Shown here: one piece after another, positions 1-64,000 of the stretch
Position numbering within the stretch: the first letter of the stretch is position 1
Layout of the letters: each line of letters begins with the position of its first letter
NCBI GenBank assembly: GCA_025558095.1
Contig: JAIVFI010000038.1
Span: 248,001 to 312,000 of the forward strand
Origin: Hyaloraphidium curvatum SAG 235-1
Lineage: Eukaryota > Fungi > Monoblepharomycota
Direction of reading: 5' to 3'
DNA: 64,000 nt
Notes under the pieces: model-generated
The model's database searches: none
Told to the model about the DNA's origin: nothing
What the model saw: the letters and a program-made list of their open reading frames with translations, nothing else
Made by a program: the position numbers and the translations under genes

Positions 1-1157
1 TCCGGGATCGATCGCCAGGTGGTCCTGCTGGAACCTGCTTTCGGGATCCACGGTCGTCTGCGTTTGCGTGGTCGAAGAGAGCCAGCTGTGCGGTCTCTCG
101 GCCTCGGGCGGCACGGAGCGCGACCTGTACCTCCCGACGGCGGGCTCGCGCGGGGTGGGCGGGCCGCCGCGGTCCGAAGACTGCTGGCGCTGTCGCGAAC
201 CCGGCATGGAAGGTGGCCTCGTCATGTCCGCTCCGTTGGCCGTATGGGATGTTCGGCGAGCGCATCCCGCAGGTTCATGTGCTTGCGGCGGGCGCCGGGG
301 AGCGGCGTGGCTGGTCGACGGTCTCTTCGGAGGCCGCGGACGTTTCCGTGCGGAAACGGACAGTCTGGCGAGCATGTCTCCGAGATACGTCTCCGCATAG
401 AGCGGTCGCTGGGGCAGATGGCGGAATCATGATCCTGCTCGAGTTTTCCGCGAGAAAGGTCAGAACCGACCGACCTTGCTGTTCGTGGGAAGCTTGCCGA
501 TCTTCCGAGATGCCCTTGCTCGTCTTTCTTGCTCCTCCGTTATCTGCCGCCGGAGTTTGGCACCGTCCCGCATGCCGGAGGGGCGTAGCCTCACCTCGCG
601 AACGAGCGCCGCGCTCTCCACCTCGGTCCGCTTCCGCGCCGCCTCATCCTTCCGATCCAGCGCCAGCTCCCGCTCGAGGTAGTCCCGCGAGCTCACGACG
701 TTGTCCGCCGAGTCGATCTGCCCGGAATTGCACTCAGAATTGCGAGACGCAACCGGGAAAGGCCCGACCCACGAAGCCCTGCCGCCTCAGGTGCCTCCTC
801 GTGACCGGCGAGCTGAAAAAGTCCTGCAAGATGATGATGCTTTACATCCACGCTCGTGGCCCTTCTCCTTGCGTGCAGCTACCGTGAGGCCAGCATCCGC
901 GAGCGCATCGTAGCTGTCGGCTGAGCGGCTGCGGGCCAGTCTCTTCAGGTTCCCGTCGTAGATGAGCTCCCTGCGGCGGATGTCCCGATCTCGGGCATCC
1001 ATGAGGCCGTTGCCGGGGTCTTCCAAGGCGGAGGCGTTTGGCTCGATGGACCTCAGTTTCACCGCCCGAGTTGGGCTGGCGGCGTCGGCCCACTCCCGAC
1101 CGCCACCCACCTCGTTCCCGTCCCCTGGCCAGGCTCTGCAGAGCCTTTCAAGGACAT
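1..1157 (-). CDS. Multi-exon hypothetical protein with an ERICH3/FSIP2-like N-terminal motif; runs off the window start
   Basis: Spliced reading gives YDALADAGL..DFFSSPVTRRHLRRQGF|IDSADNVVSSRDY followed by a coiled coil (ORF 460..696). One minus frame stays open to base 1. The ATG at 1157 is tentative. Confidence 0.4.
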
Positions 1158-1190
1158 TAGGACCTTCGCCGCCTGCTGCAGCTCGCCGCG

Positions 1191-2627
1191 ATGGCCAGCA
1201 CGCTCGTGGACTCGCTGCTGCACCCCGTCGAGCTCGTCTCGCTCGTGCGCTTCCTGCTCTCGCCCGACCCCGCGGCCGGGTACAGCAAGGAGCCCAAGGA
1301 CGAGGCCGACACCTACGCCTGGTGCTACTATTTCCTGAACATGACCTCGCGCTCGTTCGCGCGGGTGATCCAGACCCTGAACGAGGAGCTGCGGCACCCG
1401 GTCTGCATCTTCTACCTCGTCCTGCGCGGGCTCGACACCGTCGAGGACGACATGACGCTGGACCTGCCCCGGAAAGTGGAGATTCTGGGCTCCTTCCACA
1501 AGCTCATCTACCAGAAGGGATGGACGTTCGATGAGAACGGGCCGAACGAGAAGGACCGCATGCTCCTCGTCCGCTTCGACACCGTCATTACCGAGTTCCT
1601 GAAGCTCGATGCAAAGTGAGCTTCGGGCGCTGTAGCTGCGCCTGGCAGGAGCATCCGTGCTAACGCAACTGCTTCCAGATACCAGACCGTCATTGCCGAC
1701 ATCTGCCAGCGGATGGCCAAGGGGATGATCGACTTTGTCAGCGGCAAGACGGTCGAGACTCTGGACGACTACAACCTCTACACGCACTACGTAGCGGGGC
1801 TGGTCGGGCTCGGCCTGACGGACCTCTTTCTCGCCAGCAATCTGGAGCCGGACCTCGCGGCCCTCAGCGAGGTTGGTTCGCGCCTCTGGGCTGTCAGAAG
1901 TGCTCGCTAACTTGCTCTGAAGGAACATCGGTACCGGCTGGCAAACTCGATGGGCCTGTTCCTGCAAAAGGTCAACATCACGCGCGACTTCACGGAGGAC
2001 CTCCTGGACGGGCGGAAGTTCTGGCCGAGGGACATCTATTCGAACTATGCCTCCTCGCTCGAAGAGCTCCCGACCAAGCCCGAAATGGCGCGCGCATGCC
2101 TGAACAACATGTGCGCCGACGCCATGACGTTGATACCCGACTGCCTGGAGTACCTCAGCCTTCTCCGCGAGCCCTCTGTGTTTGCCTTCTGCGCCATCCC
2201 CCAGGTATGTGAATTGAAGCGCTTTTCCAGCGCGAGACTGACGATCTCATTCCCCCAGGTCATGGCAATTGCCACGTTCGACCTCGTGTTCGACAACCCC
2301 GCCCTCTTCCACATGCCCCTCCTCAAGATCCGGAAAGGGACCGCAGCGCAGATGATGCTCGAGTCGGGGGACATGGGCAACGTCGTGCGGACTTTTTCGT
2401 ACTACGTGTCGAGCATCAGGGCAAAGAACTTGGTCGTGCGGCGCCGTGCCGGGCCTGAGGTGAAGGCGGGCGTGTGCGACCGGATCGATCGCAGCTGCGA
2501 CGATGCGGATCGCTGCTCGAAGGCGCTTCAGGAGAAACTGGGCGAGAGCTGGAGCTGGCTCCAGCCTCTGCGGCCCGTCGTAGTCTTGGCCGTCGGTGTT
2601 GCTCTCTTCACCATGTCGAGCGGTTGA
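1191..2627 (+). CDS. ERG9: Squalene synthase (farnesyl-diphosphate farnesyltransferase), 4 exons
   Basis: [66 protein letters not shown] and a C-terminal TM anchor; GT-AG introns near 1616, 1872 and 2205. Confidence 0.97.
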
Positions 2628-3602
2628 TCATGTGTTTGAGCTTGGAGATATGCGCCATTGATTATAGAATTGGACGATTTCGGACTCGCTCCAGCCCGAT
2701 CCGGTGAAGCCCCCGTCCTCCAAAGCCTTCATCAGAGCCCCAAGTTGCTTCCCGGGCGGCAGCCCAGTGATGCGCATGATCGTGGCTCCATCGAGACGGC
2801 TCTGGCGCTCCAAACGTTGCCGTCTGTCCTCGGCAATAAGCCTTTCTCTTTCAGCAACTTTGGAAAAGTGTTCGACAGGATCCGGAGGGTGGATCGGGTT
2901 GGGCTTCGTGGGGCCGAGCTCCTCAAGGTACCCAAGCCATCGCTGGAAACCTCCACGTTTTGCTCGCCGCCGTCGGTTGTGTCTGTCCATATCGTCAACG
3001 TGCCAGATTTCCGAGCGAAAGTACAGGCTGCTCGAAAGCCAACGAAAGAGGTCGGACTCGTCCGCGAACCCTTCAAAGAAACGAGCGTGGTCGTAGCCGA
3101 GATAGGCAAGAATCAGGGCGAAATCTTTCGACAGATGTACCCTGCCAAGCGTCCGCAAGGGCTCGTCCGTGTCGAAGACAGGGCACGAGAGTCCGTCCAT
3201 CCCAAAGCTGAGGCCGAACTGCTTCGCTATTGCTCCCATGATGGCTCCCGCATCGCCATAGCTGAGGTAGTTGAGCATGCAATCGTACCCATCTTCTTCC
3301 TCGACGACGATGAGGTCGATCTGGAAGGAATCACGCTCGAGCGACACGGTCGTCTTGCTCGTCCAGACGACCTCGCGCGACGAGAATGCTTCGGCAATCT
3401 CGGGTACGGCGGCTTCCCATCCCGTTCGCGCCAAGCACACGCAGTCCACGTCTCCGAAATCGGGCTTTGAGTCCAGGTACCGGGGCACGTCGACCTTCGC
3501 GAAGAACTGGCGAACGAGCGCCAACACTCGTCCCTCCACGACGAGGTACTCGGGCCGTGGCACGCGCCGGAGAACGCAATTCTTCAGCGCCGAGCCTCCC
3601 AT
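2628..3602 (-). CDS. Intronless Pol-beta-superfamily nucleotidyltransferase-like protein
   Basis: Starts MGGSALK; hG-DxD-type motif KPDFGDVDCVC; third Asp in FQIDLI; YLSYGDAGAIMGAIAKQFGLSFGMDGL; C-terminal LDGATIMRITGLPPGKQLG resembles CCA-enzyme tails. Confidence 0.7.
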   Translation of the reverse strand: MGGSALKNCVLRRVPRPEYLVVEGRVLALVRQFFAKVDVPRYLDSKPDFGDVDCVCLARTGWEAAVPEIAEAFSSREVVWTSKTTVSLERDSFQIDLIVVEEEDGYDCMLNYLSYGDAGAIMGAIAKQFGLSFGMDGLSCPVFDTDEPLRTLGRVHLSKDFALILAYLGYDHARFFEGFADESDLFRWLSSSLYFRSEIWHVDDMDRHNRRRRAKRGGFQRWLGYLEELGPTKPNPIHPPDPVEHFSKVAERERLIAEDRRQRLERQSRLDGATIMRITGLPPGKQLGALMKALEDGGFTGSGWSESEIVQFYNQWRISPSSNT

Positions 3603-3688
3603 GCTGTCATCAGGACTCGCGAGGACGGTGCAGGTGATTGATTCGAAGGCCCGTGCCACTACTACTACTGCCGCCCGACAGCTGACTG

Positions 3689-4589
3689 CTACATCTTTCC
3701 GCCATCGACCTTGGCCAACAAGTCCAGAGCCAAAAAGAAGTGTGCCAGCCGCGCGTCAGGGAGATAGCCAAAGCCCTCCTGCAGCTCGTTGATGAAGTCC
3801 AGAGCCTCGTCAATGGGCACGATCCACCGTTGGATGTACTCGCCGTCCTCCAGTCTTTGCTGCAGCTGGCTGTCGTGGTTCTCGGGCGCGGAGAGGTCCA
3901 CTTTGCATACGACGAGGCGCATGTTTGCCGAGATCATACCTGGCGGATCGGGTCAGTAGCAGCTGCGAGCACACTTGGCAGGCCCTACCCGGGTCGTTGA
4001 CCATCAAGCTCGAGACCTTCACGACGGTGCCCGTGTAGCCGGTCTCCTCCTTCAGTTCCCTCACGGCAGTTTGCTCCGGAGTTTCGCCCTCGTCGATCAG
4101 TCCCGCTGGCAGCTCGACGGTGTAGGAGTCCACCGGGGGTCGATACTGCGTTACAAGGATCGTTTTCGCTTCTGGGCGAGCGAAGAGTCGGTCAAGCTGT
4201 CTTCAACGGCTTACTGTCTCGATGCATACTCTCGCCACCGCCGACAAGCAAGGGGAGGATGGCCACGGCATCGCAATCGCCAGCCTTGGGTCGCGTTCGC
4301 CGATCCGCGACCTCCCTGACATCAGACGCGTCAAGCGCAACTCGTGCAGCAACCCGTCTTCCGCTGACCAGAAGCGCGTCTTGCCCTTCACGTCCTGGTA
4401 CGTGATTTTCGACAAGGACACCCATTTCGTTTCCGAGTTGCTCGCGAGACTCTTCTCCACGACGCGAGGCAGTCCATCGGGACTCCGCGCACCGGCAAGA
4501 CGGGGTTTGTGGGCCATCGTGTCGAGGAGGGGCATCGCGTTTCTGGAAATCCTTCGCAGCTGGCCGTGGAGGGCGAGGCGGAGTTTCAT
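3689..4589 (-). CDS. ADP-ribose pyrophosphatase (Nudix, NUDT5/YSA1-like), multi-exon
   Basis: Nudix box GLIDEGETPEQTAVRELKEETGY; KWVSLSKITYQD..GKTRFW; QRLEDGEYI; DARL. Start uncertain. Confidence 0.85.
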
Positions 4590-4956
4590 GGAGCGGACGA
4601 GCAACGCGACGGTCATCACGAAAGCTCGATTGAAGATGAACAAATGCACCACGTTTTGGAGAGACTAAAACAGCATCAAGATGCCTGGATCCGGCGCAGC
4701 TACTTGTCGTAGACCACTTCACCCTGCTGGTTTATCTCGAGCGGCGATCCAGTGGCCTGATGATGGCAAATCAGGTACGCACGTCATCGCACTTCTGCGG
4801 AAGTTACCTCTTCCTCGAGCTTCGAAGCCTTTTCGGCGCTGGCGCGCTTCTCCTCGGCCGAACGACCCTCGCGGTGCGAAGCGGCCACAAAGGCAGAAAT
4901 CCTGCGCGACAACCAGATCAAGATCGGAACCATCGATCGCCGGCCAGCAGCTGGAC

Positions 4957-5384
4957 TCACTGCCTCTGCGTGTCCTTTTCCTTCTCGGGTCCGAGCACAC
5001 TCTTGGCTCCTTGGCCCATCGTGGACTCGTCCTCAGCGTAGGCCCCTTCGGGCACCTGCTTCGTCGAGTCGCGCAGATCGGGCATGTCGCCGCGCGTGGG
5101 CTGGGCCGCCTGGGCATCCTCGGGCTTGAACTGGATTGCCGAAGGAGGGATGTCGTTGAAGACGAGGGCGGAGGAAGCAGGGATGAGATTGACGGCGACG
5201 GCGGAGGGTTCGTCAGCAGACTTCCATCGGCTAGATCACGCATCGAGCTTACTTCTTCCATGCCGCGCTTCTCGAGGCGCTCGAACTGCTCGTCCTGGAC
5301 GACTCCGGGCTCCTTGACGTCTGGTGTTCCCGCCTTTAGGCTTCCTCGAGCGGCGCGCACGGAGAGACGAACATTCGTCGGCAT
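4957..5384 (-). CDS. Small hypothetical protein (probably 2 exons)
   Basis: MPTNVRL...GMEE followed by a gtaag donor; second exon ...FNDIPPSAIQFKPEDAQ...KDTQRQ*. Confidence 0.3.
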
Positions 5385-5595
5385 TGCCCTTGGGTCCCGA
5401 CTGGTTTCCACGGCCGCTCATTGTCTATTACTTGGTTTGATGGGTCCGGCGCGCCGCCAGACACGTGCTGGAGGTCGTGCGCGAGAGGTGATCTGGCGGT
5501 CGTACTGTGGGTGGTGATTGTGCGACGCGACGCGCCTGTCAACTCTGCCCCCGCCGGCGTACTGAATGCCGGCCGGCGAAGCTCCACCGGAAAGA

Positions 5596-6034
5596 ATGGA
5601 TCTCGTCAAGGCAGCTGCCCTGCTCGGAAGCTCGGCCGTGATTCTGGGCGCGTTTGGAGCACACGGTCTCCGGACGCGATTCGCGTCGCTCCCGGACGGC
5701 GGCCTGGCCAAATTGAAGAGCTGGGAGACAGCGGGTTTGTTCCCATGTCGGTCAATACGTGCCGTATCGCCTGATGGCATCGACAGCACACTACCAGCTC
5801 ATGCATTCGGTCGCCGTTCTCGCGCTGGGGCTGAGGCAGCGGGATCGTTCAAAGACCTTTCCCTCGAACATGGCGACTGCAGGCAATCTCTGGCTGGTTG
5901 GAGCGGCCATGTTTTCCGGATCGATCTATGCCCTGGTCCTGAACCCTCACTGGCGTATCCTCGGACCCGTGACCCCGCTCGGAGGAATGGCGATGATTGC
6001 CGGATGGGCGGTTCTCGCATTTGGATCAGAATGA
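5596..6034 (+). CDS. DUF423/TMEM256 (YgdD-like) membrane protein, 2 exons
   Basis: GAFGAHGL, WETA|AHYQLMH, FSGSIY and LGPVTPLGG motifs. Confidence 0.93.
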
Positions 6035-6037
6035 AGG

Positions 6038-7167
6038 CTACATGTTTCCCTTTTCACGGACGTTGGAAAGTCCGGCATTCTGCGCAAAGCCGGGGTCCAT
6101 CAAGCTGCCGAACCGGATCATGTTGTGGCTGCAGACATGGCACCAGTCAGAGCTGTCCAAGATTGCGGAAGTGCAGCAGCCAACCTGTGACCAATGTGGT
6201 GCATAGAGAATGCCGCGTTGATCGCATTCTGCTGACCCGCCATGTCCGACGCCTGGTTGACGGACTCTTTCGCCAGCTTAAGCCCAAAGAGGGGCTTCAT
6301 CGCGATGCGTCGAGCCATCTGCTGCACGAAGCCGTGGAGCTGCTCGCGGGGCACCACGTGGTTGACCATGCCGAGGCGATGCGCCTCCTGCGCCGTCCAG
6401 GTGTCGGCGGTGAAGAGAAACTCCTTGGCCTTGCGAGGGCCGAGCTCGTACGAGTGCGCGAACCACTCGACGCCGTTGACGCCCGCCCCGACGACCGGGT
6501 CCTGGAAGGTCGCATCCTCGCTCGCGACGACGATATCCATGGGCCAGATCAACATGAGCCCGCCGGCGATGACGCGGCCATGGACCTGCGCCAATGTGAG
6601 ACTCTTTCCTCACGAGACGGGGCGGAAGTTCCCAACCTGCGCGATCGTCGGCTTCGGAATGTTCCTCCAGCGGCGACAGAAGCCCAGGTAGATTTCCTCT
6701 TCCCTGTTCATGTGCCCCTCCGCACCCGGCGCACCGAAGCAGCAGCTGGTTCCGACCTGCCCAAAGTCTTCCAGGCGTCCCCCGTCGCGAAGATCGTGGC
6801 CTGAGGAAAAAAGCGGGCCCTCTCCGGCGAGGATGATGACCTTGACGTTGGGGTCGGCCGCTGCCATGTTGAACGCGTCATTGCTGGAGACGCATTGTAA
6901 GCAAGCACCCGTGGGAGACGCTCCACAGTGTACTTGCAGTTCGTAAAGCAGAGCCCCGCTCTGCGCATTGCGGGCCTTCGCGCGGTCCAAGTAGATGCGA
7001 GCAATGCCCGCGTCAGGGTGCCTCTGGCCCGCCTGGACTGCAGGAACTTCGTAGCGAATGTTCGGGAACTGGGTGACCTCGAAGGGGTTCCCGTCGATGA
7101 CTTTCGTCGACTTGGATGGCGGAACAGGACTTGAAAGAGGGTGCGATGCCACGCTGACTTGCGACAT
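6038..7167 (-). CDS. Enoyl-CoA hydratase/isomerase (crotonase), bacterial-like subfamily, multi-exon
   Basis: ARNAQ, FSSGHDL, RWRNIPKPTIAQ|VHGRVIAGGLML, ELGPRKAKEFLFTAD, GMVNHVVP. Confidence 0.92.
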
Positions 7168-7254
7168 TTTGGATTTTTCGACTTCGGGAGACGACAGTGG
7201 GATGTGATCAGAGGATGAGCGGGCAGAGCGACGCCGCGCGTAAACACAACGAAC

Positions 7255-9578
7255 ATGGACGCTCCTCGGAAGCGAAAGCGCCCATCCGGGGACGCTGGAG
7301 CGGGTGCTGAGGCCGAGACAGCCCCGAGAAAGGCGGCAAAGGGGTCTGGATCGGCTCGCCATGGCCTGGACGGCGGCAAGACGGCTGAAAAGGAGAAGAA
7401 GAAATCCAAAGCGAAGGAGCCGAGGCCAGCTGCCCAGGGCGACACCAAACCGCCTGCTGCTGCGGTACCAGTTGCTGCAGAGTCAGAGGACAGCGGAAAA
7501 ACGGCTGAAGCAGTAGAACTCCTGCCGGCCGCGAAGAGCAGAGGTGCTTCCTTCGCGGACCTCGGACCTGAGCTCGATGCCCGTCTGCTGCGGGCACTGC
7601 ACAAGCTTCGAATGGACACGCCGACTCCGGTACAGCGCATGTGTGTCCCTCAGACCTTCGAAGGCGGCCACCTCGTCGTTCGGGCACCCACTGGCACCGG
7701 AAAGACCGCTGCCTACCTCATCCCCATTCTGGAGCGCGCCCTCCGCGACTCGGAGAAAGTGAGTACCACTGACGGCATTGTGGCCGTTACGAGGCAGTGC
7801 TTCGGTGCACAAAGGATGATACCATTAGATGTGTGAATGGTCGGAACGGGTAGTTACGGGCCGGCCATGAACGCAACCCTGTGAGGCAAAAAACAGATAT
7901 CTGATGGCTCAGGAGCGCTGATGGAGCTGGCGTTGATGCTCGGAGAGGGAAGAACGGCTGGCTGATTTCCATTTCCTTCCCCCTTGATCGCAGGGCTCGG
8001 CCATCGAGGGTGCAGCCGCACTGATCCTGCTTCCCACTCGGGAACTTGCCGCACAGGTTCGCCGGGTTGTCAAGTCCATGACAAAATACCTCGAAGGCAT
8101 CACCTGCTGCGATCTCACTTCCCCGGACTTTACCTCTCTCCCCAACCCTTCCCCGTCGGTGCTCATTTCGACCCCATCTCGCCTGAACTCGCTCGCCAAG
8201 GCCGGGACCATCACGCGCGCGCAACTCTCGCGCGTGCGCACCTTGGTCGTCGACGAAGCGGATCTTGTGCTCCGTTTCGGGCATGCCGAGGATCTGGGGG
8301 ATCTGGTCGCGCTGTTGCCTCCGCCTGGCCAGGGCCGCGTGCAGAGGCTTCTCTTTTCAGCGACGATGGAGGACACTCCGGCGCTTCTGGCCAAGATCGG
8401 CCTCGCTGAAGGCACGTACGCTGTGGTTGACGTGCCGGAGGTTGTGCCCGAGGAGGAGAACAAGGCCGAGCGGGTGAAGCACCACGTCGTCCATCTCCCT
8501 GTGCCGACGGGGAAAATGAAGACGACGCCGCTGAATCGGCCGACGGACTCTTCCTCTTTCTTGCTTCTTTTGCTGGTGCTGAAGCTCGGCCTGTCACCGT
8601 TTGCCGGTCGAACGGTCGTGTACGTTGCCTCGCCGATGCGGGCGTTTAAGCTCCGCCTGTTCCTGGAGCAGTTTGGCATCCGTGGCGTGGTGCTGGATGC
8701 CGCGATGCCGGCGCGGACGCGCGTGCACAAGCTGGAAGAATTCAACCGCGGCGTGTACGATCTGTGCTTTGCTACGGACGGCGGGGACGATGGTTTGGAC
8801 GTGGACTCCAAGGACAGGCTGGAGCTCGAGGAGGAGGAGCCGAAGGGGGCCGAAGACGGCGAGTCGGATCCCGGCGAGGAGGCTCCGAAAAAGCCCGGCG
8901 TCAAGGGCAAGGACGGCCCGGCGACGCACTACTCCCGCGGACTCGATTTCCTCCGGGTGCGCACGGTCGTCAACCTGGACCTTCCTCCGACGCTCGCGTC
9001 GTACGTGCACCGCGCGGGACGGACAGGACGGGGCCCGGTGACCAACGGCGAAGGTCATGTTTTGTCCTTTGTTCCGCCGGGTAAGGAGGGCGCCGACTTC
9101 ACCAAGCAGCTGGAAGGAAAGTACGCGCTGCGGGAGTTTGCGATCGAGAAGGGCAGCGCCGATGCCTGGAAGTACCGGGTGGAGGACGCGCTGAGGAGCG
9201 TGACGGGCGAGAGGGTCAAGGAGGCGAGGCGGGCCGAGGTGCGAAGGGAGACGGTGGCGAGCGATAAGCTGAAGGTGAGGCTTGTCCTGCTCGGAGCCTG
9301 TTTGTGGCTGACGCACGGCCGTCGCTTTGCAGACGCACTTCGAAGCGAAGCCGCAGGATCTGCATCTGCTCCGGCACGACAAGCCGCTCCACGGCGGCCG
9401 CGCTTTGCCGCACCTCAAGCACGTCCCGGACTACCTGCTGCCGGCCGGTGCCCGCCCGGTGCAGAACCGGAAGGGCAGGATATGGGCACCTTTCCACAAG
9501 GAGAAGAAGAAGGAAGGCGGGCGGGTTGGCAAGAAGAAGGAGAAGGACCCGCTCAAGACGTTCAAGGCGAAGGCTTGA
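7255..9578 (+). CDS. DBP9: DEAD-box RNA helicase DBP9/DDX56-like, multi-exon
   Basis: PTPVQ, APTGTGKT, PTREL, DEAD, SAT, SRGLDF and YVHRAGRTGR; DBP9-like tail HFEAKPQDL..LRHD..HLKHVPDYL..KKDPLKTF. Confidence 0.9.
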
Positions 9579-9640
9579 TTGGCACTGGCTAGTCTCCCTT
9601 TGGTCTAGACTCAGCCAATAACGACTACACCACCTTTGTC

Positions 9641-11117
9641 TCAAGATCGGCGCTCCGCATCCTGGGCCTGCGCGTCAAGCAACCGCAGCTCGTCCTCGGT
9701 CAACCTCGAAAAATCAATGTCCATCTCGTAATCGTCCGACACGGGCTCAGGCGCATCGACGAAAGCCTCAGCGGTCTCCTCCACCGGGTCGCCGTCGAGC
9801 TCCTCCTGGGTGTCCTCGTCCTCGCTCGGAGCCGCGAACGCCGAATCGTCCGCCTCCTGCGCGGCCGTCGCCCTGACGAACTTCTTGGGATCGCGGGCCT
9901 CCTTGGCCTCCCGGGCCCGCGCATCCGCCTCGCGGGCTTCCGCCTCCAGCACCTCGGCAAAGTGCACCGGCTCGCAGCGCACGGGGTCCGGGTGGAAGGC
10001 CGGCTTTGGTGGGGAAGCGGGGCGCCCGGGAGACAGCTCAGTCACGACGTAGCGCACCGTCGTGGAGTACTGCAGCGACGGTGCGGGAGGCAGCAACGCG
10101 TCCCACGGTCCCGGCACGTGCGGCACCGGCGCCGGCGACGAGCCCGACGGTGGTGGTGGTTGCTGGATCGGGGCGGCCACGGGCCGCCGGAAACGGCAGA
10201 GGGCGTCGAACACGGCCAGGGCGGCAAACGCATCGACTGCTGCGTAAAGGTACTGCGCCCGGGAAAGGGGGCGCGCTTCCCAGTTGGAGCGACGGATTTG
10301 CGGTCCTTTGAGCAGCGTGTGGCGGCACTTGATGATGATCATCAGCAGGGCCCACTGCGCTTCACAGTCGTACCCACGAAACCTTCCGTCAGGGACTGCA
10401 GAGAGGCCCGGCCTTTGCCCGCTTCCTTCAAACCCTCGCGGGCCTGCACCTGGGTCAGCTCGAATGGCAAGAGTCCATTCGAGTCGTCCGGCAGGTCGAA
10501 ACCCTCATCCGCGAGGCGCTTCGCAAGCGGTGCGAGGTCCACCATGCCATTCAGCTTCACACCATAGTCCTGTGCAGGACAAGGAGAAGAGCAAGCCGGA
10601 ATCAGACAGGGCGAGAAAGCTCCCCGGGCACGCCACATGCCTTGTAGAGCTTCCTCGCGTCGCCTTTTATGTTGACGCCGAGTTTGATCGTGGAGCGCGA
10701 CTCGAGGAGCGCGACGAGTTCGGAAGGCAGGGTCGGCATGTGGCACAGGTGGAGGAGGGCGATGGTTGTCGGAGCCGAGAGCTGGAGCAGCGCCACGGGC
10801 CCCGGCTTCTGGTTGCGGCCCAGCGGCGCCCTCCATTCGATGTCAAAGCCAAGGTGCGGCGCGCGGAACGCGGGCAGGCGGAGCAGCGCGGCCGCCTCGG
10901 CCGGCGAGTCCGCGTAGCGAATGCGCACGTTCTCGGGCAGCCTGAGCGGGGAAAGCGGCGACTGCGGCGTGGGCAGCGCGGGCGGCGGCGCCTTGTCGCC
11001 GGGCGGCGGGGCCGTCAGCGTCGGCGGAAGCTTCCGCGCGCGTGCCGGGCGGGTGGGCGGCGCCGACGTGGCCATTGCTCGCAACGCAACTCCTGCGGCG
11101 GGGGGACGCCTCTGCAT
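9641..11117 (-). CDS. WRN/EXD2-type DEDDy 3'-5' exonuclease, multi-exon
   Basis: GFDIEW, VALLQL, KLGVNIKGDARKL, SLQSL, SNWE.RPLS.AQ..YAAVDA. Start uncertain. Confidence 0.88.
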
Positions 11118-11601
11118 GGGCGCGTCGACGCGTCCAACCGTTCTCCAAGAACAGGAACAGGCGTGATGGGACCTGGGTACCGCGACAAGTCCGGCGGATG
11201 CCGCCATCATGGAGCCGAACGCCAGCGGAAACGCGAATGCAGAAGGAGAACGAAGTTCCGTTTAGTCCCGTTCCGCTGGCACGTCTTTGTCCGTCCACCG
11301 ATGGCGATCGGTCCACGTCAGCACGCACCACTCACCGGCGGCTCGAACGAAACCGCCTGCAGCCAGACACGGAGCAAATCCGTTCTGGTCCGATCCCTTA
11401 TTGCAGAGCTTTCTTATTTACCGGTCGATGTAACAGACGCAGGGGAGCTGGCCCGGGATCGTCGCTCACGCGGATGATCGTCGCGCCGCCGCGCCGCCCT
11501 GGTGACGTCGCTTGGGGCCGACAATCGGAACCTTTCACACACCCAAAGCCCGCACGCGCTCTCCTTAGCAGACCCCTTCCCCCGTTTCCATTGTGCCAAC
11601 G

Positions 11602-13180
11602 ATGGCGGCCGCGGACGCCAAGGACGGCCCGCGCTGTCCCGTAACCGGAATGGGGCCTTCCGACGGGGCGGGCATGTGTCCCGCGTCCGGTTTCTCGAAC
11701 GTGGAGCGCTCGTTCGAGGTCGGTCCCGGAGCCTCCTTCCGCGTCTACAAATCTGCCGCGACGGGCAACGTGTTTGCCGCGCGGACCCTCGGGCAGCCGG
11801 CCGCGGACCTCTTCCTTTCGGAAGCGCCCACCAAGCGCGCGGTGGAAAGGCTCACCGCGGATTGGGACCTGGCAGACGTGATCGTCGGGGACGAATGGCT
11901 GCCCGAAGTTTTCGTGTGGTCACTGCTGCGCTTCGGCTACCTTGGAGGAGCGGGCGTGGTGCCGTCGCGCGTCGAGTCGGAGCTCGGCGCCTTTCTGGAC
12001 CTGTCGGGCGACATGATCTTCTACCTGAAGAGCGTCTGGCGCGGTGCCAAGGGTGCGATGTGCGTTTCGTCGACCACGGTCCTGTCGAGGATGTCCTCGG
12101 ACGTTGCGGCATCGGACGTCGGACCCAGCGGGAGCTTGATGCGGCAGCGGAGGGCAAACGGGGAAACGGATGCGGACGCCGACGCCGATGTGGAGAAGCT
12201 GGTTCCAGTTGCCATCGCCAACAAAGACCAGAAGACGCTGGTCCTGACGGGAGCCAGCCGGGGAATTGGGTCGGTGGTTCGACGTCGATTCTGGAGGCTC
12301 GACTGATCGTCCATTTGCTGCATTAGGCATTCAACCGTCAAGACTTTTGCAATGCACGGCTACAGGGTCATCACCGTCTCTCGCCACCCGTTTGATTCCA
12401 ATTGCCCTTGGCCGGGGGGAGCGAGAAATCACTTCCAGTGGGATCTGGGTCAGCTCGACGACGCCGACGAGAAGATCGCACAGCTTCGGCAACTCATCGG
12501 CACCGGCCGTGTGGAAGCCCTCGTTTGCAATGCCGGCATTTCGCCCAAAGGACCCGGGGGCTCTCGGTTGGGGGCACTGGCAACGGATCTCGAGACCTGG
12601 CACAGGGTGCTGAACGTGAACCTCGTGTCGACGGCGCTCCTGGTGCGGGGCTTGCGGGACGAGCTCATTGCTGCCAAGGGGTCGATCGTCATGGTGACCT
12701 CGATTGCCGGATCGCGCGTCCATCCCTTTGCCGGCGTTGCCTGTGGGTGTGATCCCGCTTCTGTGTCGCCGCCGCCTCACCGTTCCGGTAGACGCATCGA
12801 GCAAGGCTGCGCTCGCCGCGCTGACCCGCGAGATCGCCAAGGAGATGGCGCCGCATGCGGTTCGCTGCAATGCAATCTCGCCCGGCGAGATCGAGACTTC
12901 GATCCTTTCGCCGGGAACGGACGAGCTTGTTGCGGTGCGTTGAATGAATCGGCCAACAGAATTGTCTGCTGATCGTTACTCTTTCTGAGCAGCACGAAGT
13001 TCCCATGCGAAGGCTTGGACAGCCGTCGGAGGTCGCGGAGACGGTGCTTTGGCTCTGCTCGGAAAAGTCCTCTTACGGTGGGTGATCGGGATAGGCATTC
13101 TGTCGTCCAGCCGTATACTTATCTCGTCCGTCAAAGTCACGGGAGCGGAAATTCACGTCAACGGTGGTCAACACGTGTGA
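11602..13180 (+). CDS. FixR-like short-chain dehydrogenase/reductase with a ~190 aa N-terminal extension, multi-exon
   Basis: TGASRGIG, NAGISPK, VTSIAGSRVHPFAGVAY.SSKAAL, NAISPGEIET, VTGAEIHVNGGQHV*. Confidence 0.88.
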
Positions 13181-13481
13181 TTCTGGAAGGAGTGGAGCAC
13201 TTGGACGGTGGTGCAGATTCGTTTTCGAACAGCACGTCTATACAGGTACAGAGTTTCAGTTCAACGATTAGTATACAAGTGCCCTCAGTTCCGATGCCCA
13301 CAGTTTACATTTACAAAGTCGCCGTTGTCCGAGTGGTACAGTTAGGTGCGTGAGTTCCCATGAGTACAGTGCGGGTAGTGCGGGTAGTGAGGGATGGGCC
13401 TACGGCTCGCGAGCTCGCCTCCGTCCCTCCCTTTGGGCCTTCGGTGCCCCTCGGCCTTCAGTTCCGTCCGTCATCAACGAA

Positions 13482-14116
13482 TCAGGCCAGCGGTTCGTGC
13501 GCTTTCAAGTGCTGCTCGTCTACGATCGTTGCCCACCCCAAAACGTTGTCCAGATTGTCTTCTAGGGGTGCGTCGTCCTCGTGCGTGATCTCCTTGATGG
13601 ACCATGTTCCAAGTAAGCGTTCTCCGACCGAATCAGACTCGATCGCTTCCCTAGAGATGCTCCATCGCAAAACATCCACTTTCGGCACACTCGAATCTGT
13701 GGGTTCATCCATAGCAAGCACTACCTTGCACACAGCTTTCGGGGGCAGGCCATCCATATAGCGTTGGATCTCTACGCCGCCTCGCAGCAAAAACGGGCCC
13801 TTGGCTCGAGAAGAAGCTTGTTCCAGTAGATAGTCCTCGTACTCTTGGAACAGTGGGTCGTCACGAATGGCCATGCACTGAGTCTCGAGGTCTCCCAAAG
13901 CATTGAGCTCCCATATGTCGTCGGCTCTGAAGGCAATCAGGTTATCGTCCATCCGTGTTGCCTGCAAGTTCAATTGGATCAGCTTCCGGATCAAAGGCTA
14001 GCAAGGCACCGAAGCCAACGCACCAGCAGCTCAATGACGCCGCTTGGCTCGTCCATGATTTCATCCTCGTCTTCCTCGTCTTCTTCATCTCCCAGATCAA
14101 CATCCGAATCGTACAT
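13482..14116 (-). CDS. Hypothetical protein with an acidic segment; may have further upstream exons to ~14560
   Basis: ORFs 13991..14197 and 13482..13994 have protein-like composition and can be joined by a short intron. Confidence 0.35.
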
Positions 14117-14705
14117 GCCATCGTCGTCTCGAGCGGGTTCTTCTGCGGCAAGGCAGCGCGAGTGAGCTGACGAGACATCCCCGCGCAAGGCAGTCACGAA
14201 CCCCCGGAGTGGACCACCGCAACCCCGTGCGGCGATTCATGAAAACCGAGAAAGTCGTCTCCGAAGCCCGAGTCGCGAGGCGATGTGTCCGGACCGGGGT
14301 TCGTCGAGTTCCAGTTGCCCAGAAGGACCGCCGGCGTGCGCCCGACCTCGTGCGGCCCATCGCCGTCCAACGGCACTCCGGACTGGTCGAGCATGACGTT
14401 TTTGACCTCCATGCCGGAGGTGAAAGGCGGCAGAGACGTCGAATGCTGTCCTGCCGGGTCAGACGTCGCGTGAACCGACAGTTTTCCTCCCGTCAGCCAC
14501 TCCGGAGTCTGCCGGTATTCAGCCGAGGGAAACCCCCGGCAACGAGGCTTCCATGGCATCGCGAAAGTGACTCAATCATGTTGCAGCATCTTGATGGATC
14601 GATTGCCGTCCGTCTCTCGCTCTGTAGCTTCCGCGTCAACGCGAGCGCTACGTGGCTGGGAGACGCGCGATCGACGCCTGGCCCAAACATTGACATCGCT
14701 TCGCC

Positions 14706-15107
14706 ATGGCCGCCTCGTCCGCTCCTCCGGGCGGATCCGCTGCCTCACGCGTCGCTCCGACGCCGCCACCGCTCCCTCCCGTCAACCCCTACATGCCCGC
14801 CCTCCAGATCGTCACCCAGCACGAAGCGCTGACCCCCGAGGACGTCGCGCGCGGCTGCCACGTCCTGCGGTTCAAGCAGTTCGAATGCGACCTCTCCTCG
14901 ATCGAGAGCAACAGGATCGTGTGCTACGGGCTCTGGAGGGAGTACAAGAGGTGGGATCGGCGCGCGACGGCGCGTCCAGGTTGCTGGAACGGCGGTTCGG
15001 CCAGGTGCCCGGGCGAACCAAACAGGGAGATAACCAAGCCGATGGAGCGTTCCATCGGAGGCAGCAGGGCAAGGGCGGAAGCGCTGCGGCAGCAAGAAGG
15101 GACGTGA
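14706..15107 (+). CDS. Putative Som1-like subunit of the mitochondrial inner membrane peptidase
   Basis: Removing an in-frame intron (14951-15004) gives C.VL..KQFEC......IVC..LWR.YKRC.....EIT, matching the Som1 four-Cys pattern as recalled. Confidence 0.5.
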   Translation: MAASSAPPGGSAASRVAPTPPPLPPVNPYMPALQIVTQHEALTPEDVARGCHVLRFKQFECDLSSIESNRIVCYGLWREYKRWDRRATARPGCWNGGSARCPGEPNREITKPMERSIGGSRARAEALRQQEGT

Positions 15108-15530
15108 ATCTGGCGGACGACATTCGGCAACTGGACCATCAACATCAATGGAGGCGGAACGGAGCCGGCCCGGTCTTGGCAAAGCACCTTGCCATCGACT
15201 CTCCAACGCGGGGCAAATCTGTGATTGCCATGAGATTCGTTTCACGCCGCGTGACTCGGAGTCGACGCGTTGGACTGGATAGCACTGCAGGCTCCACGGG
15301 ATCCTGCCGTCTCGCGAAACGGCAAGCGGACTCACGCGCCCCAGGAAATGACCGCGTCGTTGCTCCACACCGGGACGAGAACGCGATGTCCGAATGATCA
15401 GATCATGTAGTAATGTTATCAGGTCGGCAATTCCACGCCACATTCCTTGAGTTGGATCTCCATGTCCGTCCCGCCGCCGCCATGAGGGAGCCGAAAGCAC
15501 CGAAGCCGCAGAGGCCGACAGCGAGAAGAA

Positions 15531-16804
15531 TCAAGCGTCCGCAGCCCACCCGTTGCTACACCAGGACGATCAACGTCAGCCGGCCGCCAGGACGCGCGCA
15601 GCGCGCAACCCACTTTTCCAGGAAGTGCTCTATCGCCTCCTTGAGCGCCAGGTTCGGCACCAGCTCCTTCTCCGTGAGCGCCCTCCTGCTCAGCGGGTCC
15701 CACGGCCCTATGTGCCTCAGGTGGTCCAGTATCTCGCTCCGGTCGTATGTGATCCCGCTCGGCGTCACAACGGGGTCGACCATGACGCCGAAGTGGATTT
15801 TGCCGAGGAAGGCGTCGGGTATCGCCGAGGAGGAGAGGGTCCGGCCGGGCTCGCGGTGCTGCGACGCCGCGTGGAAGGTGTTGTGCAGGGACGAGAGGTG
15901 CGTGTCCAAACTGCTGTGCAGGTCGTTGAGCGCGCGGCGGAGCTCGTCGCGGGCCGGGGAAGGGTCCTCGCCGGCGTCGCCGGCTGGCTCGGGCTCGTGG
16001 GGATGCCGCGCCTTCCATTGGTCCAGCACCCGCGCGACCTCGCGCTGCCGGTGGGACTCGATGAGGCCCACGAAGAAGGATTCGGCTGAGGTCTCCTCCC
16101 GGGTCAGCTTCCGGTCGTGCATGTCCCAGCGGCGCCGCCGGGCCTTGCGGAGCGCCTTCAGGACGTCCTCGAGGTACGGAACCTTGGCCTTTATGGCCAG
16201 ATCGTAGGCTGCACAACCAGACAATGGAGATCTGCTCAGATCGGGAGCCGGGCGGGCGGAAAGGGGCCACCCACCGATCGTCAGCTCGTCTACCGCCTCC
16301 GACATGGAACCCGTGATCTCGAGGCCCTCCTCCACCGTCTCCGACGACAGCACCTCCTCCATGGGCTCCGGCTCGCCCATCTCCCTGCGGATCTGCCTCT
16401 CCCGCTCCCTCATCCTCCTGTCTCGCTCGCGCTCCTCCTCGCGCTCGTTGCGCTCCCAGATCCCCTCTGTCAGGGCCATGCCCAGGTAGTAGTGCCCCTT
16501 GACGCCGTCCTTGTCCAGCTCGATGGCCTTGCGCGAATCCCGCGCGGCTTCCCCATAACGTTTCATCCTGGTGTAGCACAGCGCGCGGTTTGTGAAGTAC
16601 GAGGCGACCTGGCGGGGGACGGCGTGAGCACCGGCCGGCCGCATCGCCGCTCCAACGCCGCACCTTTGGATTGTTAATGATTGCGGTCGTATAGGCATTG
16701 ATCGCGCCGGCGTGGTCGCCTTTGCCGAACAGGGTGTTTCCGTGGGATTTCCAGTGCTCCGCCGCGACTTCCTGCGGCGTCGGCGCGGGCGCGGGCGGCG
16801 CCAT
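15531..16804 (-). CDS. STUB1: CHIP/STUB1 TPR + U-box E3 ubiquitin ligase, multi-exon
   Basis: TPRs (KSHGNTLF, YFTNRALCY, KGHYYLG) and U-box IPDAFLGKIHFGVMVDPVVTPSGITYDRSEILDHL...LVPNLALKEAI..FLEK|NGWA. Confidence 0.93.
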
Positions 16805-17002
16805 CGCGGCGGCGCGGGGTGCAAAGCGCGGCGATGCGCTACTGGCGGGGCATGCGCCGATGGCGGCGGGGCGGAGGGCCGAAGCGCGGAGGGAGCGGAG
16901 TCGAGATCTCCGCGGGCCGCCACCGCCCGCGTCGGATCACACTCCCGAAGGGAGACATCGGCCCCATCGCGCTTCCCAGCCCACCTTCTCCCGTCTGCAG
17001 CA

Positions 17003-19419
17003 ATGGCAGAGATCGATCTCAACAATGTCCCGCCCCCGAAAATGTCGATCGCGGACGCCAACGCGATCCTGACGGCCCCCGGCGGGCCGCTGGAGATGCA
17101 GGAGGAGATGATCCGCGGCCGGAAGCTAAGGACGTGGAAGAACGCGCTGCCCAACATGAGGGTGCTGTTTGAGAACACGCGGGCGTTCCCGCAGCTGGAC
17201 GTGGGTGCCATGCCTCCGGATGCCCGTTCTCGTCGGGCTGACGGCATCGTCGGCAGTACCTGGTCTACAGCAACCCCCTGAGGAACGAGGAGGTCCGCCT
17301 GACCTACGGCGGAGCGTTCGAGCAGGTCTGCCGGCTCGCGCACACCCTGAAGTACCGCTTCGGCGTCCAGAAGGGCGACAAGGTGGCGATCGCCAGCCGA
17401 AACAACATCGAGTGGTCCGTTGCCACCCTCGTTGCCGAAAGATCGCCATTTTGACGCCCCAATCCTTACACAGGATCCTTGTGTGGTGGGCCACGATCTG
17501 CATCGGTGCCGTCATCGTCCCCGTGAACGCGTGGCTGCTCGGCCCCGAGATGCAGTACTGCGTCGAGCTCGCGCAGTGCAAGCTGGTGTTTGCCGACGAC
17601 GAGCGCGTCGAGCGGCTGCTGCAGGTCGCGGATTCGCTCAAGAAGTCGGGGATGGAGCACCTGATCGTGACCAAGAACGACTCGGAGAAGGCGTTCCCGG
17701 GCGTGATTACCTGGGCCGACGTGATGGCAACCTACCCGCCCTTCTCCAAGTCCTCGCTCCCGGACGTCGAGATCCATCCCGACGACCCCTCGACGATCCT
17801 GTTCACGAGGTATGCCTGCCAATCGACACGCCACCCCACCGTCACCAATGACCCCTCCCGATTCCGATCGCCGCAGCGGCACCACCGGACGGCCCAAGGG
17901 CGCTTTAGGCACGCACCGCAACTACTGCACGAACCTCGTCAACATCACCGTCTCGGGCATGCGCGCCTTCCTGCGCAAAGGCGAGCCGATCCCCGCGCCC
18001 GACCCCACCCTGCCCAAGAAGGTCAACCTGCTCACCGTCCCGCTGTTCCACGTCACGGGATCGCACAGCATCCTCGGCGTGGCGACCGCCGCGGGCAACA
18101 AGATGATCATCATGTTGGTGCCGCGCCGCCGGTTCCCGGGGAAATCGATCGCCGACCCGCGGCCCGCAGGTACAAGTGGTCCGCCGAGGACGCCCTCCGC
18201 CTGATCCAGAAGCACCGCGTGACCAACATCTCGGGCGTCCCGTCGATGGTCTGGCAGCTGTCGGAGCACCCCGACGTGCCCAAGTACGACACCTCGTCCC
18301 TGGAGGGCTTCTTCTACGGCGGGGCGATGAGCGCCAGGGAGCTGCCGCTGCGGTTCACGGGGGTGTTCAGGAAGGCGCTGCCCGGGCAGGGATACGGTGG
18401 GATTCGCCGCGTGCGTGCTGAGCTGGTGGCGGCCCTGACGATCGCGGCCAGGCATGACCGAGACCTCGAGCGTGGCGGTGATGAACGCCGCCGAGGACTA
18501 CCTCCGCAAGCCGACCTCGGTCGGCGTGGGGATCCCCACCAACGACGTGGTGCTCGAGGACCCCGAGACCGGGGAAAGGTTCACGACCCCGGGGAGGAAG
18601 GGCGAGGTGCTCATCCGTGGTCCCAACATCGGTGCGTCCGCCAGCTGGGTCTCGGGGGAAGTGGATGCTGACGAGCGGGTGCCAGTGGTCGGGTACTACA
18701 GGAACGAGGAGGCGACCAAGGGCGCCATCACGCCCGACGGGTTCATGCGGACCGGGGACATCGGGGAGATGGACGACGAGGGGTTCATCTACATCAAGGA
18801 TCGGATCAAGGAGGTTCGTCGTGCCCCGATGGCCCCCGCCGGCAACGCCTAACGCTTTTCGCTGTCAGGTTGTTAACCGTGGAGGGGAGAAGAGTGCGTT
18901 TTCCGGTTCCGTTGGGGTGAGGGTCGGGGTTGGAGGCTGACGCCGTCCCGCGGCACCCGGCAGTTTTCACGATCGAGGTCGAGGAGATCCTCTACAAGCA
19001 CCCTGCGTGGGTTCTTCGTTCGATTGCGTCTTTCTCGTGGCGATCACTGATCGTGGACGATCTGCTCCCCCGCAGCGTCATGGACGCCGCCGTCTTCGGC
19101 GTCCCCGAAAAGGTGCTCGGCGAGGAGGTGGTCGCGGCGGTGCAGGTCAAGCCCGGCTTCGAGAAAACCACGGGCGACGAGATCCGGGAGCACGTGCGGC
19201 GCCATGCTGCGGCTTTCAAGGTGGCTTCGGCGCGCCCGCGGCCCTGACCGGAACTGACCGGACCGATCATACCTGCGGCAGGTGCCGATTTACGTTGCGG
19301 TGTCGACGGAGCCGCTCTTGAAGAACGCTAACGGGAAAGTTGTGAAAAACGAGCTCAGGAAGGAGGTGATGCCGACGATCGAGAAGATGAGGGCGGTGGC
19401 GGGCAAGTCGAGGCTGTGA
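17003..19419 (+). CDS. AMP-binding acyl-CoA synthetase, probably peroxisomal, many exons
   Basis: FT|SGTTGRPKG, PLFHVTG, QGYG|MTET, TGDIG, NRGGEK, NANGKVVK; ends in -SRL* (PTS1). Confidence 0.93.
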
Positions 19420-20202
19420 GGCGGCGCGGCCGTGGCCGCCGGCGCCGATCGGGAGGCGACGCTGACGGTGGCGAGGGGGCCGTCGGCGTCGATCGGGAGG
19501 CGAGGCTGATGGTGCTGAGGGGTGCAGGTCCAGATGGTGAAAGGGGCGTGGCGGTGCTACCGACGGCCAACGATTCGGCCCCGTTGCGCGATGCTGCGGC
19601 GTCCGGAACACCTCGACCGTCTGTAAAGATCGGAACAAAGCTGCAACATCGTCTTCGAGGGCCGGGGAGCGCGAAGTGGGGAGCGGCCGGCCGTAGGACC
19701 CCTGGAGCGGGGGATCACGTGCCCGCCGGCATCGCGGACAGCGCTGCCGGCGGCCATCGCAATCCGGGTGGTCTCGGCAGCAATGGCAGGTCCTGATCCG
19801 CCGCGATCTGGCTGGCGGCGCGGCCTTGGGGTGTCGGGATGTCGGACGGCGGCCGATATTGCGTATGGAGTCGCTGGATTGCCGGGAACGTCCGAAATGC
19901 CCGACGAAGCCGCCGATCGGCCGTGCGGGGCGCGCGGCTTGGCGAGGAAAGCCCTGCAAATGTATGCCGGTTGCCGGCGAGACGATCGCGAAGCCTTCCC
20001 CACCTGGGATGGGCTGGTCAAAAGTCTCATGAGACGTCGATTTCGGCGGGGCTGGCTGGCGCCGCCAGGGCCCGCAAACGCCCCCGCCTCGTCCCAACCT
20101 CTGGGAGTGGCGTTGCGCCGACGCCGAGAAAGGCAGCGCCGCGATGGCGGCGCAGTAGACGGCGCGCTGGCGTCGGCATCGCCTGAGAGGGCGCCGGGCG
20201 CC

Positions 20203-22260
20203 ATGGCGGACGGGCGGCCGGGCGCCGCGCGGGGCGGCGCGCACAGCGGGGCGGACTCGCCGCCGTCGCCGGCAAAGGGCGGCGCGGCCGGCGTGCGGCA
20301 GCTGCGGAGCCGCGCGGCGCCGCTGCCCGACCCGTCGCCGTCGCCGCCGCCGCTGCACCGCCTGTCACTCGCGGACCGCTCCTCGGGCGCCCCGTACGCC
20401 AGGCCGCCGTCGGCAGGCTCGGCGCGGAGCCCGCGGCACCCGCGGCCGCCCCGATCGGCGCCCAACACGCCGCTGGCGGCGCATCACGCCGGCAGCCCCC
20501 GCGGGGGCTCGCCCCCGGACACCGCACCGGCGCTGGCCGCCCCCAAGCCGATATCCTTCGCACCCAGCCCCGTGCGCCAGCCGCAGGACGACTTTGCGCC
20601 CTACGCCGACTGGCTCAAGCTCGAGCACCCCGACGGCGACGGCCCCGACCTGACGCTGGACACGCTGGGCGGCGGCATCATCCACGTCGACGACGATGCC
20701 TGGGGCGCTCGCTCGCCACTGGGGCGGCAGACCGACGCCGAGCCGTCCCAGGGCGCACTGGGCGCATCGTTCTTCGTGGGCCAGCCGTTCGACGACGCAG
20801 AGGGCGCAGGCAGCTCGATGGACGATTATCTGGTGGCCGACGCATCCGCCGACAACGACTCGGACGGATCGGACGGCATGGTCCGCTGGCAGGACATTTC
20901 CTGGGCATCCGAGCCCATCTTTGCATCGCCCCGCGGCCTGCCGTCCATCGCCGTTGCGGGCTCGCCCGACGCACAGGATGCCCCCGCATCACAGGGCGCG
21001 CAAGACCTGCTCGCCGGCCAGGGCCTGGCGCCCGCGGACCTGCACGACCGCCCGAGCCCGAGCCTTTCCAGCTCGACGTTCCAGCACGAGGCAAGCCCCA
21101 GCCTGACAAACACGAGCATAACCATGTCGGGCGAGGGCGCGGACGGGGAGCGCCCCGGCCAGGATGCGCAGGACAGCGATGCGAACGAGGGCCCGCCGAC
21201 GCCCCCGCGCACGACGACCCCCGCGGCCGTGCTTGCACCGGCTCCGGCCCTGGGCACCATCATGGCACGCCCGCTGCAGATGGAGGGCGCAACCTTCACG
21301 GTGTTGCCTGCACTGCCTGCCGGCACCCTGCCCCGGGGCGCCATCCCGGCGGGCGCGATTCCCGCCGGTCCGGGCATGAGCAAGCTGCCGCAAGCGCTCT
21401 TTCTGACCATGATTCCCGGGCCGGCTCCGGTGCTCGCGGGTTCGCCCGTCCTGGCCTCGCCGACGACAGTTCTCCCCGGGTCGCCAACCTCGTCTACCCC
21501 GCTGGGCATCGCGCATCACCCCTTGCTCTCGGCGACCCCGCTGCAGATCATTCGGCCGCTGTCTGCACAGCACGTGCAGCTCTCTGCGCACCACGTGCCC
21601 CTGTACCGCCCGGACGTCGTCCCCGCCCCGGTCTCGCGTGCCATGGGCAGCGCCCCCCCCTCCCCCTCCCTCACCCGCCCCGTCATCCCCCCTCCCTCCT
21701 CTGCATCTCTGGCCTCCATCTCCCCGCAGAAATCCCGCCCCGGCCCCATCAAGCAGTCCCGCTCCCTCCCCAACCTCGCCGTCCTCCCCTCCACCTCCCC
21801 CGCCAAGCCGCAGCGCTTCTTCTTCCACACCGCCTCGCCCGCCGCCCCGGTCTCGCCGACCGCCGGCTCGGCGTCGGCGGCGAGCAAGGGGCCCGTGAGC
21901 TACACCATCCTGCCGCCGTCGCTGCCCGCCAGCCCGCCCCGCGCGCCGCGGAGGCACATGCCCCCGGCGAGCCTGAGGGTGCTGGAGAGGTACTTTGCGA
22001 GGGAGCGCAACCCGGGGAGGGAGGAGAGGGAGAAGTTGGCGGCCAAGGTCGGGGCGGACCCCAGGCAGGTCGGGGTGTGGTTCCAGAGTGAGTTTCTGCA
22101 TTGCGCGCCGCGGATTGCCGACGATCGGGGGCTGATCCGGACGCGTCCTGCAGACCGCAGGGCAAAGGAACGGCGCGAGCTGACCCGCGGCGCCAACGCC
22201 TCGGAGGAGGAGCACGCCGAGGAGGGCGAGGGCGAGGACGGCGGGTCGCCGCCGAGCTGA
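20203..22260 (+). CDS. Homeodomain transcription factor (C-terminal homeodomain after a long disordered region)
   Basis: LERYFARERNPGREEREKLAAKVGADPRQVGVWFQ|NRRAKERR with an intron at ~22088-22152. Start uncertain. Confidence 0.88.
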   Translation: MADGRPGAARGGAHSGADSPPSPAKGGAAGVRQLRSRAAPLPDPSPSPPPLHRLSLADRSSGAPYARPPSAGSARSPRHPRPPRSAPNTPLAAHHAGSPRGGSPPDTAPALAAPKPISFAPSPVRQPQDDFAPYADWLKLEHPDGDGPDLTLDTLGGGIIHVDDDAWGARSPLGRQTDAEPSQGALGASFFVGQPFDDAEGAGSSMDDYLVADASADNDSDGSDGMVRWQDISWASEPIFASPRGLPSIAVAGSPDAQDAPASQGAQDLLAGQGLAPADLHDRPSPSLSSSTFQHEASPSLTNTSITMSGEGADGERPGQDAQDSDANEGPPTPPRTTTPAAVLAPAPALGTIMARPLQMEGATFTVLPALPAGTLPRGAIPAGAIPAGPGMSKLPQALFLTMIPGPAPVLAGSPVLASPTTVLPGSPTSSTPLGIAHHPLLSATPLQIIRPLSAQHVQLSAHHVPLYRPDVVPAPVSRAMGSAPPSPSLTRPVIPPPSSASLASISPQKSRPGPIKQSRSLPNLAVLPSTSPAKPQRFFFHTASPAAPVSPTAGSASAASKGPVSYTILPPSLPASPPRAPRRHMPPASLRVLERYFARERNPGREEREKLAAKVGADPRQVGVWFQSEFLHCAPRIADDRGLIRTRPADRRAKERRELTRGANASEEEHAEEGEGEDGGSPPS

Positions 22261-22697
22261 TCGCCTTCCCGCGCAAGCACGCGGGGAAGGAAGGAAAGAA
22301 GGAACGAGAGTGGAATACCATCGCCCCAACCGTGGGGCCGACAGTAGATGCGGCGCCGCCGGCGCGCGCAGTACGTTACGTGGCTTACGTGGCTTCTGTC
22401 TTATCTATCACTTCTGTCTCCTAGTCAATCTATCTGGTGGTCACGCATGGCGTTTGGGATCGGTCCTGTCCGGGCATGGCGTTGGAGGGTATTCGGATCG
22501 GAATTGGGCGTTGTGACACGGCCGGTGAGGGCTTTTGCATCGGAAGGCAGCGACACACTTTCGTTCACGAAACTCAAACCCTCACTACACGATCCCAAGC
22601 TCTACGATCATCGAACCAAACCTAAACTGCGTTCGATCAACATCCGAGTGTGAAGACGAGTCCAACCGTGCCAAAGGAAACCGCAGCCGAGCTCCAA

Positions 22698-23546
22698 TCA
22701 GAGGATGAAGGGGAAAAATTTGGCCGTCTTTGCCGCGTAAGCCTTGTACGCTTCGCCGTCTGATAATCCTCGTCAGCAAGGTACGGCGAGGTCGCATCGG
22801 ATACCCACACTTGGCCTCGTTGTGCTTTTCCTTGCCGGGGATGGCGGCCGTCAGGAAGTCGTAGCTGATAAACGCTATCCAGCCAAAGGCCAGCCAGCTG
22901 CGTGTGAGCAGCGCCATGCCAGATCTCCAGATCGCGTACGAGAAGTAGTTGAAGTTCTGCCACGGCCGATCAGCGCCAAGTCGGAACCCGGGAGCGACGA
23001 CGCCCACGGTGGAGTACGCAAAGAGCCCCCCGGTGTACGGTTTCCCGGCGTTCGCCTTGTCCTGCTTCCACCAGTGCCGCAGAACTTCCGACATGGTCTC
23101 GCCCACGGACCCGGCCACGAAAAGGCCGACGGCGAGGTTGTCCAGCGGGCCCCACGGTGCCGGGGTCCGCAGGGCCAGGAGGGCATTGGTGGAGTCGACG
23201 ACGGTGTTGAAGACGCTGACGCCGATTGCGTCGCCGACGGTGAACCTGTGCAATGGGCTCCAGGGGTCAATCTCATTCAGGGGTGGCTCCGGCTTTCAAC
23301 CCACTTTGTCACCAGCAGGTACCATACCCAGAAGACCTGCCGTGCAGCAGATACCGCGACCCCGGCGAGAACCGCGTCCTTGCGCGTCGCATCGACCGCG
23401 ACCGCGGGGAAGTTGAAGCGCGAGAGCAGGCTCTGCCCGCCGCCGTTCAGCAGCCAGTAGATGACCGCCGGACCGAGCGGCCGCGCGATCGTGAAGGCGA
23501 GCTGGCCGGAGAATTTGTCGCCCCTGCTGCGGTCGAGATCGGGCAT
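22698..23546 (-). CDS. DUF1295 / steroid 5-alpha-reductase-like membrane protein, multi-exon
   Basis: ETMSEVLRHWWK...NAGKPYTGGLF, NFNYFSY.IWR, YKAY..KTAKFFPFIL*. Confidence 0.8.
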
Positions 23547-23847
23547 GGCGATGCCGGGGGGAACAGACAAAGAGACAACGCGTGTCCGAAGTGGAGTGCT
23601 GTCCGCGATGCGCACGGGCTTCGACGGATCGACGGCAACAAAGACGGCCGACTCAAGCGCAGTTGCGCTGCTTCGATTCGGCCTGCTCCGTACGCGGGAA
23701 GGGCCGCAGACCGGAGCTTCGGCGGGGTCTATCACGCGTCGACTCGTCGGCGGTATACGGAGTTCGTCTCCGTCTCCCACACTCGACGCTCGAAGTGCTC
23801 GATGCATCACTCTGTATGCATATGTCAAAGTGCATGATGCTATCCTC

Positions 23848-23964
23848 CAATGCCTCTCCCTCCCTCCATCTGCGGCCGCCTCAAGCGAACGTGTTGGCCT
23901 CCTTCTGCAATGCTTCCCCTCCCTATCCGCGGCCGCCTCAAGCGAACGAGTTGGCCTCCTTCTG
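23848..23964. repeat. Imperfect tandem duplication (~57-60 bp x2) covering the stop codon of the adjacent gene
   Basis: caatgc...gcggccgcctcaagcgaacg(t/a)gttggcctccttctg occurs twice in a row. Confidence 0.9.
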
Positions 23965-25308
23965 CGCCGCCTGCTCCTGCATCTTGCGCTCGAACTCGTC
24001 CAGCCGGACCTGCGTGCTGCTCGTGATGGTGCCTCCCCCGGGCACGGTGGACGTGTTGCGCCCCCTCCGGCGGGTGAGCACCACCGCGGCCACGATGGCC
24101 GCGACCAGCGCCAGCACGCCGATCACGATGCCCGCGATCGCGCCGCCAGACAGCCCCGATGGAGGCGGCGCGGCGGCCGCGCCCGCGCTGCCCGTGACCT
24201 CGACGAGCTGGGACCCGGGGAGCGCGGCAAGGAAGCACTCCTTGGATCCGGCGGCGATCTGGCCCGAGGTGCATTCGGGGAGGAGGCAGAGGCCGTTGTG
24301 CTCGCTCTCGTATGCGTTGCATGTTTGGTTGTAGGCGGTGCGCGGAATAGAGGCGCCCTGGGAGCAGAACATGGTCCAGACTGCGGGAAAGGGGAAGTAA
24401 GAACACGTGCGTGCGAGGGAATGCGGGAGGACGCACATCCGCTGACGGGGGTGACGAAGAGCGGGTCGATGGCCTTGCACGTCGTGCGGTCGTTGGGCGC
24501 GCACACGTTGATGGAGCCATGGCGGATGCAGCTCGTGCCGGGGGTCAGGGCGGCGCACTGCGAAGACGAGGTGCACTCGGTGCGTGGCTGGCTCGTGCCC
24601 TGCGTGCGGGGGTCAGCTATGGCAGGCGGATCACGGCAAGGAGACGCACGGCGTCGGGCTTGGGGCGGGCGATGGCACCGGTGGGGAGCTCGGAGAGCCA
24701 GCACTCGAGCGAACTGGCGCGGACCTGCTCGCTGGTGCACTCGGGTAGGAGGCAGATGCCGGCGTGCGAAGTCTGTTGCGGTGGCACATGAGATGCGGGC
24801 AAAGCACGGATCGGGATGCCGCAAACCAACCTCAAAGGCGTCACAGGTGTCGGCAAGCAGGTTCATGGGGGTGCTGTACACGTCCTTGAGGAGGATGAGT
24901 GAGTTCTGAGCCGACTCGACCAGCCGTGGAGCCAATAGAGCCTACCTGCCGCTGGCAGAACATGTGGTACACGTCGCGCACAGCGACCACCGACAGGGCA
25001 TCGAGATCGTTCTGTAGACGTCAGAGGGTTGCAAACCCAGAAGGCAGACGAGGTGGTGGGAACGAGACAGTGGCGCCGTCAGTTTGGGCACTACTTCAGA
25101 GGCGCAACGTCGCTCGACGCACGCATCGCGATTTGTCGTCGGGAATGCAGAGCTGCAGATACGGGATTTGTTAGAGGAACTGGGGGAATAGGGCCCGGCA
25201 GCGGGTTGAACGAACCCGGAGGAGGCCGTGGGTCTGGCACGACGTGCCCGCGATGATACACTGCGCGTTGGACGTGCAGCCCGTGTTCCTGCTCGTCGAG
25301 TTCGACAT
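23938..25308 (-). CDS. Single-pass membrane protein with two copies of a Cys-rich extracellular domain, multi-exon
   Basis: Repeated CTS..QC..GTSC..HG, MFC, TC.A.E..H.G.CLLPECTS.Q and EC.L..LP; TM GAIAGIVIGVLALVAAIVAAVVL followed by RRR. Start uncertain. Confidence 0.65.
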
Positions 25309-25688
25309 CTCTGAGTTTGCGGGGGAATGTAGGCTCCGGCACTTCTCGCGATGCGATACAGGTTCCGGCGAAAGCGCTTTTTGTGGGTGCGGGACGGTTC
25401 CGCGTTCAAAGGTTCCGATCACTCCGCGCGGAAGCTGCCGCCTCCTGCCCTTGCGAACTCAACCGGCCGGACGCCACACTTTCACCCCATAACACCTTCC
25501 GAGGGTATCTGATTGCAAGGCTCTGCAAGTCTCGGGCGTTCCGGAGGTCTCGATCCTGCTCTGGTCGCGGCCGCCCTTCTCTCCGCCACAGCCACCGATC
25601 GGCGTCGGAACCCAATTGGTTTCCGAGGGTCCCTTTAAATGCGCAGGACGGAAACTCGACCCGACTGTCAAACCACCAATCGGACGCA

Positions 25689-26706
25689 ATGGCTCGTCTC
25701 TCCTTCATCGTGGCCCTCGCGGGAGCAGCTCTCGCTCTCGCCGTTTCCGACGTGTCGGCACAGGCCTACTTGTCTCAATCGTCGTTCGCTTCGACGGACT
25801 GCTCGGGTGGGTTCGAACTACGACGTATCGGCTAGCAGACTGGCACTCGAGGCCGCCCGAGTCCCATGGCCATGAAGCGATCTCTGGTGGCAGTCGCGCG
25901 TTGCCGCAGACGAAGTTCTGACTTTCGCCGTGCCATGTCCCTCCAACCATCGTTTCCGACTCACAGGTCAGATCACTGGTAAGGAATCGACCGCTTTGCA
26001 TTGTCCTCATTTGCGCTGACGGGATTTGCTTCCAGCGCTCGGGATGCGCGCCATCAATGTCTCCTGCTCGGATCCGACTGTCGCATCGGCCGTTGGAACC
26101 TGCGTTCCGTCGGCAACGGGAAGCAACATCACGCTCTGTGGGACTGGACCCACGCCGCTGTTCCCCAACGGCACCAGCGGCGTCTTTGGGTTCGGCCAGA
26201 TCCTAGACAGCCTGACGTGCAACACGACCGAGGGTTCCGGGGCCGCTTTCCGTGCCGGCGTCTGCACGTCACTCTCGGCAATTGCTTTCCGCGGATTCGG
26301 TAAGTCTACTTGAGCCGCCAGGCTGTTTTGCTGGTGACCTTCATGCTTTTCAGGCGTGGCCACCTGCAATGGCGAGACCGGATCCATCACCACGTTCACC
26401 GATGCAAACTGCACGACACCTCGGACGGACGGCCTCATCCTTTCCTTGAACTCAACATGCCAGCCTATCCTAGGCCGCTACGGCTGGCTCGGATGTGAGT
26501 TGCACTTCGAGCGTTGTCTTGGTTGATCGGCGCTCCTGACCTTTCCAACCGAAGCCTGCCGTACGATCGGAGCTTCAACTGCCACAGCTACAGCGACTGC
26601 AACGGCCGCGACGAGCACTTCGCGTCCTTCGGGTGCGGGCCACCAGGCAACCGTCGGCTTGTGCATGGCCGCCACCGCCGCGATCGCTGCGATCTTGATG
26701 GCGTGA
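25689..26706 (+). CDS. Secreted, probably GPI-anchored Cys/Thr-rich surface protein, multi-exon
   Basis: Signal peptide MARLSFIVALAGAALALAVSDVSAQ; Cys/Thr-rich exons; T/A-rich linker and hydrophobic C-terminus ...AATAAIAAILMA*. Confidence 0.65.
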
Positions 26707-26851
26707 ACAGGACGTGTTATCGACTTGCTCTAGAATTGTAGACGGCTCGGCGAGTATAGATGTTTTGGCCAGAAGAGGCTTCGACGGATCTTGATTCGGT
26801 CACGCCCCGAGGGTCGCGAGTCCCCATTTGCAGTGCACATCGGTCTTTCAA

Positions 26852-28358
26852 ATGACCAACGACGCGGACGGTGCAGAGGCCATTTCCGCGTCGCCGTCGT
26901 CGGTCACGGCGCCGATGCAGCCCCCCGACGCGTCGCCCGGCGTGGGCGGACCGGGGGAGGCTGCGGGCGCGAACCCGGACTCTGGACCCGCAACTGCGCA
27001 TTCGCCCGGCGCGGACGCGATTCCGGCCCGAAATCTCGTCGCGACATGGTCAGGGAAGAAGTACAACATAGCCGCGGACGGAACGTGGTCCATCGGCGAC
27101 TTGAAGCGGAAGCTGTTTGACTTGACGCAAGTCGAGCCGAAACGCCAGAAGATTCTCGGTCTCGTGAAGGGAAAGCCGCCGGAGGACAGCGCGCTGCTGA
27201 GCACCCTGACTCTTCTGAAACCTGATGGGAGTTTCATGATGATGGGGACGGTCGAGGAGGCGATTCAGCGCGAGATTGAACTGCTGGAGCAGGCGAGTCT
27301 CTTCCACAGCGCTATAAGAACCTTGAGTGCTCATGCGCGCGTCTCTGCAGGCTGACGACATTGTCAACGATCTTGACTTCACGTACTCTGCTGCAGATAC
27401 TGGAGCTTTTCACAAGAACCCGAAGAACATCGAGAAGCTTCAGAAGGCCGCGGAATCGACCTCGATCCACCTCATCAACCCGCCGCTGCGTCCCAATACC
27501 AGACTTCTCGTGCTTGACATCGACTACACCGTCTTCGATTGCAAGCGAGTGACGAGCCGTAGCGGTTTTTGGAGATCGTTACCTTACCATCTGCCTCAGA
27601 TCTTCAGCCGGCAACATCACGGAGCTTATGAGGCCTGGGGTGCACAGCTTTCTAAAAGCCGTTTATGTGGGTTGTGGGCCCAGTTGCACTGGTTGTAGGC
27701 TCATCCCTTTTGTCCTCGTCCCGATCAGCCTTATTATGAGATCTGCTTTTGGTCCCAAACCAGCTGGAGGTGGCTCGAGGCCAAAATCACCGAGATGGGT
27801 TTCCTCCACAGCTCCGACTACAAGGTAAAGGCTACCGGTCGATCGCGGGCGCGGCAGCTGATTTGTTGGTGACACGACCAGGTCGCCTTCGTCCTCGACA
27901 GGACGTGCATGTTTAGCATCGAGAGCGCGCGTGGTCAGCACCAGGTTAAAGCCCTCGAGATGTAGGTATCATATCTCTTCGTCGCAGGTCTGATATCTAA
28001 AATCTATCATTCTGTTTTTCAGTATTTGGTCCAAGCTCAAGCAGTACAACGCTTCGAACACGATCCACATCGACGATTTGGCGAGGAACTTTGCGATGAA
28101 TCCTCAGAGCGGCCTAAAGATTTCGGCGTTCAAGAACGGTCCAAGCCCAGCCAGCCGTGCCGATCGCGAGCTCTTTCACTTGACCAAATGTTGGTGCTCG
28201 GGTGCCCAGGGTGCGCAGTTCTCTGATTCGCCGCCGCAGATCTTCTCAGAATCGCCCACTCGTCCGTCACCGACTTCACCAAACTGGATCATAAGAAGTG
28301 GAGAGATTTCGATGGCCCTTTTCCAGATGATTTCGCAGAGAGATTAGGCGACCCGTGA
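26852..28358 (+). CDS. UBLCP1: Ubiquitin-like domain-containing CTD phosphatase 1, multi-exon
   Basis: UBL (WSGKKY...LTQVEPKRQKILGL...MMMGT); HAD motif LVLDIDYT; MRPG, IWSQT-like, HQVKAL, HIDDLARNFAMNPQSGLKI. Confidence 0.93.
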
Positions 28359-28426
28359 TCGTGCTGCAATGTACATTGCGGTCGCGGCAGGTCCGCTTCC
28401 GAGACTGTCTCTTTCTCTACACCAAG

Positions 28427-31400
28427 CTACGACTTTCGATATTGCAAAGTCACGATCAAAGTTCCGCTGGGCACACCCTTGAGGGGCAGCGGGATCTTGT
28501 CCGTCTCCTTGTTTCCATAGTATTCCAGCATGTCCAAGCTGATCTGGCAGGTTCCCAAGAACTCTGCAGGCGGCGATTTGCGTCAGGCGGACACAAGATA
28601 CTGCGCGTTGATCTCACCGTCGGAAGAGTACTTGTCATAATTGTAGACGGTCAGCCGAACATAGTCGTCGAGGCTGTGGATGGTGAAAAGCAGCGGCTGG
28701 TTCCACTTGGGCGAAAGGTTGTCCCGGATCGACCTCGTCTTGAACTTCTGCTGATCGATTTGGGCTGCGACGAATATGTCGCATTTCGACGAATTCTCCG
28801 GCTGAACCAGATCTTTCGCCTCGACCACCGTGAGCTCCAGGGTCCCCATCGCGTTCGTCGGGCTTCGCGTAGCCCCGGCGGCAGCCGCCGCCTTGGACTT
28901 CTCGGCCTTTTTGATCGCGGCTGCGATCGCCGAGCATTGCGAGTCCAAATGGTTCAACCATGTCCGCTTGTTTGGAACAGAAGATGCGCGGAAGGTGATA
29001 ACGTCCTGCAGATGGATCACTTGGAAGCAACTGTCATCTACAGGGAATGGCGGTTTCGAGGTGGGAGGAATCTCTCTCGCGACGCACTCGTTCAGCGGGA
29101 TCGCCTAAAGAATCGACAGTGAGCCGCCGAAGCAATCTAGAGTCTGGAGGACGCACCTTGCGGTAGAGTGTGTACAGAAAAGGCTTGCCACCGATCGTCT
29201 TTGCCGCCTGGCTCCGCGCCTGCGTGATCAGAAGCAGGTCGTTGAAAAGGAGGGCGTGCAGCTTGCGACCGGACTTGGCCTTGGCCAGCGGGCCCTCGTA
29301 CACAAACATACGCGGTCCAACGTACTTGGTCGCCGAGAACAGGTTGATGTTCTGTAGGAATCTCGCGGTCAGTGCCCGACCTCTTCCGGTGTGACGGACG
29401 CCTACTTCATCGCTGCTGTCCAAGTCGACCTGCTGAGTGATCTCCTCCAGCTTGGCGCGATTGTCAATGTCCCGAACCATCTCATTGACCTTGTCCAGCA
29501 GGCTTTCGCAGGCGTCCAGAGATTCCATGACCTGCTGGTGATCCGGATGGTCCTTCGGCGTGTAGTGCAAAATCTGCCGGAAAATGAGCGGATACCGTGT
29601 GATTCGCTGGAAAGGCTCGAGCAAGAAGGAAGAAAGGTCGAGAGAGCGGCACTTTGGATGCAGCTGGGCTCTCTGCGAAGGTGGCATAGTGAACACGCTG
29701 ATGCGCAAGAAAAGCAAAAGACCGACCTTCAGGAAATCGCCCAAATTCTTGTCTTCAGTGCGCTTCTTCTGCAAAAACTTGCTCGTCTGCATCTGCTTGC
29801 CGCAGTACTGCTGATAAGCTTGAAGCGGCTTCACCTGAGGTACGAAATCAGACAGAAGCACCCAGATCGTGCAGAGCACCGACATGCTTCAGGAATGCGG
29901 CGCCGATGGCGTGAACGACGCCTCCCTGATCAGCCTGCAGCTTCTCAAAGTCACTGAGGATCAGCGAGTTGCAGATCAAGATGTCCTCAATGTTGTTGAA
30001 GATGCCAACGAGGTCCTGCGACGTCAAGCCCGGCAGCTGCTGGAGCGGCTGGTAGAAAACCTCCAGGATGAGCTGCAGATCCCGCACGTAGGTCTGCTCC
30101 GTGCTGATCAGCTCGAAAATGGCCTCCTGGCGCTTTCTCTCCTCGGGAAGCGTCTGCTCCAGAAAAGCGGGGTCGACCTGCGACGCCCATGTCCGTCGTT
30201 CACCAAATGCCAGGTTCAAGTCCGTGTGGCTTCGGCTCAAAGGCATCCGCCCTGTAGCAGCACCGGTCGCGGGATCGGAGGAACGATGGGCATGCTTTCT
30301 CGCTGCAGAGTGCCCATCGTCAGCGATCGACATGGATCGTCCGTGCCTGTGCGCTGCTGGCTTCCGCGATGCCTTTTGGAGCTTGGCCGCCGCGGCCTCC
30401 TCGCTCAGTTCCTGGACATAGGTGGCCGGAACGACACCCCGTTTTCCGTCCTTCTCGGCGACCCACCACCCTTCGTCCGCTTTGCTCATGATGTTGACGA
30501 TCCAGCCCTCCTTGATGGGCAGTTCGTCATCGCGGGCGCCCTCGTAATCGTAAAGAACCTCGGCCAAGCACACTGGTTTGTCCGGCAACGCAGGTGCTTC
30601 AGGTACCGACGCTCCCGACGCAGGGAGTCCATCCACAGGCTCCGCGGGAGAGTCCGACACATACGATGCCGGGAACCAGCCAGGGTCGTCACGCTCGCCC
30701 TCGCCCTCGACGACGCGGCCGTACAACCAATCGCCTTCCTCGCGCTCGACCCCGATCTTGGCGCCTTCTGCAAAGTTGAGGTCGTCCGGCTGGTTTTTCG
30801 GGAACGGGTACAGAGCGTAGACGTGGCGGATAAACGTTCCGATTTGCGTCTGCTCCGGGGCCGCCGGCACCTCTTTGGCAAGTGCAGCGGCGGGCTCCGG
30901 CGTGGCAGCGTCCGCAAAAACATCCTCCTTGCTGTCCGAGAACACGTTCTCAGGCGAGCTCTTGACCGCAGCTGCCAGACTTGGTGCTGCCGGCGCGGCG
31001 CTGTCCTCCTTTTCGACTTCCACTGTCGGCCATTTCTTGGCCTTGGGCTGCGTCGTCGCCTTAGGCGTGTCACTCACGGCTCCTTCCTTTGGCTTGGCTG
31101 CCGGAGCCCCGGCGCCGCCGCCGACAAAGAGACCTTCCAGCATCTTCTTCCTGTCCGCCAGCCTCGAAGTGCCCAGGTTCCGCAGCGCGTCCAAGTCCTT
31201 CTCGGTCGAAGCAGCCTTTGTCGGTCCGTCCGACACAGGGCTCCCGGGACCGGCCTGCGGTTTGAGCTGCTCATGCACCGGTGCCATGAGCCAATCGTCG
31301 CTAACTCTCCGCTGCGGTGAGAAAGACCCGGGCGAAAGAAGACCGCTGGGACCCCAGTCTTCCTTATCCGAGGCCAAGCTCTGCAGGCTTTCGGCAACTG

Positions 31401-34255
31401 ACACGGGTCGGTCCTTCCCATGCTCCTCGCCGTCCCGCGGCGCCCCCTGCTGGTCATCGTCGGCCGTAGACTTTGGCGCCTCATGCGCCGGGGTAAGACT
31501 CTCCCGCCGCTTTGCCGCTTCCCTGGCTTCGCGGACCGAAGACGAAGCACGCAGTTCGGCAAGCTCGTCTGCGCGGGAAGGAGCCGGTGTTGCCTCGGGT
31601 TCGGCAGCTGGTTTGGGTTCTTCGGGGATAGAAACCTCAATGCCCAGCGCCGAAGGCGTGGTCCGTATCTTTGGAGGCGACGGGGAGCGGCGTGGGCTCA
31701 TGCTGCGCGGCCTTGTAGGAGAGGTGCGACCCGTGTCGAAAGGGTTTGCGGGAAACGCAGGCGCTTCCGAGCCAAAGTCTTTCCAAAACTCGTCGGCCGC
31801 CGCGGCTCCGGCCTGCGTAAGGCTGGGACCAGAAAAAGGGTTCGAATCGGTACCAAAAGGGTTGAAGGCCGTCTCCGAGGGCGGCGGGGTCGAAACAAGA
31901 GTCTCGGTGGTGTCCGTAGCAGCGTTGGCGGGGCTAAGGCGCCCCGCTGACCCAGGAGAAGACGCTTCCGGCGCCATTGCAGACTGCTCCTTTGCCAACG
32001 TCGCGGTTCCATCCCACGCCTTGGGTGCGGAATAATCCTCTGCAGCAACTTCGGACCGCGTTGGGCTCGGCTCTGGCTCGACAACTTCGGTGATGGTAGT
32101 CAGCGTCGCAGCGTCCATGCCCATGATCTGGTCCAGATCCGGAAACTTGCTGGCGACGTCGTTCGCAGACGCCTGCTCTGCGGGCTTCTGCGGCGACGAC
32201 GGTTCCGGCGTCTTCGGCTTCTTCACAGGCGGAGGCGGAGGCGGTCCCTTCTTGGCATCCAGAACGGGCTTGGCCGGTGGCGGCGGAGGCGGTTTCTTGC
32301 TGATCGGCGGTGGCGGTGCCGGCTGATCCCTCGCCGGCAGTGGCTCCGGGGCCTTTACCTTCTCTGCCTCCCTCTCTCGCCCCGCCTTTTCTCCTTCCCG
32401 TTTCCCATCGCCGCGCGCACTTTCAACCTGCGTTTCCCACCTCGCAAGGAAGCTCCTCGCTTCGTTGCTGGCAGGTGACGGCCTCTCGGGTCCCTTGTCC
32501 AGCGCCGCCTCCGGCACTTCCCTTCTCCCTGCGACTCCCGAAAGCTCGTCCAGCACGGCCCTCAGGTCCCCTCTCGCCCTCTCGAGCTCGGCAACCTTCT
32601 TCTCCAGCGCCTCCTTCTTCTCCCTGTCTTTCTCTCCCTTGTCATCCGCAGCGGGCGCCGGCGCGAGCCCGGTGATTCCCATCCGCGCCATCCGTTCCGC
32701 CAGCATCCTCGCCGCGCGGGCCTGAACATCCTCCTCCCCGCCCGACTCCAGTTCCTTCCGCGCGCTCGCGAGCTCGGCCTCCAGTTTCTCGAGCCCGCGC
32801 TCCAACGCAATTCGCCGTTCCGAGACTTGGGAGCGGAGGGAGGAGAGGAGGCGGCGCTCGGACGCGATGCGAGCCCGTGCCTCGGCTTTCCGCCGTTCCA
32901 GGGCAATGAGGGAGGGAAGGAGGGCGTCCAAATCGGCGAGCGACTTGCTGCTAGATGTCGAGGTCGGTGCGGGTAAGGCGGGAGCTGGTGCAGATTGAGG
33001 GGCGAGGGAAGAAACAGATCCCATCGCCGACACGGGCTTGGAAGGCAGCTTGCCAGAGACGAGGTCATCCAGGTCCGGGAAGCGGGATTCGAAGTCCTCC
33101 GTTGGCGCTGATGCTGCAGGAGATTGTCCCCGAGGGGGATCGGCGGCGGGAGGGGAAGTGCTCCGGATAGCCGCGAGGCGCTCGGCGACGCTCCGCGGCT
33201 CGCTGGTGGGAGCTACTCCGGAGGGTCGAGGAGGTGTTGGAGCGGTGGTTGTAAGCGATACGCCCCTGATGAAGGCGAAAAGCTCCTTGGGAAGAGAAGC
33301 TGGAAGATCAAGACCTGTCCACGGGGACGGTAAGATGAGATTCGGAGCTCTGGAATTGCGTCACACGGAACCCACCTTGAACGGTCCGGTTGACGAGGAA
33401 CATGGCCGCGGCAAACTCCTTCTTGTTCAGCTTCCCCCTGTTGTCCACGTCAACCATCTCCCATATCCTCCCGAGCACCGGCAGGGGCAGGCCGCTCTGT
33501 CCGAGAACCTCCCTGGCCAGGTTCCCGGGCAGGAAGCCCGTCCTTTCGCGATCCCATGCCGCGAAAACCGTGTCAAACTGGGCCTGTTGCGCGAGGGGAA
33601 TAGAAAAGGAGAGCGACGCCACGGGGAGGGCGGCAGAAGGTGCCACGGCAGGGGAGGCAGGGCGGGAGGCGGGGCGTGAAGCGGCCGAGGGCGCCCAGCC
33701 GGTCCCCGCAACGGGTGAAGCACCACGTTGAGGTGCTGCCGGAGCCGATGGAACAGCGGCACTAGGTCCGATGGGAAGGCCGACGGCGCGCATCGCGGCC
33801 ATGACCTCCTTCACTGCCGCGTCCGGCAGCTGCTGAGGCGGGGGCATTCCCGAGTCTGCAGACCGCTTGGCGAGGAACATGGCGAGCAGGAACTCGGGAA
33901 GCGACAGTCCGGGCACGGCTGGAGGCTGGAGGTGCGAGAGCTGCCAAATCTGGGCGAGGCGGTCCTGCGCCAGGCCCGAGCGGAGCAAGACGGACCGCAC
34001 CGCGTCGCCTGGCACGCCGGAACAAACGAACACGCGTCGGATCGGGATCAGATATGGCCGGAAGATGACGGAGGATTCGGACCCACCCGACATGATGCCC
34101 TGCGCGCCGCCGCCACTCGCCGAGGAGAACAGCGCCTCCCATTGCGTCTGGGTCGCGCGGTCCAGGAAACTGAGCGGCGGCCCGCCGACCGGCTGCCCCG
34201 CAAAGCCAGGGAACGCGCTGCCGCCCATGGCCGACGTGCCTCCGGCGTTGAACAT
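28427..34255 (-). CDS. Intersectin-like endocytic scaffold/RhoGEF: EH-EH-coiled coil-SH3-SH3-DH-PH-C2
   Basis: Two EH domains (LAQIWQLS; LGRIWEMVDVDNRGKL), NPF motifs, SH3s (ALYPF; VLYDY..GVVPATYV), DH (RQEAIFELISTEQTY; PFQRITRYPL), PH and C2 (GTLELTVVEAKDL). Confidence 0.9.
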
Positions 34256-34543
34256 GGCGCGAGCGCAGCGAGGGGACCAAGGGGACACTCCGCTGCCCTC
34301 CTTATCGGCCAACGACGCAGCCGGCTTCACTGCTGAGCGCTATAGAGCGCCACCAAGGTCCGGCCAGCGGCCATAGCAGCGGATTTGGCCCGCTGGCTGC
34401 CGGACGCGTTGCTGCGACGATCGGCGGGTCGAGCAGTCGTCAGCCTCGGTGCGGCGCCTCCCCCGCTCGCGATCAGCTGCTTCAGGGGGCTTCGCTGCCT
34501 CATTCTTCTCTCTTCTAACCTTGTTCAAGATACTTTCAAAGCA

Positions 34544-36250
34544 CTATACGTTAACGAACCACTTCCCCTTCGACATGTCCTGCCTGAGCCAGAGCGCAAA
34601 CAGCGAAGCCACGATCACCACGCTCCCAGAGAACATGATCATCGGAAGGTACCATACGGACACCTTGGTCCCGTCCGGAGCCGTGGTGGTGTAGAGGTCG
34701 AGTAGCGCCCCCTGGATGACCGGTCCCGCAAGGCTCCCGAAAGTGAAGAACGAGTACGCCATGCTCATAGCCGTCGCAACGACCGAGAGGTCGAAGTTGG
34801 AGGCAATTGTAGCCGGCAAAACACCATTGTATCCTCCTCCTGCTAGGCCCTGGGCGACCATGTAGGCACTCATCCCCGCGGCCGAGGTCACGTTGACCCA
34901 GCCGACCATTTGGAGGAAGCCAGCAAGAAACACGCAGACGACCAAGTTCGTGGCAGGTCCACCCATCCTTTCGGCTACGAGTCCCTGTACGACCCTCCCG
35001 ACGGTTGAGGCGATGTTAAGGATCGAGACCTGGAAGGCCGCAGGTCCTGGCGCGAGCCCGAGCACGTCGATGGAGAAAGACGCCCCGAAATAGGCTGACA
35101 AACGATCGGGTTGATGACCTGTTGATTCGACAGCAGAAAGACTGCTCTCACCTGGTGCCATGCTGCCGAAAGGCATGAAGAAGATGAGCAGCGAGGAGAG
35201 GATGAACGGTTTCGACGTCACGATTTGGCGGACGGAGATCTGAGGCTTGCCAGGCGATCCTGTTGATCCAGGTTGCTCCGTCCCAGGAGTGTCCAAAGGT
35301 ATAGGAGCTGTGTCGGCCGGCAAAGCATCTGCCCGATCGGAGAGCACTGCCGGCTCCCCATTCGAAACCAAGGCATCTGTCCCTTCTGCGGTGTCCGGCT
35401 CTACGTCCGTGGCCGAACCGTCCGATTCTGGCAACGAAAGCTGGCGCTCTGTCCGCTCCAGAGCCTCCAGTGGGACGCCGGTCGGTTCAGATTTGCCCGC
35501 ATCGGAGTCCACTGGGCGGGCTCCCGTGCTTTCAGCGGCTTGCGCCTTCACGGCGCCGTTCTCCGCCTTTGCGGAGCCTTTCTCCATGTCCTTGGGCTCC
35601 CAGCCGTCCCAGCGGTTCGCCGGGACGAGAGCCATGGAAGTCACAACCAGGCATGCCCCGCCCACCAACCCCGTCGCCCGGAGCGCCCAAGGTATCCCCC
35701 ACGCCGAAATCATGGCCTCGGTCCCCGCCGCAAGGGCGAAGCCGCCCAGGCCGGTGCCCGAGATGGCGATCCCGAGTGCTGCTCCGCGCCAGTCGCCCCG
35801 CGGACCGAAGAAGTGGGGCAGCAGGGCGAGGGTGGGGAAGTAGTTGGCGGACGCCCCGATCCCCACGAGCAGGCCTTGGGCAAAGACCGTCAATCCCAGG
35901 TTCGTCGAGAAGCTCGCGATAATGTAGGCGAGCCCCCACAGGAGGGCGCCGAACAGCGCCGTGGTCCGGAAGCCGACGCGGGGATCGTCGGCAACCCTCC
36001 CCACGACCAGCCCCGCCAAAGACCACGACGCTACCGAGAGAGATCCCGGCAAAGCGCACAGCTTCTGCTGGCCGCCCGTTCCGAGCGCGTCCGCCCGACA
36101 GTACGCCGCTGAATAGACGCCGTAGGCCCACATTCCGCCGCTCGTAAAGAATTGGGACATGAACGCGGCCGCGACGAGCAGCCACCGAAACGTCCGCTTC
36201 GGGAGACGGGGCGGGGCCTTGGGAGGCGCCACAGCGCCGGATCCGGCCAT
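34544..36250 (-). CDS. MFS transporter, monocarboxylate (MCT/Mch) family
   Basis: Twelve hydrophobic segments, GRVADDPRVGFR, ALGIAISGTGLGG, GRVVQGLVAERMG, GSLAGPVIQGALLD; one probable in-frame intron near 35095-35151. Confidence 0.9.
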   Translation of the reverse strand: MAGSGAVAPPKAPPRLPKRTFRWLLVAAAFMSQFFTSGGMWAYGVYSAAYCRADALGTGGQQKLCALPGSLSVASWSLAGLVVGRVADDPRVGFRTTALFGALLWGLAYIIASFSTNLGLTVFAQGLLVGIGASANYFPTLALLPHFFGPRGDWRGAALGIAISGTGLGGFALAAGTEAMISAWGIPWALRATGLVGGACLVVTSMALVPANRWDGWEPKDMEKGSAKAENGAVKAQAAESTGARPVDSDAGKSEPTGVPLEALERTERQLSLPESDGSATDVEPDTAEGTDALVSNGEPAVLSDRADALPADTAPIPLDTPGTEQPGSTGSPGKPQISVRQIVTSKPFILSSLLIFFMPFGSMAPGESSLSAVESTGHQPDRLSAYFGASFSIDVLGLAPGPAAFQVSILNIASTVGRVVQGLVAERMGGPATNLVVCVFLAGFLQMVGWVNVTSAAGMSAYMVAQGLAGGGYNGVLPATIASNFDLSVVATAMSMAYSFFTFGSLAGPVIQGALLDLYTTTAPDGTKVSVWYLPMIMFSGSVVIVASLFALWLRQDMSKGKWFVNV

Positions 36251-36459
36251 GTTCCCGAGGCGCCCGCGAGCAACCGGATCCCGGCGACCGCGATCTTCCA
36301 ATCTATAAAAATCACGGATTCCCAGGTATCACGACATTGAGTGGGATTCGAGGTGGCGGTTGGGGTGCGCTGGGGTCGGTTGCGGAAAGCGCTCGGCCCG
36401 GTTCCGTCCCGGCGTCAGACAACAAACGGCCCTTCCCCCTGCCTTTGCCCGCCGCCGCC

Positions 36460-37722
36460 ATGTCGGACGCACCGCCGAGCAAGAAGCTCGACCTGCCGGG
36501 CCTGAAGTCGTTCCTGTCGGGCGGCTTCGGCGGGATGTGCCTCGTCGCCGTCGGCCACCCGTTCGACCTGATCAAGTGGGTGGCCCCGGCGCCCTCTCCG
36601 TCCCGCAGCAGCCTTGTCACCGCCGGGTTTCTTCTCCTCCCTATTCATCTTTCGCCGCCGGCCGCCCCCCGCGTTCCCCAGGGTCCGGCTGCAGACCGCC
36701 GCCCCCGGCACCTACACCGGCATCATGGACGTCGTGTCAAAGGCCATCAAGGCCGACGGCATGCTCGGGCTGTACCGCGGCGTCATCCCTCCCCTGCTCG
36801 GCATCACCCCGTGGGTGCCCTCGCGCAGCCGCCGGGATGGGCGGGCGGGGCGCTGATCCTTTTCGGGGTCCTCCCTCGCGCTCCGCAGGGTCTTTGCGCT
36901 CGTGTTCTGGGGCTATGATATCGGCACCCGCATCGTCCGCTCGGTCTACAAGAAGGTGCGGCCTACCGTCGGCCCGCTTCCCGTCGGCCCCGCTCACCCG
37001 CCCCGGTGATCCCCCTCGCAACCCCCGCCACCCCACAGCCGGCGCCGGAAACCCTCACCACCTTCGAAATCTCCCAGGCCGGCTTCATCTCCGCCATCCC
37101 CGCGACCGCCCTGATGGCCCCCATGGAGCGCATCAAGGTGCTCCTCCAGATGCCCAACTCCCCCTACAAGACCATCGCGCAGGCCACCTCGGCCGCGTGG
37201 GCCGAGGGCGGCATCTCGTCGCTGTTCCGCGGGACCACGGCGACGCTGCTCCGCGACGGGCCGGCCAGCATGGCCTGGTTCGCCACGTACGAGGTGGTCA
37301 AGAAGATGCTGCAGCCCAAGGACGGCACCCTGAGCCCCGGCGCCATCCTGTTTGCCGGCGGCATGGCGGGCATTGCCAACTGGACCGTCGCCATCGTGGG
37401 CTTCCGCCGTGCCGCGTCTTGGAGGACTTTTTGTTGACCTTTCGCGGCGCAGCCCCCGGACGTCGTCAAGTCCCGCCTTCAGACTGCCCCCGCGGGCACG
37501 TACAAGGGCATCGTGGACTGCACCGTCAAGACGGTGGCCGAGGGCGGCCCGCAGGCCCTGTTCAAGGGCCTGGGACCTGCCATGCTCCGTGCCTTCCCCG
37601 GTAAGGCCTCCCCTCGCGTGCCGGGTACGATCAAAGGGCTGATCCCGGACCGTTTGACAGCCAACGCGGCCAACTTCCTCGGCGTCGAGGTCTCGCGCAA
37701 GTTCCTGGACAAGTTTATGTGA
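36460..37722 (+). CDS. Mitochondrial carrier, carnitine/acylcarnitine (CRC1/SLC25A20)-like, multi-exon
   Basis: SFLSGGFGGMCLVAVGHPFDLIK|VRLQT, PMERIKVLLQ, PDVVKSRLQT, RAFP|ANAA. Confidence 0.92.
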
Positions 37723-38005
37723 AGACGAGAAGATCTAGAGCCCGAATGTAATGGGAGACTGAATCTAGAGTACGTGCTGAACGCGGGAGCGTCGCGCGGT
37801 GCCCATCACGACGAATCGTCCGGCGGCTGCCGGTTCCATGTTGCTACCTCGTCGGCTGCGATTCTCCGCCGTCGACGTTCCCCCCGCGTGGCGGCACTGG
37901 CTACGCGATCCGACCGCGGGCCCTGCACAGCGCCCTCTCCACCCGTCGAAGCTCGCGCCCCCGAATCGCGGAGTTAACACCGCCAAACCCGGCCCCCGCG
38001 CAAAG

Positions 38006-38577
38006 ATGGTCTGGATCAGCGTCGACGTGGAGGCCGACGGCCCGTGCCCCGGGGAGTATTCGATGGTCTCCCTCGGCGCGGTCGTCGTCGAGCCCGGGCT
38101 GTCGCGGACGTTCAGGGGCGAGCTGAGGCCGGTCTCGGACAAATACGTGGAGGAGGCGCTCAAGGCGTGCGATCTGACGCGGGAGCAAACGATGGGGTTC
38201 CCGGACGCGAAGGAGACCATGGAAGCGTTCGCCAAGTGGGTCGTGGAGGTCTCTGGCAAAGGGAGGCCCATGTTCGTCTCCGACAACAACGGGTGCGTCC
38301 TGCGCCCGCCTGGAGCCAGCCTCATTCTGACGCCGGCGGCAGATTCGACTGGATGTTCGTCAACTACTACCTGCACCGCTTCACCGGCTCCAACCCCTTC
38401 GGCCACTCGAGCACCAACCTCGGCTCCCTCTACAAGGGCATGCAGAAGGACTGCTTCGCCACGTTCAAGCACCTCCGGGACACGCCGCACACGCACGACC
38501 CGCTGGACGACGCGAGGGGCAACGCCGAGGCGCTGCTCAAGATGAAGGGCATGGGCCTCCGGATCCGGCTCGATTGA
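38006..38577 (+). CDS. DEDDh 3'-5' exoribonuclease, Rv2179c/RNase AS (DUF5051)-like, 2 exons
   Basis: SVDVEADGP.PG.YSM, SDNNG|FDWMF, NPFGHSS, HTHDPLDDARGNAEAL; single intron ~38293-38343. Confidence 0.85.
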
Positions 38578-38641
38578 GCGCCGGGCGACGGCAAGGGGGC
38601 CGCGGGCGCCCGCTTTTTCCGCTCCCGCCCGGAACGAGGGG

Positions 38642-39430
38642 CTACGCCGCCGCGGCAACCACCCCTCCCACCCCTCCCGCCCCGAGCGCCCTCGCCAGCC
38701 CCTCCCTCTCCCCCCTCCCGACCGTGACCAAGTACACCCCCCTGCCCTCCCCACTCCAGGCAACGACCACCACCCCGGTCTTCCCCGCCGGCCTCGCCGG
38801 GCCCGCCCGCAGCGACACCGGGCGCGCTCCCGCCGAGGGGGGGAGGAAGAGCAGCCACGGGGGTTCCGAGCGGGAGCGGAGGACGCGGAGGAGGAAGCGG
38901 CCGAGGGGGAGCCACGGGGGCGAGTGCGGGGATGAGGAGTGCAGCGCGCAGGGCGCGTGGAAGAGCGTCCGCGTGCCGGGCGGCAGGTGGGGGAGGCTCG
39001 CGGGGGCCGATGCCGGCGCGGCGTAAACGCAGCGTTCGGCCCGAGGAGAAGTCCGCCGCGACAAAGCATGATTTCCGGCGTCCGAGCGCGGGGAAATCGG
39101 CCGGTCATGTCCCGCGCCTTCCGGGCCTAGCGGAGGCGTGCTCCGCGGAGTCGGCAGGCCCTCCCGGCCCCCATCCCTCCGCCCGTGCGCCATCGCGTCC
39201 GCTTCCGCCGCATCGGAAGTCCGCTCCGGTTCCTCCTCCGGCCCGTCGCCGGCGTCGGAAAGACGGAGGGCGGCGAACAGCGAAGACAACTCCGCCAGCG
39301 CCGCCGCGCCCTCCCCCCCTTCCGGTCCGCCGTCCCCGCGCGGCACAACCGGTGGAGGCCACCATGCCGCCACGTGGAGCAGGAGGGCGGCAGCGACCGC
39401 GAGGACGGGGATGACGGGGCGGTCCTCCAT
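38642..39430 (-). CDS. Hypothetical protein (N-terminal hydrophobic segment, possible beta-rich C-terminal domain)
   Basis: ATG-initiated 262-aa ORF lying between two recognised genes. Confidence 0.4.
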   Translation of the reverse strand: MEDRPVIPVLAVAAALLLHVAAWWPPPVVPRGDGGPEGGEGAAALAELSSLFAALRLSDAGDGPEEEPERTSDAAEADAMAHGRRDGGREGLPTPRSTPPLGPEGAGHDRPISPRSDAGNHALSRRTSPRAERCVYAAPASAPASLPHLPPGTRTLFHAPCALHSSSPHSPPWLPLGRFLLRVLRSRSEPPWLLFLPPSAGARPVSLRAGPARPAGKTGVVVVAWSGEGRGVYLVTVGRGEREGLARALGAGGVGGVVAAAA

Positions 39431-39508
39431 GGCCGGGCGGGGATGCAGTTTCTGAGACGCCGCGGTGGCGCGCGCGCAGGGGAAATGGGACCGGGTCGAG
39501 CTCGTTCG

Positions 39509-40570
39509 CTACGGCGGCACCAAGCCGATCCTGAGCAACCTTACATCCGGCGGCGCGCCCCCCGGGGGGTCGTCGGGGTGCCAGAACAGCCTCGGCGCCG
39601 CGGCGAACCCGTCCACCTCCCGCACGTCCAAGCCCGCGCCGGCCAGGGCGGAAATCAGCCCGGCGTGGGTCGAGGGGTTGCGCACCGTCGATGCGACGTA
39701 GGCTTCGGCGTCGGACGAGAGGCGGAGGAGGCCGGCGATGGCGGCGGCGAGGGGTGGGAGTGCGGAGAGCTCGTAGGCGACGTCGGCGGCCAGCACCGTC
39801 AGCGGGCCGTCCACGGCGAGCGCGGGCGGGCGGGACCAGTCCAGCTCGGCCACGTCGACGGCGGCGGAGATGATGGGCGCGTTGAGCCGCGCGTTGTCGG
39901 CCAGGCGGTCCAGCACGTTCGGGTCGCCGTCGGTCAGGATCGCACGGCCGCCTTGGGGAAGCAAGCGCGCGGCGGAAAGGCCCAGCAGCCCACAGCCGGC
40001 GCCGAGCTCCACCACCGTCCCTCCCTTTTCCACCAATCTGGCCACGGGATCGCCCCCGGCGGCCAGGTGCTCCACGAAGCGGAGGCACGCCTCCCACGTC
40101 CTCAAGCCTGTCGTGCCCAGGCGCGCGATCGTGCCGCGCGGGTCCTCGAGGATGCGGAGGGCGCAGGGCGGGTCGGGGAGGAGGTACCATCGCTCCGCGA
40201 GCGCGTCCGGTGGGGGCGCGGGCGCGCCGAGCAGCGCGGTCGAGAGGTCGCCGAGGAGGTCGAGCGCGGCGTCGTCGGGTTCGGCGGAGCGGCGCTCGCA
40301 GGCCGCGACGAGGTGCCGCAGGATGCGCTGCACGTGCAAGGAGAAGCCGGGCGAGGTCGAGGTGCCGCCGCGGAGGGCGAGCGCGGTGCTGCAGGCGGCG
40401 GCCAACCCCCGCTGGCCAGCGGTGTCCGGCGCGCCATCGGCCCCCGCCGCCCCCCCGGCGCCGGCCGCCGCCCCCCCAACGGAGACCGCGAGGGACACGA
40501 CGTGCTGAGGAGGCGCCTCCTGGAGGACCGCAGTCAGCAACGCCGCGTCGACGCCCGCTCCAAACTCCAT
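39509..40570 (-). CDS. Protein-lysine N-methyltransferase, EEF2KMT/FAM86/Efm3-like (family 16)
   Basis: GTTGLRTWEAC, VVELGAGCGLLG, LTDGD, ELDW, LAADVAY, ASTVRNPST. Confidence 0.85.
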   Translation of the reverse strand: MEFGAGVDAALLTAVLQEAPPQHVVSLAVSVGGAAAGAGGAAGADGAPDTAGQRGLAAACSTALALRGGTSTSPGFSLHVQRILRHLVAACERRSAEPDDAALDLLGDLSTALLGAPAPPPDALAERWYLLPDPPCALRILEDPRGTIARLGTTGLRTWEACLRFVEHLAAGGDPVARLVEKGGTVVELGAGCGLLGLSAARLLPQGGRAILTDGDPNVLDRLADNARLNAPIISAAVDVAELDWSRPPALAVDGPLTVLAADVAYELSALPPLAAAIAGLLRLSSDAEAYVASTVRNPSTHAGLISALAGAGLDVREVDGFAAAPRLFWHPDDPPGGAPPDVRLLRIGLVPP

Positions 40571-40651
40571 GCCGCTTTTGAGACGCGCGATCAATCAATC
40601 GCGCGATACGTCTTGTGACCCCCGGACTCCCCCCATGCCGCGCCCGCCCTG

Positions 40652-41338
40652 ATGGCAGCCGACCCGGCCGCCGACCCCTCGCCCCCCGGTGCGGGTGCCG
40701 CCGGGGGTCTGGTCCCCGTGCGGCTGTCGCTGCGCCCGTCGCCGCCGCCCTCCCCCCCCGGCCATGTGACCGTCTCCACCTCCCTCGACGGCTTCTCCGC
40801 CCCCCTCCCCCTCCTCCCCTCCCCCACGGACCCCTCCCTGTTCACCTGCATCGCCCACCTTCCCCCCGGCCGGCACCTGCGCCTGCGCTTCCTCGTCTCG
40901 GGCCGCCCCGCCCTCTCCGACCTGCTCGGCCGCGCGCCGGACGGCCTCGGCGGGTGGGACAACGTGCTGTGGGTCGACCCCGCGGGAATCTCCTCCCCTT
41001 CGGGCGCAGGGGGGTGGGTGCACGACCGGTGGGAGGACTTTGTCGTGCTGGACAGGGTCGGCGCGCTGCAGCTGGACGAGTACGAGGGCGGGGTGGAGAC
41101 GGCGAGCGATGCGAGCTGGGAGGATCTCGGGGATGGGGAGGGAGGGGAGGAGAAGGGGAAGGGAGGGGGGGAGGCGCCAAAGGGGAAGCCGATCCCCCGG
41201 CCGCCCGAGAAGCCCGCGGACCCGGCGCACCTGGGCTCGTCCGGGCGCACGGCGGTGTTCGGCGCGGACAGGGCGACGGGGTACCTGGACGACGGGATCG
41301 CGTTCGAGGGCGAAGGGGGGGAGGCGCCGCAGGCGTGA
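40652..41338 (+). CDS. Hypothetical protein with a possible CBM48/AMPK-beta-like carbohydrate-binding domain
   Basis: VTVSTSLDGF...LPL...FTCIAHLPPG...RFLVSG...DGLGGWDNVLWV resembles the CBM48 pattern. Confidence 0.5.
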   Translation: MAADPAADPSPPGAGAAGGLVPVRLSLRPSPPPSPPGHVTVSTSLDGFSAPLPLLPSPTDPSLFTCIAHLPPGRHLRLRFLVSGRPALSDLLGRAPDGLGGWDNVLWVDPAGISSPSGAGGWVHDRWEDFVVLDRVGALQLDEYEGGVETASDASWEDLGDGEGGEEKGKGGGEAPKGKPIPRPPEKPADPAHLGSSGRTAVFGADRATGYLDDGIAFEGEGGEAPQA

Positions 41339-41949
41339 TGCCGTGGGAAGGGGGATCTCGGATCGGGCGAGGCGACGACACGGACGGCTCGGAGGGTCCG
41401 GCTCGAGGTGGCCGGCGCGTGCATTTGGCTTGATTGCAGTTGACTTGAGGGCGAGGAGCGCGGTGCGAGGAGTAGATTGATGGTAGTTCGATTCCATTGC
41501 TTATCCGGATCGTTGGATTGTAGGTAGCCGATTAGCTGATCATGAACAGGATTAGTTGATGCAGAGCAACCGGATCTGTCTGCCGTGTCCAGATCTAGAT
41601 CCGTTCTGGTACTTCAACGAGTCGTACGAGGCCGGGGTGGCTGGCAACCTCGATGGTCTCCAGTTGGGGCCCTTCTACACAACCCTCAGTGGGCAAAACC
41701 CCCGCCTGCACGAAATCAAGCCCTTCCAAGCAAGCTTGATGAAGAAGAAGTAGACATGTACATTCCGAAGGGAATGGTGATCGCAAGCACATATCTTCCA
41801 TTCATCCTGCTTCGGTGTCTTCCGCGGCCCACGCCACAATCTCCCCCATGATCCCCTCCGCCTGCCTTCAACCGGTACTGCTCCAAGGCGTGCCCAGGCG
41901 GAGGCCTGGGCGGCCCTCCATCCACTGACCACCTGCCCGGGACAGACGG

Positions 41950-43326
41950 TCATCCTTGCCCCCCGCCGGGACACACGCTCTCCACCGTCACCCCGATCCC
42001 CGCCCCGCGGAGCACGCTCCACAGCCCGATTCCCACCGTGAGCATCGTCGCCGCCGCCGTGCGCACGACGGCGAAGGTGACGGGGACCCCGAACGCGCGC
42101 GCCTGGAACTCGCGGGTGCGGGAGAGCGATTCGAGCATCCCCACGTGCAGCCCGATGGCATGCGAGGCGGAGGGGTCGGGGGAGCGGAAGGAGAGGCCGC
42201 GGAGCTGCAATGCGGCCGAGGCGTAGAGCTTGCCGACGCGGGCGGGCTCCAGGTTGGCGGCCGCGACGGCGGCGAGGTCCCCGAGGAAGTACAGGAGCAT
42301 GAGGAGGAAGGCGGCCAGGTGCCCCGCGTTGACGCAGCCGGCTCCGAACATGCCCACGCACACCGCCGCGGCTTCGGCGAGGGTGCCGGTGGCGTTGAGG
42401 AAGCGCGCACCCAGGGCGGCGGCGAACCGCTGCCGCCAGGACGCCGCGAGCGCGGCGTGCAGAGCGACGTAGGGTTCCTCCTCCGCGGGGAGCGGGGCAG
42501 CCTTGTCCGGCCCGGGGGAGGCGACGACGCGGTCCATGCGCGCGAGGAGGGCATCCAGGCACAGGGCAACGGCGCGGATGCGGAGGCGCAGGTCCAGCCG
42601 GAGGACGGCGGGGTTGGAAACCGTCGCGGCAAAGCCCAGGGCGTTGACGAATAAGTAGAAGGTCAGGTAGGCGAGACACAGGGCGCAGAGGGCGGCGGAC
42701 CAGGGCGTGGTCCACGTGGAGGAGGCAAAGGTGACCAGGCCCGTCCAGTTGAACAGCGCCGAGTTGATGAAGTTGTACACGACCGCGGTGCTGAGGAAGC
42801 CGGCGACCGGGAGCACGGCCAGCGAGTGGCGGATCCCGCCGGCGCAGGCGGGCAGGGGGCAGGGGCACAGGTCGTCGTCCGGGTCGTGGTCCAGCAGCCT
42901 CTGCGGTGGCCGATCCGCGTCGGGCGAGGCGGCCCACGCGTCCGCGAGCTGCCTGTACCGCGCGAGGCCGGCCAGCTGGTTGTTGTCGCACAGATGGCCC
43001 TCGTCGGGCAGGAACTTTGGTGCGCCGCGGCCGGGGACCCGGCCGCGCAGGTTCGGGACCATCCACAGGAGCGCCGCGAGCACGAACTGGGCGGTCGACG
43101 TCGCCAGCTGGCGCGTGCCGAAGCGGCCGTCGTTGAAGACCCACGGCAGCACGGAGAGGAGTGCCGAGGCGGCCACGGCCGCGCCGGCGCGGGCCGCGAG
43201 CGTGCGCGACGTCCACAGCCGGATCCGCAGGTCGGCCGCGGTGAACGCCGCGAGCACCGGCGTCGGTCGCAGCGCCGCGGCAAGGGCCGCCGGCGTCAGA
43301 GGGCGCGCGGCTCGCGCCTCGGCGCC
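41950..43326 (-). pseudogene. 3' portion of a multi-pass membrane protein gene interrupted by the retroelement
   Basis: 435-aa ORF with several TM segments and no ATG until ~70 codons in. Its frame continues upstream to PGAEARAARPLT at the element junction. Confidence 0.65.
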
Positions 43327-46300
43327 GGGAGGTGGGCCGCGACGCCAAGAGCCCAGGCCACCGCGATCCGTGCGCGGAAGCGCCGCACAAAACGAGAGTA
43401 AAGGCCATCGAGGTCCACGGGCTGCCCATCGCGGCCGACGATCCCGGGATACTGGATGCGCCCCAGCTCCGAGGAGAAGCGCGAGAAAGGGGCAGAGACA
43501 GCGCTGTACGAATCAAAAGCAAGCACGATCAGAGGGTAGAAGTTGGCGTGGAAGACGAAACGGGAGTAGTCCTTCCTGGCGGCCTCGACCCGCCGTTCGA
43601 CTGCGTGGCCCGGGACCGAGAAGACCAGGCCCGTGGGCAAATGGGCCATAGAGGTGAGGGTCTTGATCTCGAGCAACCACCGTTTCCGGGTGTCGCGGTG
43701 CGTGATGAGAATGTCGCCAAGGCGGCCAGCATCCGCAGGCGTGGGCGGGGTGACAGGCTCGTAGCCATGCGCAAGGAGGTTTGGCGGCATGGGGTGCACG
43801 CGGAGGAGCGGGATGGAGCGAAGCGCCGCGCGGATGGCCGCGCAAATGTCGTCGTGACCAGGACTGAAGAGAGCCCGGCCATAGCAGCCCGAGAACGCGT
43901 GCTCCCCCGTCAGCGACATGGCCGATCGCTTGCAGCCCCGCCGGCAGGGCAAGGAAAGACCAGGGTAGTCGGCCTCGTGCAGGAGCGGGAGGCAAAGCCG
44001 GAAGCGTACAAGTAAGCGGAAAAAGTGGTTGCGAATGTGGTTGGCAAGCAGCGCGGGAGAGGCAGGCAGGAAAGCCGACAGGCCGTCCTGCGCCTGGACG
44101 AGCCGCTTGCGGCGCTCCAGACCAGCGGAAGTGTCGGGTGGCAAGGCAATCAGAGCCGCGAGGCGGCGCTGGTCCTCGAGACGCGTAAGGTCGCTCTGCA
44201 GGCCGTGCCAGACCGGCTGAGCGAAGAAACTGGCGTCCGCAGGGAGCGTACGGCGGGCGGGCGCGGCGCCCACCGGTTGCCCAGCACGCGCAGCCTCGGC
44301 GTACGCTGCGGCCGTGTCATCCTCGACACGCTCAAAGGCGGGGCCGAGGGCCTCGATGACGGGAACCAGTTCCCGCACGTGCTCCACGCCCACACCCCTG
44401 GCCGAGGTTCGAAGACCAAGCATGGCGTCCAAGGGGCCCGCCATGAGGTTGAGTGAAGACAGGTAAGCCGCCGAGGCCACCTTCTCCGATGACAGAAGCC
44501 CCATCCCCGAGTAGTGCAGACCCAAGAATACCTGCTCCCGCACAGTCCGACCCTCCACCGACAGCGGATCCAGATCCTCGGCCCGATCTCCCAGCAAGCG
44601 CAAGAAGGTGGTGAAAAGCGCGTCGTCAAGACGTCGAGCAAAGGGTGGGGTAACCGAGGGGGGGAGAATGCGGAGCCAAAACGAGAAGAGCTGGGTCACA
44701 CAGAGACGGAGGAGGGAGTACAGGCCCTGGAGGGAGGGGATGTCGGCCGGCATGGCGTAGCCGAGCGCGGCGCGCTCGATTTCATCGAGAAGAGCGGCAA
44801 TGGAGTCGATCGTGGCCGCGAGGAACGACTCCACATAGGCAGGGGTGCCGACCGGGGCACCTACCACCTTGAGGCCGCACGAGCGAGCGAAGTCAGGCGA
44901 GCCCGGGGCCGACGCCGTGGCATGCACCTCGGGGTCGGCCTCGTGAGGCGGGAAGCCAGCGACGCGGATGTTGTGGGCCGCACCGGCCGCGCGCACCCGC
45001 TCCAGCACGGCCGGGTTCGTCGAGAGCGAAAGCAGGTAGCTCTTGTCCGGGCGGTGGGTCATGCCGAGGGAAGAAAGGCCGTCACGCACCTCTCCCAGGA
45101 CGGCCATGACCGAGTCCAGCGGCCCGACCACGGTGAGGTCGTCGAGGTACCCAAGGATGAGGCAGTCGGGGTGCCCAGAGCGGATGGGCCGCAGCATGCG
45201 GCTCATGGCGCAGGAGAAGATGGCAGACGACAGCGGGTCGCCCTGGATGTTGCCCTCGTACATGGTGATCCGGAAAAGGAGCTCCGCCGAGCGCCGGTCG
45301 CGGAAGTAGGCGTGGGAAGGGCGCGAGTAAACGAGGTTGTAGTACGGGATAAGCTGAGGCACCTGGCGGACCACCTCGCGCGCGAAGAGGCGGCGCAGCG
45401 TATTGAAGGCGTTCCTAGAGTCGACCTTCATGACGACGTGGTCGGGGAAGGCCGCCAGCCACGCGTTCACCGCGTGGGCGGTCGCCTCCGCGCCCCCGTC
45501 CACCCCGTGACCCAGGTCCTCCTGCTGTTGGAGCTTCCTCAGAAGAGCCTTGTGCCGCACGGCCAGGTACGAGCCCGCGAGCCGCGTGATGCCCTCCATA
45601 ATGCCAATCGGCCGGAGCCCCCCCTCCGGCTTGAGCAGAGGGACGAGGATTTGATCCGTGAGGAGCGGCCGGAGCATGGGGGTGTCGAGTCGGCCAGTGC
45701 ACACGCCATGCACCATGGCCGCCAGCGGGCGGAGCTTCCGCCGCGTCGCGTCGTTCTCGCAGTTGTGCACGATGAAAAGTTTGGCCATGCTGAAACCCGA
45801 CATGCCGGCCCCCACGCCGTCCTTCTTCCGGCGCAACCGGGCCCAGATGTCCTCCAGGAAAGCCGCGTCCGTGTAGGCAGGGCAGGGCGCGGGCGCGTTG
45901 GGGGGCAGAGACAGCCGACACAGCGGCTCTCCCTCCCGCGGCCCCGGGTACAGCTCCTCCAGTTCCGCCTGAAGCGTGGGCGTGAAGCCAGCCGGAACGG
46001 CCTCCCCCGAGAGGGCCGCGGACGCAGCACCAGGAGCGCCCTTCAAGGCGGCAAGCACGATGGACTTGAAGAGCTGGTAGTTGAGCGGCCGCAGCCCGTC
46101 CCGCCGCGCGCCCCGGTTGACCTGACGGGCGGCGAAGTAGTTCTGCTCGTACATGTAGTCCCCCGACATGACGTAGCCGCCAAACGCAAGGTAGGCGGTG
46201 AGAGTGCGGTGCAGGTCGGTTTCCGGTGCCGCCGGGTCCTCGTAGGCCCGTTGGAAAGACTCGCTGGCCCGGAAGGCGAGCGTGCTCCAGGTGGTGGTCC

Positions 46301-47132
46301 GGTAGCGGTGCTTCAGCGGCTCCGGCGGCGGCGCCCCCGCGCCCCCGCCCGGCGGCGGATCAGGCCCGGGACCCCCGGGTGGACCACCGTCGCCCGGGTC
46401 GCCCGGATCACCGCCGTTGCCGTGCCCGCCAGCCGCGGCGTTGCCGCCCGGCGCGCCGTCGCCGCCTGGGGGATCACCGCCGTCCGGGGCGGCACGCGCC
46501 GCCGCCGCCGCCGCCGCCAGCGCCGCCCGTTGCGCCTGGCCGTCCTGCGGGGCGTCGGCCGCAACCCGGGCGGCCGCAAGGGCCGCCATCAGCGCGGGCG
46601 CGGGTGGCGAAGCACGGGGAGATGCCGACGATGCCGCTGGTGACGCCGGTCCCTCCGCGCGTCCCGTGGCAGCCGCCCGCTCGGCACGCACGCGGTCGAG
46701 GAACTCGACGAGATCGGGTGGAAGCGAAGCTAAAGAGACGCCGAGTGGCGGGTTAGCTGCGTCCGGGTTGCACGAGGTGTGCTGTCCAGAAACACCGGCA
46801 CCAGAGGCGTTTGCGGCGTAGGGACGCCGGCAACCCCCGCACCGCGCTAGCCCCATGGCGCGCAACGCATCGGCAGACAGGCGCTGCATCGCCAACCAGT
46901 GCTCCGGGCTCCGTGTGACCCGAAGATGACCGTCCCGTTTGTTTTTGTTTGGAGTTGGCTGGAAGCGGCAACCATCAACCGGGCACTCATGGAGGCCGGG
47001 TTCAGCAGGCGCCTCCGCCATCGGCACATCGCCGTCGATGCAAGATTGGTGATGATGAGATAGAGCTCCGATGTTGGCGAAAGCTGCCGCGCAGCGGTGG
47101 CAGCTGTAAGGCAGGAGCGGCGTGCGGCTCAT
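43296..47132 (-). CDS. Retroelement ORF3: zinc fingers + reverse transcriptase + RLE endonuclease (1278 aa)
   Basis: N-terminal CxxC..H..C fingers; GGLRPIGI, KVDSRNAFN, GNIQGDPLS, GYLDDL, KVVGAPVG; C-terminal CRRGC..EHAFSGC, HDDI, GDIL..LEIK, RIAVAW. Confidence 0.95.
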   Translation of the reverse strand: MSRTPLLPYSCHRCAAAFANIGALSHHHQSCIDGDVPMAEAPAEPGLHECPVDGCRFQPTPNKNKRDGHLRVTRSPEHWLAMQRLSADALRAMGLARCGGCRRPYAANASGAGVSGQHTSCNPDAANPPLGVSLASLPPDLVEFLDRVRAERAAATGRAEGPASPAASSASPRASPPAPALMAALAAARVAADAPQDGQAQRAALAAAAAAARAAPDGGDPPGGDGAPGGNAAAGGHGNGGDPGDPGDGGPPGGPGPDPPPGGGAGAPPPEPLKHRYRTTTWSTLAFRASESFQRAYEDPAAPETDLHRTLTAYLAFGGYVMSGDYMYEQNYFAARQVNRGARRDGLRPLNYQLFKSIVLAALKGAPGAASAALSGEAVPAGFTPTLQAELEELYPGPREGEPLCRLSLPPNAPAPCPAYTDAAFLEDIWARLRRKKDGVGAGMSGFSMAKLFIVHNCENDATRRKLRPLAAMVHGVCTGRLDTPMLRPLLTDQILVPLLKPEGGLRPIGIMEGITRLAGSYLAVRHKALLRKLQQQEDLGHGVDGGAEATAHAVNAWLAAFPDHVVMKVDSRNAFNTLRRLFAREVVRQVPQLIPYYNLVYSRPSHAYFRDRRSAELLFRITMYEGNIQGDPLSSAIFSCAMSRMLRPIRSGHPDCLILGYLDDLTVVGPLDSVMAVLGEVRDGLSSLGMTHRPDKSYLLSLSTNPAVLERVRAAGAAHNIRVAGFPPHEADPEVHATASAPGSPDFARSCGLKVVGAPVGTPAYVESFLAATIDSIAALLDEIERAALGYAMPADIPSLQGLYSLLRLCVTQLFSFWLRILPPSVTPPFARRLDDALFTTFLRLLGDRAEDLDPLSVEGRTVREQVFLGLHYSGMGLLSSEKVASAAYLSSLNLMAGPLDAMLGLRTSARGVGVEHVRELVPVIEALGPAFERVEDDTAAAYAEAARAGQPVGAAPARRTLPADASFFAQPVWHGLQSDLTRLEDQRRLAALIALPPDTSAGLERRKRLVQAQDGLSAFLPASPALLANHIRNHFFRLLVRFRLCLPLLHEADYPGLSLPCRRGCKRSAMSLTGEHAFSGCYGRALFSPGHDDICAAIRAALRSIPLLRVHPMPPNLLAHGYEPVTPPTPADAGRLGDILITHRDTRKRWLLEIKTLTSMAHLPTGLVFSVPGHAVERRVEAARKDYSRFVFHANFYPLIVLAFDSYSAVSAPFSRFSSELGRIQYPGIVGRDGQPVDLDGLYSRFVRRFRARIAVAWALGVAAHLPAPRREPRAL

Positions 47133-47980
47133 GGCGAATACGGTGGCGGCGGCGATGCCGGTGTCCCGCCGCCAGGATCAGCTACCGCGGACGGTGCCTT
47201 GTCCGACGAGATCTCCCAATCGTCGAGCGCATGTGTCCGCATCCAAACCTCCTGTGACTCGGTCAGGTCGCCCCCCGCCCTGTGCCAGGCCGCAAGCGCC
47301 GACCACGCGTCACCGATAGCATCACGGCCGCCGTCATCGAGGAGCTCGGAACCTGGCCATTCGAGGTGCGCCGGCGAACCGGGCTCCGTGTGAGCATACC
47401 AAGGAGGCAAGGTGCGCGTCGGAGTGGATACTTCCGAGGAGCTCTGCCCCCCCCCGGCCGTTTGTGCCGGCGGCGTGCCGGGGGTTGTGCGGGGCGGCGC
47501 AGGCGGCAGCTGCAAGCTCGGCACGGCGGTTGCAGCTGGGGTTTCCCACGGAGGATGGCCTGGGTGCGCCGAGAGCATGGAAGCGGCCGAAGCCGGGGCA
47601 TCAGCGATCAAGATCTGCGATGACGAGGAGGGAGATACTTCCGAGCATGCCGCCCCTTTCCCCCCCGCTGGTGCCGGCAAGCGGGAGGAGCCGCGGGGCG
47701 GCGTGGGCAGAGTGTGACCCTCGGCCAAGCTAGGCACGGCATTTGGCCGAGGGGCCCCGGGGGACGCGGGGTCAATGTCGGAAGTCTCCCCTGCTGCCGC
47801 GAACGGCCTCGGAACTCGGTGAGACGTTGTAGATAGTGGTAGTTGGCGTACCGGTGAAGACTGCAAAACAGCAAAAGATGGAGGGGCTGACCGCGCCCGG
47901 GAGGTATCCGGACGAGCTCGGCGCCGAGAAGAGCAGCCCACTACTCGGCGTTGCCACTTGCTTGGTGGTGTTTTAGGCAT
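47129..47980 (-). CDS. Retroelement ORF2: 283-aa protein of unknown function
   Basis: Exactly fills the gap between ORF1 and ORF3 with start/stop overlaps at both ends; Trp-rich C-terminal segment; ends PPPPYSP. Confidence 0.6.
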   Translation of the reverse strand: MPKTPPSKWQRRVVGCSSRRRARPDTSRARSAPPSFAVLQSSPVRQLPLSTTSHRVPRPFAAAGETSDIDPASPGAPRPNAVPSLAEGHTLPTPPRGSSRLPAPAGGKGAACSEVSPSSSSQILIADAPASAASMLSAHPGHPPWETPAATAVPSLQLPPAPPRTTPGTPPAQTAGGGQSSSEVSTPTRTLPPWYAHTEPGSPAHLEWPGSELLDDGGRDAIGDAWSALAAWHRAGGDLTESQEVWMRTHALDDWEISSDKAPSAVADPGGGTPASPPPPYSP

Positions 47981-50111
47981 TCAAGGACGGTGAGCCAGGA
48001 GCCGGCAGCAGGGATCCGGTTGACGTGGAGGCGGCCTTGGCCTGGGGGGAGCCGAGCTTGCGAACGGCCGCCTTGGCCTTCCGTTCCGCTTTGGCGGATT
48101 TGACGTCGATTTGCTGATACGGCTTGGCAACCTTGTCCGGGTTTGTCCCTGCCACATCCTCCACGGGACGGCCCTTGCCTGCGTGCTTGGGGCCTGGGGC
48201 CATCGTAGGATCACCAACCGCGGATGCCCCAGCGGCCTCATCGGCCGTGTGCATGTCTTCGCTTGGTGCCTCCGAGTTCGAACCATCGCCCTCAGCAGAG
48301 GCTTCGGAGGCGGCGTCGTTTCCACCCGAGGCCTCAGAGCCGGTGGCATCCTCCTCCATCGCAGATTCCGTGCCCTCCATTGCGGGAGCAGCAAGCTCCA
48401 GATCCTCCAGCGCGGTATTGGCTGCAACCTGCTGTGCAGCACTGCTGATGGCGTTCTCAGCGGCCAGCTGGTCGGCACCACCCATGTCCTCGTCCCCATC
48501 CTTGTCAGCCGGCTCCAAAATGGGAAGACCATGGAAATCCATCTTTTCGGCGGCGTCAGACTCCCCCCAATCGACCGAAGCACCGGCACCACCACCACCG
48601 AGTGCCGAAAACCTGTTGTGGGACGCCTTGGCCACTGGCTGGGCAAGAGCGGGGGGCGCAGAGCCTGCGCGCTTGCCGGACGGCCCAGCTGTAAGCCACT
48701 CGTTGGCCGCAGGGGCGGTGGGGGAAGCCAGATGCGGAGGAACGACCTCTTCCCTCAGGGGGGGCAGCCGCGGGGTCGTGGCGGGCTCCACCGTTGGGGG
48801 AGAGAGCCGTACGTTGGCCGGGTTGTGAATGCAGTCCGCCTCGTGCGCACGGCGTGCTTGCGGGCTGGCAAAGGCGCCGGGATTCATGCGGTTGAGACCG
48901 TCTGGGCAGTAAGCACAGTTGGTGCACGTGGCATCGTCACCGACGTGGCCGCCCGTGCGCTTGCAGTGGCCGCACTGTCCGTTGCTACTGTCATAGCGGA
49001 CAGCTGGGCGAAGGAGCTTGTGCTGGAGGAGTGTCCCCCACGAGTCAAGGAAGCAGTACGAGGGTGGGCCAATGCGTGCTGCGCGGTCAAAGAAGGCATC
49101 AACCCCGCACTGCGAGACGTCGAAAGTGACCCGCCAGAAGGCGTTGCTGTCGGTGCCCGAGATGGGAGCCGCTTCAATGACTTGGCAAGGGGCCCCATAG
49201 TGGTTCTGGAAAGTCGCGTAGAGGCGGGCCCACCAGTCCGGGCACTCGTGCACCGAACCAGGGACGATCATGGGCCCGATCTTGAGCTCGGCGTGCGTGT
49301 CCTTGAAGACAGGGTGGATGCGCAGCCGACGCGTCGGGCCGTTTGGGAACTTGACCTCCAGCACCCCCTGCTCCACCAAGGCGTTGATAGCGTCTGCCCC
49401 GTCGACAGCACCAACAACACAGAAGAGGTCCAGTCGCGAGTAACGCGGGTTGTAGCCTCGCGTCTCGGTCGTGAAGACGGTGGTGGGGAAGGTCGCCTTC
49501 GCCACGGCTTCGGCGACGACGCGCCGTCGGTCCTTTGGCACACCGTTGAGGTCGATGAGGCAGTGGGGGACAGGCCCAATGAAGGCCGGCGTGTAGCCCC
49601 GACCGTTGGCGTGCGGTTGCACCCGATCGATGAGCTTGGCGTAGTTGGTGGGCGCCGAGAAAGGCATGGCAGAAGCCAGATGCTCCGCCATCGCGCCGTC
49701 CGTGACACGAACAATCGGGCGGTCGGGCGAGGTGCGCGACGTTGCTGCGGCGAAAGAGCGAGACCCCAGGCGCGTGGCGGGGGCGGTTGCTTTCGGGAGA
49801 CGATTCTGCGGAGCCGGCTCCTCCCGGGCGCCGCCGTTGGCGGACGCGGGGCGGATTTCAGTGGTCGATTCAGCAGCGTCCTCCTTAGAACCTGTCAGCT
49901 GAGCCGTAGCACCAGCGGGGGCCGGCGCGGGCTCCTCTGCCGCGCCAGGGAGGCGAGGAGAGGCAGCGACGCCGGGAGCGTGGGAAGAGTGGACGGGATT
50001 CGCAAGCGCCTCCGAGGAGGCCGCGGCGAGCGCAGGGGAGACCTTGCCATCAGGCAGGACCACGGGAGCGGCCGCATCATTGGGCCCCTGCCCTGTGTCA
50101 GGGGGGTCCAT
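47973..50111 (-). CDS. Retroelement ORF1 (gag-like nucleic-acid-binding protein, 712 aa)
   Basis: SFAAAT motif, folded central region, CGHCKRTGGH......C knuckle, second CAYC..H...C finger, HNRFSAL motif typical of LINE ORF1p, acidic disordered tail. Confidence 0.8.
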   Translation of the reverse strand: MDPPDTGQGPNDAAAPVVLPDGKVSPALAAASSEALANPVHSSHAPGVAASPRLPGAAEEPAPAPAGATAQLTGSKEDAAESTTEIRPASANGGAREEPAPQNRLPKATAPATRLGSRSFAAATSRTSPDRPIVRVTDGAMAEHLASAMPFSAPTNYAKLIDRVQPHANGRGYTPAFIGPVPHCLIDLNGVPKDRRRVVAEAVAKATFPTTVFTTETRGYNPRYSRLDLFCVVGAVDGADAINALVEQGVLEVKFPNGPTRRLRIHPVFKDTHAELKIGPMIVPGSVHECPDWWARLYATFQNHYGAPCQVIEAAPISGTDSNAFWRVTFDVSQCGVDAFFDRAARIGPPSYCFLDSWGTLLQHKLLRPAVRYDSSNGQCGHCKRTGGHVGDDATCTNCAYCPDGLNRMNPGAFASPQARRAHEADCIHNPANVRLSPPTVEPATTPRLPPLREEVVPPHLASPTAPAANEWLTAGPSGKRAGSAPPALAQPVAKASHNRFSALGGGGAGASVDWGESDAAEKMDFHGLPILEPADKDGDEDMGGADQLAAENAISSAAQQVAANTALEDLELAAPAMEGTESAMEEDATGSEASGGNDAASEASAEGDGSNSEAPSEDMHTADEAAGASAVGDPTMAPGPKHAGKGRPVEDVAGTNPDKVAKPYQQIDVKSAKAERKAKAAVRKLGSPQAKAASTSTGSLLPAPGSPSLNA

Positions 50112-50126
50112 TCCGGGTAAATGCTA

Positions 50127-50203
50127 GCGCCAGGCATCTCAGCAGCGGCGGCGCGTCCCGGGGGAGGGGCGGCGGGGGCGCCGCGGGGAACAGCGCGGCC
50201 CAT
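50127..50203 (-). pseudogene. 5' portion of the interrupted membrane protein gene (MGRAVPRG...AEMPGA)
   Basis: Joining at the GGCGC repeat gives EMPGA|EARAARPLTP... in frame with ORF 41950..43257. Alternative ATGs at 50296 and 50137. Confidence 0.5.
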
Positions 50204-50595
50204 TCCGCGGCGGTGAATGGGAAGACGGGGGCTCCGGGGCCGTCCATTGCCGCGAAGTTGTTTCAACGGAGCTCGCAAGTTCGAAGTTGGTGGCATCCGA
50301 TCGACCCGATTGGCGGCGTTGATCCTCTCGGCCCTAGGTTAAGAAACTGAGCAGTATCGCAACTTTATGCAGACCGTGCGAAGTCCAGAGTCACATTTCT
50401 TGCGGTGGTGAACAAATCCCGCCGATCCACGTCATTAGAGCCCTTGGGGTCCTTGAAGGACTCGCCACCTTTTCTCGGCCCGTACTCCACCCGCGGACCT
50501 GACTGGGCCCAGGAGTGCATTACCGAGTTAAGGGGAGCTGCTCACTTGCAACGAAAAGCTGGAGGACAAGTACCCGCAACAGGAAGACCCGGTCC

Positions 50596-51492
50596 TCAAG
50601 CCCCCTTCTCCGCCACCCACGCAAGTATCTCCTCCATCATCCTTTCCGCCTGCCGCCCGTACCCGCCCCCGAACAGCACGTGGTGGTTCATCACGTGGTA
50701 GAGGTTGTAGACCGTCCTTCTTTTGTTGTACCCCGGCTCGAGCGGCCACTCCTCGTTGTACCCCTCGTAGAACGGTTTCGGGAACCTGCCAAACAGCTCC
50801 GTCATGGCCAAATCCGCCTCCCTGTCCCCGTAGTACGGCGCCGGGTCGAAAATCACCCCGCCGTCCTTGGCCGCGGCCGCGTTGCCGCCCCACAGGTCCC
50901 CGTGGAGCAGCGAAGCCGGCGGCCGCTCGGGGAGCAGCTTCGGGAGCGCGGCGATGACCTTTTCCCCCAACGGAAAGGAGCGCGGGTCCTGCGAGCGCGC
51001 GAGGCGGAGCATGTGGCCTATCCGGCGCTCCGCAAAGAATTGCGGCCACGAGGGGAGCCACCCGTTGGGCTGCGCGGAGAGCCCGATGGTCCCGTCCATC
51101 TCGAGGCCGTACTGGCCCGCGGGGGACGTGTGCCGGTGCATCCGCGCGAGATCGCGGCCCAGGGAACGCCAGCACTCGCTTTGCCGCGCGTGCGGCGAGA
51201 GGTCCAGGTAGGAGCAGGCGAGGAACGCGGTGCCGCCGTGCTCTCCGTGCGCGATGGGCTCGGGCGCGCGGACGGTGCGGGTGGCAAGGATGGCGAGCAG
51301 GCCGGCGCGTTCGACGTCGAGCGCCGAGTCGCTTGCCGGGAGGGTTTTGAGGAAGTAGAGCGGCGGTTGGGAGGTGTCCCGGCCGAGGAGGTGGTTCGAG
51401 CCCGCGGGGCGGCGCAGCGCGGAGCGGAAGGGCGCGCCGACGGAGGCCGAGATGGCGGCGTCGACGGCCGCGAAGAACGACGCGTCGGGCAT
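50596..51492 (-). CDS. Fructosamine/ribulosamine-3-kinase family protein, intronless
   Basis: YFLK, E.AGL.AI, LLHGDLWGGN, FDPAPYYGDREADLAMTELFG, YNLYH.MNH..LFGGGY. Confidence 0.93.
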   Translation of the reverse strand: MPDASFFAAVDAAISASVGAPFRSALRRPAGSNHLLGRDTSQPPLYFLKTLPASDSALDVERAGLLAILATRTVRAPEPIAHGEHGGTAFLACSYLDLSPHARQSECWRSLGRDLARMHRHTSPAGQYGLEMDGTIGLSAQPNGWLPSWPQFFAERRIGHMLRLARSQDPRSFPLGEKVIAALPKLLPERPPASLLHGDLWGGNAAAAKDGGVIFDPAPYYGDREADLAMTELFGRFPKPFYEGYNEEWPLEPGYNKRRTVYNLYHVMNHHVLFGGGYGRQAERMMEEILAWVAEKGA

Positions 51493-52068
51493 CGCGATGC
51501 GCGTGCGGATGGGCACTTCGATCGCGTTTTCGCGCGATCGGCAGACCTCGCAGATCGCCGACATCGCCGGCCTCGTGCTCATTCTCGCAAGGGAACCTCG
51601 CGGCCTACAACGCCCAGGTCGAAGACGTGGCCGCGCTCTGCGCCGCCGGCGCTGCCGCCTCCCGGGACCTGCTTGCCGAATCCGCCGCCGGCTCGGTTCG
51701 GGGTGCGGGTCGTGCTTGAGACCGTGTGTGCGCCTGGTTGACGGTGTTCGACGGTGCTGAGGGTGCTCTTGAATTTGCAGGCTTGCTTGCTTTGCCTGGT
51801 TGCGATCCAACGCGTCTCGCGGCGATGCGCGCAAAAGCCTCGGCCCGCGCAACCGCGACGCCGCCGGGGCGTGAATGTGGCCAGCTCGATCGTGCCGCGC
51901 AATCAAACGCGATCGTCGCCTTTGTCCCACCTCGCGTTGGGGGGGCAGTTTCACGTGATGGCTGTGCTGGGTCCGATCGGGTGCGAAGGTTCTTTCGTGA
52001 CGGTCCAGACCGCTCTCCAGACAACCGCACCTCCAACACCAGGCACCGTCCCCCCTGCTCGCAACAGC

Positions 52069-53932
52069 ATGCCCAGCGGCGACAGCACCTCCGACCTCTC
52101 CGCGCTCGCCGGCAAGCTGCAGGGCCGCGTGGTGACGGTGGGTTGCGGCGCGGGACCCCGGCGTGTCCCCCACGCCCCCGCACAGCGCCGCGCACGCTGA
52201 CGACCCGCCCGCTGCAGCCCGCGGACGCTGACTATGAAGCGCTGAGGGGGAGCTGCTGGAACCAGCGGATGAAGGGGGTGAAGCCGTCGGCGATCGTTCT
52301 GGTGGCGACGACGCGCGATGTGCAAGAGGTGCGTCCCCCCACCTCCGCGACTCCAAACCAGGTGCGCCTTGCCGCGGGAACCCGAACTTACAGCGGCTTC
52401 ATGGCAGGCCGTCAAGTTCTTTGCCGACGGCGGCATCGACTTCACCGTCGCCGGCGGGCGCCACACCATGCGGTGCTTCAAGGACGGCGCGCCGGCCATC
52501 GACCTGCGCCTGCTCTCCAACGTGTTCGTCGACCCGAAAGCCGGGGTCGCCCGCGCGGGCGGGGGCGCGACGGTGCACCACCTGGACGCCGAGTGCGCCG
52601 CGCACGGGAGCATGTACACCACCGCGGGCACCAACCGCACGACGGGGATCGGCGGGTTCGGCACGGGAGGCGGCTACGGGACCCTCGCAAGGCGGCTGGG
52701 GATGTTCGTGGACAACGTGGTGGCGTGCGAGATCGTGACGGCGGACGGCAGGCTGCACGTGTGCACGGCCGAGGACGAGCCCGACCTGCTGTGGGCGGTG
52801 CTGGGCGCCGGCGCCAACTTCGGTGGGCTTTCCCGCGCCGCTGCGATCCGCGTCTCCTCCGGGCTGACGTGCCGCATTCCGCATCGCAGGCATCGTCACG
52901 GGCTTCACCGTCAAGCTGCACCCCGTCGACGTCGTGTACGGCGGCATGCATCTCCGCCCCTTCGTCCCGGCCCCCGCGCGCGGCCTGCTCGACGCCTTCG
53001 ACGGCTACCTGCACGGCCCCTCCCCCGCCGCCAGGGAGTCCTCCCCGATCATGGCGTTCGGCTGGGCCCCCGGGCCCGACGGCAACCTCGCGCAGGTGAC
53101 CGTCGTTCTGCACCATTACATCGGCGGGGAGGGCAAGACGGTCGAGGATGCCAAGAGGGAGACCAAGGCGCTGGTGGAGGACTACAAGGACCCGCTGCCG
53201 CTGCTCGTGGACGCGGTCGGGGAGATGCCGTACCTGGAGCTGCAGAACCTGACGGCGCCCTTCAACCCGCCGGGCAACTACGTCGAGAAGGTCCGCCTCC
53301 GCGGACCGCCCGTTTGCCCGCCCGCGCTCACCGTTTCCCTCCGGGCTACTGCGCGCGGCAGGCGATCTGGACCGACGGCCCCATGCCCGACGACCTCAAG
53401 TCGGCCCTCCTCGACGGCTTCGCGGCCTCGCCCCCGGGGGTGAACTTCCTCATCGCGCCCACGGGCGGCGCCATCGCCGACCGGCCCAAGGACGCCACGG
53501 CGTTCCCGAACCGGTTCTCGGGGTACTGGATCATCGCGCTGTCGGTGTTCCCGGACGACGCGGGGTACGGCAAGATCCTCGATTGGTGGGTCGCGGGCGC
53601 CGTTCCGCCGTCTGCGATGCCCGACCTTCGCGCCGCTCGGCATGGCAGGTACCTTGCGCACTGGGACAAGATCGCCGCGCACAAGTCGGGGAGCTTCATG
53701 AACGAGATCGGGAGCTGGTGGAACAGCGAGGCCGCCGCGGGCGCCGAGGCCAAGCTCATGAACACCAAGAAGGACTACTTCGGGCCCAACCTGGCGCGGC
53801 TCGTGGAGGTCAAGAAGAAGGCGGGTCGCTCCGCGTGCCGGGCGGTTCGGAGCCTAACCACACCGAATCCAGTACGACCCCGGGAACGTGTTCAAGAATC
53901 ACAACAAGTCCCTGATCACGGCCGACGATTGA
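52069..53932 (+). CDS. FAD-linked oxidoreductase (BBE/6-hydroxy-D-nicotine oxidase-like), multi-exon
   Basis: PSAIV, AGGRH, GIGGFGTGGGYG, DNVVACEIVTADG, DLLWAVLGAGANFG, FGPNLARLVEVKKK|YDPGNVF. Confidence 0.92.
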
Positions 53933-54571
53933 TTCCGCAGGGAGCGGGTCGGATGTCTCGATGGAGAGTGATCCGTTTGTGCGTTGGGTGCTTGGGGGTT
54001 TGTGCGTCGAAGCGTCCCGGTTCGAGTTACACGTACGTGCTGCAGGTGTGTAGTGTGCTGTTTGCCAGTATATGCTGGGCAGTCAAAGGGCGGAAGCGTG
54101 AGAGGAAGGGGGAGGGGTATGGGGAAGGATGACTTGCACAGTCCGATGCGCTCTCCGGGATAGAATCCTGCCCGGCCCCGCGGTGGCAGCCTTCGAGCTT
54201 GGATGCAAATCGCTGGCGTGTTCCTTGAACGGAGTGGGGCACTGCGACGAGGCCAGGAGTGCCTTGGGAGACGGCGGCATCGGGCACCGACACACAGCAA
54301 CGCGGCGTTCCGCCCGGCCCCAACACGTGACGAGGGATGCATGGGAAGCTGGATTCCATTGCCAACACAGCAGTCACTCGCCATCGATCGACACGGCCCC
54401 GGGGAAAGCCACCCAGGCGCAATGGCACGATGCACGGGCTCCGGGCTCCGAACGCAAAGACACCCAGCGACCTCCGATCGCGATTCCGGTTCCGTCTGCG
54501 CCTTCTCCAACGTCAACTCCCGCAACGACCGTGGAGATTACGTCTGTGCTACCAAATTTCCAATCTCGGTC

Positions 54572-57288
54572 ATGTTCTCGCGGTGGCTCCGCGTAGCCGC
54601 TGTCGCAGCGCTCCTCGGGGCCCTTGCGGTCGCTGCCGAATCCCGGGTCGTCCAGATCAGCGCCGGCGCTGGCCACGCCCTTGCACTCCTCTCTGACGGC
54701 ACCATTCGGGCCTGGGGGCGCAGCGCCGAAGGCCAAACCGCCGTTCCGGCCGGTCTGTCCGGCGTGCGAAGCGTCTCCGCGGGCGGCTACCATTCGCTGG
54801 CCTTGATGAACGACGGAACCGTCAGGGCATGGGGAAGGAACCTTGAAGGCCAGACCGACATTCCTGCTGGCCTTTCCGAGGTTGTAGCGATAGCAGCCGG
54901 AGGTCTACACTCTCTCGCGTTACACGAGGATGGAACGGTCACGGGATGGGGTTCGCGTGGCCCATCTAGGAACTCTTCTGATTCATTTCGTGGTATCGTT
55001 AATGTGGTAAGCATCGCTGCGGGATGGGATCACTCACTTGCGCTGCTGGCAACCTCAGTTGTCGAGTTCTGGGGAGATGGACAAGCAACCGGTTCGTTTA
55101 GTATGTGGATTGAAGACGTGCGCGATGTCGCCCAAGGCGCTTGTGGCAATGATATCACACTGCTTTTGCTCAAGAATGGCACCGTCTTGACTTTTGGTAC
55201 TGGGAAGGACACGTGGGGGTACCCTCTGTCGGGCCGAGTACCTCCAAGCCTTGCAACAACAAGAGTCGTGCAGGTTGACGTGGGTGGCGGCGGGCAACTT
55301 GCCCATTCACTCGCACTATTGGAAGATGGGACGGTCCGCAGTTGGGGCCAGTACTGTGACAACTTGCAACCCTTGCTTTTCGGTTCTGCTCCACCGGGGG
55401 GCGCGGACGGATCGGTCCCAATCCCGGGCGTTTCCGACGCTGTTCAGGTCACCGCTGGGGACTGTTTTTCGCTGGCTCTGCTCTCCGATGGACGGGTGAT
55501 GGGTTGGGGACTCAACACGCACGGGCAGATCACCATCCCTCCAGAGCTCACCGTGCCGTCGACGCCCCTGCTCCAACGCCCTTCCTTGGCCGACCTAGGA
55601 TCCCCACCGCTTCCTTTGTCTACCGCATCTTCCACGCCTGCCGCTCCTCCTCCACCGCCCTCGCCTGGAGCTCCGGTCGGCGCGATCATCGGCGGCGTCG
55701 TCGGAGCCCTGGCCACTGGAGGACTCGCAGCAGCAGGCTACGTCTACTACCGCCGGCGTAGCGGCAAAGTCCGGAGCACCGAGGACCCTCCGGAACGTGG
55801 CGTATCGGAATCAGACCGTGGCGGGCCATCGTTGGACTCTGACGATCACGGCGTGCACGGAGACCCGCTCAGCTGGAAGGATCACGAAGACCCCGTCACT
55901 ACATTTCCTGACGCCGCCGCAGTTGCTGCCCTAGATGCCGACGCAGATGGCACTACCCTTGACCAAGGGGATCGCGCTCTGGTCGAGCATCCTTCGCACA
56001 GGCCGGACGAGCTTTCGTTGCCGATCCACGGTTCCTCTGTCCCTGCGATCACGGCGGAGTCGGGATCCGGATCGGGGAAGGTCCTTGCGGCAGACGCATC
56101 CGACGTGCTTTCGGGGGAAACGGTGGCAGCTCCGACGCAGGCCTTCGCTCCTCCGAAGGCATCGGCCCCTGCAATCGTCGCGGGTGCTGCGGCCGTGGCG
56201 GAATCGGCGAAGAGCACAGCTTCTCTCAATCTCACCGAGAGCGAGCAACGTGTGGAGGTCAAGCATCCTTCCGCGGGGGATCTCGCCGCGCAGGGACCCT
56301 CCGAGTCCGCGAGCGCCGAGCAAGACGCTACGGCCGTCGGATCCCCCGTCATCCCTGCCAAGCCCCGCCCGCAGCTGGCCCGCAGCGGTACCGCCCAATG
56401 GATCAAGCTCGAGGACATCGAGATCGACCGCACCAGACCCCTCGGCCGCGGCGGTTTCTCCGAAGTTTTCCGCGGGCGGTACCGCGGCAGCCCCGTCGCC
56501 GTCAAGATGCTCAACGACATGCAAGGGGACGACGCCGCCGCGCGCTCGTTCATGTCGGAGATGCGCATCTGGGCCGACCTGGCCCCCTGCGATTACGTGG
56601 CGCCGTTGGTGGGATACCGCACCGACCCCGCCTTCCTCGTCACCGTGCTGTACGAAGGGGGAAACCTCTCCGCGTTCCTTGCATCCAGGAATTGGGACCG
56701 CGCGCTGGCTGTCAAGCTGCTCGGGGAGGCGGCACGGGGCCTCGCGCACCTGCACGCGGGCGGGATCCTGCACGGCGACGTCAAGGGCGAGAACGTCCTC
56801 GTGGACCTCGCCTCCGGGGTGCCCGAGGCGAGGGTGGCAGACTTCGGGCTGGCAAAGACCCGCACGACGGTGCTCGATACGGTCGGGAACAGGGCTTACC
56901 AGTACCGCGGCGCGCACGGGTACACGCTGGCTTTCGCGGCGCCCGAGGTTTTCGAAGGGCAGGACGGCGCGAAGGCCTCGGACGTCTGGGCCTTCGGGAT
57001 GACGGTCTACCAGGCGTTTGCGGCGGGTAAACAGCCGTACTGGACCGTGAAGAGCATCCCGGCGGTGGGTTTCCGTGCTTCGTTGGTCTCGCCGCCGACG
57101 CCTCCCGCTAATGCGCTACATCGTCGCAGATCACCATGGCAATCGTGTCCGGCAAGCATCCCACGCGACTCCCTGGCATGACGGACGACGTCTGGGACGT
57201 GATGGTGCGGTGCTGGTCGCTGGATCCTGCGGCGAGGCCTACCATGGCGGAGGTGGTCGGGATGTGGGAGAGAGAAGTCAGGAGCTAG
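54572..57288 (+). CDS. Receptor-like TKL protein kinase with a 7-repeat RCC1/BLIP-II ectodomain
   Basis: Signal peptide; seven AG..HSLAL..DGTV..WG repeats; TM GAIIGGVVGALATGGLAAAGYVYYRRR; GRGGFS, VAVK, HGDVKGEN, DFG, APE, DVWAFG; last intron ~57064-57129. Confidence 0.92.
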
Positions 57289-57605
57289 GCTTTGGCCGAA
57301 GCACCTGAAGCCTCGGGGTTCGCCGTGAATATTCCATTAGCATGTCTGATCAAGTTATCAATATGAGGAGAGAGGAAAGGGGAACAGTGGTGTAGATAGG
57401 AGACGGATGACATTGCCCCGGCCCGCTCCCCTCCACGGAATCCCGCGCAGACCCGCGGCAGCAGCCTCCCGAGCACGGATGCAAATCGTCTCCGTGCTTT
57501 GGTAGGCGCTGCCGGGTCTGGCGCGTCCAGCCGTGCCGGGAGACGGCAGTCACCACGCCATCTCGGGCTGTGCACGACCCCGTCAAAGCGCAAAGGCCGC
57601 GGAGG

Positions 57606-59126
57606 ATGGCCCCGGCGGCCGGCGCCGGGCCAGCCGAGCCCCCCGACGCGGGCGCGGCGATGGCCGAACACTTTGCGCGGCCCGCGGACCGTGCGGAGGG
57701 CGCGGCGGGCGCGGCGGACGGCCCGGGGAGCCCGGCGTCGTTCGGCAGCTTCCAGTCCGAGGGCGGCGACGGGCTGTCCCCGCTGTCGGCGGCGCGCGCG
57801 CTGCAGCGGCGGATGTACTACGCCAAGCGGAGCGCGAGCGAGGGCGGGCCGGGCGGCACGCTGGGCAGACGGCGGTCGCCGGGGGGCGCGCGCGAGCAGC
57901 CGGCCTCGCCCGCAGACGACGACCCGCGCAGCCGCAGCCGCTCGCTGTCGCCCGCAAGCGGCGGCAGCCAGCACGGCGCAGAGGCGCTGGGCTTCTCGTG
58001 GGTCGAGGGCGAGGACGGGCGGCGGGACGAGGCGGACGGCGCGGAGGGCGGCGCCCCCGATCCCCCGCCCCGCATGGCCTCGCTGCACGCTCCCGGCCAC
58101 GCTCCCGGCCACGCAGACCCGCTCAGCTTGCACCGCACCGCCTCGGCGCCCGCCCCCGGCCCGCCCGCGCCGCCCTCGCTCTACCTCGCCGACGGATACT
58201 TCCCCGCCTCCCCCGCGACACCCTCCTCCACACCCTCGTCGGCATCGCCCGCCACCTACGAGCCCCCGGACGACGACCCCGCGCCCAAACCCGAGCGCAA
58301 GCTGCTCCTCCACTCCCTCATGAGCTCGCTCTCCATCCCCGTCCCCCGCAAGGGGGACGACGACCCCTCGCCCACCTCGGCGGGCAAACCCGCGGGCTGG
58401 ATCGGCAACCTGCTCCGCCGCCGCTCGCGGGACGTCGCGCCCGCCTCCGAGGTCCGCATCGCCGGCCCGACCTTTGTCAAGGGCGCCGCGGTGGACGCCC
58501 CGCCGCCGCGGACCGCCAGCGCGGACCTGCAGCAGCCCGGCGCGCTCCTGCAACCGCCCCTGCACGCCTCCCGCGCTTCCTCCGCCCCCTCCCTCTCGGA
58601 CCTCGCCGAAGCGGACGCCGAGCCCGGCATCGAACCCCCGGCACCGCTCCGCACGGCCTCCAAAGGCACCCTCCCGCGCGCCACGACCGACCTGCACCTC
58701 CCCCCGCCGCTCGCCCCCTCCCCCGCGTCCCCCGCCCCGCGGCACGCGTCCCTCCCGCGCCCCTCGCCCTCCCCCTCGCCCGTTTCCGCGGCGCGGGAGC
58801 TCCGCTTCCCCGCCCCCGTGGTGCCGGAGGCGCCGCCGGCGAGGGGCGACTCGCACTTTTCCACCGCGCCCACGGACGTGCTGTTCCCCCCTGCGCCGCC
58901 GGTGCTGCGGCGCGGGCCGACGTTCCCCGAGATCCTGGAGCGGATCGACGGCGTGGACGCCGGGTCGCCGTCGCCCGCCGCGGATCCCGGGGACGAGGAG
59001 GACGGCGAGAAGGGCGGGGCGAGGGCGGTGAGGGAGGCGGCGGCGGGGGGGAGGAGGGTGGGGGGGGCAGAGGGGCAGAGGAGGAGCGTGGCGGGGGTGT
59101 TGGCGTGGGAGGGCGAGGGGACGTAG
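57606..59126 (+). CDS. Low-complexity Pro/Ser/Ala-rich hypothetical protein
   Basis: Long ORF with coding-like third-position bias and short ordered patches (LQRRMYYAKR; IAGPTFVKG; RRGPTFPEILERID). Confidence 0.5.
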   Translation: MAPAAGAGPAEPPDAGAAMAEHFARPADRAEGAAGAADGPGSPASFGSFQSEGGDGLSPLSAARALQRRMYYAKRSASEGGPGGTLGRRRSPGGAREQPASPADDDPRSRSRSLSPASGGSQHGAEALGFSWVEGEDGRRDEADGAEGGAPDPPPRMASLHAPGHAPGHADPLSLHRTASAPAPGPPAPPSLYLADGYFPASPATPSSTPSSASPATYEPPDDDPAPKPERKLLLHSLMSSLSIPVPRKGDDDPSPTSAGKPAGWIGNLLRRRSRDVAPASEVRIAGPTFVKGAAVDAPPPRTASADLQQPGALLQPPLHASRASSAPSLSDLAEADAEPGIEPPAPLRTASKGTLPRATTDLHLPPPLAPSPASPAPRHASLPRPSPSPSPVSAARELRFPAPVVPEAPPARGDSHFSTAPTDVLFPPAPPVLRRGPTFPEILERIDGVDAGSPSPAADPGDEEDGEKGGARAVREAAAGGRRVGGAEGQRRSVAGVLAWEGEGT

Positions 59127-59359
59127 CTGCGTGGAAGGAGGGAAGGAAGGGTGCGGTGTATCTATTGCTCTGAGGCACGGTCGGTGTATTGACGAGGCGC
59201 TTGATATGGAATGCTATGAGGGCATTATGAGCATTTGGATTTTGCGCTGCTTGTTGGCGAAGCGGCGGGATGCGACGGCGCGGTGAGTCGGCGGGCCAGC
59301 CACGCTCAGCCCCGCGTCCCCGCGCCATCGCGCGCGCGGCGCAGGGGGGCCACGGGGAG

Positions 59360-59368
59360 GATAAAAAG
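59360..59368 (+). promoter_or_regulatory. TATA-like element
   Basis: gataaaaag in GC-rich context, ~80 nt upstream of the small Cys/His gene. Confidence 0.3.
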
Positions 59369-59442
59369 AGCCGGGACGCAGGCTGCGGATCCGCACCAAT
59401 AAGAAACTAGCCCTCCCACGACTCCCTCCCACCTGCATCGAT

Positions 59443-59978
59443 ACGACAAGGTCCCTCCAATGCTCCGGCATCAAAGCCGACGGCGGCCGCTGCACCCGCA
59501 CGGCCTACACGGCCAAGTACAACAACGGGGCCTACTACTGCGGCACCCACGCCAACCAGGCCGAGGATAAGGGGCTGTACAAGGTGGGATTTGGCGGAGA
59601 GCCAAGGCGCCGGCCGTTGCTGATCACGCATCCCCAGGTCGGCGGCGGGTCGGGGAAAGCCGGCGGGGCGACCAACTACTACGTGGTCGAGCAGAAATCG
59701 AAAACGTGGGTTGCGGTCCCGCCCGATGCCGATGCGCCCCGGATTGACCGGCGCCCGTCACCCGACAAAGCTGCGGATACGGCGTGAAGCACTTCGGACG
59801 CTGCGGGGAGGACTTCAAGGTCACTTCGTACGAGGGCACACCGATGTGCTACAGATGTCACGACACGCAGTCGCTTTTGGGGTTCGACAGGAAGAGGTGC
59901 AACCGGCCGCCGGCGCAGGTCAGCTCGGGAGGATACATCCCGTACTGCACGGAGCACGCGAGGAGCAACGGGTATTAA
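59443..59978 (+). CDS. Small Cys/His-rich (putative Zn-binding) protein, 3+ exons, start unresolved
   Basis: QCSGIKADGGRC...YYCGTHA; introns 59584-59637 and ~59706-59770; final exon ...RCNR..YCTEHA..GY*. Confidence 0.6.
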
Positions 59979-60148
59979 TGGACGCAGAGTGCTGCTGTCA
60001 TGGAAAAGAATGTATTAGGATGATTGCGATCTCTGTCGTTACACTGCTTTTCAGCTCGAGGTGGACATCCCGCCGCGCACCGATCGGGGGTGTGGAGTTT
60101 CCCAACTCACTTGAGAACAGTCAACCCTAGACGCCCCGCACCGGAAAG

Positions 60149-61272
60149 ATGGCCTCCACGACGCCGCGCTCCTTAGACGCTGTTCCCGACCCCGTTTCGG
60201 CCCTCGCCGCGGCCGCCCGCGCGCTCGAGGATGGCTTCCGCGCGGCCCTGGACGCCTCCTCGAAACGCGTTGACGCAGCGTGGTCCGGCCCCGTCGCCAC
60301 CTACGACGACGAGGTGGCGATACACACGCGCCTGAGGAAGCTGCTGGGCAACGCGTCGGAGGGCCTGCGGAGGTTGTACGACAGAACCGGCAAGGTTGCG
60401 GCGCCCCATCGCGACACCTTTTCCGAGCCGGACGCCCCTCCCTCCCCGCTCATCGCCGTCCCGGACATCCTTCTGATGATCATCGAGCGCGTCGGGCCCC
60501 GCAAGACACTCCTGGAGCTGGCGATCACGTGCAGGACGGCTTACCGCGCTTGCCTGCCGGCCCTGCTGCGCGACATGCGCCTCCGTGACCGCTGCTCCGA
60601 GCCGGCGTGGGCGTTCGCGCTGGGATCGATGCCGGCCGGCTTTGCCCTGAACAAGTTCCGCTTGGTACGCAGCCTGGAAATGGGAAGCTCCATGCACAAG
60701 TTTCTTCACCTCCTCGTCGCGTTCTCGGAGCTGCGGCGGCTAAAGATCGCGCTTTGGGATTCTCGGGACGAGGTGGCGATCGCTACGAGCCTTGCGTTGC
60801 CGCGCCTCGAGCACCTGCACGTGGTCTTTGAATACGGCGACGATGCTGGGGTCAGGCACCCCGAAGGAGACCATTTCGAGGACTTCGACTTTGATCTCCC
60901 GAGCCTCCGCAGCTTTACATGCGAAACCGAAGACGGGCGCGAGTATCCGATCTCCCCGACCTTCTTCGTGTGGTTCATGAAGGCGGTGGAGCGGCTCCGG
61001 CGCTGGAGACGGTGGACGCGATGGGGCTGCGGGACTGGCGCCAGCTTCGGACGGTCTGGCGGGCGCTGTGCAGGGGGGAACTGTTGCGGTCCGTGGAGGT
61101 GATCCGCACCGGATGCATCAAGACCAGCATGCTGCTCGAGGTGCCGGCCAACCTGCGCGAGCTCGACGTGGAGGATCCTGTCTTCGATCACACCGGTTCC
61201 CACTTCGGCGAAGAAGATCGGGCGGTCGTGGAAGCGGCGATCCTGAAGTACGGTCTGGCGGAGGCGGAATAG
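60149..61272 (+). pseudogene. F-box-like/LRR protein with a frameshift near 60990
   Basis: VPDILLMIIERV...LAITCR...CLPALLR followed by LRR-like LEHLHV/LRSF; coding continues in the 60919..61272 frame (LRELDV). Confidence 0.6.
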
Positions 61273-61289
61273 ATCGCAAGACTTGAAGA

Positions 61290-61849
61290 TCACGATCCGG
61301 GGGAAGGGAGGGGGGAAGGAAAGGGGGAAAAGAGCTGGCAAAACGATACCACTGCGACCATGGCGGCGCAGTCCAGGAGATGCGGGTCGTCGGCGATCCT
61401 CAGCGCGATCGCCGGCTCGTCCCGCGCCAGCGTCTGCAGGATCTCGGCCGCAGCCTCGCCAAGGAGGCGGGCCACCGGGGAGCGCGGCACACTTGTCGAC
61501 GCGGGGTCCGTCACGATCAGCTTGCGGAGGTCGTGGTAGCTTTCGCGGAACAGGGAAAAGCAGAGGTGGCGCCGGACCTCAGCATCGTCGATCGGGGTTT
61601 TCGGCGCGCGGTTCCCCCGAAAGTGCGGCCGCAGAGGCCCCGGGTCGCCCTTCGCGAAGAAATGGGGCAAAGCAGAAAGGCGGCCTGGTTCATGGCGGCC
61701 TTGGCGCGCTCGCGGTCCGCCTCCGACACGGCGCAGGCGACCAGGAACGACACGTCGCGCACGAAGGCGGCGGTGTCCATGTCCGCCCATGGCGCTGTCC
61801 ACGCGTCGCCAGCATGCCCGAGGGGCGCGGCAACCTTTTTGGAGCCCAT
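61290..61849 (-). pseudogene. Hypothetical protein with a frameshift near 61670
   Basis: MGSKKVAAP...NQAAFLL continues as LPHFFAKGD... in the adjacent frame. Confidence 0.4.
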
Positions 61850-62298
61850 CCTTTCGGGCGTGGGGTTGCTGTCGGAGCCGCCGGGGGTTGAGCTTCGCGG
61901 GCGTTGTGCTGCAACGCGTGGTGGGTGTCGACTTCGAGATCGGAGGCGCACATCACTTCTCAGGACCATGCACCGCAAATGGACGCCCAGCTTCCATGGC
62001 CAAATGGCACATGATGCTCTTACAGCTTACTCCGGGTCTGGACGGGGCACTCTGGGAGTGGAACGCAGGATGGAGTAGGCCAAATGAAGGACGAGATCTC
62101 GCTGACGACTTTTTCTATGAATCGTGAACCGTTATATATATGGCGGCCACCTATTGCCGTTGCAGAGCTAGCAGGGAGTGGATGCGGCGCCGTGCTCGAA
62201 ATGCTTCCCTTCATCAGCGGTCGAGAGCGTCGGGCAGGGTGCCGTGGCTGGGCCGTTTGAGACGATCGAGGTCTCAACACCCACCACCTCTTCGAAGG

Positions 62299-63966
62299 AT
62301 GGCCGACGGCGCCGCTCAGCAGGCACCCGTTGCCGATGTCGCGATCGCGGGCGGCGCGGCGGACGGCGAGGCGGCCCTTGTGCCCGACCCCGCCGCGCCT
62401 TTGCTGCTCCCCAACGAGCTGCTCGAGCGGATCATGGGCCTCCTGGCCTCGGAGGGCAGCTTCCGAGCTCTGCTAAATCTCGCGCTCGCCGAGCGCCGCA
62501 TGTGGCTGCTCGCCCAGCCGGTGCTCTACGAGACGCTGGACTTCCCCGCTCTCGCCCGCCGCGGGCCGGCCGGCGCCCGCTTCCTCGAGTCGCTCGCGCT
62601 CGCGTACGACGCCGAGGTGCGCCTGCAGCACGTGCGCCGCATCGTGCACGCGCCGGTGCCCGGCCTGCCCGACGTGGTCGGGTGGGCCGTCGTGCTCGGC
62701 TGCCTGCGGCGCGGCTTCCGGCCGGGCATCCGCAGCCTCGAAGTCGAGGTCACGAACACGGGCGCGGCGCGGCAGCTTCATTCCGTCCTCTCCGATAGCC
62801 CGAGAACCTGCCTCGAGCGGCTGGAGATAGCGACCGCGAGCGACATGCAGACCTGGGAACTGCGGCACCTCGCGCTGGGGATCCCGATCCCACCGTCCGT
62901 GCGCCACGTGCGGTACATTACCTACGGGCTCATCAACGAGGAAATGATCCGTGCGATCGGCGAAGCCGCGGGGCTGGAGACGTGGGAGCTGGAGTTCAGG
63001 CCGCCGCGCTACCTCGACTACTACGGGGCCCTCCCTTCTTCCCTGGCGGACAAGCTCGCTGCTCTCGCGGGCCCAATGCACCTTGCTAGGCGCATCGCGG
63101 CGGTATCTCAGCCCCGGCTGCGCAGCCTGCGGATCGACGGCTTCGACAGGGCCGCGGACGGGGACGCCGGCATCGGCTTCCTGCTCGCGCTCCCAGCGCC
63201 GGGATCGCTGGCCTTCTGCCGATCCTCCCCATCGGACCTCGTCAAGGTCGCCGACCTCCTCCGCGAGGGTGACCTCGCCTCCTTCCCGCCGCAAGGCATC
63301 GAGATCGCCGAGCCGCGGCGGCCCCGCCTCGAGGAGGACGGGCTCAACGCCGTCGCCCTGGCTTTCGCCGGCGTCGACGTGCCCGTGACCGTCACCGGGT
63401 ACACCGCCTCCTTCCCGGACGGACAGGCGCCCTGGGCGCTCGCTGCATGGCGGGACGTGCCCTGCTTCGCCTTCGACCCGCCGCTCCCCCCCGCTGAGCC
63501 CTACGCCGGCGCGGAAGCCGAACTCCGCGCCGCGCTGGACGCCCCCGGCAACGCGCCCGCAAAGGATAGCGTCGTCTACCACGCATGCTGCGTCCCAAAT
63601 GGCGCGGAGCTGGCCCGGCGCGCCGAGGAACACGCGCTGCAGGCCGGCCGGTTCGTGCGGGACCTCGAGGCCGAGATCGCCGGCGTCGGCGGGGGTGCGG
63701 TGGTCCGGGAGGTGCTCGATCGGCGCTGGGGGGACCTGCTCCGCCGCGCGGGGGAGGACGCGGCCTCGTTCCGCCGGATCTGCGGCGGCCTGGCGCGGTG
63801 GCAGCCGGGCTCCGTGACGGCTCCTGAGAGGCACGCCGCGCGCGACCGCGTGGCCGCGTTGCTGCGGGAGATCGCGCTCGTCCGGCTCAAGCTGGTGGCG
63901 CTGGCGGGCCAGTACGAGCAGCGCGGGTTCGGATGGCGGGAGGTGCCGGACGTGGCGTCGCTCTGA
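62299..63966 (+). CDS. F-box-like protein with LRR-like segments, intronless
   Basis: LLPNELLERIMGLL...LNLALAERRMW..AQPVLYETL; IRSLEV, LERLEI, LETWEL, LRSLRI. Confidence 0.7.
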   Translation: MADGAAQQAPVADVAIAGGAADGEAALVPDPAAPLLLPNELLERIMGLLASEGSFRALLNLALAERRMWLLAQPVLYETLDFPALARRGPAGARFLESLALAYDAEVRLQHVRRIVHAPVPGLPDVVGWAVVLGCLRRGFRPGIRSLEVEVTNTGAARQLHSVLSDSPRTCLERLEIATASDMQTWELRHLALGIPIPPSVRHVRYITYGLINEEMIRAIGEAAGLETWELEFRPPRYLDYYGALPSSLADKLAALAGPMHLARRIAAVSQPRLRSLRIDGFDRAADGDAGIGFLLALPAPGSLAFCRSSPSDLVKVADLLREGDLASFPPQGIEIAEPRRPRLEEDGLNAVALAFAGVDVPVTVTGYTASFPDGQAPWALAAWRDVPCFAFDPPLPPAEPYAGAEAELRAALDAPGNAPAKDSVVYHACCVPNGAELARRAEEHALQAGRFVRDLEAEIAGVGGGAVVREVLDRRWGDLLRRAGEDAASFRRICGGLARWQPGSVTAPERHAARDRVAALLREIALVRLKLVALAGQYEQRGFGWREVPDVASL

Positions 63967-64000
63967 TGTGCAGACGAGTGGATGCGTCTGTATTGTCAAT

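Follow-up and report, generated by a model that had tools for sequence, protein, structure and literature searches.

We analysed a stretch of 64,000 nucleotides from Hyaloraphidium curvatum (the window) and found an R2-like element that lies in a host gene, on the minus strand. The three minus-strand ORFs described in an earlier interpretation of the same DNA, made from the letters alone (the sequence-only reading), were recovered at the same positions, and comparison with other genomic copies indicates that the window copy is 3'-truncated. The coordinates of all features are given in Table 1.

The 3'-truncated window copy

According to the sequence-only reading, the element has neither a 3' UTR nor a tail. 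This is incorrect, as the window copy seems to lack a UTR because its last ~155 nt are missing. The copy is simply broken at ~43328-43333, and more than 20 other copies share ~155 nt beyond this point, consisting of 37 ORF3 codons, a UTR of ~45 nt and a variable CATTAC(AC)0-3 end. A UTR that the window copy had merely lost was named in the sequence-only reading itself as grounds for refutation, and this is the case here, although the lost UTR is short. The missing sequence may have disappeared through internal priming or a later microhomology deletion. In agreement with the position of the break, the protein match of window ORF3 to other copies stops 10 residues short of the end of the ORF, and the last ~12 codons and the stop are junction or host sequence.

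At the other end of the insertion, the upstream copy of the target-site duplication would be expected in the short host stretch that separates the predicted first nick from the element; the downstream copy is absent in the window insertion.

Table 1. Features of the window copy and its surroundings (window positions)
Feature	Position	Strand	Evidence or remark
Target word CTGAGA	50137-50142	-	in host gene, upstream of insertion
Host bases, predicted first nick (8 nt past word) to element 5' end	50123-50128	-	predicted from family rule
5' leader, ~11 nt, boundary ambiguous by 1-9 nt	50112-50122	-	5' junctions of other copies
ORF1, 712 aa	47973-50111	-	ORF list
ORF1 stop/ORF2 start overlap, ATGCCTAA	47973-47980	-	TGA precedes in ORF2 frame; same in all copies
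ORF2, 283 aa, +1 frame relative to ORF1 and ORF3	47129-47980	-	open in 21 copies
ORF2 stop/ORF3 start overlap, ATGA	47129-47132	-	same in all copies
ORF3 as read in window, 1278 aa	43296-47132	-	
Element-encoded part of ORF3, 1266 codons	43334-47132	-	intact family form 1303 aa
N-terminal C2H2-like motif of ORF3	47040-47102	-	motif scan
RT domain of ORF3	44979-45632	-	Pfam RVT_1, 8e-10
YLDD of ORF3	45138-45149	-	motif scan
CCHC of ORF3	43884-43946	-	motif scan
RLE residues of ORF3 (GD...ExK, 43659-43718)	GD 43710-43718; ExK 43659-43670	-	motif scan
Break point, match to family ends	43328-43333		4-6-nt element/host microhomology; mismatch at 43332
Host-gene bases read by window ORF3 up to fortuitous TGA	43296-43333	-	host frame resumes from 43332

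An R2-type enzyme in a multicopy family

ORF3 alone encodes a complete R2-type protein, in which a zinc-finger-like Cys/His motif at the N-terminus is followed by RT, CCHC and RLE. Residues 1063-1158, C-terminal to the RT, contain a C-x3-C-x10-H-x4-C motif and GD...ExK, and the Cys, His and Asp columns of this CCHC/nuclease region are near invariant across 12 relatives. Both catalytic motifs that had looked intact, YLDD and D..E.K, were found, the latter as GD...ExK. A profile of the family matches the solved structures of R2 (3e-27) and L1 ORF2p (4e-11), with the CCHC/RLE columns aligned weakly. We also obtained an AlphaFold model of ORF3 (pLDDT 74.6); its top fold matches are R2 proteins, with 910-930 aligned columns at 12-15% sequence identity, and these full-length matches take in the CCHC/nuclease region, which aligns with the C-terminus of R2. 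The earlier assignment to the RLE-type non-LTR retrotransposons is thus backed by the Pfam RVT_1 match as well as by profile and fold. Judged by its motifs and the model, the element combines a non-LTR RT with CCHC and a predicted PD-(D/E)xK nuclease but no APE and, together with the footprint of target-primed reverse transcription (TPRT) described below, has the features of the RLE type. The single ORF that is usual in RLE elements, a feature that is not strictly defining, is replaced by three ORFs in every full-length copy.

With the RT-RLE region as query, a word-index protein search returned a single weak match, and the relatives used here came from an exhaustive search. The nearest RT relatives share 24-34% identity and comprise metagenome proteins and proteins of Cymbomonas, Closterium and Diplonema. 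No match to ORF1, ORF2 or the N-terminus of ORF3 was found in 203 RT relatives, including relatives of ~2000 aa.

The H. curvatum genome contains at least 50 copies or fragments, which are 96.6-100% identical, and many of which are 5'-truncated. Every copy that spans the region has the same layout, with an ORF1 of 712 aa, an ORF2 of 283 aa and overlaps of 8 and 4 nt. A search for further copies had been proposed as a check, and all three ORFs and both overlaps are conserved in all spanning copies, including a diverged copy of 96.65% identity; neither fused ORFs nor an ORF2 filled with stops, either of which would have spoken against the proposed architecture, are seen in any genomic copy. The tiny 5' leader is likewise a property of the family, since the 5' junction and the ORF1 ATG are separated by 0-12 nt in every full-length copy. 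The intact form is ~6.95 kb long and consists of a leader of 0-12 nt, ORF1, ORF2, ORF3 (1303 aa), a 3' UTR of ~45 nt and a short CATTAC(AC)n end.

One 3' end is common to at least 20 copies and the 5' ends fall at many positions, which is the footprint of TPRT. The insertions are flanked by target duplications of 6-14 bp, and extra untemplated bases are often found at the 5' junctions. They occur at dispersed genomic sites that have only YTCTGAGA in common. The first base of this consensus lies 12-14 nt upstream of the duplicated target bases in 14 of 17 independent insertions, compared with a background frequency of 7e-5 per position, and the insertion point is 8 nt downstream of the word TCTGAGA. 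In the mechanism we propose, the ORF3 protein would bind the 3' end of its own RNA, and its N-terminal fingers would read the target word. It would then nick the bottom strand 8 nt from the word and prime reverse transcription there, and the top strand would be cut 6-14 nt further on. The fixed spacing between recognition and nick (word + 8 nt) would make the family a clean system for the study of target choice.

R2 (Bombyx R2Bm; bird and turtle R2; structures 8gh6, 9nl3 and 9dou) has the same order of parts as ORF3 (Cys/His motif, RT, linker, CCHC and PD-(D/E)xK nuclease) and is the best match to it by both sequence profile and fold. Both insert in a site-specific manner and show the hallmarks of TPRT. 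R2 has a single ORF, a 28S rDNA target and a long structured 3' UTR, whereas the H. curvatum family has two extra upstream ORFs, an 8-bp target word anywhere in the genome and a UTR of ~45 nt with an unremarkable fold. It thus lacks the 28S rRNA gene target that marks the R2 clade proper. The RNA fold of the 3' end is no more stable than those of shuffled sequences (z = 0.37), and an Rfam scan, which included HDV-like ribozymes as a possible cause of the tiny leader, found no RNA family or structure.

The CRE clade (CRE1/2, SLACS, CZAR), NeSL/Utopia, R4 and HERO also bear an RLE. Most of them are site-specific, and their one protein carries zinc fingers at its N-terminus, then RT, a further zinc finger and RLE (PMC4640811); at one time, two ORFs were described for CRE elements (PMC12278014). 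These elements insert into spliced-leader genes, U2, tRNA genes or microsatellites, and those of the CRE clade end in poly(A) tails, in contrast to TCTGAGA+8 and an (AC)n tail in the H. curvatum family. By target and tail, the family would fall outside the CRE clade.

The products of ORF1 and ORF2

ORF1 has a structured core (approximately residues 130-440), a Cys/His cluster (window positions 48906-48974) and disordered flanks. The core protein is 100% identical in 18 copies, and three comparisons yielded 30 synonymous and 22 non-synonymous substitutions in ORF1. No homologue of ORF1 was found in Pfam, protein databases or the atlas, and the atlas leads for the core all scored below 0.9 and pointed only to CCHC-type proteins. 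The single-sequence structure model of the core (pLDDT 39) was left out of the fold search. L1-type LINEs also have an upstream ORF with a Cys/His cluster before the RT ORF, which makes a gag-like role plausible, and the ORF1 product would act as a gag-like RNA-binding partner. However, L1 ORF1p has no detectable similarity to ORF1, and the ORF3 enzyme is of the RLE type rather than the APE type.

ORF2 is rich in Pro, Ser and Ala in its N-terminal two-thirds and rich in Trp in its C-terminal third, which ends in PPPY. In its frame, a TGA directly precedes the ATG and is followed by 283 codons with no stop, and the other two frames contain seven and five stops. Shuffling puts the probability of an open ORF2 frame at ~0.002, indicating that the tiling is beyond chance and arguing against a frame that is open by accident. 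The frame is open in 21 copies.

Substitution patterns and composition give moderate support for ORF2 as a coding sequence. In a relative from run X2, represented by one short low-depth contig with some differences unlisted, ORF2 differs by seven synonymous and two non-synonymous changes, whereas counting these changes in either of the other frames would give 2:7 and 1:8. The diverged copy has an in-frame 3-nt indel in ORF2 with unchanged junctions, and its ORF2 changes are 8 synonymous versus 12 non-synonymous; the ORF2 changes shared within the family are one versus five. Pooling gives 16 synonymous and 19 non-synonymous changes, where ~28% synonymous would be expected under neutrality. GC content is flat over the three codon positions (0.67/0.70/0.65), and a score based on the element's own codon usage is negative for residues 1-190 and coding-like only for residues 191-283. 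Searches with ORF2 returned neither a Pfam family nor an atlas lead, metagenome contigs contained no relative of it, and its score for recognition by a protein language model is low.

Some of these observations would also suit an ORF2 that gives no functional protein and is either a roleless open spacer or a relay ORF carrying ribosomes from ORF1 to the ORF3 start. The flat GC content, the negative score of residues 1-190, the 1:5 and 8:12 ratios, the lack of a homologue and the low recognition score are all consistent with such an ORF. The coding-like C-terminal third with its 7:2 ratio in the X2 relative and the pooled excess of synonymous changes over the neutral expectation point the other way, and we consider a non-protein ORF2 rather unlikely. 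The sequence comparisons make it probable that ORF2 is translated; its C-terminal third would be under constraint, and its N-terminal part would evolve fast. If true, a role of ORF2 as relay only would be a new way to set the ratio of RT to ORF1 protein.

A further point against a coding ORF2 is that the third-position bias in the X2 comparison falls equally on third positions of an antisense ORF of 98 aa (47097-47393, plus strand).

RNA and translation of the three ORFs

Run X1 contains RNA, as the host gene next to the element shows a GT..AG joint in it. A 3583-nt RNA-derived contig from this run (46530-50111) extends over ORF1 and ORF2 into the first part of ORF3 with no splice joint. The tricistronic RNA proposed in the sequence-only reading fits this unspliced contig, which crosses both junctions, although contigs cannot show RNA ends or measure expression.

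As ORF3 is in the frame of ORF1, removal of the ORF2 region as an intron would fuse the two and give one ORF, as is typical of RLE elements. This is extremely improbable and we rejected it: the RNA-derived contig is unspliced over the region, which is present in all genomic copies, and the one host intron seen in a contig measures 71 nt, compared with the ~800 nt that the ORF2 region would need.

Both stop/start overlaps noted earlier, ATGCCTAA and ATGA, are present in the window copy, and a UGGGA word lies upstream of the second junction. At the RNA level, the restart sites AUGCCUAA and AUGA overlap the upstream stops in all copies, and one unspliced RNA-derived contig contains them. ORF2 and ORF3 would be reached by termination-reinitiation at the overlapping stop and start codons of a tricistronic RNA. 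Leaky scanning to ORF2 or ORF3 is excluded by the 23 ATGs inside ORF1, where ATGs are not depleted; for this reason, and because both restart ATGs lie on stops, stop-restart translation is the best reading of the arrangement, and the sequence makes it plausible.

Programmed frameshifting could join the ORFs into fusions instead, with a +1 shift at the end of ORF1 and a -1 shift at the end of ORF2. The frames agree with this (ORF1 and ORF3 in one frame, ORF2 in +1), and the end of ORF1, GCC-TAA-G, is similar to +1 shift sites of the Ty3 or stop-stimulated type. However, the ORF2 frame is closed by a TGA two codons upstream of the stop of ORF1, so that the shift window is two codons only, no X-XXY-YYZ slippery heptamer precedes the ATGA, and frameshifting would not require ATGs exactly at both overlaps. 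We regard it as highly unlikely.

A somewhat less improbable alternative, which we still consider unlikely, is that ORF3 (and ORF2) are expressed with no coupling, either from shorter RNAs of their own or through an internal ribosome entry site. The k-mer depth of the element in run X1 (222-1065, versus 4-20 in the flank) rises from 222 over ORF1 and ORF2 to 506-1065 over the RT region, and the many 5'-truncated copies could be transcribed by themselves. Yet this rise is just what 5'-truncated copies predict, and contigs are no gauge of expression. In addition, neither shorter transcripts nor an internal entry site would need exact stop/start overlaps, and no known RNA family or structure emerged from the Rfam scan.

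Termination-reinitiation at such overlaps has precedents. The silkworm telomeric LINE SART1 (cited in PMC3894237) and the hypovirus CHV1 in a fungus (PMC2699510) are described as having a UAAUG stop-start overlap, with the downstream ORF of SART1 translated by termination-reinitiation and the same process operating in CHV1. As in the H. curvatum family, stop and start overlap between consecutive ORFs of one RNA. SART1 and CHV1 have one such junction, whereas the H. curvatum family has two candidate junctions in series, after long ORFs of 712 and 283 codons.

The window insertion is probably a copy of a young, multicopy and transcribed RLE-type (R2-like) non-LTR family with three ORFs and putative termination-reinitiation, and the family is apparently active. 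A more far-reaching and tentative interpretation, possible but on balance doubtful, is that of a true tricistron translated by two successive termination-reinitiations after long ORFs, in which ORF2 encodes a relay protein that is specific to the lineage and mostly disordered, and whose frame stays open chiefly to pass ribosomes on to the RT gene; such an architecture would be undescribed for RLE elements. Our literature search turned up no earlier RLE element with three tiled ORFs, which does not prove absence, and no work on retroelements of Hyaloraphidium.

LINEs of the RLE type, simple and with a single ORF, are regarded as ancestral to LINEs and are under development as gene-insertion tools. 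With two tiled upstream ORFs in front of a complete R2-type protein, a short-word target and almost no UTRs, the H. curvatum family would be a compact natural model of how LINEs acquired ORF1-type partners, and also a model of eukaryotic ribosome reinitiation after long ORFs.

Finally, the contigs fork at the ORF1 ATG into the flanks of other copies, and part of the RNA may thus be read-through from host promoters.

ORF layout and genomic copies

The family represented in the window is an RLE element of the R2-like kind that carries two additional tiled ORFs, has hardly any UTR sequence and prefers to insert 8 nt downstream of a target word. The ORF coordinates and translations of the window copy bear out the three minus-strand ORFs described by the sequence-only reading, and both of the stop/start overlaps it claimed are present. 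The ORF1 stop and ORF2 start share ATGCCTAA (8 nt), and the ORF2 stop and ORF3 start share ATGA (4 nt). ORF1 and ORF3 lie in the same reading frame, with ORF2 at +1.

Coordinates of the element ORFs and neighbouring features in the window
Feature	Position	Strand	Length	Remarks
ORF1	47973-50111	minus	712 aa	
ORF2	47129-47980	minus	283 aa	
ORF3, window copy	43296-47132	minus	1278 aa	
Antisense ORF	48111-50120	plus	669 aa	opposite ORF1
Antisense ORF	44514-46643	plus	709 aa	opposite ORF3
Host ORF, split by insertion	41950-43332 and 50123-50247	minus		ATG at 50247; cut at 50123/50122; frame resumes at 43332
Host-gene 5'-region intron, GT..AG	50503-50573	minus	71 nt	in the interrupted gene; visible as a contig joint in run X1

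Since DNA of 65–72% G+C, as found here, commonly gives long chance ORFs, the openness of ORF2 is an important test: its frame is open in just 0.2% of shuffles of the region. A TGA directly precedes the ORF2 ATG in the ORF2 frame and the next 283 codons are stop-free, with 7 and 5 stops across the same interval in the remaining two frames. The two long antisense ORFs are what GC3-rich coding on the opposite strand is expected to produce and are no evidence of genes.

A DNA search of the Hyaloraphidium curvatum assembly (31.9 Mb, 55 contigs) revealed 25 further copies with 98.7–100% identity, whose 5' ends lie at element positions 1–21 or are truncated at 1853–3258; a protein search gave at least 55 pieces of the family. 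Other copies might have shown fused ORFs or an ORF2 full of stops, as the sequence-only reading had allowed, and we found neither. ORF1 is kept at 712 aa in every spanning copy (n = 16) and ORF2 at 283 aa in every spanning copy (19 in one alignment, 21 in another count), and the 8-nt and 4-nt overlaps are invariant across all copies spanning the ORF region. Even a dead, more diverged copy on contig 2 (96.65% identity) retains both junction motifs, and a single 1-nt indel alone interrupts its ORF2 frame.

All other copies run on past window position ~43328–43333 with a common ~155 nt, in which ORF3 reaches 1303 aa and is followed by a UTR of about 45 nt and the family terminus, CATTAC plus 0–3 AC repeats. 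The lack of a 3' UTR or microsatellite tail noted earlier is thus true of the truncated window copy alone and does not describe the element; the original picture is only partly right, real in its three ORFs and overlaps but failing at the 3' end. Agreement between the window copy and the family extends to 43333 and breaks off with a mismatch at 43332, after which four bases are again common to both, either by chance or through microhomology; the final ~12 codons and TGA of its ORF3 are junction and host sequence. With the element taken out, the host frames rejoin with a 1–2-nt overlap, and no target duplication is present. The truncation could have arisen either by priming within the RNA at a microhomology or by an ordinary insertion that later lost ~160 bp in a microhomology deletion.

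A single foreign terminal sequence, once in reverse complement, interrupts or abuts three copies of the family, L014 (following element position 6119), L015 (following 5967) and L019 (on the 5' side, at 2082), which suggests that a second mobile element repeatedly landed in or beside the family.

ORF3 and the status of ORF2

ORF3 matches Pfam RVT_1 and contains YLDD, a C-terminal C-x3-C-x10-H-x4-C, GD...ExK and an N-terminal C2H2-like motif. An exhaustive protein search yielded 4995 relatives, the named ones from Cymbomonas, Closterium and Diplonema, and the best non-self match is 30% identical. A profile of 12 relatives matches R2 proteins at 3e-27 versus L1 ORF2p at 4e-11, and the best fold matches of a predicted model of residues 420–1278 (pLDDT 74.6) are R2 structures, over 910–930 columns. 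Because motifs, profile and fold matches are all R2-like, ORF3 by itself is predicted to be an R2-type enzyme with all its parts. For ORF1 and ORF2, no sequence set searched gave a Pfam family or a homologue. The contigs of the nearest ORF3 relatives carry single ORFs. RLE elements are described in two reviews as single-ORF elements without an ORF1 (PMC3894237; PMC4640811), and CRE elements, formerly assumed to have two ORFs, are now mostly assigned one (PMC12278014), whereas the Hyaloraphidium family has two additional tiled ORFs upstream of the R2-type ORF.

The improbable open frame of ORF2, open in all copies, and the coincidence of its ends with the neighbouring stop and start codons count in favour of a gene, as does the diverged copy's in-frame indel of 3 nt. 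A relative from run X2 (~96–97% identity) points the same way: nine differences listed in the last 80 codons of ORF2 are 7 synonymous and 2 non-synonymous, versus 2:7 and 1:8 in the other two frames (10:5 in ORF1 and 6:3 in ORF3); these counts come from one short low-depth contig whose total is higher, and the third positions of ORF2 are also third positions of an antisense ORF of 98 aa, which may confound the bias. Against a gene count flat GC by codon position and shared within-family changes of 1 synonymous and 5 non-synonymous. Codon usage speaks for a gene at aa 191–283, where it is coding-like, and against one at aa 1–190, where it is non-coding-like, unlike the disordered parts of ORF1 and ORF3, which score as coding. 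The diverged copy also weighs against a gene, with synonymous-to-non-synonymous counts of 8:12 for ORF2, 11:9 for ORF1 and 27:24 for ORF3. Over all comparisons taken together, the ORF2 changes number 16 synonymous and 19 non-synonymous, so that 46% are synonymous, compared with a neutral expectation of about 28% and about 57% in ORF1 and ORF3. ORF2 is probably translated and at least partly constrained, and its Trp-rich C-terminal third is, judged from these comparisons, the most constrained part.

RNA and mode of translation

A contig of run X1 contains the 71-nt GT..AG joint of the neighbouring host gene, and the run thus holds RNA. A 3583-nt X1 contig with no joint covers 46530–50111, that is, the whole of ORF1 and ORF2 and 600 nt of ORF3; k-mer depth is 222–1065 in the element versus 4–20 in the flank, although such contigs show neither RNA ends nor levels. 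At the ORF1 ATG, X1 contigs fork and run on into sequence 5' of other copies. One of these forked contigs has about half the depth of the element, and transcription of part of the element RNA therefore seems to begin further upstream, outside the element.

Leaky scanning to ORF2 and ORF3 is ruled out by 23 ATGs within ORF1. A shift window of only two codons and the absence of a slippery site make frameshifting unlikely, and no splicing is seen in the RNA-derived contig across ORF1, ORF2 and the ORF3 start. As the best remaining reading, we infer termination-reinitiation at both overlaps, for which SART1 is a LINE precedent (PMC3894237) and CHV1 a fungal-virus precedent.

A UGGGA, possibly by chance, lies at window ~47214–47218 (minus), some 85 nt before the AUGA shared by ORF2 and ORF3, and inspection of the ORF1/ORF2 junction sequence found none ahead of it. 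The calicivirus reinitiation motif, which pairs with 18S rRNA, has UGGGA as its core.

5' ends and target-site choice

The earlier claim of essentially no 5' UTR holds family-wide, with 5' junctions 0–12 nt ahead of the ORF1 ATG. When target duplications are allowed for, the initial ~9 nt that seem to belong to the element in the two longest copies prove to be target sequence, and 3–31 extra bases often sit between duplication and element. R2 RNA is processed by an HDV-like ribozyme; an Rfam scan of the element found no family, including no such ribozyme. Right before the ATG, distinct short leader endings are shared by L006, L008 and L020 and by L009, L011, L015 and L017, which may reflect either 5' leaders specific to subfamilies or bases added by template switching.

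Of the 17 independent insertions whose duplication is recognisable, 14 have CTGAGA or a one-base variant starting 12–14 nt ahead of it, mostly at exactly -14 (exact CTGAGA in 11), and a preceding T/C-T extends the consensus to YTCTGAGA. The background of the word in the window is 7e-5 per position. Together with target duplications of 6–14 bp, its position would put the first nick 8 nt past the word, with the second another 6–14 nt on. The word remains upstream once the element has inserted and could be re-used, which fits the head-to-tail copy pairs ~90–185 nt apart on contigs 1 (L003/L010), 35 (L019/L026) and 43 (L014).
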